From contig JAWLBL010000041.1 of assembly GCA_041687695.1 (NCBI GenBank), forward strand, positions 1 to 50,385: a stretch of 50,385 bases of DNA. The letters are read 5' to 3'. This document shows positions 1-50,385 of this stretch, in pieces; the stretch's first letter is position 1, and each line of letters opens with the position of its first letter. The stretch comes from Myxococcota bacterium (lineage in GTDB: Bacteria > Myxococcota_A > UBA9042 > PHBI01 > JAWLBL01). The position numbers and the translations under genes were made by a program. A model generated the notes under the pieces. It saw only the letters and a list, made by a program, of their open reading frames with translations. It ran no database searches and had not been told where the DNA came from.

Positions 1-108
1 CTCCGGCTTGCCGGAGCCCCGGCCCCGGCGGCTTGCCGCCGGGATCTGGCCGCCAAACCGGCGCAGCAAGCTGCGCCGGATGGGGGCTCCACCAAGGTGG
101 AGCACTCC
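1..108. repeat. Cluster of four short GC-rich palindromes, REP/REPIN-like (truncated at window start)
   Basis: Perfect hairpins: 1-16 CTCCGGC-TT-GCCGGAG, 24-43 CCCGGCGGC-TT-GCCGCCGGG, 58-79 CCGGCGCAGC-AA-GCTGCGCCGG, 86-103 GCTCCACC-AA-GGTGGAGC followed by ACTCC (GGAGT on the minus strand). Confidence 0.65.
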
Positions 109-340
109 GGTTGGCCCTTCTGCGACACCCTCTGGAAGCCGGCGGTCCCAGTCACGGGGTCAAAACGGACATCCTCTGTGCGGGCGCCAGAGTCGGCCGG
201 GGGCGGTGGGAGCGTTGAAGGGAGGTGACGCGGATTGGGGGCTTCACGGTGCGGCGCGACTTGGTTACATTCCCGCGCGATCCGCGCGCGACGCGCAGAC
301 GATGACCCCGCGCCGGGTGCGCGGGCGGCAGGAGTGACCG

Positions 341-736
341 ATGGGCGCCTGGGGACCGAAGCCGTTCGAGAACGACGCCGCGAGCGAGTTCCTGGTCGAC
401 CTCGAGGAGGCCGAGGACCTCACCGAGGTCGAGGAGGCGCTCGAGGCGGTGGCCGAGGCCGAGGAGGACGCGCTGGAGCTGGACGACTGCCGCGTGGCCA
501 TCGCGGCGGCGGAGATCGTGGCGGGGCTGAAGAAGAAGCCGGCCGAGGACCTGCCCGAGGAGGCGCTGACCTGGATCAGCGAGCGCGAGGCGCCGCCGCG
601 GCGGCTGGTGACGCTGGCGCGGGCGGCGGTGACGGCGGTCAAGGTCTCGAGCGAGCTGCGCGACGAGTGGCGCGAGCAGGAGGCCTTCGAGCAGTGGATG
701 GAGGCCATCGAGGATCTGGAGGACCGGCTGGCCTGA
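341..736 (+). CDS. DUF4259 family acidic helical protein
   Basis: N-terminus MGAWGxxxFENDxAxxF, internal AIAAAEIVA and C-terminal SELRDEW...W...L..RL match this family; GGAG upstream of the ATG. Confidence 0.8.
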   Translation: MGAWGPKPFENDAASEFLVDLEEAEDLTEVEEALEAVAEAEEDALELDDCRVAIAAAEIVAGLKKKPAEDLPEEALTWISEREAPPRRLVTLARAAVTAVKVSSELRDEWREQEAFEQWMEAIEDLEDRLA

Positions 737-754
737 GCCGGGCCCGGCAGGTTC

Positions 755-2695
755 CTAGGGCGGCGGCGCGAGCGGGCGGCGGGCGAAGGCCTGGATGCGC
801 GTGGCGAGCTCGGCGGCGTCGCCCTGGGCGCCGTATCGCCAGGCCGCGTAGTCGGTGAGCAGGGCGGCGGCCGTTGGCGCGTCGGCGCCGAGGCCGGGGT
901 GGACGGCGGCGCGGGCGGCCAGGGCCTCGAGCGATTCGTGGGGGGCGCGGGCCAGTCCCGCGCCGGCCAGCGCGTCGAGCAGCGTGGTCAGGCAGGGCGG
1001 CGGCGGTGAGTAGGCGCCCGGCTGGCGGGCGGCGGGCCCGCGGCGGCGCGTGCGGCCGCGCAGGCGCAGCAGGAGCAGGACGAGCAGCAGCGGGCCGGCG
1101 CCCAGCGCGACCACGGCCAGCGGGTCTTGCGCCGTCAGCAGCTCGAGGCCGCGGCGCCAGCGGTCGCTGAGCAGATCGAAGGCGCCCGCCCACCACGAGG
1201 TGGTCAGCGAGCCGGCCTCGGCCAGGCCGGAGGGCGGGGTCGGCTCGACGGTGACCCAGCCGCGCTCGGGCACCCAGGCCTCGACCCAGGCGTGGGCGTC
1301 GCGCTCGCGGACCAGCCAGTAGTCGCCGACCGGGTTGCGCTCGGTGACGCGGTAGCCGCCGACGACGCGGGCCGGGATGCCCAGGGCGCGGGCGAGCAGG
1401 GCCATGGCCGAGGCGAAGTACTCGCAGTGGCCGCGGCGGTCCTCGAGCAGGAAGTGCATGACCGGGTCGGTGGCGCGCTGGCCGGCCTCGCGGCCGTCTG
1501 GATGGCGCGAGCGCAGGGAGTAGGTGAAGTCGGTGTGGAAGCGGCGGACCAGGGCGGCCAGGCGCGCCTCGCGGGTGTCGGCGCCTTGGGTCCAGTCGAA
1601 GGCGAGGGCGGTCAGGACGGGGCGCAGCTCGCGCGGGATCTCGGTGTCGACGTCGCTGGGCGGGTCGACCAGGGCGCGGTCGCGCGGGCCGGGGACGAAG
1701 CGGGCGCGGGTGAGGTCGTCGCCGGGGCCGACGGTGACCAGGCCCCAGTTGTCGGCGCGCGGGGTGGCGCCGGGGACGGCGATGGCGCGGGCGTCGAGGG
1801 GCAGGAAGACGCGGCGGTCGAGGTCTTTGGCGGGGCGCAGCTCGACGACGGGGTCGGTGGGGGCCGGGGGGGCGGCGGCGGGCAGGGGGACCGAGCGCGT
1901 GCGGGCGCGGGTCAGCCAGCGGCCCTTGAAGTAGAGATCGTAGGCGGCGCCGCGCAGGTAGTCGGGGCGGGGGCCGGTGACGCGTAGGACCGGGGCGTCG
2001 CTGAGCAGGAGATCGGTCAGGCCGCCGAGCTGGAGGCTGGTGGAGAAGCCCGAGGCGTTGGCGCGGGCGTCGTAGCCGAGCTTGCGGATGGCCCAGTCGT
2101 GGGCGGGCGGCAGGGCGAGGGCGGCCGACAGGGCGATGCCGGCGGACAGGGTGAGGCCCAGGGCGACGCCGACGCGGTGGCGCAGGGCGAGGGCGCGCCA
2201 GCGGGGGCGGCCGGGGTCGGAGGCGCTGAGGGCGGTGAGGGCTATGACGAGGTAGGCGCCCATGAGGGCCGGGTAGGCGGGGCCGAGGCGGGCGCCGCCG
2301 GAGGCGAGGACGGCGAGGAGGCCGAGGCCGAGGGTGCCGGCGTGGCCGCCGTGGGGGCGGGCGAGGAAGGGGCGGGGCAGGGCGAGGACCAGGGCCACGG
2401 CGGCGAGGCCGGCCCAGAAGGGGCCGAGCTGGGTGGGGCCGGCGGCGGAGGCGGGGGTGAGGGCCCAGGCGGCGGGGAGGGCGACCAGGGCGAGGGCGGC
2501 CTGGGGGAGGGGGCCGAGGGCCAGGCCGGCGTGGGGGGCGGCGCCGCGGCGGCCGGTGAGGGCGAGGGCGGCGGCGGCGAGGAGGAGCAGGGTGGCGAGG
2601 CTGGCGCCGAGGAGGGGCTGGTCGGCGGCGAGGCCGTAGAGGAAGGCCGCGCACGCGAGGGCGGCGGCCTGGAGGAGGCGGGCGCCGGCGGTCAC
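755..2695 (-). CDS. Membrane-anchored transglutaminase-like protein (TgpA/DUF3488 type)
   Basis: N-terminal TM segments; catalytic motifs GHCEYFASAM, AHAWVE, WVTVEPTP. GTG start at 2695 overlaps the DUF58 stop (GTGA); the 5' part of the listed 755..3769 ORF is shadow sequence. Confidence 0.88.
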   Translation of the reverse strand: MTAGARLLQAAALACAAFLYGLAADQPLLGASLATLLLLAAAALALTGRRGAAPHAGLALGPLPQAALALVALPAAWALTPASAAGPTQLGPFWAGLAAVALVLALPRPFLARPHGGHAGTLGLGLLAVLASGGARLGPAYPALMGAYLVIALTALSASDPGRPRWRALALRHRVGVALGLTLSAGIALSAALALPPAHDWAIRKLGYDARANASGFSTSLQLGGLTDLLLSDAPVLRVTGPRPDYLRGAAYDLYFKGRWLTRARTRSVPLPAAAPPAPTDPVVELRPAKDLDRRVFLPLDARAIAVPGATPRADNWGLVTVGPGDDLTRARFVPGPRDRALVDPPSDVDTEIPRELRPVLTALAFDWTQGADTREARLAALVRRFHTDFTYSLRSRHPDGREAGQRATDPVMHFLLEDRRGHCEYFASAMALLARALGIPARVVGGYRVTERNPVGDYWLVRERDAHAWVEAWVPERGWVTVEPTPPSGLAEAGSLTTSWWAGAFDLLSDRWRRGLELLTAQDPLAVVALGAGPLLLVLLLLRLRGRTRRRGPAARQPGAYSPPPPCLTTLLDALAGAGLARAPHESLEALAARAAVHPGLGADAPTAAALLTDYAAWRYGAQGDAAELATRIQAFARRPLAPPP

Positions 2696-3975
2696 AGGTG
2701 CAGCTCGCGGTCTTCGGCGAGGGCGCGCTGGAGGTCGGTGAGCGGCAGGGAGGTGAGGGCGTCGGTGGCGGGGGCGGGGTGGCGCGCGGCGAGGTGGACG
2801 ACGCGGCAGGGGGTGCCGGCGGCGGTGACGCCGGCCTCGAAGCGGCGGCGGGCGTCGTCGCGGCGGGGGGTGACGAAGACCAGGCAGGACAGGGTGGGCA
2901 GGTGGGGCTCGAGGTCGCGGAGCAGGCGCGTCGGGTCGAGCGGGGGGCCGCGCTGGACGCAGGCGAGCAGATCGAGGGCCTGGTCGAGGGTGCCGAGGCT
3001 GCGGCCGAGGGGGAGGCGGTGGAGCTGGTCGCCGAGGACGAGCAGATCGACCAGGGCGTCGTCGCGGATGAGGTGGGCGACGAGGCCGGCGGTGAGGGAG
3101 ACGGCGGCCTCGAAGGCGTCCTCGGAGGCGGCGGCGCGGTCGGTGTCGAGGACGACGCCGACGCGGGTGAAGTACTCCTGGCGGTACTCGCGGACGACGG
3201 GGGCGCCGCGGCGGGCCCACAGGCGGGCGTGGAGGTCGCGGACGGGGTCGCCGGGGCGGTAGGGGCGGACGCCGAGGAGCTCCATGGACTCGCCGGTGCG
3301 GGAGGCGAGGGCGACGCCGCCGGGCTGGTAGCGGGCGGCGGTGGGCAGGCGCAGCGAGGCGACGCGGGCGAGGCGGGGGAGGACCAGGAAGCGGACGTCG
3401 CCGCTGCGGGTGGCGGGGCCCTGGGTGAGGCCGAGGGGGACCAGGGCCTGGGCGGTGAAGCGGTCGAGGTCGTGGGGGCCGCGGGCGGAGAAGCGGGCGC
3501 GGAGGGGGGCGCGGGCGGTCTGGCCGGGGGCGAGGCGGGGGACGGCGGGGGGCGGGGCGGTCCAGCGGCCGTCCCAGGGCAGCAGGGGGCCGCGGACGCG
3601 GACGGCCTGGTGCTCGCGGGGGCCGGTGTTGGTGAGGACGGCGGTGAGGGGGACGTCCTCGCCGGCGGTGACGCGGGGCGGGACCTCGATGGTCAGGGCG
3701 ACGTCGGGCATGCGGAAGGCGCCGCGGAGGAGGACCGAGGCGATGATGAGGCCGGCGAGGCCGCTCCACAGGAGGTAGAGCTGGTTGGCGTGGACGTTGA
3801 CGCCGACGGCGCCGGAGACGAGCCAGAGGAGGAAGACGGCGCGGCCCTCCTCGCTGAGGGCCTCGTAGAGGTGGACGAGGGGGCGGGCGAGGCGGCCGGC
3901 CGGGCTGAGGCGGAGGCGGTCGCGGCCGCGGCGGTCGGCCGGGATGAGGATGTGGTTGAGGCGGGCGAGGTTCAT
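2692..3975 (-). CDS. DUF58 domain protein
   Basis: GVRPYRPGDPVRDLHARLWAR and FEAAVS motifs; two N-terminal TMs; ATG at 3975 overlaps the MoxR stop (ATGA). Confidence 0.88.
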   Translation of the reverse strand: MNLARLNHILIPADRRGRDRLRLSPAGRLARPLVHLYEALSEEGRAVFLLWLVSGAVGVNVHANQLYLLWSGLAGLIIASVLLRGAFRMPDVALTIEVPPRVTAGEDVPLTAVLTNTGPREHQAVRVRGPLLPWDGRWTAPPPAVPRLAPGQTARAPLRARFSARGPHDLDRFTAQALVPLGLTQGPATRSGDVRFLVLPRLARVASLRLPTAARYQPGGVALASRTGESMELLGVRPYRPGDPVRDLHARLWARRGAPVVREYRQEYFTRVGVVLDTDRAAASEDAFEAAVSLTAGLVAHLIRDDALVDLLVLGDQLHRLPLGRSLGTLDQALDLLACVQRGPPLDPTRLLRDLEPHLPTLSCLVFVTPRRDDARRRFEAGVTAAGTPCRVVHLAARHPAPATDALTSLPLTDLQRALAEDRELHL

Positions 3976-4928
3976 GTGGGGACGGGGGTGGCCTCGAGGG
4001 CGGCGGCGACGGCGTCGCGGGGGGCGCGGCCGGCGTAGCGGGCCTGGGGGGTCGGCATGAGGCGGTGGCCCAGGACGGGCAGGGCGACGGCGTGGACGTC
4101 GGCGGGGCCGACCCAGGCGCGGCCGTGGAGGGTGGCGCGGGCCTGGGCGGCGCGGAAGAGGGCGAGGGCGCCGCGGGGGCTGACGCCGAGGGCGAGGTCG
4201 GGGTGGGCGCGGGTGGCGCGGGCGAGGCGGACGATGTAGCGGCCGACGTCGGGGCTGACGGTGGCGCTGCGGACGGCGGCCTGGAGGGCGAGCAGGGACG
4301 GGGCGTCGAGGACGGGCTGGACGTGGGCGAGCGGGTCGTCGGTCTGGCGGGCGAAGAGGACCTCGAGCTCGTCGTCCTCGGCGGGGTAGCCGAGCTCGAC
4401 GCGCAGGAGGAAGCGGTCGAGCTGGGCCTCGGGGAGCGGGTAGGTGCCCTGGTAGTCGACGGGGTTCTGGGTGGCCAGGACGAAGAAGGGCACGGGCAGC
4501 GGGCGGGTGGCGCCGTCGGTGGTGACCTGGCCCTCGTTCATGGCCTCGAGCAGGGCCGACTGGGTGCGGGGGGAGGCGCGGTTGATCTCGTCGGCCAGCA
4601 GGACGTGCGAGAAGATGGGTCCGGGCTGGAAGCGGAGCGAGCCGCGCTGCGGGTCGAGGACGCTGGCGCCCAGGATGTCGGCGGGCAGCAGATCGGGGGT
4701 GAACTGGACGCGGGCGAGATCGAGGCCCAGGGCCCGGGCGAGCGCCTTGGCCAGGGTGGTCTTGCCGACGCCGGGGACGTCCTCGATGAGCACGTGCCCG
4801 CCGGCGAGCACCGCGACCAGCATCAGCTCGACGGCCTCGGGCTTGCCCCGGATGACGGCCTCGAGCGCCTCGCGGAGCCGTCCGAGCACCGCGTCCCGCC
4901 CCACCTCGCCTGCCTGCGCCTGCGTCAC
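3972..4928 (-). CDS. MoxR family AAA+ ATPase
   Basis: HVLIEDVPGVGKT Walker A, RVQFTPDLLPAD, LADEINRASPRTQSALLEAM, ATQNP, GTYPLPEAQLDRF; GGAGG upstream of the GTG. Confidence 0.95.
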   Translation of the reverse strand: MTQAQAGEVGRDAVLGRLREALEAVIRGKPEAVELMLVAVLAGGHVLIEDVPGVGKTTLAKALARALGLDLARVQFTPDLLPADILGASVLDPQRGSLRFQPGPIFSHVLLADEINRASPRTQSALLEAMNEGQVTTDGATRPLPVPFFVLATQNPVDYQGTYPLPEAQLDRFLLRVELGYPAEDDELEVLFARQTDDPLAHVQPVLDAPSLLALQAAVRSATVSPDVGRYIVRLARATRAHPDLALGVSPRGALALFRAAQARATLHGRAWVGPADVHAVALPVLGHRLMPTPQARYAGRAPRDAVAAALEATPVPT

Positions 4929-5018
4929 GCGCCCTCCTGCTGGCCGCGGCTCGTTCGTTCGGTCGCCGAACGGCCGGCCGCCGCCGCATCATCCCCGTTC
5001 GGGGCGGCCGTGAACAGG

Positions 5019-8000
5019 CTACGACCCGGTGGCCTCCAGGGGGCCCGCCGGGGACGACGCCGCCACCCGCAGAGAGCGCGCCTCGGCGCGGCGCTCGATG
5101 ACGTAGTACAGGCACGGCACGAGCAGCAGCGTGACCAGGGTCGAGCTGAGCAGCCCCCCGACGACCACGCGCGCCAGCGGGGCCTGCAGCTCGCTGCCCT
5201 CGCCGACTCCCATCGCCAGCGGGATCATCGCCAGCACGGTGGTCGAGGTCGTCATGATGATGGGCCGCAGGCGCCTTTGCGCCGCCTCGACCAGCGCGTC
5301 GCGCAGCCGCAGGCCGCGCTCGCGCCGCAGCAGGTTCACGTAGTCGACCAGCACGATGGCGTTGTTCACCACGATGCCGACCAACACGATGACCCCCAGG
5401 AACGAGTTGATGTTCAGCGACGTGTCGGTCACCAGCAGGCTGATGACCACGCCGATGAAGGCGAAGGGCACCGAGGCCATGACGACCAGCGGGTGCTTGA
5501 GCGACTCGAACTGGACGGCCATCACCATGAAGACCAGGAACACCGCCAGCAGCCCGCCGGTCGCCAGCCCGCCGAAGGTGTCCTGCTGCTCGGCGAACTC
5601 GCCGCCGATGTTCACCGAGAAGCCGTCGGGGACGGCGATGCCCTGCAGGGCCTCGCGCAGATCGGCGACCACGGCGTCGAGCGGCCGGTCGCCCAGGCCG
5701 CCGTTGACGCTGGTCACGCGCTCCTGGTTGACGCGCGCGATGGAGGCCGGCGCGGCGCGCCGCTCGATGAGCGCCACCGACCCCAGCGGCACCGTGCCGC
5801 CGCCCGGGGTCTGCACCGGCAGCTTCGCCAGCTGCTCGACGCGCTGGCGGTCCTGCTCGCGCAGCTGCACGCGCACGTCGAACTCGTCGCCGCCGTCGCG
5901 CAGCCGCGTCGCCACCCGCCCCAGCACGAAGGTCTCGAGCACGTCCGCGACCTGCGATCGCGTCAGCCCCACGTCCGCCGCCCGCCGCGCGTCGACCCGC
6001 ACCGAGCGCTCGTCGATGCCGTCGTCGCGCTCGACCTTGGCGTCGCTGACCCCCTCGACCGAGCGCATGACCCGCGCGACCTCCTGCGCCAGCCGGTCCG
6101 CCGTCGCGATGTCGTGGCCGCGGATCTCGACCGACAGCCGCTCGCCCGACCGCCCGCGCATCAGCCGCGTCAGGAAGTTCGACGTCCCCTGCCGCAGGCG
6201 GATCTGCACCCCCGGCATCCCGGCCAGCCCCTTGCGGACCTCGGCCATGATCTCGGTGATGGGCCGCTCGCGCTGCGCCACCGGGACCAGGTTGATCTCC
6301 ATCGAGCCCTGGTGCGAGCCGCCCGGCCGCCACCAGTTCTCGGGGCCCGCCGACGTCAGCATGTTCTTCAGCTCGTCGGGCCGGATGATCTCCTGGACCC
6401 GCCGCTCGACCTCCTTGATGACCTTGCGCGTCTCGCTCAGCGGCGTGCCGACCGCCAGCTCGGCGTCGATGTCGATCTGCCCCTCGTCGGTCTCGGGCAT
6501 CAGCTCGACGCCGACCATGGGCAATAGACGCGTGCTGATGGCCAGCAGCAGCGCGGCCGACCCGACGACCAGCCAGGGCGTCCGCAGGGCCCCCGACACG
6601 AAGCGACCGTAGGCGCGCTCGACGGCCAGCAGCGGGCGCTCGGCGGCGGCGGCGACGCGAGCCCGCCAGTGGCGGGGCGACAGGCGCGGTGAGGCCAGCA
6701 GGCGGGCCGAGACGGACGGCACCAGGGTGACCGCGACCGCCAGCGAGCACAGCAGCGAGAAGGCGACCACGGCCGCCATCTCCTTGAAGAACATGCCGGC
6801 GAACCCGGCGATGAAGACGACCGGGGCGAAGACGACGATGGTCGTCAGGGTGCCCGCCACGACGGCCGGGACCACCTCGCGCGCGCCCTCGACCGCGGCC
6901 TTCATCGCGGGCAGGCCCTGCTCGCGCTTGGCGTAGATGTTCTCGAGGATGACGATGGCGTTGTCGACCAGCATGCCGATGCCCAGCGCGAGGCCGCCGA
7001 ACGACACGACGTTCAGCGTGAACTCGGCGAAGTACATCAGGGCGAAGGTGGTGATGACGCTGATGGGGATGGCCAGCGCGATGACGAAGGTCGCGCGCAG
7101 GTTCCGCAGGAAGACCAGCAGCACCAGGATGGCCAGCGCGGCGCCGTACAGGGCGCTGGCCTGCACGTTGGCCACCGACGCCTCGATGAAGGTGGCCGAG
7201 TCCTCGAGCACGTTGAGACGGACGCGGCCGCCGTACTCGGCGTTGATGCGCTCGATCTCGCGCTCGACCCGCCGGACCACGTCCACCGTGTTGGCGCCCG
7301 ACTGCTTGGAGATGCGCATCACCAGGCCGGGGGCGCCGTCGACCCACTGCTCGCTGCGGATCTCCTGGAAGGAGTCGCGCACCGCGCCCAGCTCGCGCAC
7401 GTACACCGGCCGGCCCTCGCGCTGCGCGACCAGCACGTCCTCGATCTCGCGCGCGGACTTCCACTCGCCGACCGCGCGCACCAGCACCTCGAGCCCCGTG
7501 TCCAGCATGTCGCCGGCCGACACGTTCCGGTTGTCGCGCGCCAGGGCCTGCACGACCTCGTCGGGCGAGATGTTAAGCGCCGCCAGCTTCGCCGTCTCGA
7601 GCTCGACCCGGATCTCGCGCACGCGCCCGCCCAGCACGCCCACCGAGGCCACGCCCTCGAGCCGCTCGAGGCGTCGCCCCAGCGTGTCCTCGGCCAGGTA
7701 CCTGAGGCGCCGCGGGTCGCCGCCGCCGCTGACGCCGACCTGCGCCACCGGGAACGACGAGATGTCGAACTTGTAGACCACCGGCCGGTCGGCGTCGTCG
7801 GGCAGCCGGTTGCCCAGCCGGTCCAGGAAGGCGCGCACGTCGTTGACGGCCGTCTCGAGGTTGGTGCCCCAGCCGAACTGCAGCTGGATGCGGCTGATGC
7901 CCTCGGCCGACTGCGAGTCGACGGCCGTCAGCCCGTCGACCGTCGAGACCGTCTGCTCGATGGGCCGCGTGATGAGCGTCTCCATCTCCTCGGGGCCGAC

Positions 8001-8159
8001 GCCGGGGTACTGCGTCACGATCGAGATGCGCGGGAAGTCGACGCTGGGCAGCAGATCCACCGACAGCAGCCGCATCGCCGCGAGGCCGATGACGACCACC
8101 GACAGGTAGATCATCGCCGTGCCGATGGGCCGCTTGACGGCGGTCGACGTCAGGCTCAC
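5019..8159 (-). CDS. RND efflux permease (AcrB/AcrD/AcrF family)
   Basis: KRPI N-terminus, GMLVDNAIVILEN, GIVVNNAIVLVD, RLRPIIMT; about 1046 aa; GTG at 8159 overlaps the adaptor stop. Confidence 0.95.
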   Translation of the reverse strand: MSLTSTAVKRPIGTAMIYLSVVVIGLAAMRLLSVDLLPSVDFPRISIVTQYPGVGPEEMETLITRPIEQTVSTVDGLTAVDSQSAEGISRIQLQFGWGTNLETAVNDVRAFLDRLGNRLPDDADRPVVYKFDISSFPVAQVGVSGGGDPRRLRYLAEDTLGRRLERLEGVASVGVLGGRVREIRVELETAKLAALNISPDEVVQALARDNRNVSAGDMLDTGLEVLVRAVGEWKSAREIEDVLVAQREGRPVYVRELGAVRDSFQEIRSEQWVDGAPGLVMRISKQSGANTVDVVRRVEREIERINAEYGGRVRLNVLEDSATFIEASVANVQASALYGAALAILVLLVFLRNLRATFVIALAIPISVITTFALMYFAEFTLNVVSFGGLALGIGMLVDNAIVILENIYAKREQGLPAMKAAVEGAREVVPAVVAGTLTTIVVFAPVVFIAGFAGMFFKEMAAVVAFSLLCSLAVAVTLVPSVSARLLASPRLSPRHWRARVAAAAERPLLAVERAYGRFVSGALRTPWLVVGSAALLLAISTRLLPMVGVELMPETDEGQIDIDAELAVGTPLSETRKVIKEVERRVQEIIRPDELKNMLTSAGPENWWRPGGSHQGSMEINLVPVAQRERPITEIMAEVRKGLAGMPGVQIRLRQGTSNFLTRLMRGRSGERLSVEIRGHDIATADRLAQEVARVMRSVEGVSDAKVERDDGIDERSVRVDARRAADVGLTRSQVADVLETFVLGRVATRLRDGGDEFDVRVQLREQDRQRVEQLAKLPVQTPGGGTVPLGSVALIERRAAPASIARVNQERVTSVNGGLGDRPLDAVVADLREALQGIAVPDGFSVNIGGEFAEQQDTFGGLATGGLLAVFLVFMVMAVQFESLKHPLVVMASVPFAFIGVVISLLVTDTSLNINSFLGVIVLVGIVVNNAIVLVDYVNLLRRERGLRLRDALVEAAQRRLRPIIMTTSTTVLAMIPLAMGVGEGSELQAPLARVVVGGLLSSTLVTLLLVPCLYYVIERRAEARSLRVAASSPAGPLEATGS

Positions 8160-9433
8160 TCGCCGCCTCCGGCCTCGACCACGCGGATGAGCGATCCGTC
8201 CGACAGCGTCGCGTGGCCGGTCGTGACCACCCGGTCGCCCGCCGCGACGCCCTCGACCGCGACCCGGTCGCCCTCGCGGCTGATGACGCGCACCTTCGTC
8301 AGCGCGGCCTTGTCGCCCAGCGCTCGGAACACGCCCTTGAACTCGGCGCCGGTCTCGTCGAGGCGCTCGACGATGGCCTCGCCGGGCACCAGCAGCACGT
8401 CCTCGTGCCGCTCTTGCGTCAGCTCGACCTCGACGAACATCCCGGGCAGCCACCCGCTCGGCCGCGCGTCGCCGCCCTCGGACAGCGTCCCCTCGACCAG
8501 CACCACGCGCCGCGTCCGGTCGACCTCGCTGGCGATGCCGCTGACCACGCCGCGCACGCGCTGCCCGGGGCGCGACGGCAGCCACGCCTGGAACTCGGCC
8601 CCCTCGGACAGGCGCGGCACGTCGTCCTCGGGCACCTCGAAGCGCACCCGCAGCGTCTCGTCGGCGACCAGGCGCACCAGCCCCGTCCCCGCCTGCACGT
8701 GCGTCCCCGGGTCGCGCAGGCGGTCGACCACCCGACCGCTGAACGGCGCCACCACCTGACAGTCCGCGATGCGCTCCGTCAGCAGCGTCACCCGCGCCTT
8801 CGCCTCCTCGCGCTGGGCCCCGGCCAGCTGCAGGTCCGCCTCGAGCCCGCTGACCCGCGCCTCGAGCGTCTCGACCTGCTGCGCGCTCACCAGCTCGTCG
8901 TCCACCAGCTTGCGCGTGCGCTCGAGCTCCTTTCTGGCCGCCGCCAGCTGCGAGACCGCCCGCGTCCGCATCGCCGCGGCCGCGCGCTCCTGGGCCCGCG
9001 CCTCGCCCAGCTGGCGCTGCAGCTCCTTGTCGTCGACCCGCGCGATGACCGCCCCCGCCTGCACCCGGTCGCCCAGGCGCACCGACAGCTCGAGCAGCCG
9101 TCCGGCCACGTCGGCGCCCACGTCGGCCGCGTCCGCGTCCAGCTCGCCCACGTAGCTCGCCCGCACGGCGATGGTCCCGCGCTGCACGTCGCCGACGTAG
9201 ACCGCGACCGCCTTGGGCCCGGCCGCCGGCTTGGCCTTCGCCGCCGCGGCGTCGCCCGCCGGCTCGTACACGAAGGCCAGCCCGGCCCCGGCCGCCAGCA
9301 GCAGGAACAGCAGCCAGCGGACCCAGGGGAAGCCGCCCGCCGCCGCGTCCTCGCGGGGCGCGGTGGTCGGCTCGGGGGCCGCCGGCTCGGGCGCCGGGAT
9401 CACGCCGTCGGAGGGCACCGACGCCTTGCTCAT
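8156..9433 (-). CDS. RND periplasmic adaptor (membrane fusion protein)
   Basis: N-terminal TM, lipoyl half-motifs (VRLGDRVQAG, APFSGRV), coiled hairpin, LPGMFV, GDRVVTTG; lies between the TolC and RND genes. Confidence 0.93.
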   Translation of the reverse strand: MSKASVPSDGVIPAPEPAAPEPTTAPREDAAAGGFPWVRWLLFLLLAAGAGLAFVYEPAGDAAAAKAKPAAGPKAVAVYVGDVQRGTIAVRASYVGELDADAADVGADVAGRLLELSVRLGDRVQAGAVIARVDDKELQRQLGEARAQERAAAAMRTRAVSQLAAARKELERTRKLVDDELVSAQQVETLEARVSGLEADLQLAGAQREEAKARVTLLTERIADCQVVAPFSGRVVDRLRDPGTHVQAGTGLVRLVADETLRVRFEVPEDDVPRLSEGAEFQAWLPSRPGQRVRGVVSGIASEVDRTRRVVLVEGTLSEGGDARPSGWLPGMFVEVELTQERHEDVLLVPGEAIVERLDETGAEFKGVFRALGDKAALTKVRVISREGDRVAVEGVAAGDRVVTTGHATLSDGSLIRVVEAGGGE

Positions 9434-10791
9434 GAGTCGTCTCCTTGGGGGGCCGCGGCGGCGGGCCGCGGGGTCACCGTCGCCAGCGCTTCAATCAGGG
9501 CGCCGCGCGCGTGCACGAGGCGCCATCGTTCGATCGCCAGGTCGTGCGCCAGCGTCCGCTGCCGCGCGTCGGCGGTGGCCAGCTGCGCCTCGGCGTCCAG
9601 CACGTCCAGCAGGGTCGCGAAGCCCGCCTCGAGGCGCCGCATGACGTCGGCGCGGTACTGGGCCGCGATCTCGACGCCCTCGAGGGCCGTCGCCAGCTGC
9701 GCCTCGAGCGCCTCGACACGGGCGCGCGCGGCGTGCTCCTCCTGGCTGACGGTCAGCCGCAGGGCCTCGAGCTGCGCCTCGTGCAGGGCGCGGCTGGCCT
9801 CGGCCGCGTCGAGGCGGCCGTAGCGGGCGCCGCCGTCGAAGAGCAGGAAGGTCCCGCGCAGCTGGATCTGCCAGTTGAAGCCGTCGGGGTCGCGGAACGA
9901 GGGCGGGCCCTGGCTGAGGCCGGCGACCACGTCGACGTCGGGCAGGAAGCTCAGCCAGGTCCAGCGCCGCGCCAGGCGGTCGCGCTCGAGCAGCAGCTCC
10001 AGCGCGCGCACGTCACCGCGCACGTCGGGCGCCGCCGCCAGGGGCAGCCCTTCGCCGGGCGCCAGCTCGGCCGGGATGGGGCCGGGGCCGGCCGGATCGG
10101 CGGGCGTCGTGGTCTCGACCGGGGTCTGGGCGGGCAGGCCGAGCACCACCGCCAGGGCGCCCTGGGCGACCTCGAGCCGCCCCTGGGCCGCGTCGCGCTC
10201 GCCCTGGGCCTCGAGCAGGCTCAGCCGCGCGCGCTGGACCTCGCTGCGGTCGGTCAGCCCGCCGGCCAGGCGCGCCTCGGCGGCCGTCAGGAAGGCCTGC
10301 CGTCGCTCGGCGGTGTCCTGGGCGGTCGCCAGCAGGGCGCGGGCGCGCTCGACCTCGATGTACAGCGTGACCACGCCCAACAGCAGATCCTCGGAGAAGC
10401 GGCCCGTCTCGGCGCGCGCGGCCCTGAGCTCCTTGTCGGCGACCAGGTAGTCGCCCAGCGCCGCCGGCCGGAAGACGGGGACCGCCAGGTTGGCGTTGGT
10501 CGTGACCTCGTCCTCTTGCACGACGACGGACTCGCCCAGCGAGACGCCCTGGTCGTAGCGCGTGTAGGTCGTGTTGGCCGACAGGGTCGGCAGGACCCGC
10601 GCGAGGGTCACGCGCACGTTGGCGGCCTGCAGCCGCACGCGCGCGGCGAGGGCCTGCAGATCGGGGTTGGCCCGGCGGGCGCGGTCGACGGCGTCGGGCA
10701 GCGTCAGGACGACGGGCGCGGGCTGCGCGAGGGCGGGCGCGGCGGCGGCGAGCAGGGCGAGGGCGGCCAGGGCCGTCGGACGCAGCGTCAT
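9430..10791 (-). CDS. TolC family outer membrane efflux protein
   Basis: Signal peptide MTLRPTALAALALLAAAAPALA, LTLPDAVDRARRANPDL, LFDGG, GFATLLDVLDAE; ATG at 10791 overlaps the TetR stop. Confidence 0.9.
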   Translation of the reverse strand: MTLRPTALAALALLAAAAPALAQPAPVVLTLPDAVDRARRANPDLQALAARVRLQAANVRVTLARVLPTLSANTTYTRYDQGVSLGESVVVQEDEVTTNANLAVPVFRPAALGDYLVADKELRAARAETGRFSEDLLLGVVTLYIEVERARALLATAQDTAERRQAFLTAAEARLAGGLTDRSEVQRARLSLLEAQGERDAAQGRLEVAQGALAVVLGLPAQTPVETTTPADPAGPGPIPAELAPGEGLPLAAAPDVRGDVRALELLLERDRLARRWTWLSFLPDVDVVAGLSQGPPSFRDPDGFNWQIQLRGTFLLFDGGARYGRLDAAEASRALHEAQLEALRLTVSQEEHAARARVEALEAQLATALEGVEIAAQYRADVMRRLEAGFATLLDVLDAEAQLATADARQRTLAHDLAIERWRLVHARGALIEALATVTPRPAAAAPQGDDS

Positions 10792-11438
10792 ACGCGGGGG
10801 ACCTCGGCGTCGGGGTCGGCCGCGAGGCCGCGCAGGAACATGCGCGCGACCAGGGGGGCCCTGGGGACGAGCGCGGTGCGGGCGCCGGTGGCCGTCCAGT
10901 GGCGGAAGATCCCGCTGACGAGCCCGCCAAGGAGGTAGGAGGCGAGGTCGAGGCCCAGCGCGTCGAGGCCAGGGGGTGTGGGGCAGGCGCCGAGCCAGCG
11001 GGCGAGGGTGACGCAGTACAGATCGAAGCCTCGGGGCGGCTCGGCGCCGAGGTCCACGGCGCCGTGGGCCAGGGGGGCGCCCGACGACGGCACCTGCCGG
11101 CCGAGGGCGAAGAAGATGACCATCTCCTCGCGGTGCTGCTCGGCGACCTGGAACTGGCGCATCAGGAGCAGCTCGAGGCGCTGCTCGAGCGAGAGATCGG
11201 CGGGCGCCGGCGCCTCGAGGGTGGCCAGCAGCAGCTGCCGGATGCGGTCGAGGATGGCGTCGAACACGGCCTGCTTGCCGTCGAAGTGCGCGTACAGCGC
11301 CGCCGGCGTGCACCCGGCCTCTTCGGCGATGTCCTTGACGGTGGTCGCCGAGAAGCCCTTGCGTGAAAAGGCCCGCGCCGCGGCGTCCAGGAAGTCGTCC
11401 CGGGTCCTGCGGTGCGCGTGGGGGGTGCTGACGCTCAC
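10788..11438 (-). CDS. TetR/AcrR family transcriptional regulator
   Basis: HTH FSRKGFSATTVKDIAEEAGCTPAALYAHFDGK; GGAGG upstream of the GTG; first gene of the efflux operon. Confidence 0.93.
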   Translation of the reverse strand: MSVSTPHAHRRTRDDFLDAAARAFSRKGFSATTVKDIAEEAGCTPAALYAHFDGKQAVFDAILDRIRQLLLATLEAPAPADLSLEQRLELLLMRQFQVAEQHREEMVIFFALGRQVPSSGAPLAHGAVDLGAEPPRGFDLYCVTLARWLGACPTPPGLDALGLDLASYLLGGLVSGIFRHWTATGARTALVPRAPLVARMFLRGLAADPDAEVPRV

Positions 11439-11521
11439 TCGATGCCTCCTGGTCGCGCGCTGGCAAGGGGCGACCGGCCGCGCCCGTATGGGGCGACCCT
11501 TGGGACCCGCTGCGGCCCTCC

Positions 11522-11558
11522 TGAACGGCCGTTAGCAACGGGTGAACGTCCATTAGCA
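11522..11558. promoter_or_regulatory. Putative tandem TetR operator
   Basis: Two 16-mers 21 bp apart, TGAACGGCCGTTAGCA and TGAACGTCCATTAGCA; the first contains the palindrome AACGGCCGTT; about 85 bp upstream of tetR. Confidence 0.55.
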
Positions 11559-11728
11559 TTTCGAAGTTCACGCGGCGAGTTCACGAGCCGAGGCGCGTGG
11601 GCGATTTGGTCCGGCTCGGGATTGGACCCGAGCGCCGCCGGGTTGGGGGGTGGACACGGACGCCCTCGCGTAAGGGCGGGACATGAAAGGACGATGGGGG
11701 ATGCAGTCGGCGTCGGCGGGGGGGCCGC

Positions 11729-11757
11729 TTGACACGCTGCGTCATGCACCGCACCCT
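11729..11757 (+). promoter_or_regulatory. Putative sigma70-type promoter of the ilv operon
   Basis: TTGACA (11729-11734), 17-nt spacer, weak -10 CACCCT (11752-11757), directly upstream of the leader peptide. Confidence 0.45.
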
Positions 11758-11764
11758 GAGGACG

Positions 11765-11845
11765 ATGCCGCAGCCGATCACCACCTTGGTCTTGCTGGTC
11801 GCCGTACTCGTAGGGTGCGGCGGGCCGGACGGCTGTAGGCGGTAG
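11765..11845 (+). CDS. ilv operon leader peptide [26 protein letters not shown]
   Basis: Short ORF with a run of Ile/Thr/Leu/Val codons (including rare TTG and GTA) ahead of a terminator and ilvD; alternative in-frame ATG at 11744. Confidence 0.82.
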
Positions 11846-11867
11846 ACGCGCGCAGCCAGCCACTTCG

Positions 11868-11905
11868 GCCCCCGCACCCGGCTCGGTGCGGGGGCTTTTT
11901 CGTTT
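11868..11905 (+). terminator. Attenuator terminator of the ilv leader
   Basis: Stem GCCCCCGCACC (11868-11878) / GGTGCGGGGGC (11885-11895) followed by TTTTTCGTTT; segment 11813-11827 can pair with the 5' arm as an antiterminator. Confidence 0.88.
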
Positions 11906-11916
11906 CTGGAGGCAGC

Positions 11917-13587
11917 TTGAGGTCGGACCGGATCAAGCGTGGGGCAGGGCGGGCGCCGCATCGGGCGCTGCTGCGCGCCACGGGTGTGCGCGACGAGGAC
12001 ATGGACAAGCCGTTCGTGGCGGTCGTCAACTCGCACGTCGACATCGTCCCCGGGCACGTCCACCTGGCCGAGGTCGGGCGCCGCGTGAAGGCGGCCGTGC
12101 GCGCGGCGGGCATGGTGCCGTTCGAGTTCCACACCATCGGCGTGGACGACGGCATCGCCATGGGCCACGAGGGGATGCGCTTCTCGCTGCCCAGCCGCGA
12201 GCTCATCGCCGACTCGGTCGAGACGATGATCTCGGCCCACCAGCTCGACGGCATGGTCTGCATCCCCAACTGCGACAAGATCGTGCCGGGGATGCTGATG
12301 GCCGCGGCCCGCCTGGACATCCCTGCGGTCTTCGTCAGTGGCGGCCCGATGCCGGCCGGGCGCACCCCGGACGGAGAGGCCATCGATCTCGCCAGCGTCT
12401 TCGAGGGCGTCGGCGCCTTCGAGGCCGGCCAGATCGACCAGGCCCGCCTCGACGTACTCGAGCGCCACGCCTGCCCGTCCTGCGGCTCGTGCAGCGGCAT
12501 GTTCACCGCCAACAGCATGAACTGCCTGATGGAGGCGCTGGGCCTGGCCCTGCCGATGAACGGCTCGGCCCTGGCCCGCACCTCCGAGCGCGAGGAGCTC
12601 GAGGCCGCCGCCGCCCTGCGCCTGCGCGACCTGGTCGACCGGGGCCTGACCACGCGCCAGATCCTGACCATGGACGCCTTCGACGACGCCTTCGCGCTGG
12701 ACCTCGCGATGGGCGGCAGCACCAACACCATCCTGCACACGCTGGCCATCGCCCGCGAGGCCGGCCTCGACTACCCGCTCGAGCGCCTGAACGCCCTCAG
12801 CGACCGCGTGCCCTACCTGTGCAAGATCGCGCCGGCCGGCCGCCACCACATGCAGGATCTGCACCGCGCGGGCGGCGTCCCGGCCATCCTGAAGCAGCTG
12901 GCGACGATCCCCGGCCTGCTCCACCTCGACCGCCCGACCGTCACCGGCCGCACCTTCGGCGAGGACCTCGCCCTGGCGCCCGACGTCCGCGACCCCGAGG
13001 TCATCCGCCCGCTCGACCGCCCCTGGGCGCGGACCGGCGGCCTGGCCGTCCTGTTCGGCAACCTGGCCCCCGACGGCGCGGTCGTGAAGACCGGCGCGGT
13101 CGCCCCGGCCATGCGCCAGCACACCGGCCCGGCCCGCGTCTTCGACAGCCACGACGCCGCCGTCGCCGCCATCCACGGCGGCCGCATCGTCCCCGGCGAC
13201 GTGGTCGTCATCCGCTACGAGGGCCCCGCAGGCGGCCCCGGCATGCAAGAGATGCTCGCCCCGACCAGCGCCATCATGGGCCGCGGCCTGGGCGACAAGG
13301 TGGCCCTCGTCACCGACGGGCGCTTCTCCGGCGCGACCCGCGGCGCCGCCATCGGCCACGTCAGCCCCGAGGCCGCCGCCCGCGGCCCCATCGCCGCCCT
13401 GCGCGAGGGCGACCCCGTCGCCATCGATCTCGACGCGCGCACCCTGAACGTCCTGGTCGACCAGGCCACGCTCGACGCGCGCCTCGCCCAGCTCCCCGAC
13501 CACGAACCGGCCGTGGCCAGCCGTTGGCTGCGCCGCTACGCCCGCCTCGTCACCAGCGCCTCGACCGGCGCCGTCCTCAAGGACTGA
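11917..13587 (+). CDS. ilvD: Dihydroxy-acid dehydratase
   Basis: [62 protein letters not shown] start with GGAGG RBS. Confidence 0.97.
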
Positions 13588-13591
13588 ACCG

Positions 13592-15457
13592 ATGACCCAC
13601 TCGACCGCACGCGCCGAGCACGCCCTCGACCCGAGCCAGTCGCCCCAACCCGAACCCTACGGGGTGCCGGCCTCCGCGGCCCCCGCGGCTGACGACATGC
13701 CCGACCGCCGCGGCCAGCCGCTGACCGGCGCCCAGATCCTGTGGGAGGTCCTGGTCCGCGAGGGCGTCGACGTCGTCTTCGGCTATCCGGGCGGCGCCAT
13801 CATGCCGGCCTACGACGCCATGCCGGCCTACCCCATCCGCCACGTGCTGGTGCGCCACGAGCAGGGCGCCAGCCACATGGCCGACGGCTACGCCCGCGCC
13901 TCGGGGCGGGTCGGCGTGTGCCTGGCGACCAGCGGCCCCGGCGCGACCAACCTGGTGTCCGGCATCGCGACCGCCATGCTGGACTCGGTGCCGATGGTCT
14001 GCATCACCGGCCAGGTCGGCTCGCAGCTGCTGGGCTCGGACGCCTTCCAGGAGGTCGACATCACCGGCGTCACCCTGCCCATCACCAAGCACAACTACCT
14101 GGTGACGCGCGCCGAGGACCTCGCCGACGTGCTGCGCGAGGCCTTCTACATCGCGCGCTCCGGCCGCCCCGGCCCGGTGCTGGTCGACATCTGCAAGGAC
14201 GCGCAGCAGGCGTCGGCCGTCTTCGAGTACGACGACCGGCCCATCACCCTGCCCGGCTACCGGCCTGACCACCGGCCGCCCGAGAGCGACATGGACCGGG
14301 CGCTCGAGCTCATCCAGACCGCCGAGCGGCCGGTCATCCTGTGCGGCCACGGCGTCATCCGCTCCGAGGCGACCGAGGCCCTGATGGCCTTCGTCGAGCG
14401 CACCGAGATCCCGGTGACCTGCACGCTGCTGGGCCTGGGCGCCTTCCCGGCGTCGCACCCGCTGAACCTGGGCATGATGGGCATGCACGGCGAGGCCTGG
14501 GTGAACCAGGCCATCCAGGACGCCGATCTCCTCATCGCCGTCGGCATGCGCTTCGACGACCGGGTGACCGGCAAGACCAGCCGCTACGCCCCGCGGGCCA
14601 AGAAGATCCACATCGAGCTGGACCCGGCCGAGATCAACAAGAACGTCAAGGTGGACGTCGCGCTCATCGGCGACGCCAAGGACGTGCTCGGGCGGCTGCT
14701 CGAGCGGGTCGAGACGCGCGGCTGCACCTCGTGGCTGCACCAGATCGACTGGATGAAGGGCGACTCGGCCGTCCGCGACATCCAGAAGCTGCCCGACTGC
14801 GGCAAGCTGTACGCGGCGCACGTCATCCATGACCTGTGGCGCCTGACCGAGGGCGACGCCGTCATCGTCACGGACGTGGGGCAGCACCAGATGTGGGAGG
14901 CGCAGTACTACAAGCACGAGTACCCGCGCTCGCTCATCACCTCGGGGGGCCTGGGCACCATGGGTTTCGCGCTGCCGGCGGCCATCGGCGCCCGCTTCGC
15001 GCGGCCCGGGGACGAGGTCTGGGTCGTCGCGGGCGACGGCGGCTTCCAGATGACCGCCTGCGAGCTGTCGACCTGCGCCCAGGAGGGGCTGAAGGTCAAC
15101 GTGGCCATCATCAACAACGGCTACCTGGGGATGGTGCGCCAGTGGCAGGAGTTCTTCTACCAGCGGCGCTACGTGGCGACGCCGATGAAGAGCCCCGACT
15201 TCGTCAAGCTGGCCGAGGCGCACGGGCTGACCGGCCTGCGCGTGACCCAGCGCAGCGAGGTGGCCGCCGCGGTGAAGACCGCCCGCGAGACCCCGGGCAC
15301 GGTGGTCATCGACTTCCGCGTCGAGCAAGAGGACTCCGTCTACCCGATGGTCCCGGCGGGCGCCGATCTGGACCAGATGATCCGCCGGCCGGTCCCCACC
15401 CCCGGCACGCCGCTGTTCGACACGACCCACCCGCTGCTCGAGACCTCGGAGGACTGA
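13592..15457 (+). CDS. ilvB: Acetolactate synthase large subunit
   Basis: [68 protein letters not shown]; the start could be the later ATG at 13697. Confidence 0.97.
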
Positions 15458-15461
15458 GCCC

Positions 15462-16040
15462 ATGACCCTCAACGGCAACGGCAACGGCAACGGAAACGGC
15501 CACGGCGGGGCGCAGCTGCCCTTGCACACCTTCGTCGCGCTGGTCGAGGACGAGCCCGGCGTGCTCAACCGCGTGGTGTCGCTCTTCCGGCGGCGCAACT
15601 ACAACATCATCAGCCTCAACGTCGGCCGCACCCACGTCCCCGGGCTGTCGCGCCTGACCGTCGTCATGCAGGCCGACGCCGACACGGCGCGGCGCATGGA
15701 GGCGAACCTCTACAAGCTGGTGAACGTCTTGCGCGTCGAGGACATCTCGGGCGAGGCTTCGGTCGTCCGCGATCTCGCCCTCATCAAGGTCCACGTCACC
15801 GCCGAGCGCCGCAGCGAGGTGCTGCAGCTGTGCGAGGTCTTCCGCGCGCGCGTCATCGACATCGGCCCGGACGCCCTCATCGCCGAGATCACCGGCACCC
15901 AGGACAAGATCGACGGCCTGGTGAACGTCCTGCGCCCCTTCGGCATCGCCGAGATGGTGCAGACGGGCGCCATCGCCATGCGCCGCGGCGACGCCGCGCT
16001 CGCCACCGACTCCGAGAACGACACGACCAAGGCCGCCTGA
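15462..16040 (+). CDS. ilvN: Acetolactate synthase small regulatory subunit
   Basis: ACT domain [37 protein letters not shown]. Confidence 0.96.
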
Positions 16041-16072
16041 ATCGGCCACGACTCCACACAGGGAACCCGACG

Positions 16073-17086
16073 ATGCCCCAGATCCGCTACGAAGCCGACG
16101 CCGACCTCTCGCTCATCCGCGGCCGCAAGGTCGCCATCCTGGGATATGGCTCGCAGGGCCACGCCCACGCGCTGAACCTGCGCGACTCGGGCGTCGAGGT
16201 CCGCGTCGGGCTGCCCGAGGGCTCGCGCAGCCGCGCCCGCGCCGACAAGGACGGCGTGCAGGTCCTGACGCCCCGCGAGGCGGCCGAGTGGGCCGACGTC
16301 GTCATGATCCTGGCGCCCGACACCCGGCAGGCGGCGCTGTACCACGAGCACGTCGCGCCGGCGCTGCGTCCGGGCGACATGCTGATGTTCGCCCACGGCT
16401 TCAACATCCGCTACGGCACCATCACGCCGCCGGCCGAGGTCGACGTCGCCCTCATCGCGCCCAAGAGCCCCGGCCACCGGGTCCGCGAGACCTACGCCGA
16501 GGGCGGCGGCGTCCCGGCGCTGCTGGCCGTCCACCAGGACGCCACCGGCCAGGCCGACGCGCTGGCCCTGTCGTACGCCGCGGGCATCGGCTCGGCGCGG
16601 GTCGGCGTCATCACCACCACCTTCGCCGAGGAGACCGAGACCGATCTCTTCGGCGAGCAGGCCGTGCTGTGCGGCGGCGTCTCGGCCCTGGTCAAGGCCG
16701 GCTTCGAGACGCTGGTGAACGCGGGTTACCAGCCCGAGGTCGCCTACTTCGAGTGCCTGCACGAGCTGAAGCTCATCGTGGACCTCATGTACCGCGGCGG
16801 CCTGTCCTACATGCGCTACTCGATCTCGGACACCGCCGAGTACGGCGACTACACGGCCGGCCCCAAGCTCATCACCGACGAGACCAAGCGGGCGATGGGC
16901 CAGCTGCTGGCCGACATCCAGGACGGCACGTTCGCGCGCCGCTGGATCGCCGAGAACGAGGCCGGCTGCCCCGACTTCCTGGCCACCCGCGCCGCCGAGA
17001 CCCAGCACCCCATCGAGGCGGTGGGCCGCGAGCTGCGCAAGATGATGCCCTTCGTGAGCCCGGTCGACATCAAGCCGGGCGACTGA
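16073..17086 (+). CDS. ilvC: Ketol-acid reductoisomerase
   Basis: [55 protein letters not shown]; true ATG at 16073. Confidence 0.97.
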
Positions 17087-17109
17087 CCCGCTCCCCTCTC
17101 GCCACCGCC

Positions 17110-17153
17110 CGAGGGCGGCGGGTCCACAGCGGACTCGCCGCCCTTCGTTTTTT
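17110..17153 (+). terminator. Rho-independent terminator after ilvC
   Basis: GAGGGCGGCGGGTCC-acagc-GGACTCGCCGCCCTT stem followed by T6. Confidence 0.8.
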
Positions 17154-17182
17154 CAGCCCACAGCCAACCGAGGAGACCGTCC

Positions 17183-17644
17183 ATGGCTACCAAGCCCAAG
17201 TCCAAGTCCAAGTCCGCGAAGACCACCAAGACTGCCAACCAGGGCATCACCGTCACCGAGCAGGACCTCGACCGCCTGACGGAGCTCATCGAGCGCTACG
17301 AGGGCACCTCGGTCGCCGCCAACGCCGACGCCCTCGACGAGGAGCTGGGCCGCGCCAGCATCGTGGCGCCCGGCCAGATCCCGCCCGACGTCGTCACCAT
17401 GAACTCGCGCGTCCGCTTCGTCGACGAGGAGACGGGCGAGGCGCAGGAGGTGACGCTGGTCTACCCGCAGGACGCCGACGGCACGGCTGGCCGCATCTCC
17501 ATCCTCGCGCCCGTCGGCAGCGCCCTCATCGGCCTGTCGGTCGGCCAGGCGATCCGCTGGCCCATGCCCAACGGCCGCAGCCGCGGGCTGCGCATCGTCG
17601 AGGTCCTCTACCAGCCCGAGGCCGCAGGCCACTTCCACCTGTGA
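17183..17644 (+). CDS. rnk: Nucleoside diphosphate kinase regulator (Rnk, GreA/GreB C-terminal family)
   Basis: DLDRL, LDEELGRA, IPPDVVTMNSRV, TLVYP, ISILAPVGSALIGL, VLYQPEAAG; GAGGAG RBS. Confidence 0.92.
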   Translation: MATKPKSKSKSAKTTKTANQGITVTEQDLDRLTELIERYEGTSVAANADALDEELGRASIVAPGQIPPDVVTMNSRVRFVDEETGEAQEVTLVYPQDADGTAGRISILAPVGSALIGLSVGQAIRWPMPNGRSRGLRIVEVLYQPEAAGHFHL

Positions 17645-17826
17645 GCGCGCGTCGCCGTCTCCCCCACGGCGCGGCCGCGACCCTGACGGCCGCGCCGCGC
17701 CGGCCGCCTCGGCTGGTTACCAGCTAGTCACTCAGCCCGGCGGCCCGCGAGGCCGTGGACGGGCGCGCCGGTTTGGCCCACAACCTGCAAGGCGCCGTCG
17801 CGACCTCTCGAAGCGGAGCATCAACG

Positions 17827-18363
17827 ATGTCGAAGCGACCCTTGCAGCAGCTGTTGGCCGTGGGCCTGTTCGGGCTCATCGCGTGCAGCCCGCCCTCGTG
17901 GCACCTCGAAGACGAAGACCTCTTGCAGACCGTGACCGTCCCGGCTGGCGTGACCGAGACCTGGCGCGCCGCCGTCACCCTCAGCGCCCAGGCCCTGGCG
18001 ACCATCGACGGCCTGACCGGTGGCCACGGCGAGCTGGAGGCCTTCGTCGAGCTGCGCCTGGCCGACCCCACCGCCAGCCCGCGCCCGGTCGCCCTCAGGC
18101 TGACCGGCGTCAACAGCCCCCAGACCGTCACCGTCACCGTCACCGCCCAGAAGACCGCGCACTCGCTGACCGGCTTCGGCCTGAGCGACTGCGTGCCCGA
18201 CATCGAGTGCCTGCGCACCTTCGATCTCCAGGTCGTGACCCCCTCGAACGTCGCGGGCGGCGTCGTCGCCTCGGGCGCCTTCCGCGCGACCTTCCACCGC
18301 GACGGCGACCGCGCCCCCGAGGGCGCCGACCTGGCCGTCGAGACGAGCCTGCCGACCCCCTGA
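17827..18363 (+). CDS. Hypothetical lipoprotein
   Basis: MSKRPLQQLLAVGLFGLIAC with lipobox LIAC; GGAG RBS; GC3-biased codons; beta-rich body. Confidence 0.65.
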   Translation: MSKRPLQQLLAVGLFGLIACSPPSWHLEDEDLLQTVTVPAGVTETWRAAVTLSAQALATIDGLTGGHGELEAFVELRLADPTASPRPVALRLTGVNSPQTVTVTVTAQKTAHSLTGFGLSDCVPDIECLRTFDLQVVTPSNVAGGVVASGAFRATFHRDGDRAPEGADLAVETSLPTP

Positions 18364-18394
18364 CCCGCCCGCCCTCGGTGTCGTGACGCCGGGG

Positions 18395-19240
18395 CTATCG
18401 GCGCGTAGGCCCCGACGGCTTGGGCACCGGCGCCTGGCGTGGGTCATCTGCCTGCGCCGTCAGCAGGCCGCAGCCGAAGGCGTGCGCCACCGCCTCGGCG
18501 CGGGTGTGCACGCCCAGCTTGGCCAGCAGGTTCTGGACGTGGTTGCGCGCCGTGAAGGGGCTGATCCCCAGCGCGGCGCCGATCTCGGGGTTGCTCCGAC
18601 CCTCGGCGAGCAGCACCAGGATCTCCTGCTCTCGGGCGGTCAGGCCGTAGGTGGCGCCCGCGCCGCCGCTCCGCAGGCGCGGCGCGCCCGGCGTGCGCGG
18701 GTCGGGGGGCGAGGTGACGTCCAGCGCGGGCGCGCGCAGCGCGTCGACCCCCGGGTCGTCGGACGACACGAGCGCCATGCGATAGACCAGGTACGAGGCG
18801 CCGGGCGGCGGCCCGCTGACCGTGTCGACCACGATCCTGAGCCGGACGGCGCCGCCGCCGGCGCGCGCGACCGTGAGGACGAACGGCTGGACGCGACGCC
18901 CGTCGACGCGGAGCCGCTTGATGGGACACGCCGCCTGGCAGTAGGGGTTGCCGTAGATGTCGTCGCCAGCGAGCGCCTCGTGGCAGCGCAGGCCGATGAC
19001 GCTGGCCGCGGGCCGCCCGGTCAAGCGCTCGAGGCCGGCGTTCCACAGCCGCACCCGGTCCTGGCCGTCGACGACCATCGCGGGGCTGGCGCTGTCGCGC
19101 AGGCCGTCCATCACCAGGTCGATGACCACCGACGTGCCGTCGCCCGCGGGTGCGTGGTCGCCGGGGGACGCGTTGGAGCCGGCCTCGTCGTGCGCGCCGA
19201 GCCTCCGTTCGGCCGAGCCGTCACGCTTCATGAGGCTCAT
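18395..19240 (-). CDS. PAS domain plus LuxR-type HTH transcriptional regulator
   Basis: PAS-like AMVVDGQDRVRLWNAGLERLTG and C-terminal LTAREQEILVLLAEGRSNPEIGAALGISPFTARNHVQNLLAKLG; start uncertain (19240, 19231 or later). Confidence 0.88.
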   Translation of the reverse strand: MSLMKRDGSAERRLGAHDEAGSNASPGDHAPAGDGTSVVIDLVMDGLRDSASPAMVVDGQDRVRLWNAGLERLTGRPAASVIGLRCHEALAGDDIYGNPYCQAACPIKRLRVDGRRVQPFVLTVARAGGGAVRLRIVVDTVSGPPPGASYLVYRMALVSSDDPGVDALRAPALDVTSPPDPRTPGAPRLRSGGAGATYGLTAREQEILVLLAEGRSNPEIGAALGISPFTARNHVQNLLAKLGVHTRAEAVAHAFGCGLLTAQADDPRQAPVPKPSGPTRR

Positions 19241-19899
19241 CTCGGTGGGCGGCACGGGCGGCCTGCGGAGCGCGCCAGGGGCGACGTGGCTCAACGTGGC
19301 ACATCGGAGTCGGAATTCTCAGAACGATACATGGGCGCGCCGCGATCGTCTGCGGCGGCATAACATGAGTCAAGTGGTGGAAATAAAAGCGTCTTTAGCC
19401 GCTCTTGGGCTGCGGTTTCCTGCCACGGTGGGCCGGACCAGCTAGTCGGCGGGGAGTGGAGTGCGATACGGCACCAGGCGACGCGACAGACCAGCGGTTG
19501 CGTCGATCTTCGGGGCGAAGGGCAGTGGGATTCCACCCGCTCGGGCGAGCGGGGCGGCCGGGCGCGAGCGTCGATCATGATCTCGCTCACAATACGGGAC
19601 CTTAGACGACGCCCACGCGGGAGGCAATCGCTTTGCGTGGCGCGGCCGCCGCGTGCTGAGCTCGCCTCGCCCCCAGGGACACATCGCGGCCGGGCGTCAC
19701 GCCGACACGGCTGGGAGGCCCGCGCGCAGCGGCGGCGCGCCCTCGCCACCCGTACCGGTGCGATCGCACCAGGGGTAACCAGTGGCCGTATCCTATTGTG
19801 CGCCGGGCGCCCGCATGGGCATACTCTCGCCCTCGCCGACGCCCTCGCCGACGCCCGCCCAGCGCGTCGCGCGTGGAATCGCCACTCGCACGAGGGAAC

Positions 19900-20964
19900 G
19901 TGGACGAAGGCCCCAAGTCGCCCAGGACACCCGAGGCCTCCGCGCCCACCTCGGAGGCGGACGTCGAAGCGTGCGGTCCGAGCACGCGGGAGTTCCCGTC
20001 CGGTCTCGCGCTGAGACGCCTGGGGAGCCGGCCACGGGCGAAAGGGTCGCCGAGCCCGTCCCGTGGATCTAGCGCGCCGGCCCAGCGGGACGCGGAAGCC
20101 GGTTCGGCGGACCCGCGCCAGACCGTCGCGGACGGCCAGGGGACCATCCTCGGGGTCCTCCAGCGCATGCTGCGCTTCATCGAGACCACGGACCAGGACG
20201 GGGCGGGGGCGCGGGAGCTGGTGTTCGTGTCCGAGCAGGACGAGGTCATCGCCGCGGTGCCGCTCGAGGGACGACGCGTCGGCTTCGGGGTGCGCATCGA
20301 TCGCCAGCTCTATGTGGACACCGCCCTGTCGGCCGAGGCCGAGGGGCTCGGGCAGGTCATCACTCGCTGGGCCAGCGCGGAGGCCGGCGGGTCGGGGGCC
20401 GCCGGCGTGGAGTCCCTGCAGCTGGACCTGAGCGTGGCCGAGCGCCGCGCGCTCTGCGGACTGACGGCGCGGGCGCTGCTCGAGGTGCTGCGGCGCGTGA
20501 GCCGCGAGCCGGCCCGCGTCGAGGTGCAGCCGCGGCGGCGGCCACCCGAGGTCATGCTGTCGTTCTCGGGGCTCGAGCTGCAGCTGTCGCTCGGCGGCCG
20601 GGTCGACGACGAGCCGCGCGACGTGGCGCTCGAGAGCTTCCGGCGCTGGTGCGACGAGCAGGGCGCCTGGCTGACGCTGCGGCTGAGCGACGGTCGCCTG
20701 TTCCCGCGCGCGCCGCTGACGGGCCCCGACCCGGACGAGCCGCAGTGGGACGCCGTGCTGGGGTTCGTCCACGAGGTGCTGTCGACCCGGTCGCGGGTCC
20801 TGGCGGTCGCGCCGGGCGCGGACCTGTGGACGCTCATCGACGGGGACGCCACCTGGGTCGTCGTCGTGGGGAGCGCGCGCGTCGCGGTGCTGCGGACGCG
20901 CACGCAGGACGCCGGGCGCATCCTGCAGCCGCTGACGCGCCGGCTGGCGCAGGCGGCCCCATGA
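19900..20964 (+). CDS. Hypothetical protein upstream of the kinase
   Basis: Host-like codon bias from ~20120 onward; GTG at 19900 preceded by GAGGG; disordered N-terminus; no motif recognised with confidence. Confidence 0.6.
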   Translation: MDEGPKSPRTPEASAPTSEADVEACGPSTREFPSGLALRRLGSRPRAKGSPSPSRGSSAPAQRDAEAGSADPRQTVADGQGTILGVLQRMLRFIETTDQDGAGARELVFVSEQDEVIAAVPLEGRRVGFGVRIDRQLYVDTALSAEAEGLGQVITRWASAEAGGSGAAGVESLQLDLSVAERRALCGLTARALLEVLRRVSREPARVEVQPRRRPPEVMLSFSGLELQLSLGGRVDDEPRDVALESFRRWCDEQGAWLTLRLSDGRLFPRAPLTGPDPDEPQWDAVLGFVHEVLSTRSRVLAVAPGADLWTLIDGDATWVVVVGSARVAVLRTRTQDAGRILQPLTRRLAQAAP

Positions 20965-21022
20965 CGACGCGCGGACCCCGCACGACGGGCCGAGCTGGGA
21001 ACCGAGCGGGGGAGGGGGGGGC

Positions 21023-22177
<1,155 letters not shown>

Positions 22178-22270
22178 ACCGCGCGCGGCCCTCGCTGGCG
22201 GCCACGCAGGCGCCGTCGACCGGTCGAGCGTGAGATCCGGTCCCGGCACCACGGAGGCCGCCTGGCCGGC

Positions 22271-24544
22271 TCAGGGCCAGGGGGACCCGCAGGCGTCGCG
22301 GCCGCCAGCGCGGCAGGCGGCGGTGAGCAGGGCGCGGGCGCGGACGGGGTCGCGGGGGAGGCGGTCGCCGACCTGCAGCCGGCGGGCGAGGGCGGTCTGG
22401 CCCTCGACGGAGCGGACGCGGGCGAGGGCGGCCTCGGCGGCGGCGGGCTTGCGGCGCTCGCGCTCGAGGATGGCGAGGTGGACGCAGGCGGCGTCCTCAC
22501 CGTCGGTGCAGGCCTGGTCGAGGAGCGCCGTCGCCTTCTTCGCGTCGCGGGCGACGCCGCGGCCGTCGCGCAGCAAGGCGCCGAAGAGGGTGCAGGCGTC
22601 GCGGGCGCCGAGGTCGCAGCCGCGTCGGAGCACCTCGGCCGCGCGCTTGGGTCGGGACGGCGAACCGTCCAGGCCCAGGTAGCGCTCGCCCGCGACCGCG
22701 CAGGCCACCGCGAGGCCCTCGGCGCAGCGCGCCGCGAGGTCGCTCGCGTGGCGGGCCCTGTCGTTCGCCAGGCCGGCGAGTCGGTCGCGGTCGAGGCAGC
22801 CCTCGGCCGAGCCCAGGACGCACGCCCGCGCCGCCAGCGCCGCCGCGCCGGCCGGGTCGACCGGGGCGCCGCGGCCTTCGGACAGGAAGCGGCCGGCCTG
22901 CAGGCAGCCCTCGGCGTGCCCCAGCACGCAGGCCAGCCGCGACAGGCGCACCGAGCGCGGGTGCTCGGCGCCGAAGCGCAGGTCGTCGGCCAGGCGCTCG
23001 CAGCCGGCGCCGTCGCCCTGCGCGCAGGCCCGCTCGAGCAGCGGCCGCGGGTCGCCGGTCACCCCCACGTCGCGGAGCCCGTTGCGCGCGAGGGTGTCGC
23101 CCTGCAGCGTGCAGGCGCGCGCCAGGCCGGCCTGGCAGGCCTTGTCCAGCGGACCCAGGGCGCGCGCCCAGCCCTCGGGACCGGCCTCGATGGCCAGATC
23201 GGGCAGCGCCAGCTGGAGGCAGGCGGCGGCTTCGCCCGCCCCGCAGCCTCGCTCGAGCAGCGTTGGCATCCGCTCGGGGCGCGCCTCGGCCAGGCGCCCC
23301 ATCAGGCCGGCCGCCGAGGCGCACTGGCTGGGTTTCGGGGCGCGGCAGCGGCGCAGGGCGCGGGCCGCCGCGCGGCGCACCGAGGCGTCGTCCGCCTTCG
23401 CCGCGACGGCCAGGCAGCTCTCGGCGTCCCCGGCGCGGCAGAGGTGCTCGGACAGGGCCGTCGCGGCGGTCACGTCGCGCGCGACGCCGAGGCCGCGGGC
23501 CAGTCGCTCGGCCAGCTCGCGGCAGGCGGGCACGTCCTTTGCGGCGCAGCCGGCGCGCGCGGCCTCGGCGAGGTGCCGCTCGATGGCCGCCCGGACCCGC
23601 GGCAGGACCGCGCCCGATGCGAGCCGCGCGCCGTCGGCGTGCAGGTAGCGATCCTCGGGCGGCCAGGTGGCCTTGGGGCCGAAGGCGCCGACCACGGCCT
23701 GGGCGAAGGCGTCGGGACGCTCGAGGTGCGGGGCGTGCCCGGTCGCACCCAGGATCACCAGGCGCGCCTCGGGGACTGCCGTGGCCACCGCCTCGGCCCC
23801 GGCGACCGGGACCAGCGGGTCCTCGAGGCCCCAGACGGCCAGCACCGGGAAGGGCCGCCGGGCGTGGCTGAAGGCCAGCCACTCGGGCAGCCCGTCGACC
23901 GCGAAGGCCCCGGCCGCGCGCCTGAGCGCGGGGAGCCGCTGCGGCCCCACGGCGCCGGCGATGCGCGCGACGGTCTGGTCGGACACCGCGCCCGGGGCCA
24001 GCAGCACCCTCGGGAGCGCCTCGCGCACGGCGGCCTCGATGGCGGCCGCGTCCCCGCCGGCCGCGGCGGACAGCACGCGGCCCACGGCCTGCGCGGCCTG
24101 GGGCGCGGCCTGGGACGGCACGAAGTTCGCGCCCTCGAGCACCAGGCCGGCGACGCGCTCGGGGTGCGCCGCCGCGAAGGCCGCCGCGACCGCCCCACCA
24201 TAGGAGTGGCCGACCAGCACGGCCCGCCGGACCCCGGCCTTGGTCAGGGCCTGGGCGACCGCCTCGGCCTTGGCCTCGATCGTCGCCTCGCCGTCCAGGT
24301 CCGGCGCCTGCCCGAAGCCGGGCAGGTCCAGCGTGACCACGCGGAAGTGCTGGGCCAGCCGCGGCGCGACCGCGGCCCAGGTCCCCTGGTCGTCGTAGTT
24401 GCCGTGGATGAGCACCACGGTCGTGGCGCCGCGCCCGCTCTCGCGCAGGGCCAGATCGGCGGCGCGCGCGCCGGGCGCCGCGACGAGCGCGGCCAGGGCC
24501 AACGCTCCAATCAGGGCCCAACGCCGTGACCGCGCCGCGCCCAT
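22271..24544 (-). CDS. Secreted alpha/beta hydrolase fused to Cys-rich Sel1-like repeats
   Basis: Signal peptide; LIHG, DLPGFG, GHSYGG nucleophile elbow, WGLEDPLV, GHAPHLE; C-terminal AC..G....C..L / GRGVARD repeats. Confidence 0.85.
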   Translation of the reverse strand: MGAARSRRWALIGALALAALVAAPGARAADLALRESGRGATTVVLIHGNYDDQGTWAAVAPRLAQHFRVVTLDLPGFGQAPDLDGEATIEAKAEAVAQALTKAGVRRAVLVGHSYGGAVAAAFAAAHPERVAGLVLEGANFVPSQAAPQAAQAVGRVLSAAAGGDAAAIEAAVREALPRVLLAPGAVSDQTVARIAGAVGPQRLPALRRAAGAFAVDGLPEWLAFSHARRPFPVLAVWGLEDPLVPVAGAEAVATAVPEARLVILGATGHAPHLERPDAFAQAVVGAFGPKATWPPEDRYLHADGARLASGAVLPRVRAAIERHLAEAARAGCAAKDVPACRELAERLARGLGVARDVTAATALSEHLCRAGDAESCLAVAAKADDASVRRAAARALRRCRAPKPSQCASAAGLMGRLAEARPERMPTLLERGCGAGEAAACLQLALPDLAIEAGPEGWARALGPLDKACQAGLARACTLQGDTLARNGLRDVGVTGDPRPLLERACAQGDGAGCERLADDLRFGAEHPRSVRLSRLACVLGHAEGCLQAGRFLSEGRGAPVDPAGAAALAARACVLGSAEGCLDRDRLAGLANDRARHASDLAARCAEGLAVACAVAGERYLGLDGSPSRPKRAAEVLRRGCDLGARDACTLFGALLRDGRGVARDAKKATALLDQACTDGEDAACVHLAILERERRKPAAAEAALARVRSVEGQTALARRLQVGDRLPRDPVRARALLTAACRAGGRDACGSPWP

Positions 24545-24545
24545 C

Positions 24546-25694
24546 TCAGTCCCGCATCCAGTGGCAGGTGTAGCCGCCCGGGTGCTTCTGCAGGTAGTCC
24601 TGGTGGTAGTCCTCGGCCGCCGTGAACGGGCCCGCGTCGACCACCTGGGTCACGATGGGGCGGGGCCACTTCCCGCTGGCGTCCACGCGGGCGATGACCT
24701 CGGCGGCCGTCTTCTTCTGCGCGTCCGAGGTGGCGAAGATGGCCGAGCGGTACTGCGTGCCGACGTCGTTGCCCTGGCGGTTGGGCGTGGTCGGGTCGTG
24801 CATCTTGAAGAACCACTGCTCGAGCAGCTCCGCGTAGCTGATCTTCGTGGGGTCGAAGACGATGCGCACGGCCTCGGCGTGGCCGGTGCGGCCCGTCTTG
24901 ACCTGCTCGTAGTTCGGCGCCGCGGTCGCGCCCCCCGTGTAGCCGACCTCGGTCTCGAGCACGCCCGGGATGGCGCGGAGGAGCTCCTCCATGCCCCAGA
25001 AGCAGCCGCCGGCCAGGATGGCGGTCTCGAGGGTCGCCTCGCAGCCGGGCGCCTCGCCGGGCGCCGGCGTCGTGCACTGGTTGGGCTCGCCGGCCGCCGG
25101 CGCCGCCTGGGGGGCGGCCTGGCCGGTGAAGTGCGCCTTCCACTCGGCGTAACCCTCGGCCTCGAGCTGGTCCACCGGGATGAAGCGCAGCGACGCCGAG
25201 TTGATGCAGTAGCGGATGCCGGTCGGCCCGTCCGGGAAGACGTGGCCCAGGTGCGAGTCCGCCCCGGCCGAGCGCACCTCGGTGCGGATCATCCCGTGGG
25301 TGGTGTCGCGTCTGGTGGTCACCCGCTCGGGCGCCACCGGCCGCGTGAAGCTGGGCCAGCCGGTGCCCGAGTCGAACTTGTCGCGCGAGCTGAACAGGGG
25401 CTCGCCGCTGACCACGTCGACGTACAGCCCGTCCTGCTTGTTGTCCCAGTAGACGTTGCGAAACGGCGGCTCGGTCGCGTCGCGCTGCGTCACCTCGTAC
25501 TGCAGCGGCGTCAGGCGCCGTCGCAGCTCGTCCTCGCTCGGCTTGTTCCACGTCATCGTCGCAATCTCCTTGGACGCCCCGGCGGGCGCCGCCCCGGCCT
25601 CGGGCGAGCGCGTCTCGGCCCGGCAACCCGCCAGCCCGACGGCGGCGAGCATCGTGAACCATGTGAACGCCAGCGCCAACGGTCGCGTGTGCAT
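24546..25694 (-). CDS. msrAB: Lipoprotein methionine sulfoxide reductase, MsrB-MsrA fusion
   Basis: Lipobox LAGC; MsrB motifs [31 protein letters not shown]; then MsrA motifs [36 protein letters not shown] before ATG 25694. Confidence 0.93.
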
Positions 25695-25859
25695 CGCGTC
25701 CCCTCCATCCGTCGCGGGCATGGACTGTAGCCCGCCCCGCCCCGAACGGCCCGGCCCCGGCGCCGATTTCCACGGCGGCCCGCCCGCGCACTCAGGGTTG
25801 AGGGCGCGCCGCCGAAGGGGTAGAGGGAAGCACGCCGACACCCCGGAGGAGGCCTCGCC

Positions 25860-26720
25860 ATGGCGGACGTGCTCGCAGAGCTCATCGAGCTGCTCGCGCT
25901 CGAGAAGATCGAGGAGAACCTGTACCGCGGGCGCTCGCAGGATCTGGGGTGGGGCACCGTCTTCGGCGGCCAGGTGCTCGGGCAGGCGCTGTCGGCGGCG
26001 GTGCAGACGGTGCCGTCCGATCGCGCCGTCCACTCGCTGCACGCCTACTTCCTGCGCCCGGGCCGGGTCGACCTGCCCGTCGTCTACGAGGTCGACCGCA
26101 TCCGCGACGGCAAGAGCTTCACGACCCGGCGCGTCGTCGCCGTCCAGGCCGGCAAGCCCATCTTCAACCTGTCGGCCTCGTTCCAGGAGGCCGAGGAGGG
26201 CTTCGAGCACCAGGACGCGATGCCCGACGCGCCGCCGCCCGAGACGCTGAAGTCCCTGCTCGAGCTGGCCCGCGCCGTCGCCGACCGCATCCCCGAGCCC
26301 CTGCGCGGCCCCTTCACCGCCGACAGCCCCATCGAGCTGCGCCCGGCCACGCCCATCGATCCCATGCGCCCCAAGCCGGGCCCGCCCCACCAGATGGTCT
26401 GGTACCGCGCCGCCGGCCCGCTGCCCGACGACCCGGCCCTGCACCGGTATCTGTTGGCCTACGCGTCCGACTTCCAGTTCCTGCCGACCGCCATGCGCCC
26501 GCACGGCGTCAGCTGGCTCTCCGGCCGCATGCAGGTCGCCAGCATCGACCACGTCATGTGGTTCCACCGGCCCTTCCGCATGGACGAGTGGCTGCTGCAC
26601 GTCATCGAGAGCCCGACCGCCTCGGGCGCGCGCGGCCTGGTACGCGGCCGCTTCTTCACCCAGGACGGCCGCCTCGTCGCGACGACCGCCCAGGAGGGGC
26701 TCATCCGGCAGCGGCGCTGA
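25860..26720 (+). CDS. tesB: Acyl-CoA thioesterase II
   Basis: [57 protein letters not shown]. Confidence 0.96.
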
Positions 26721-26751
26721 TCGGTGCGGCGCCCCGCGCGGGCGCCGATCG

Positions 26752-27051
26752 TCAGTTGCCGAAGTTCATCGAGGCCGGGTCCTTGGTGTTGGACCGCGGC
26801 GGCGGCGGGCTGCGGAAGGCGTGGATGATCCCGGCCAGCACGATGATCCCACCGGCCGCGGCCAGGCCCAGCTCGAGATCCTTCTGGATGGCGACGAAGC
26901 CGCCCACCAGCAGACCGACGACCACCATCACGACCAGCAGGGTCGCCCCGCGCTGGCCCTCGGCGCCGCCGGGGGCGTCGATGCAGCAGCGCTTGTACTT
27001 CTCGCCGCTGCCGCAGGGGCAGGGGGCGTTCCTCGAGACGGCTTCGGCCAT
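26752..27051 (-). CDS. Small SEC-C (Zn-binding) motif membrane protein
   Basis: [17 protein letters not shown] followed by two TM helices; GGAG upstream of ATG 27051. Confidence 0.8.
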
Positions 27052-27271
27052 GACGGACTCCAGGGCGGGGCCGTCGGGTCGGAGAAGCGGTCCGACGGCG
27101 CGTTCGCGTGACAGGGCGGTCATCATGCCCGACGCCGGCTCGGGCGCCAAACCCGGGTCCGGCGGTTTCGTGACCGCCGGGTTGACCCTCACCCCGCTTT
27201 GGACCTGCCCGGGCCGAAGCTGCTATGAAAGGAGGCGCGCCGTCGCTCGTCGGCGGCAGGGGGAGACAGGC

Positions 27272-28858
27272 ATGAGAGTCGACTACGTCATCATCGGCGC
27301 CGGGATGGCCGGGACCGTGCTGCGCCGCTTCCTGAAGAACGACCGCACCGTGCTGCTCGATCCGAGCCCGGGCGGCTACAAGATCGGCGAGTCGATCATC
27401 CCCGAGCACTTCCACCACCCGGAGCTGCAGGCCCTGCTCCCCGAGGTGCAGAAGCTGCCGTCCTACTCGGCCAAGTGGGGCACCACCTTCGTCTCGGGCG
27501 ACAGCGTCGCCTCCTTCCCGCTGCCCGCCAACTGCACCGAGGTGGCGATGCACGTGGCGCGCGAGGAGCTCGAGCCGCTGATGCATCGCGTGTGGGACAC
27601 GCCGATCGTCCGCGAGCGGGTCGTCGAGGTCGACGTCGCGCGCAAGATCGTCCGCACCGACGCGAACACCTACGAGGTCGCCGAGCAGATCATCGACTGC
27701 TCGGGCCCGGCGATGGTCGTCGCGCGGGCGCTGCGCGACGTGCGCGAGCTGTGGCCGGTCTACGCGCGCTGGGCCTACTTCGACATCGAGGCCATCGACG
27801 ACGCCCGCTTCCGCGAGGACATCCGCCTGAGCGGCCGACGCTACCTGCGCTACGACGCGGTCCACGGGCAGGTCCTCGAGGGCGACGAGGAGGACGGCTG
27901 GCAGCCCTCGAAGACGACGCTGCTCACCCAGGTCGAGCCGGGCGTGTGGAGCTGGCAGATCCCGCTGCACGGCGAGAAGCTGCTGTCGTTCGGCATCGTC
28001 TCGCGCCACGGCAAGGTCACCGAGGAGCGGTTCCAGGCGTGGGTCGAGGCGAGCCGCGGCCGCCAGTACACCCTGCGCGCGCGACCGCGCGACAAGGCGT
28101 CGAACTACGACCGGGTGCACGTGCGCGATCACTTCGCCTGCGTCGCCGGCCGCGCGGCGACCATGGACTACATCCTGCTCGCGGACGCCTACGCCTTCGC
28201 CGACCCGGTCTACTCGGTCGGGACGGGCCTGGCGGTCAACAAGGCGATCGAGCTGGCCGGCCTGCTCAACGACGGCGGCTGGACCGAGGCGCGCTGCGCT
28301 CGCTACAACGCCGAGTACGAGCGTCTGGTCGACCGGGCCATCCGCGCCTTCGACGCCTGGTACACGGGCGATCTCTTCGCGCTGCCGTCGTCGACCCGCG
28401 AGGTCCAGCACAACTTCCTGGTCGGCAGCGCGTTCCAGGTCGGCATCGCCACCCACTACGGCGAGGTCCTGCTCGACGCCTCGCTGCCCGATCCGGACCT
28501 GGCCGGCCGCGCGGGCGTGCCCTCGTCCGCGGCGCCCGTCACCGAGCGCGTGCGCGGCCTGCTGGGCCTCGAGGAGACCGAGGAGCTCGCCGGCTGGCAG
28601 CTCACCGGCGCCTACCCGGCCCTGCCGGGCGTCCAGCTGCGATGGCGCCACCAGCACAAGCCCGAGCTGACCGTCCACATCGCCCCGTCCGACCGCATGA
28701 CGCAGTACTACCGCCGCGTCTCGGGCCTGGCGCTGTCGTTCATGAACCTGTTCGACGGCCCCTACCCGCTGGGCGACGAGGGCCGCGCCCTGTTCGACGC
28801 CCTCGAGCGCCGCGTCCGCGTCGAGGGGCCCTCCTGGCAGCAGCTCAGCGGGGTCTAG
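27272..28858 (+). CDS. FAD-dependent oxidoreductase, flavin-dependent halogenase-like
   Basis: GAGMAG Rossmann motif, KIGESIIP, KWG, DCSG, WSWQIP (WxWxIP), FADPVYSVG; true ATG at 27272 with GGAG RBS. Confidence 0.8.
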   Translation: MRVDYVIIGAGMAGTVLRRFLKNDRTVLLDPSPGGYKIGESIIPEHFHHPELQALLPEVQKLPSYSAKWGTTFVSGDSVASFPLPANCTEVAMHVAREELEPLMHRVWDTPIVRERVVEVDVARKIVRTDANTYEVAEQIIDCSGPAMVVARALRDVRELWPVYARWAYFDIEAIDDARFREDIRLSGRRYLRYDAVHGQVLEGDEEDGWQPSKTTLLTQVEPGVWSWQIPLHGEKLLSFGIVSRHGKVTEERFQAWVEASRGRQYTLRARPRDKASNYDRVHVRDHFACVAGRAATMDYILLADAYAFADPVYSVGTGLAVNKAIELAGLLNDGGWTEARCARYNAEYERLVDRAIRAFDAWYTGDLFALPSSTREVQHNFLVGSAFQVGIATHYGEVLLDASLPDPDLAGRAGVPSSAAPVTERVRGLLGLEETEELAGWQLTGAYPALPGVQLRWRHQHKPELTVHIAPSDRMTQYYRRVSGLALSFMNLFDGPYPLGDEGRALFDALERRVRVEGPSWQQLSGV

Positions 28859-28938
28859 GAGACTCCTAGGGGCCGGTCACCGCGGCTGGTGGGCGGGGCA
28901 TTGAACTGTCCGCCGAAGTCGATGCATGCTCGCGCGCG

Positions 28939-31047
28939 ATGCGCAAACCAGCTTCATCGCGTGGGGGGCCGGCCTTCGGGTCGGCGATGATCGGGATCCT
29001 CGGCCTGGCCCTGTGGGGCCTCGCCGCCGGCGGCTGCGGCGACGTGGTCGTCAAGTCGGGGGAGGACGTGGCGGCCGACGCCACGCTCGACGTGCCGGAC
29101 GCCAAGGCGCCGTGCGTCAGCGATCTGGACTGCGCGACCGGCCTGGCCTGCCGCGTGGGTAGCTGCGACGAGGCGACCGGGACCTGCAACGTCACCACGG
29201 CGCCCGAGACCTGCTTCATCGAAGGGGTGTGCTTCACCCGCGACCAACAAGAGCCGGGCGACCGCTGCAGCGTCTGTGACCCCGATCTGAGCAAGATCAC
29301 CTTCGTCAACCGGGTCTGCGAGGCCGGCGAGACCTGCAACCCCGACAACGGTCAGTGCGAGATCGGCGACCTGGCCGGCTTCGGCGAGCCCTGCGCGTCG
29401 GACGCCGCCTGCGAGTCGGGCCTGTGCCTCGAGGGGCCCGAGGGCAAGGTCTGCTCGCGCACGTGCCAGGCGTCGTGCCCCGCCGGCTACGCCTGCGTGG
29501 CGCCCGACGGGGGCGGCGACAGCGTCTGCGTCAGCCGACACCTGGACCTGTGCAGGCCGTGCCAGGCGGACGCCGAGTGCGCCTCGGACGGGGCCTCGCC
29601 GCTGGCGCGGTGCGTGGCCCGGGCGCACGGCGCCGGCAGCTTCTGCGGCCTGGACTGCCAGGCCGACGGCGACTGTCCGGGCGGCTACGTCTGCGAGGCG
29701 GCCGACGGCGAGACCAAGCAGTGCCAGCCCGAGGCGGGTGTGTGCGCGTGCTCGCCGCGCGCGGTCGCCGCTGCCGCCGAGACGGGCTGCGGCCTGGGCG
29801 CCTGCGCGGGCATGCGCTGGTGCGGCGACGACGGGCTGACCGAGTGCGACGGGCCCGCGCCGACGGGCGAGGTCTGCAACGGGCAGGACGACGACTGCGA
29901 CGGCGAGACCGACGAAGACTTCGCCCAGGGCGGCGTGCTGGTGCACGACGAGCACTGCGGCGCCTGCGGCGTGCCCTGCCAGATCCAGGACGGCGTCGCG
30001 GCCTGCGCGCTGGTCGACGGCGCGGCCGTGTGCCAGCTGCTCGGCTGCGAGCCCGGCTTCGAGGAGAGCGCGCCCGGCGTCTGCACGGCCATCGACCCGA
30101 CCGAGTGCAAAGCCGATGGCGACTGTCCGGCGCCCGCCGGCCCGTGCGCCCAGGTCGCCTGCGTCGACGGGACCTGCGCCTATGGCGCGGCGCCGAACGG
30201 GACCGCCTGCGACGACGGGGACCCCTGCACGTCGGGCGACGCCTGCCAGGCGGGCGTGTGCGCCGGGGCGGGCGCCTGCGAGTGCGTCGCCGACGGGGAC
30301 TGCGCCCTGCCGGCGGGACTGGACGCGGGCTGCGCCGCGGTGACCTGCGTGGGCGGCACGTGTCAGGTGCAGCTGGGCGGCGAGGGCAGCGCCTGCGACG
30401 ACGGCGAGGCCTGCACCCAGGGCGACGCGTGCTCCGCGGGGGCGTGCGTCCCCGGCGCGTGGGTGTGCGCCTGCAGCCAGGACTCCGACTGTCCGATCCC
30501 CGCGGGGCAGGTCGCCGCCTGCACGACCGCGGCCTGCGTCGAGGGCGCCTGTGTCTACGGACACCAGGCGGGCGTGTGCGACGACGGCGACCCCTGCACG
30601 ACGGGCGACGCGTGCAGCCAGGGGGCCTGCGCGGGCGTCGCGGTCGACTGCAGCGAGCTCGACGGGCCGTGCCACGAGGGGACGTGCACCGCCGGCGGCT
30701 GCGTCGCCGTGCCGGTCGATCAGGCCTGCGACGACGGCGACCCCTGCACCATCGGCGACGCCTGCGCGGCCGGGGTGTGCGCCGGCGCCGCGCTCGACTG
30801 CTCGGCCCTGGACGGGCCCTGCCAGATCGGCCTGTGCACGGGCGGGCTCTGCGTCGTCGAAGAGGTCGCGTGCGAACTCACCGACGTGGTCGTCCAGACC
30901 CCGAGCGCGGCCCTGTCGGTCGCGCCGGCGAGCGGGGCGCTGGGGCTGCGGGCCAGCGTCGGCCATGCGGGCCCGGTCGGCGCCGCCAAGGGCAGCGGCG
31001 GGCTGTGGATCCGATTCGGCTTCCATGGTGCGACCGCAAGTCCATGA
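28939..31047 (+). CDS. Cys-rich repeat lipoprotein (type C) with the shared C-terminal domain
   Basis: Hydrophobic segment ending [20 protein letters not shown] motif; CDDGDPCT repeats; start may be ATG 28988. Confidence 0.85.
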   Translation: MRKPASSRGGPAFGSAMIGILGLALWGLAAGGCGDVVVKSGEDVAADATLDVPDAKAPCVSDLDCATGLACRVGSCDEATGTCNVTTAPETCFIEGVCFTRDQQEPGDRCSVCDPDLSKITFVNRVCEAGETCNPDNGQCEIGDLAGFGEPCASDAACESGLCLEGPEGKVCSRTCQASCPAGYACVAPDGGGDSVCVSRHLDLCRPCQADAECASDGASPLARCVARAHGAGSFCGLDCQADGDCPGGYVCEAADGETKQCQPEAGVCACSPRAVAAAAETGCGLGACAGMRWCGDDGLTECDGPAPTGEVCNGQDDDCDGETDEDFAQGGVLVHDEHCGACGVPCQIQDGVAACALVDGAAVCQLLGCEPGFEESAPGVCTAIDPTECKADGDCPAPAGPCAQVACVDGTCAYGAAPNGTACDDGDPCTSGDACQAGVCAGAGACECVADGDCALPAGLDAGCAAVTCVGGTCQVQLGGEGSACDDGEACTQGDACSAGACVPGAWVCACSQDSDCPIPAGQVAACTTAACVEGACVYGHQAGVCDDGDPCTTGDACSQGACAGVAVDCSELDGPCHEGTCTAGGCVAVPVDQACDDGDPCTIGDACAAGVCAGAALDCSALDGPCQIGLCTGGLCVVEEVACELTDVVVQTPSAALSVAPASGALGLRASVGHAGPVGAAKGSGGLWIRFGFHGATASP

Positions 31048-31106
31048 TATAACAGCCGGTTACAAAGACGCTCGGGCGAACCCCTCGCGACCTGCCGGGG
31101 GTGCCC

Positions 31107-31136
31107 TTGACAGGCTGGCGTGACAGGGACGAGATT
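31107..31136 (+). promoter_or_regulatory. Putative promoter of cassette 1
   Basis: TTGACA-18 nt-GAGATT; the same geometry is conserved in cassette 2. Confidence 0.5.
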
Positions 31137-31164
31137 CGCGGACATATCGCAGCGAGCGGGTGTC

Positions 31165-33495
<2,331 letters not shown>

Positions 33496-33562
33496 GTAGG
33501 GGGGCGTTCGGACGGGTCGACGGTCCTGGGCAAGCCGGACGAGAGTCACGGAGGAGCGCGAG

Positions 33563-36508
33563 ATGAAGACGAAGTGGTGGCCCCGTGGGGTGGCCGCGAT
33601 GTGTGCTGCGGCGGGCATGATGCTCTTGACCGGTCAGGCCTCGGCGATGCCGAGCCAGATCAGCGTCCAGGGGCAGCTGCGCAACGCGGCGGGACCGGCG
33701 TCGGACGGGGTCTACGGGATCACGTTCACGCTCTACACGGCTCAGTCGGGCGGTAGCACGGTCTGGAGCGAGACCCAATCGACGGTCTCGGTGTCCAGCG
33801 GCCTGTTCGCCACCTACCTCGGTGTCGACGAGCTGAACCCGCTGCTGGTCGACCACTTCAAGGACAACGCCCAGGTGTGGCTGGGCATCACGGTCGAGAC
33901 CGGCCCCGGCGTCCCGGTGGGCGGCGAGGCCGAGCTGCCGCGCCAGATGCTGACCAGCGTCGCCTACGCGTTCGTGGCCAAGCACGCCGACTTCGCGGCG
34001 ACGGCGGGGACGGCGGCCTCGGCGACGACGGCCGACTCGGCCACGACGGCGACGACGGCGGGTCACGCCAACACGGCGGACTCGGCGACGACGGCGGGCT
34101 CGGCGGACTACGCGACCACGGCCGGCAGCGCGATCAGCGCCACGACGGCGGGTCACGCGACCACGGCCGACTCGGCGACGACGGCGACCACCGCGACGAC
34201 GGCGACCACCGCCAACGGGCTGAACTGCACGGCCTGCGTGTCGCTGAGCGAGCTGGACTTCGACCCGGTCACCCAGTCCGAGCTGGCGGCCCTGCTGCCG
34301 ACCAGCGTCGACGGGATGAGCGGCGGCACCATCACCAGCTCGGTGACGGTGCAGGGCACGCTGGCGGCGACGGCGGTCACCCAGAACGGCAACGAGGTCT
34401 GCGACAAGTCGGGCAACTGCGGCCCGACCCTGGCCGGCCTGGGCTGCACGACCGACCAGGTCGCCAAGTTCGACGGCTCCGCCTGGGTGTGCGCCGACAT
34501 GGCGGCGGCCGGCGCGCCGGGCGAGGCCTGCGACGGCATCGGGCAGGCCCTGCAGTGGGACGGCACCGAGTGGCAGTGCGTGCGCGTCGAGCACACGGGC
34601 CTGAGCGCCGGCAAGGCCAACGGCTACGAGCTGACCGACGACTGGGGCTTCGTGTGGGACGGCATCCAGCGCGGCGCCAAGAGCTGGAGCGACGCCAAGG
34701 TCCAGTGCGAGAGCGTGGGCGGCCGCCTGCCGACCGCGACCGAGCTGTGGCGCAACAACGCCGCCAACGGCACCGGCAACCTCGGTGACAACAACTCCAA
34801 CGCGTACCTGTGGACGCTGAACCCGAACTACCAGGCCAACCGGCGCTACGTCGTCCGCCTGAACGACGGCGCGATCAGCAACGACGTCGAGACCAACAGC
34901 TACGCCTTCCGCTGCGTGTGGCCCGACGAGGCGTCGGACGCCTTCACGGGCGACAACTGCTTCGGCGCGCCGGGCAACGCCTGCCAGCCGTTCAACCGGT
35001 GGTTCAACGTCGACACCCGCGACCGCGCGCCGATCGACTGGGTGGGCGCGAACTTCGAGTGCAACTTCCACAACGGCTCGCTGCCGACCGGGCGCGACTT
35101 CCAGGAGCTGGTCCAGGGCGGCTGGGCCAACGGCACCAACAGCTGGCTGCACTTCGCCGACGCCTTCGACGGCTACAACAGCACGCAGAACCACACGGGC
35201 GTGGGCAAGTGGAGCGGCGACGGCAAGGTCAACTGGGGCTTCGACGCCGGCACCGACGGCACGGTGGTCTGGCCGTACAACAACTACCGCTTCCGCTGCA
35301 TCGGCAAGCGCGACGCGGGTGAGGGCGTGCTGCCCGAGGAGCCGGCCTGCCAGGGCGAGTGCTTCACGCTGACCAAGCGCGCCTCGCGCATCATCGCCGA
35401 CAACGCGGACCGCGCGGCGGCGACCTACAAGGACGCGGCCGAGACCTGCCGCCTGCTCGGCGGCGGCCTGCCGACGGTCAACCAGGTCACCGAGCTCATC
35501 CACCAGGGCTGGGAGAACGGCTCGAACAACTGGCTGTGGAACGAGGAGACCATCTACTGGTACAGCGGCGGCTACGGCTACCAGATCTACCGCTGGTCCG
35601 GCGGCGCCAACCCGCGCTGGTACCCGGCCTACAGCACCTACACGACGATGTCGGGCCCGACCGGGTCGTACGCCTACCGCTGCATCTGGAACGAGACCTT
35701 CGAGGACAGCCCGACGGTCTGCGCGGCCAACGAGAACCAGATGTGGGACGGCGCGGCGTTCAGCTGCGAGGCGGCCGTCAACGGCGACTCGGGCGGCAAG
35801 GCCAACCCGGGCATCCAGATCGTCGACGCGTGGGGCAACGCCTGGGACGTCATCCAGCGCGGCTCGGACACCTACGCCAACGCCAAGGCGACCTGCGAGG
35901 GCTTCGGCGGCCGCCTGCCGACGCCGACCGAGATCTGGCGCGTCCGCTCGAACCAGAGCATCGCGACCAGCATCGGCGACGTGAACTCGACGTCGTACCT
36001 GTGGACCAACATGCCGGAGTACCGCGACAACTACCGGACCGCGCTGCGCGTCAGCGACGGCGCGGCGACCGCCTACGTCGCGACCGCGACCACGCCCTTC
36101 CGCTGCATCTGGCCGACCACCAAGGGCGACGCCTTCGGCGGCCGCTCGTGCTACGCGGCGGCGGGCGCTGGCTGCTTCCAGTCGGGTCACCTGCGCTGGG
36201 ACCGCTACGACCGCCCCGCGGTCTCGCAGCCCACGGCCGCGGCCGAGTGCGCCTTCTACGGCGGCCGCCTCGCCAAGAGCGAGGAGTTCCTGCAGCTGGT
36301 CCACGCGGGCTCGCCCAACGGCAGCAACAGCTGGCTGTGGATGAACGAGCCGACCTACTGGTACAGCGGTGCCTACGGCTACGCCATCGCCCGCTGGAGC
36401 GGCGTCGGCAACACGGGCTGGGCCTACGACAACGGCACCTACGGCTCGCTGACCGGCGAGGGTAGCTACTACTACTTCCGCTGCGTCTTCTCGGACCTCA
36501 TCGAGTAG
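33563..36508 (+). CDS. Secreted fibre-like adhesin 1 with Thr/Ala repeats and five C-type-lectin-like (DUF1566/Lcl-like) domains
   Basis: Signal peptide ending ASA; QGQLRN...TFTLY...GG..VW.E...GLF...LG...PRQMLTSVAYA N-domain; TADSA/TAGHA repeats; five A...C...GG.LPT...W...[FY]RC units. Confidence 0.8.
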   Translation: MKTKWWPRGVAAMCAAAGMMLLTGQASAMPSQISVQGQLRNAAGPASDGVYGITFTLYTAQSGGSTVWSETQSTVSVSSGLFATYLGVDELNPLLVDHFKDNAQVWLGITVETGPGVPVGGEAELPRQMLTSVAYAFVAKHADFAATAGTAASATTADSATTATTAGHANTADSATTAGSADYATTAGSAISATTAGHATTADSATTATTATTATTANGLNCTACVSLSELDFDPVTQSELAALLPTSVDGMSGGTITSSVTVQGTLAATAVTQNGNEVCDKSGNCGPTLAGLGCTTDQVAKFDGSAWVCADMAAAGAPGEACDGIGQALQWDGTEWQCVRVEHTGLSAGKANGYELTDDWGFVWDGIQRGAKSWSDAKVQCESVGGRLPTATELWRNNAANGTGNLGDNNSNAYLWTLNPNYQANRRYVVRLNDGAISNDVETNSYAFRCVWPDEASDAFTGDNCFGAPGNACQPFNRWFNVDTRDRAPIDWVGANFECNFHNGSLPTGRDFQELVQGGWANGTNSWLHFADAFDGYNSTQNHTGVGKWSGDGKVNWGFDAGTDGTVVWPYNNYRFRCIGKRDAGEGVLPEEPACQGECFTLTKRASRIIADNADRAAATYKDAAETCRLLGGGLPTVNQVTELIHQGWENGSNNWLWNEETIYWYSGGYGYQIYRWSGGANPRWYPAYSTYTTMSGPTGSYAYRCIWNETFEDSPTVCAANENQMWDGAAFSCEAAVNGDSGGKANPGIQIVDAWGNAWDVIQRGSDTYANAKATCEGFGGRLPTPTEIWRVRSNQSIATSIGDVNSTSYLWTNMPEYRDNYRTALRVSDGAATAYVATATTPFRCIWPTTKGDAFGGRSCYAAAGAGCFQSGHLRWDRYDRPAVSQPTAAAECAFYGGRLAKSEEFLQLVHAGSPNGSNSWLWMNEPTYWYSGAYGYAIARWSGVGNTGWAYDNGTYGSLTGEGSYYYFRCVFSDLIE

Positions 36509-36520
36509 CGGCCGGCGACG

Positions 36521-36555
36521 GCGGCGGGGCTCGGTTCGACGCCGATCCCCGCCGC
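36521..36555 (+). other. Conserved intergenic hairpin after fibre gene 1
   Basis: GCGGCGGGGcTCGGT-tcgac-GCCGAtCCCCGCCGC; homologous hairpin at 46170-46200. Confidence 0.6.
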
Positions 36556-36635
36556 GTTCGCCCCGCCCCGATCTCCTCTCCCTTCCTTTCTCTCTCCGAC
36601 CCCCTAGGTAGCTGGCGACGAGCGGAGGTGACGCC

Positions 36636-39600
36636 ATGCGGACGCGATCCGTCTTGCGTATGGGATTCGTGCGTTTGCTGCCCCTGGCCCTGGCCCTGGC
36701 TGGCGCCGCGGCCTGCGGCGACGACGCCAAGCCGGCGGGGTCGGGTGACACCGGCATCGACGCGACGGGCGACGCGGGCAAGGGCGACGACGTCGCCGAG
36801 GACGCGGCCACGCCCGGGGACGCCGCCGACGCGGACGCCGGCGACCGTTGCCAGAGCAGCCCGCTGCCCCACGACTGCGTGTGCTCGCAGGGGCAGGACT
36901 GCGAGTCGGGGTATTGCGTCCTGACCAAGGCCGGCAAGGCCTGCGCGCGGACCTGCGTCGAGAGCGCGGACTGCGCCGCCGGCTACTCGTGCCAGCCGAC
37001 CGGCGAGGGCGGCGACGTGGTCTACCTGTGCGTGCAGGCGACGGCGCTGCTGTGCCGGCCGTGCCATGACCACGACGACTGCGCCTGGGCCGGCGCCGGC
37101 GGCACCGGGCAGTGCCTGCCGTACGCCGGCGGCAGCTCGTTCTGCGGCATCGCCTGTGACGAGAGCAACCCGTGCCCGAACGCCTACAAGTGCGAGGCCG
37201 GCCAGTGCGTCAACCAGCTGGGGGTGTGCGAGTGCACCGGCCTGCACAAGGATCTCGGCGCCTCGACCAGCTGCAAGGTCACCAACACCCACGGCACCTG
37301 CTACGGCACGCGCGTGTGCGCCGAGGACGGGCTGACCGCCTGTGACGCCAAGACGCCCGCCCAGGAGGTCTGCGACGGCCTCGACAACGACTGCGACGGG
37401 GTGACCGACGAGGTCACGGCCAAGGACTGCCTGGTCGAGAACGCCTTCGGCAAGTGCAAGGGCCAGCTGGTCTGCACGGGCGGCGCCTTCGTCTGCGAGG
37501 GCCCGGAGGCGGCCGCCGAGGCCTGCGACGGCCTCGACAACGACTGCGACGGCCAGACGGACGAGGGGTTCTCGGATCTGGACGGCGACGGGACCATGGA
37601 CTGCGTCGACCCCGACGACGACGGCGACGGCGTGCCCGACGGCGTCGACAACTGCCCCATCGTGGCGAACCCGAACCAGACCGACACCGACGGCGACGGG
37701 CTGGGGGACGCGTGCGACGCCGACGACGACGGCGACGGCGTGCCGGACGAGCTCGACTGCGCGCCGCTCATCAAGCTCATCCACCCGTTCGCGGTCGAGG
37801 TCTGCGACGGGTTCGACAACGACTGCGACGGCCAGACGGACGAGGGCACCTGCAGCGACGGCGACCCGTGCACCGACGACGTGTGCGACCCGGCGGCGGG
37901 CTGCCAGTTCCCGCACAACGCGGCGCCCTGCAACGACGGCAACCCCTGCACCGACGGCGACCAGTGCACGCTGGGGGTGTGCGCCGGCCTGTTCAAGGAC
38001 TGCGACGACGGCAACCCCTGCACGGCCGACACCTGCGACCCGGTGCAGGGCTGCAAGGCGACGGCGCTGACCGGGCCGTGCGACGACGGCGACCCCTGCA
38101 CCGTGGGCGAGCAGTGCGGGCCGCAGGGCTGCCTCGGCGTGGCCAAGGTGTGCGACGACGGGGACCCGTGCACCGCCGACGCGTGCGACGCGGCCAGCGG
38201 CGGCTGCGTGTTCGCGCCCGCGAGCGGGGCGAGCTGCGACGACGGCAACGGGTGCACGGCCGGCGACGTGTGCGTGGACGGCGCCTGCGTGGGCGACGAC
38301 GCCGGCTGCGACTGCGAGACCGACGCCGACTGCGCAGCGAGCGAGGACGGCAACCTGTGCAACGGGACGCTGCGTTGCGTGACCACGGCCGGCGTCTCGA
38401 AGTGCGAGGTCGATCCGGCGACGATCGTCGTGTGCGAGCTGCCCGACGGCCTCGACGGGGCCTGCGCCTCGGTCGCGTGCCAGCCCGAGACCGGCGCCTG
38501 CGTGGTCACCGAGCAGGGGGACGGCGTCAGCTGCGACGACGCGGACGCCTGCACGTCGGGCGACGTCTGCCAGGCGGGCGCCTGCGCGGGCGAGGCCGTG
38601 CTGTGCGACGACGGCAACCCCTGCACGACCGACGTGTGCGACGCCGTCGCGGGCTGCCAGTACCAGGCGGTGACGGGCTTCAAGGCCTGCGACGACGGCA
38701 ACCCGTGCACCCTGGCCGACGCCTGCACCAACGGCTTCTGCCTCGGCGGGGCGCCGCTGAGCTGCGACGACGGCAAGCCCTGCACGGTCGACGCCTGCGA
38801 CCCGGCCAGCGGGTGCACCAACACGCCGAGCGACGGCCCCTGCAGCGACGGGGACGCCTGCACGACGGGCGACGCCTGCAGCGAGGGCGCCTGCGTCGGC
38901 GTGCCGGCCAGCTGCGACGACGGCAACCCCTGCACCATCGACACCTGCGACGAGACCCTGGGCTGCGTACACACGGTGGCGCCCGGCTTCGTGCCGTGCG
39001 ACGACGGCGACGCGTGCACCGTCAACGACCAGTGCTCGAGCGGGTTCTGCGGCGGCCAGCCGGGCCCGGCCTGCGACGACGGCAACCCGTGCACCGACGA
39101 CGCGTGCGACCCGGCCGTGGGCTGCGTCTTCGCGCCGAACACGGCGCCGTGCGACGACGGCGTGGCGTGCACGGGCGGCGACACCTGCGCGGACGGGGTC
39201 TGCGCGGGCGAGGACATCGGGTGCGACTGCACGGTCGACACCGACTGCGCGGCCTTCGAGGACGGCGACCTGTGCAACGGCACGCTGTACTGCGACACGA
39301 CCGCGGCGCCGTTTGCGTGCAAGGTCGACCCGCTGACCGTCGTGACCTGCCAGCTGGGCGCTGGCGACAACGCGACCTGCCTGACGGCGACCTGCGACCC
39401 CGGGACCGGCCAGTGCGGCACCGAGCCCCAGAACGAGGGCGCCGGCTGCAGCGACGGCGACGCGTGCACCAGCGGCGACACCTGCGCGGCCGGCGCGTGC
39501 GTGGGCGCGGCGGTGACCTGCGACGACGGTAACCCGTGTACGACGGACAGCTGCGATTCGGCCCAGGGCTGCCAGGCGACCGCCATCACGACCTTCAAGC

Positions 39601-40670
39601 TGTGCGACGACGGCGACGCCTGCACGGTCAACGACGCGTGCCAGAGCGGCTTCTGCGTCGGCACCGGGGCCGTGACCTGCGACGACGGCAACCCGTGCAC
39701 GACCGACGTGTGCGACCCGTCGGTCGGGTGCCTGTACCTGCCCAACACGCTGTCGTGCGACGACGGCGACCCGTGCACGGTCGGCGACGTCTGCGGCGAC
39801 GGCACCTGCGCCGGCGCGGCGATGGACTGCTCGGGCCAGGACGACGCCTGCAACGTCGGCGTGTGCGTCGGTGGCGGCTGCGTCCAGGCGCCCTCGGGCA
39901 GCGGGCCGTGCGACGACGGGGACGCCTGCACCAGCGGCGACGCGTGCTCGGACGGCGTGTGCGTCGGCGCGGCGGTGGTCTGCGACGACGGCAACCCGTG
40001 CACCGCCGACGCCTGCGACCCCGCCCAGGGGTGCGTGGCGCCGCCGGTGAGCGGCGTGGTCGCCTGCGACGACGGCGACGCCTGCACGACCGCGGACACC
40101 TGCTCGGGCGGCGCGTGCGTCGGCGGCGCCGCGCCCGACTGCGACGATGGCAACCCGTGCACGACCGACACTTGCGACGCGGCGCTCGGGTGCGTCCACG
40201 CGGCCAACACGCTGTCGTGCGACGACGGCGACCCGTGCACCGTCGGCGACGTGTGCGGCGGCGGGACGTGCGGCGGCAGCGCGATCGACTGCTCGGGCGA
40301 GGACGACGCCTGCAACGTGGGCGTGTGCGTGGACGGCGCCTGCCAGCCGTCGCCGGTGGACGGCCCGTGCGACGACGGGGACGCCTGCACGGTGGCGGAC
40401 GCCTGCGCGGCCGGGGCGTGCCTCGGTCAGGCGATGGACTGCACGGACTTCGACGGGCCGTGCTCGGTGGGGGCCTGCGTCGACGGCGGCTGCGTGGCCG
40501 AGCCGGTCGTCTGCGGCGTCAGCGAGGTGCGCTGGCAGACCCCCGCGGCCGGGTTCGGGCAGGCGGGCGCCGGGACCCTGTGGTTCGTGGGCAGCGTGGG
40601 TCACGGGCAGCCGGTGGGCGTCAGCGCCGGCGGCGGCCGCACGGTGGTCTTGGGGTTCCACACGCCCTGA
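36636..40670 (+). CDS. Cys/Asp-rich repeat lipoprotein B1 (1344 aa)
   Basis: GGAGG RBS; lipobox AAAC; three E[VA]CDGxDNDCDG motifs; TSP3-like repeats; long CDDG[ND][PA]CT array; shared C-terminal domain. Confidence 0.9.
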   Translation: MRTRSVLRMGFVRLLPLALALAGAAACGDDAKPAGSGDTGIDATGDAGKGDDVAEDAATPGDAADADAGDRCQSSPLPHDCVCSQGQDCESGYCVLTKAGKACARTCVESADCAAGYSCQPTGEGGDVVYLCVQATALLCRPCHDHDDCAWAGAGGTGQCLPYAGGSSFCGIACDESNPCPNAYKCEAGQCVNQLGVCECTGLHKDLGASTSCKVTNTHGTCYGTRVCAEDGLTACDAKTPAQEVCDGLDNDCDGVTDEVTAKDCLVENAFGKCKGQLVCTGGAFVCEGPEAAAEACDGLDNDCDGQTDEGFSDLDGDGTMDCVDPDDDGDGVPDGVDNCPIVANPNQTDTDGDGLGDACDADDDGDGVPDELDCAPLIKLIHPFAVEVCDGFDNDCDGQTDEGTCSDGDPCTDDVCDPAAGCQFPHNAAPCNDGNPCTDGDQCTLGVCAGLFKDCDDGNPCTADTCDPVQGCKATALTGPCDDGDPCTVGEQCGPQGCLGVAKVCDDGDPCTADACDAASGGCVFAPASGASCDDGNGCTAGDVCVDGACVGDDAGCDCETDADCAASEDGNLCNGTLRCVTTAGVSKCEVDPATIVVCELPDGLDGACASVACQPETGACVVTEQGDGVSCDDADACTSGDVCQAGACAGEAVLCDDGNPCTTDVCDAVAGCQYQAVTGFKACDDGNPCTLADACTNGFCLGGAPLSCDDGKPCTVDACDPASGCTNTPSDGPCSDGDACTTGDACSEGACVGVPASCDDGNPCTIDTCDETLGCVHTVAPGFVPCDDGDACTVNDQCSSGFCGGQPGPACDDGNPCTDDACDPAVGCVFAPNTAPCDDGVACTGGDTCADGVCAGEDIGCDCTVDTDCAAFEDGDLCNGTLYCDTTAAPFACKVDPLTVVTCQLGAGDNATCLTATCDPGTGQCGTEPQNEGAGCSDGDACTSGDTCAAGACVGAAVTCDDGNPCTTDSCDSAQGCQATAITTFKLCDDGDACTVNDACQSGFCVGTGAVTCDDGNPCTTDVCDPSVGCLYLPNTLSCDDGDPCTVGDVCGDGTCAGAAMDCSGQDDACNVGVCVGGGCVQAPSGSGPCDDGDACTSGDACSDGVCVGAAVVCDDGNPCTADACDPAQGCVAPPVSGVVACDDGDACTTADTCSGGACVGGAAPDCDDGNPCTTDTCDAALGCVHAANTLSCDDGDPCTVGDVCGGGTCGGSAIDCSGEDDACNVGVCVDGACQPSPVDGPCDDGDACTVADACAAGACLGQAMDCTDFDGPCSVGACVDGGCVAEPVVCGVSEVRWQTPAAGFGQAGAGTLWFVGSVGHGQPVGVSAGGGRTVVLGFHTP

Positions 40671-40862
40671 GCCGACCGGCAGCGACGCTTGTTCGCGCGC
40701 GCGGCGGGGCCTCCCAGCTCCGGCCGCGCGCGCGTGTGCGACCGACGACGGGGGGGCCCGCGAGCGACGAATGACGGCCGATTTCAGCGGCCGTAAGTTT
40801 GCGAATGTACTCCGGAATGCCGTCGGGTTTCGCGGGGCCGCGCTTTTGTCACCCGGGCCGGC

Positions 40863-40892
40863 TTGACAGTCGCGCGGCGCTGGCGGGACAGT
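40863..40892 (+). promoter_or_regulatory. Putative promoter of cassette 2
   Basis: TTGACA-18 nt-GACAGT; same geometry as at 31107. Confidence 0.5.
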
Positions 40893-40920
40893 CGCCCCAA
40901 TCAGCGTTGGCGAGGGTGTC

Positions 40921-43137
40921 GTGGGGGCGCCCGTCGTGGCCCAGCGGGGGCCGCGGTATGTCCGGGATGTGTCCGTGATGGGTATGTGCTTGTCTCGTGT
41001 GGGGGCCGTGGCGCTGGCGCTTTCGCTGGCGGCCGGGTGCGGGGGCGATGGGCCGGGCGACGGGTCGGGTGGCGACATCAACCTGGACGCCGGCAAGGAC
41101 GCGTCGCTCGAGGTCTTCGACGTCGACCCGGACGGCAGCGACGACGCCGACGCGCTCGAGCCCGACACGCTGGTCGATGTGACCGATGGCGCCGACGGGG
41201 ACGGCGACGTGCTGGGCGAGGTCGTCGACCCGTGCCTGGACGACCCGGGCGCCGCCGGCTGCGGCTGCGAGGACGGGGCGACCTGCGACTCGGGGGCGTG
41301 CCTGGACGGCGTCTGCGTCGCGTGGTGCGATGACGAGGGTGCCTGCGACGAGGGGACGGCCTGCCTGCAGCTCGGTGAGGACGGCGAGGCCGTCTGCGTG
41401 CCGGCCGCCGCGCTGTTCTGCCGGCCGTGCGTCAGCGACGACGAGTGTCAGCTGCCCGGGGGCGATTCCGTGGGCAAGTGCCTGCCCTACGGGGCGGACG
41501 GCGCCGAGGGCAGCTTCTGCGGCGTGGCCTGCGGGGGTGATGAGGACTGCCCGGCGGGCGCCGAGTGCGACGCGGGCCAGTGCCGCAGCCTCGAGGCCTG
41601 CGTGTGCACGGAGCTGTTCGTCGCCCTGGGGGCCGAGACGGTCTGCGCGGTCGTCAACGACTTCGGGGCCTGCGAGGGCGCGCTGGGCTGCGTCGAGGTC
41701 GGCCAGGCGGCGTGCGCCGCGCCGGCGCCAGCGGCCGAGACCTGCAACGAGATCGACGACGACTGCGACGGCGAGGTCGACGAGGACTGCGACGGCGACG
41801 GGATCGACAACCACAACGACAACTGCACGGAGATCCCCAACGCCGACCAGGCGGACCTGGACGGGGACGGGGCTGGCGACGCCTGCGACGGCGACATCGA
41901 CGGCGACGGCGTGCCCAACGATCAGGACTGCGAGCCTTACAACGCTGCGGTGTACCCCGGCGCGGCCGAGGTCTGCGACGGCGTCGACAACGACTGCGAC
42001 GGCGGGACCGACGACGCGCCCTGCGACGACGGGGACCCCTGCACGACGGACGACGCGTGCGTCGAGGGCGTCTGCGGCGGCACGCCGGGCGGCTGCGACT
42101 GCCAGGTCGACACGGACTGCGCGCTGCCGAGCGCCTACGACGCGGCGTGCGCGACGGTGGCCTGCGTCGACAACCTGTGCGTGGTCACGACGAACGATGG
42201 CGCGTGCGACGACGGGAACGCGTGCACGGTGGCCGACACCTGCGCGGCCGGCGCGTGCGTGGGCGCGGCGCTGACCTGCGACGACGGCGACCCGTGCACC
42301 GACGACGCCTGCGCTCCCGAGACCGGCTGCGTGACCACGCCGGCCGAGGTCTCGGTGGCCTGCGACGACGGCGACCCGTGCACCGACGGCGACACCTGCG
42401 CGGCGGGCGCGTGCGTCGGCGGGCCGCCGCTGAGCTGCGACGACGGCGACGCCTGCACGGTCGACAGCTGCATCGCGGGCTTCGGGTGCGCGACCAACAC
42501 GGCGGCGGACGGGACCTCGTGCGAGGACGGCGACGCCTGCACGACGGGCGACGCCTGCCAGGCCGGCGTGTGCGTGGGCGGCGGCGCGGTGGTCTGCGAC
42601 GACGGCGACCCGTGCACGGTCGACGCGTGCGACCCCGGGACCGGCTGCGTGCACGGGGCGCACACGGGCGCCTGCAACGACGGCGACGCCTGCACGACCA
42701 ACGACTCGTGCGCGACCGGGACCTGCATGGGCCAGCCGCTGGACTGCTCGGACCTGGACGGCGCCTGTGGCGTCGGCGTCTGCGTCGAGGGCGCCTGCCA
42801 GGTGCAGCCGGTCGGCGGCAGCTGCGACGACGGAGACCCCTGCACGGTGAACGACAGCTGCGTCGAGGGGCAGTGCGACGGCCAGGTGCTGGACTGCTCG
42901 GCGCTGGACGGGCCGTGCGGCATCGGGCGCTGCGTGCAGGGGCTGTGCGAGGTCGAGGCCATGCCGTGCGGGGTCTCGGGCGTGCGCTGGCACGTGCCGA
43001 CGACGGCGTTCGACGTGGCGCCGGGCGGCGGCGCGCTGGGGGCGCGAGGCAGCGCCGGGCACGCGGGCCCGGTGGGTGAGTCGAAGGGGTCGGGCCTGTC
43101 GGTCCGGTTCGGGTTCCACGCGGGGAGCACCCCGTAG
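40921..43137 (+). CDS. Cys/Asp-rich repeat lipoprotein A2 (paralog of A1)
   Basis: Lipobox AAGC; shares [24 protein letters not shown] and the repeat order with A1; start is GTG 40921 or ATG 40978. Confidence 0.88.
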   Translation: MGAPVVAQRGPRYVRDVSVMGMCLSRVGAVALALSLAAGCGGDGPGDGSGGDINLDAGKDASLEVFDVDPDGSDDADALEPDTLVDVTDGADGDGDVLGEVVDPCLDDPGAAGCGCEDGATCDSGACLDGVCVAWCDDEGACDEGTACLQLGEDGEAVCVPAAALFCRPCVSDDECQLPGGDSVGKCLPYGADGAEGSFCGVACGGDEDCPAGAECDAGQCRSLEACVCTELFVALGAETVCAVVNDFGACEGALGCVEVGQAACAAPAPAAETCNEIDDDCDGEVDEDCDGDGIDNHNDNCTEIPNADQADLDGDGAGDACDGDIDGDGVPNDQDCEPYNAAVYPGAAEVCDGVDNDCDGGTDDAPCDDGDPCTTDDACVEGVCGGTPGGCDCQVDTDCALPSAYDAACATVACVDNLCVVTTNDGACDDGNACTVADTCAAGACVGAALTCDDGDPCTDDACAPETGCVTTPAEVSVACDDGDPCTDGDTCAAGACVGGPPLSCDDGDACTVDSCIAGFGCATNTAADGTSCEDGDACTTGDACQAGVCVGGGAVVCDDGDPCTVDACDPGTGCVHGAHTGACNDGDACTTNDSCATGTCMGQPLDCSDLDGACGVGVCVEGACQVQPVGGSCDDGDPCTVNDSCVEGQCDGQVLDCSALDGPCGIGRCVQGLCEVEAMPCGVSGVRWHVPTTAFDVAPGGGALGARGSAGHAGPVGESKGSGLSVRFGFHAGSTP

Positions 43138-43210
43138 GGCGCCGTCGAGGGCGTCCGGTTCGGTCGAAGGCGTCTTGGGAGCGGGGCGAGAGTCCCTGAA
43201 GGAGCGCGTG

Positions 43211-46153
43211 ATGAAGACGAAGTGGTGGCCGCGTGGGGTGGCCGCGATGTGTGTGGCGGCGGGCATGATGCTCGCGGCGGGTCCGGCGGCGGCGACGCCC
43301 AGCCAGATCAGTGTCCAGGGGCAGCTCCGGAACGCGGCCGGGCCGGCGGCGGACGGGGTCTACACGATCACGTTCACGCTCTACACGGCGCAGACCGGCG
43401 GCAGCGTCGTCTGGACCGAGACCCAGAGCACGGTCGACGTGTCGAGCGGCCTGTTCGACGTCTTTTTGGGCGCCGACGAGGTCAACCCGCTGCTGGTCGA
43501 CCACTTCAAGGACAACGCCCAGGTGTGGCTGGGCATCGCGGTCGACGCCGGCCCGGGCGTGCCCGTGGGCGGTGACGCCGAGCTGCCGCGCCAGATGCTG
43601 ACCAGCGTGGCGTACGCGTTCCTCGCGCAGCACGCCGAGAGCGCGGCCACGGCGGCGCACGCGACGACGGCCGACTCGGCGACGACGGCCGACTCGTCGA
43701 CGACGGCCACCACGGCGACGACCGCCGGCCACGCGACGACGGCGGGCTCGGCGGACTTCGCGACCGCGGCCGGCACGGCCAGCAGCGCGGACACCGCCGG
43801 GTACGCGACCAGCGCGGGCTCGGCCGACTCGGCGACCACGGCCACCACGGCGACGACGGCCAACGGGCTCGAGTGCACGGCCTGCGTGTCGCTGACCGAG
43901 CTGGACTTCGACCCGGTCACCCAGAGCGAGCTGGCGGCGCTCCTGCCGACCAGCGTCGACGGTCTGGCGGGCGGCACCATCACCAGCTCGGTGACGGTGT
44001 CGGGCACGCTGACCGCCAACGCGATGGTCCAGAACGGCAACGAGGTCTGCGACGCGTCGGGCAACTGCGGGCCGACCCTGGCCGGCCTGGGCTGCACCAC
44101 CGACCAGGTCGCCAAGTTCGACGGCACGAGCTGGGTCTGCGCCGACCTGTCGTCGGCGTCCGGCCCGGCCGAGCCCTGCAACGGCCTCAACGAGGCGCTG
44201 CAGTGGGACGGCGCCGCGTGGAGCTGCGTGCGCGTCACCGAGACCGGCCTGAGCGCCGGCAAGGCCAACGGCTACGAGGTGCGCGACGACTGGGGCTACG
44301 CCTGGGACGGCACGCAGCGCGGCGCCAAGAACTGGGCCGACGCCAAGGCGCTGTGCGAGTCGCTCGGCGGCCGCCTGCCGACCGCGACCGAGCTGTGGCG
44401 CAACAACGCGAACACCGGCACGGGCAACCTGTCGGACAACGCGGCGTCGACCTACCTGTGGACCCTCATCCCGACCTACCACGGCGATCGCCGCCGGGCG
44501 GTGGTCCGCCTCAGCGACGGCGCGGTCTCGAACATCCTCGAGACCAACACGACGTCGTTCCGCTGCGTGTGGCCCGACGAGCAGCCCGACGCCTTCTACG
44601 GCGACAACTGCCACGGCGCGCCGGGGGCCGCCTGCCAGACGTTCAACTACTGGTACCACGTCGACACCCGCGACCGCGCGCCGCTCGACATCGTGGGCGC
44701 GACCGCCGAGTGCAACTTCAACCAGGCCTCGATCCCGACCAGCCGCGACGTGCAGGAGCTGATCCAGGCCGGCTGGCCGAACGGCACCAACAACTGGATC
44801 TGGATGGCCGACAGCAACGACTCCTACGACGGCTCGCAGCCGCGTCTCGCGCTCGGCCGCTGGACCGGCGACCAGCGCCAGAACTGGGGCTTCGACGCCA
44901 GCGCCCCCGACGGCGCCATCAGCTGGGGCTACGATGCGCGCCACTTCCGCTGCTTCGGCAAGCGCGCCGCCGACCTGGGCGTGCCCGTGGCCGATCCCGC
45001 GTGCGAGGGCGGCTGCTTCGAGAACCACGCGCGCGCCTCGCGGCTGGTGGCCGACACGGTCGACCGCGCGGCGGCGACGCAGAACGACGCGGCCGAGACC
45101 TGCCGCCTGCTCGGCGGCTCGCTGCCGACCGTCGGGCAGATGATCGAGCTGATGCAGCGCGGCTGGGAGGGCTCCAACGCCTGGCTGTGGGTCGACGAGA
45201 GCATCTACTGGTACAGCGGCGGCTACGGCTACCAGGTGGCGCGCTGGAACGGCGTGGTGGACCGCTGGTACCCGTCGTACAGCACCTACACCTCCTACTC
45301 CGCGCCCAGCACGGCGCGCCCCTACCGCTGCGTGTGGCCCGAGCGCTACGAGGAGTCGCTCACGCTGTGCCAGCCGGACGAGAACCAGGTGTGGGACGGC
45401 GCGGCGTTCTCCTGCGAGGACGCCGTCAACGGCGACTCGGACGGCAAGGCGAACCCCGGCATCCAGATCGTGGACGCCTGGGGCAACGCATGGGACGTCA
45501 TCCAGCGCGGCGCGGCCAACTATGCGGACGCCAAGGCGACCTGCGAGGGCTTCGGCGGGCGGCTGCCGACGCCGACCGAGATCTGGCGCGTGCGCTCCAA
45601 CCAGACCGTCGCGACCAGCATCGGCGACGTGAACTCGACCTCGTACCTGTGGACGATGATGCCCGAGTATCGGGACAACTACCGCACGGCGGTCCGCGTC
45701 AGCGACGGCGTCGCGACGGCCTACGCCGAGACGGCGACCACCCCGTTCCGCTGCATCTGGCCGACCACCAAGGGTGACGCCCTGACGGGTCGCTCCTGCT
45801 ACAGCGAGGCGGACGTCGGCTGCTTCCAGTCCAACCGCCTGCGTTGGGACCGCTACGACCGCCCGGCCATCACGCAGCCGGCCGCGGCGGCCGAGTGCGC
45901 CTTCTACGGCGGCCGCCTGCCCAAGACCGACGAGTTCCTGCAGCTCGTCCACGCGGGCTCGCCCAACGGGACCAACAACTGGCTCTGGACCGCCGAGACC
46001 GCCTACTGGTACAGCGGCAACTACGGCTACCAGCAGGCGCGCTGGAGCGGCGTCGGCAACACCGGCTGGCGCTACGAGAGTGGCCTGGGCGGCGTGGTGA
46101 CCGAGAGCAACCTGCGCTACTTCCGCTGCGTCTTCACGGACGTGATGGAGTAG
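43211..46153 (+). CDS. Secreted fibre-like adhesin 2 with five C-type-lectin-like domains (paralog of adhesin 1)
   Basis: Identical start MKTKWWPRGVAAMC at ATG 43211 with GGAG RBS; same domain order as 33563-36508. Confidence 0.8.
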   Translation: MKTKWWPRGVAAMCVAAGMMLAAGPAAATPSQISVQGQLRNAAGPAADGVYTITFTLYTAQTGGSVVWTETQSTVDVSSGLFDVFLGADEVNPLLVDHFKDNAQVWLGIAVDAGPGVPVGGDAELPRQMLTSVAYAFLAQHAESAATAAHATTADSATTADSSTTATTATTAGHATTAGSADFATAAGTASSADTAGYATSAGSADSATTATTATTANGLECTACVSLTELDFDPVTQSELAALLPTSVDGLAGGTITSSVTVSGTLTANAMVQNGNEVCDASGNCGPTLAGLGCTTDQVAKFDGTSWVCADLSSASGPAEPCNGLNEALQWDGAAWSCVRVTETGLSAGKANGYEVRDDWGYAWDGTQRGAKNWADAKALCESLGGRLPTATELWRNNANTGTGNLSDNAASTYLWTLIPTYHGDRRRAVVRLSDGAVSNILETNTTSFRCVWPDEQPDAFYGDNCHGAPGAACQTFNYWYHVDTRDRAPLDIVGATAECNFNQASIPTSRDVQELIQAGWPNGTNNWIWMADSNDSYDGSQPRLALGRWTGDQRQNWGFDASAPDGAISWGYDARHFRCFGKRAADLGVPVADPACEGGCFENHARASRLVADTVDRAAATQNDAAETCRLLGGSLPTVGQMIELMQRGWEGSNAWLWVDESIYWYSGGYGYQVARWNGVVDRWYPSYSTYTSYSAPSTARPYRCVWPERYEESLTLCQPDENQVWDGAAFSCEDAVNGDSDGKANPGIQIVDAWGNAWDVIQRGAANYADAKATCEGFGGRLPTPTEIWRVRSNQTVATSIGDVNSTSYLWTMMPEYRDNYRTAVRVSDGVATAYAETATTPFRCIWPTTKGDALTGRSCYSEADVGCFQSNRLRWDRYDRPAITQPAAAAECAFYGGRLPKTDEFLQLVHAGSPNGTNNWLWTAETAYWYSGNYGYQQARWSGVGNTGWRYESGLGGVVTESNLRYFRCVFTDVME

Positions 46154-46169
46154 GTGACGAGGCACGCGT

Positions 46170-46200
46170 GGCGGGGATCGGCCAGGCGTCGGTCCCCGCC
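46170..46200 (+). other. Conserved intergenic hairpin after fibre gene 2
   Basis: GGCGGGGATCGGC-caggc-GTCGGTCCCCGCC. Confidence 0.6.
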
Positions 46201-46259
46201 CGCGTCATCCGAGCAAGGCGTTTCGGCACTCTCCCTGGCTTTTGCCCCGAGGTGACGTC

Positions 46260-49844
<3,585 letters not shown>

Positions 49845-49906
49845 CCTGAGATCGATCCGGGCGGTGGCGCGTCTGACGGGCATCTCCAACCCACGGGAGC
49901 CCGTCC

Positions 49907-50374
49907 ATGCGCCACCTCTTCGCCGTCCTCGCGCTTGCCGCCCTGCTCGTCGCGCCCGCCGCCCACGCGCGGCAGCTGGCCAAGCCCATCCCGATCCCCG
50001 GCCTGCAGGCCGGCCAGCCGAGCGGGCTGAAGCTGCGCATCGTGAAGTACCAGGGCGACACCAACGGCAGCATGCTGGTCGACGTCGTCAACGACGAGCC
50101 TGTCCCTCAGCCCTTCGTGGCGACCGGCCTGTACTTCGTCCCCAAGGGGGACCCCGAGACCTCGCCGCAGCGCCTCGGCGCGGCCGGTCCCTTCGACGTC
50201 GTCGGCGCCAAGGGCGCGTCGCCGAAGGACCAGCTGATCGTGGCCCCGGGTGCGACGGTGCGCCTCGAGCTGCAGGTCTTCTGCATCGTTACTCCTCGCC
50301 GTAGCCCATGCCCGGGCCCCCCAGTCGTGTGCTTCAATCACCGCGGAGGCGTGTGGGCTGGAGCCGCGCCGTAG
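49907..50374 (+). CDS. Secreted hypothetical protein; the 3' end may be disrupted
   Basis: GGAG RBS; signal peptide ending AHA; host-like codons up to ~50287, atypical codons afterwards. Confidence 0.65.
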   Translation: MRHLFAVLALAALLVAPAAHARQLAKPIPIPGLQAGQPSGLKLRIVKYQGDTNGSMLVDVVNDEPVPQPFVATGLYFVPKGDPETSPQRLGAAGPFDVVGAKGASPKDQLIVAPGATVRLELQVFCIVTPRRSPCPGPPVVCFNHRGGVWAGAAP

Positions 50375-50385
50375 CGCGCGGCCGG

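Follow-up and report, generated by a model that had tools for sequence, protein, structure and literature searches.

A Cys-free tail domain on five lipoproteins of a fibre gene cluster

The window (by which we mean the whole stretch of DNA analysed, 50,385 nt of a Myxococcota contig) carries a gene cluster in the order A, B1, F1, C1, B2, F2, C2, with all genes on the forward (+) strand and intergenic gaps of 67-250 nt. Gene A (28939..31047, the start perhaps lying some codons later) encodes a Cys-rich acidic lipoprotein stalk plus a tail; a 686-aa form of its product is present in the protein collection. Gene B1 (31120..33495, start codon uncertain) encodes a Cys-rich lipoprotein with Dicty_CTDC (PF00526) repeats plus the tail, and gene C1 (36636..40670) a long Cys-rich lipoprotein, again with PF00526 repeats plus the tail. 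B2 (40921..43137) is a paralogue of B1 with 65-67% identity, and C2 (46242..49844) is a paralogue of C1 with 75% identity. The cluster is a tandem B-F-C duplication behind A. The five carrier ORFs are 702-1344 aa long with 11-13% Cys and a GC3 of 0.95-0.98, and in 5/5 a lipobox-like [AG]-[AGS]-[AGS]-C ends a hydrophobic stretch, as judged by eye rather than by a signal-peptide predictor.

In all five of these ORFs the last Cys is followed by a Cys-free tail of 51-57 aa. The tails lie at 30874..31047 in A (57 aa plus stop; from ORF inspection, alignment and profile), 33325..33495 in B1 (56 aa; 67 nt upstream of F1), 40515..40670 in C1 (51 aa), 42970..43137 in B2 (55 aa; 73 nt upstream of F2) and 49683..49844 in C2 (53 aa), those of C1 and C2 being placed by ORF inspection and alignment. 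Coordinates and alignment thus agree with the original prediction, which had described Cys-free tails at five places. The five-tail alignment has a mean column identity of 66%, with V, P, G, S-x-G-H, P-x-G and G-F invariant. When the five-tail profile was run against 82,129 six-frame ORFs of the 7.97-Mb own genome, only those five matched, with E-values from 7e-30 to 4e-22; they match by construction, as the profile's own members, and the next match had an E-value of 0.2. Of 167 long ORFs rich in Cys, spurious frames among them, the tail marks only the five proteins of the fibre cluster.

It had also been claimed that the tail is kept between non-paralogous types A, B and C. This did not survive: the types share an N-terminal Cys block, 46-51% identical between types, and the pre-tail repeats are likewise common to them, so that A, B and C are, judged by sequence, paralogues. 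Identity among the tails is 39-73%, against 53-78% for the 110 aa just before them. Since likeness among the tails does not exceed that among the adjoining repeats, conservation within the window needs nothing beyond duplication, and we rejected a special conservation of the tail between non-paralogues.

An AlphaFold2 monomer model of the B1 tail, made from an alignment of 78 sequences (A4), reached a pLDDT of 69 and a pTM of 0.35. At this moderate confidence it places four strands, at 13-17, 26-30, 37-40 and 46-49, in two hairpin-like pairs, consistent with the beta-hairpins proposed beforehand. The modelled tail resembles an open set of strands rather than a self-sufficient globule, as would be expected if it folds on a partner.

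Evidence from other genomes, set out below, shows the tail to be a real domain, and we found it in no described family. Pfam and NCBIfam gave no family for the five window tails; over 78 tails the best Pfam E-value was 0.05, and no single family appeared in more than two tails. Sequence searches of the PDB returned no match for the tail and none for the small-protein domain described below, and fold searches with the moderate-confidence tail model returned none, including to any barrel. A match to a characterised domain of unrelated function, an outcome that the original prediction had named as damaging, was therefore not found in Pfam, NCBIfam, PDB or fold searches. Plasmid searches also gave no matches, and the top Atlas clusters for the tail, with scores of 0.82-0.88, are without names. 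In the literature, where subscription papers lay mostly outside the coverage, we found no description of the tail domain or of an anchor for mosaic adhesive trimer (MAT) fibres.

The neighbouring fibre genes resemble mosaic adhesive trimers

F1 (33563..36508) encodes a signal peptide, a MAT-like N-domain (33647..33967), an Ala/Thr-rich stalk and C-type-lectin-like repeats. Its paralogue F2 (43211..46153, N-domain at 43295..43615) is 74% identical overall and 85% identical in the N-domain. Neither is Cys-rich, and both share the architecture of a ~107-aa N-domain, stalk and lectin-like repeats. Homologues of F that carry names assign the organism to Myxococcota. Like the MATs of Bdellovibrio, they combine a mosaic architecture with a variable adhesive tip, which consists of Lectin_C/Xlink repeats in F1 and F2 and of S74, P-domain, fibrinogen-type or other modules in their homologues.

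Against the NF053851 Bdello_MAT_N model, the F1 N-domain scored 16.7 bits (E 0.005) when taken as 121 aa and gave no match at 107 aa. The model was matched by 29 of 52 homologues of the fibre N-domain, with a best E-value of 3.6e-7; its 60-bit cut-off was reached by none of the homologues shown, nor in any of 21 genomes. The F1/F2 N-domain thus appears weakly related to the MAT N-domain and by the cut-off is not a member of that family. A PDB sequence search with the fibre N-domain returned nothing better than E>=0.14. As stated in the available text of Caulton et al. 2024, the MAT N-domain presumably attaches to some surface element that awaits identification (PMC10769870), and two later reviews, in their available text, name no MAT anchor (PMC13689555, PMC12428579).

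Many tail genes adjoin fibre genes in Myxococcota

We surveyed 401 genomes of the phylum with a 22-sequence tail profile, scoring 16 candidates per genome. Matches occurred in at least 32 genomes, 31 of those in the window's class. Of the 97 matches beyond the own genome, the 60 regions that we fetched cover 67; those passed over were weak or belonged to a set of seven near-identical orthologues. In 67/67 of these tail genes the tail is C-terminal, 0-6 aa from the end, on an ORF with 7-13% Cys. The carriers differ, having PF00526, TSP_3/MopE or List_Bact_rpt (P0008) repeats or being a small dockerin-like protein. The tail gene is directly followed by a fibre gene in 32 cases; in 8 more the region has a fibre gene at another place, and in 27 it has none. 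The 32/67 is biased upward because seven high-scoring matches of a fibre-less orthologue group were left out. At five loci of one fibre-less orthologue group, the next gene is methionine-synthase-like, a label given by reading its sequence.

In five whole Myxococcota genomes, chosen for holding several tails, 24 of 36 tails are followed on their own strand by a fibre N-domain that starts less than 500 nt away, where 0.28 would be expected; the N-domain positions are those among the matches listed, with 20 weak ones beyond. Random gene neighbours had been the other outcome named as damaging, and tails immediately followed by a fibre gene in two-thirds of cases do not have them. Among the matches listed, fibre genes number at least 6-99 per genome in these five and are more numerous than tails, up to about 7:1 in genome G264 (99 fibre genes, 15 tails). 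At one locus (L210) a single tail gene stands ahead of a long fibre array, and the window holds five tails for two fibre genes.

Across 61 genomes of the class, fibre genes were found in 60 and tails in 25. Tails were present in 17/20 genomes with at least 15 fibre genes, in 5/8 with 6-14 and in 3/33 with 0-5; some of the training sequences were drawn from these genomes, which are kin, so that the counts are not independent. There was no tail match in 35 of the 60 fibre-bearing genomes, including three of one family with 19-31 fibre genes. In the own genome, 3/5 fibre N-domain genes have no detected tail neighbour. Approaching from the fibre side, we took 20 regions picked by the MAT-N model alone: the three best tail-profile matches among their 2,547 ORFs (E 0.0015, 0.019 and 0.78) are divergent C-termini directly upstream of fibre genes, and the other 17 regions had no tail. 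The many fibre genes without a detectable partner imply that partners act in trans, that the profile misses divergent copies or that other anchors exist.

Two further signals were considered and set aside. The tails in the window are basic and its fibre N-domains acidic, and as a general rule such charge complementarity gave a correlation of +0.33 (p 0.07, 31 pairs). Covariation of tail and fibre subtypes follows family lines and was not taken as co-evolution.

The domain recurs in small secreted proteins of a second phylum

The original prediction saw a likeness between the tail and small secreted proteins whose genes lie next to those for fibres in other phyla, and both profile matches and neighbour counts bear this out. 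We fetched nine loci, with record titles mostly from Verrucomicrobiota, using the whole of P0110, an S74-tipped fibre homologue. Five small secreted proteins, in 4/9 of the loci, fell within the top six of 1,153 ORFs for a tail profile built from Myxococcota only (E 0.013-0.16). Profile-profile comparison of the tail with the small proteins gave P 78% and E 1.8e-5, and a second comparison P 63% and E 6.8e-5; an hhalign match with P 96.6% was discarded as circular because its alignment, A10, holds two small-protein rows. The tail profile scored at least 10 bits on 93/122 small-protein domains, against 0/2,440 shuffles and 0/122 reversals. In the reverse test, the small-protein profile scored at least 5 bits on 24/78 tails, against 34/1,560 shuffles. 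Genome-wide in five genomes, half of the 16 tail-profile matches are these small-protein genes. With the small-protein profile, the window's own five tails scored between -1.0 and 4.2 bits (hhalign P 10%); since they are not recognised directly, the cross-phylum link is transitive, via relatives.

The small-protein family is large, with 3,228 matches among 8,000 scored candidates, nearly all without names. In these proteins the domain comes right after the signal peptide. What follows it is a C-terminal domain of lineage type, a dockerin-like domain or a short motif at the terminus; in P0113 three copies stand in tandem ahead of a dockerin. Single-sequence folding of P0113 was uninformative (pLDDT 35.5). 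Of 25 small genes in five genomes, 21 have a fibre N-domain on their own strand within 5 kb, where 0.22 would be expected and four are the seed loci; viewed from the other side, a small gene lies near 22 of the 40 fibre genes. Among 80 metagenome loci, mostly short contigs, a fibre N-domain was present in 24; of the 13 loci with 4.3 kb or more of upstream sequence, 10 had one. The coupling of domain and fibre is thus found in a second phylum, with another carrier architecture and in either gene order. The last broad search for homologues yielded carriers from Myxococcota and small dockerin-like proteins, with no new phyla, and scans of viral contigs for the small-protein domain and for CPR-like fibre N-domains gave no matches.

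Weak similarity to the CPR pilus protein PamT

The small-protein form of the domain also weakly matches, by profile, the N-terminal part of PamT, a protein that entered the comparison through its NF058579 CPR_pilus_PamT model alone. Within the segment compared (model positions about 27-77), domain-only queries matched at about positions 31-77 in 11 of 50 cases, with a best E-value of 0.016. When the model was searched genome-wide in three genomes, 9/10 matches were small-protein genes (best E 4.6e-5), the matches partly including the signal peptide. Three of 78 Myxococcota tails matched, with a best E-value of 0.01, and the model had no match in the own genome. As to specificity, 3/14 control genomes matched at E<=1, and the cut-off of 240 bits was not reached, the best homologue scoring 24.6 bits.

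The available text of the preprint by Troman et al. 2026 describes PamT as one truncated Ig-like domain, placed at the pilus tip by prediction, reports a tail-fibre-like gene conserved near pam operons and does not take up the matched segment (PMC13278184). The window carriers differ from it: they are Cys-rich repeat lipoproteins with no match to PamT or any other pam model, no pilin domain and no pam operon context.

A candidate docking adaptor for trimeric fibres

The domain and the N-domain of the neighbouring fibre are constant while the carrier and the fibre tip vary, and for this reason an adaptor is the simplest account. We judge it somewhat probable that the tail serves as a modular adaptor, made of beta-hairpins, through which trimeric MAT-like fibres are docked onto each lineage's own surface anchor, a reading drawn from gene context and weak profile links. 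The ~50-aa hairpin domain would grip a trimeric fibre at its conserved, cell-proximal N-domain, probably contributing beta-strands to that N-domain, with three tails per fibre trimer (a 3:3 stoichiometry) as the probable arrangement. Lipid-anchored, disulphide-rich repeat stalks of three lengths (A, B and C) would hold the tail away from the cell, so that lectin-tipped F1 and F2, presumably trimeric and surface-exposed, could be displayed at different reaches. Other lineages fuse the domain instead to a Verrucomicrobiota C-terminal domain, to dockerin-like domains, to InlB-type repeats or perhaps to the pilin domain of CPR PamT.

Against docking we counted the fibre-bearing genomes and the MAT-N-picked regions that lack tails, the fibre genes of the own genome with no tail neighbour, the surplus of fibre genes over tails, the tail genes with no fibre neighbour, the transitive nature of the cross-phylum link, the weak MAT-N and PamT scores, the kinship of the genomes counted and the five tails for two fibres in the window.

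The open strand model, the tandem copies in P0113, the tail genes without fibre neighbours and the excess of carriers over fibres in the window could also come from a tail that joins its own carriers as trimers, so building a surface scaffold or the base of the fibre, and makes no direct contact with the fibre N-domain. Self-oligomerisation of this kind leaves unexplained why unrelated carriers in two phyla adjoin genes that share only the fibre N-domain, and we consider it unlikely.

In chaperone-usher pili, donor-strand chaperones stabilise subunits and are then released. A tail that serves as a transient chaperone or export escort, stabilising or nucleating the fibre N-domain while the fibre is secreted or its trimer folds and then being released, would give the same gene coupling and would suit both the single tail gene ahead of the array at L210 and the general surplus of fibres over tails. 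Long lipid-anchored stalks of varied length, and dockerin-like or pilin-like modules, suit display over periplasmic folding, however, and such an escort role seems rather improbable.

Paralogy accounts for all conservation within the window, kin genomes are not independent, and tail and fibre subtypes split by family. All of this would be seen if the lipoproteins and fibres formed a vertically inherited operon in which the tail hitch-hiked as a terminal cap or as a ligand-binding domain unrelated to the fibre. The recurrence of the coupling in a second phylum, with a different carrier and in either gene order, argues against mere co-inheritance and makes it quite improbable.

In YadA-type trimeric autotransporter adhesins, a trimeric fibre is held at the surface by a small beta-rich unit. 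The proposed role of the tail is similar, and its strands, which alternate hydrophobic with small polar residues, and its terminal G-F-aromatic motif might suggest a split version of the YadA-type anchor, that is, an oligomeric outer-membrane beta-barrel. Such an anchor is a C-terminal membrane barrel on the fibre chain itself; the tail is encoded by a separate gene, has no Pfam or fold match and would hold the fibre by its N-end. In the small proteins, moreover, the domain is N-terminal with other domains after it, and no barrel fold was matched by the tail model, a weak argument given the model's low confidence. The domain also weakly matches PamT of CPR bacteria, which according to the available preprint text have no outer membrane (PMC13278184). 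We hold a barrel anchor to be very improbable.

T9SS CTD, PEP-CTERM and MYXO-CTERM signals are short conserved C-terminal segments on secreted proteins, and the constant position of the Myxococcota tail at or near the C-terminus fits this description. The original prediction had offered a new sorting signal of this type as one possibility, which we now regard as having very little chance of being correct: the domain is N-terminal or tandem-triplicated in the small-protein branch, the tail has no transmembrane helix and no Pfam or NCBIfam match, lipobox-type signals are already present on the carriers, the own genome has the tail on its five fibre-cluster proteins alone, and a scan of 16 upstream ORFs showed no secretion machinery except an RND efflux set.

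A docking or oligomerisation module had been another suggestion of the original prediction, and of its two forms docking is the one that we prefer. It has a parallel in donor-strand complementation, as in chaperone-usher and, in the available preprint text, Pam pili, where likewise a strand completes or extends another protein's sheet (PMC13278184). The tail differs in being a two-hairpin unit of ~50 aa, not a single donor strand, and in having the base of a trimeric fibre as its proposed partner. In this role it would be a concrete candidate partner for the attachment of MAT-type fibres, which the available text of PMC10769870 states to be open; what is added here to the MAT work is a partner domain, which Caulton et al. 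do not identify in that text. From its recurrence in several bacterial groups, mostly beside fibre genes, the tail may be the long-missing clip that holds phage-tail-like adhesive fibres on the cell.

A wider version of this reading, to which we give appreciably less than even weight, is that one ancient hairpin domain serves as a general clip for MAT-like, phage-tail-like fibres in a mix-and-match, two-gene display system, carried by Cys-rich lipoprotein stalks in Myxococcota, by small secreted adaptors in Verrucomicrobiota and other groups and by PamT in CPR bacteria, with divergent copies as the Bdellovibrio MAT anchor. On PamT, the domain would fasten a tail-like fibre that recognises the host at the end of the Pam pilus; the host-recognising element at that tip is an open question in the available text of the CPR preprint (PMC13278184). 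The docking reading, if right, would bring adhesin display in predators, CPR and PVC bacteria under one mechanism, explain a large class of hypothetical proteins and provide a small docking pair for surface display. The likeness of the fibres themselves to Bdellovibrio MATs, seen in the N-domain by a weak profile match, in the stalk and in the variable lectin-like tips, extends to the S74-type MATs, as the fibre homologue P0110 also ends in peptidase S74.

Fibre gene number and arrangement

Among genomes of the same class as the window (G264, G052, G048, G022 and G046), some have 60-99 genes that encode the MAT-like fibre N-domain; their close kin have only 2-3. Bdellovibrio HD100 has 21 MATs, a number that the larger sets exceed several-fold. 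In a further genome, about 13 fibre genes form an array (G033:C2, about 30,600-83,700; loci L210 and L211), and a single gene for a tail-bearing Cys-rich lipoprotein lies ahead of them.

Variation in the tail and its carriers

Among loci L080-L120, the tails of one family carry an extra terminal extension resembling an amphipathic helix, and the adjoining fibre N-domains are without the loop insertion found in the window's type; this pairing of extended tail and missing loop is confounded with phylogeny. At five other loci (L012-L015 and L017), the tail-bearing Cys-rich proteins belong to one conserved orthologue group, and the gene directly downstream is methionine-synthase-like rather than a fibre gene. 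The proteins of this group could be a shared anchor working in trans.

The domain also has other carriers. In one secreted protein (P0113 and its cluster), the domain is repeated three times in tandem ahead of a dockerin (PF00404). The Verrucomicrobiota-type small proteins, which carry a related domain after the signal peptide, are closed by a conserved C-terminal domain of ~80 aa (L121-L209). This C-terminal domain has no name in Pfam or NCBIfam and may serve for sorting or anchoring in a lineage-specific way.

Genomic surroundings of the window's cluster

Upstream of the cluster, the gene at 27271-28858 gave nothing in a Pfam search at E<=0.01; judged from its sequence, it has an N-terminal dinucleotide-binding-like motif. 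Farther upstream, 755-26600 holds transglutaminase and DUF58 genes, an RND efflux trio, and genes for a TPP enzyme, ketol-acid reductoisomerase, a Ser/Thr kinase, a hydrolase and MsrAB, a housekeeping context with no evident tie to the tail and fibre genes. Directly after C2, the last lipoprotein gene, a small secreted-looking protein without a Pfam match is encoded at 49907-50374, near the contig end; its C-terminus may be unreliable.

Across many contigs of the window's own genome, 167 ORFs, some of them spurious, exceed 300 aa with >7% Cys. The Cys-rich secreted-looking proteins constitute a very large repertoire, and several of them end in a sorting-like tail of hydrophobic residues plus Arg.
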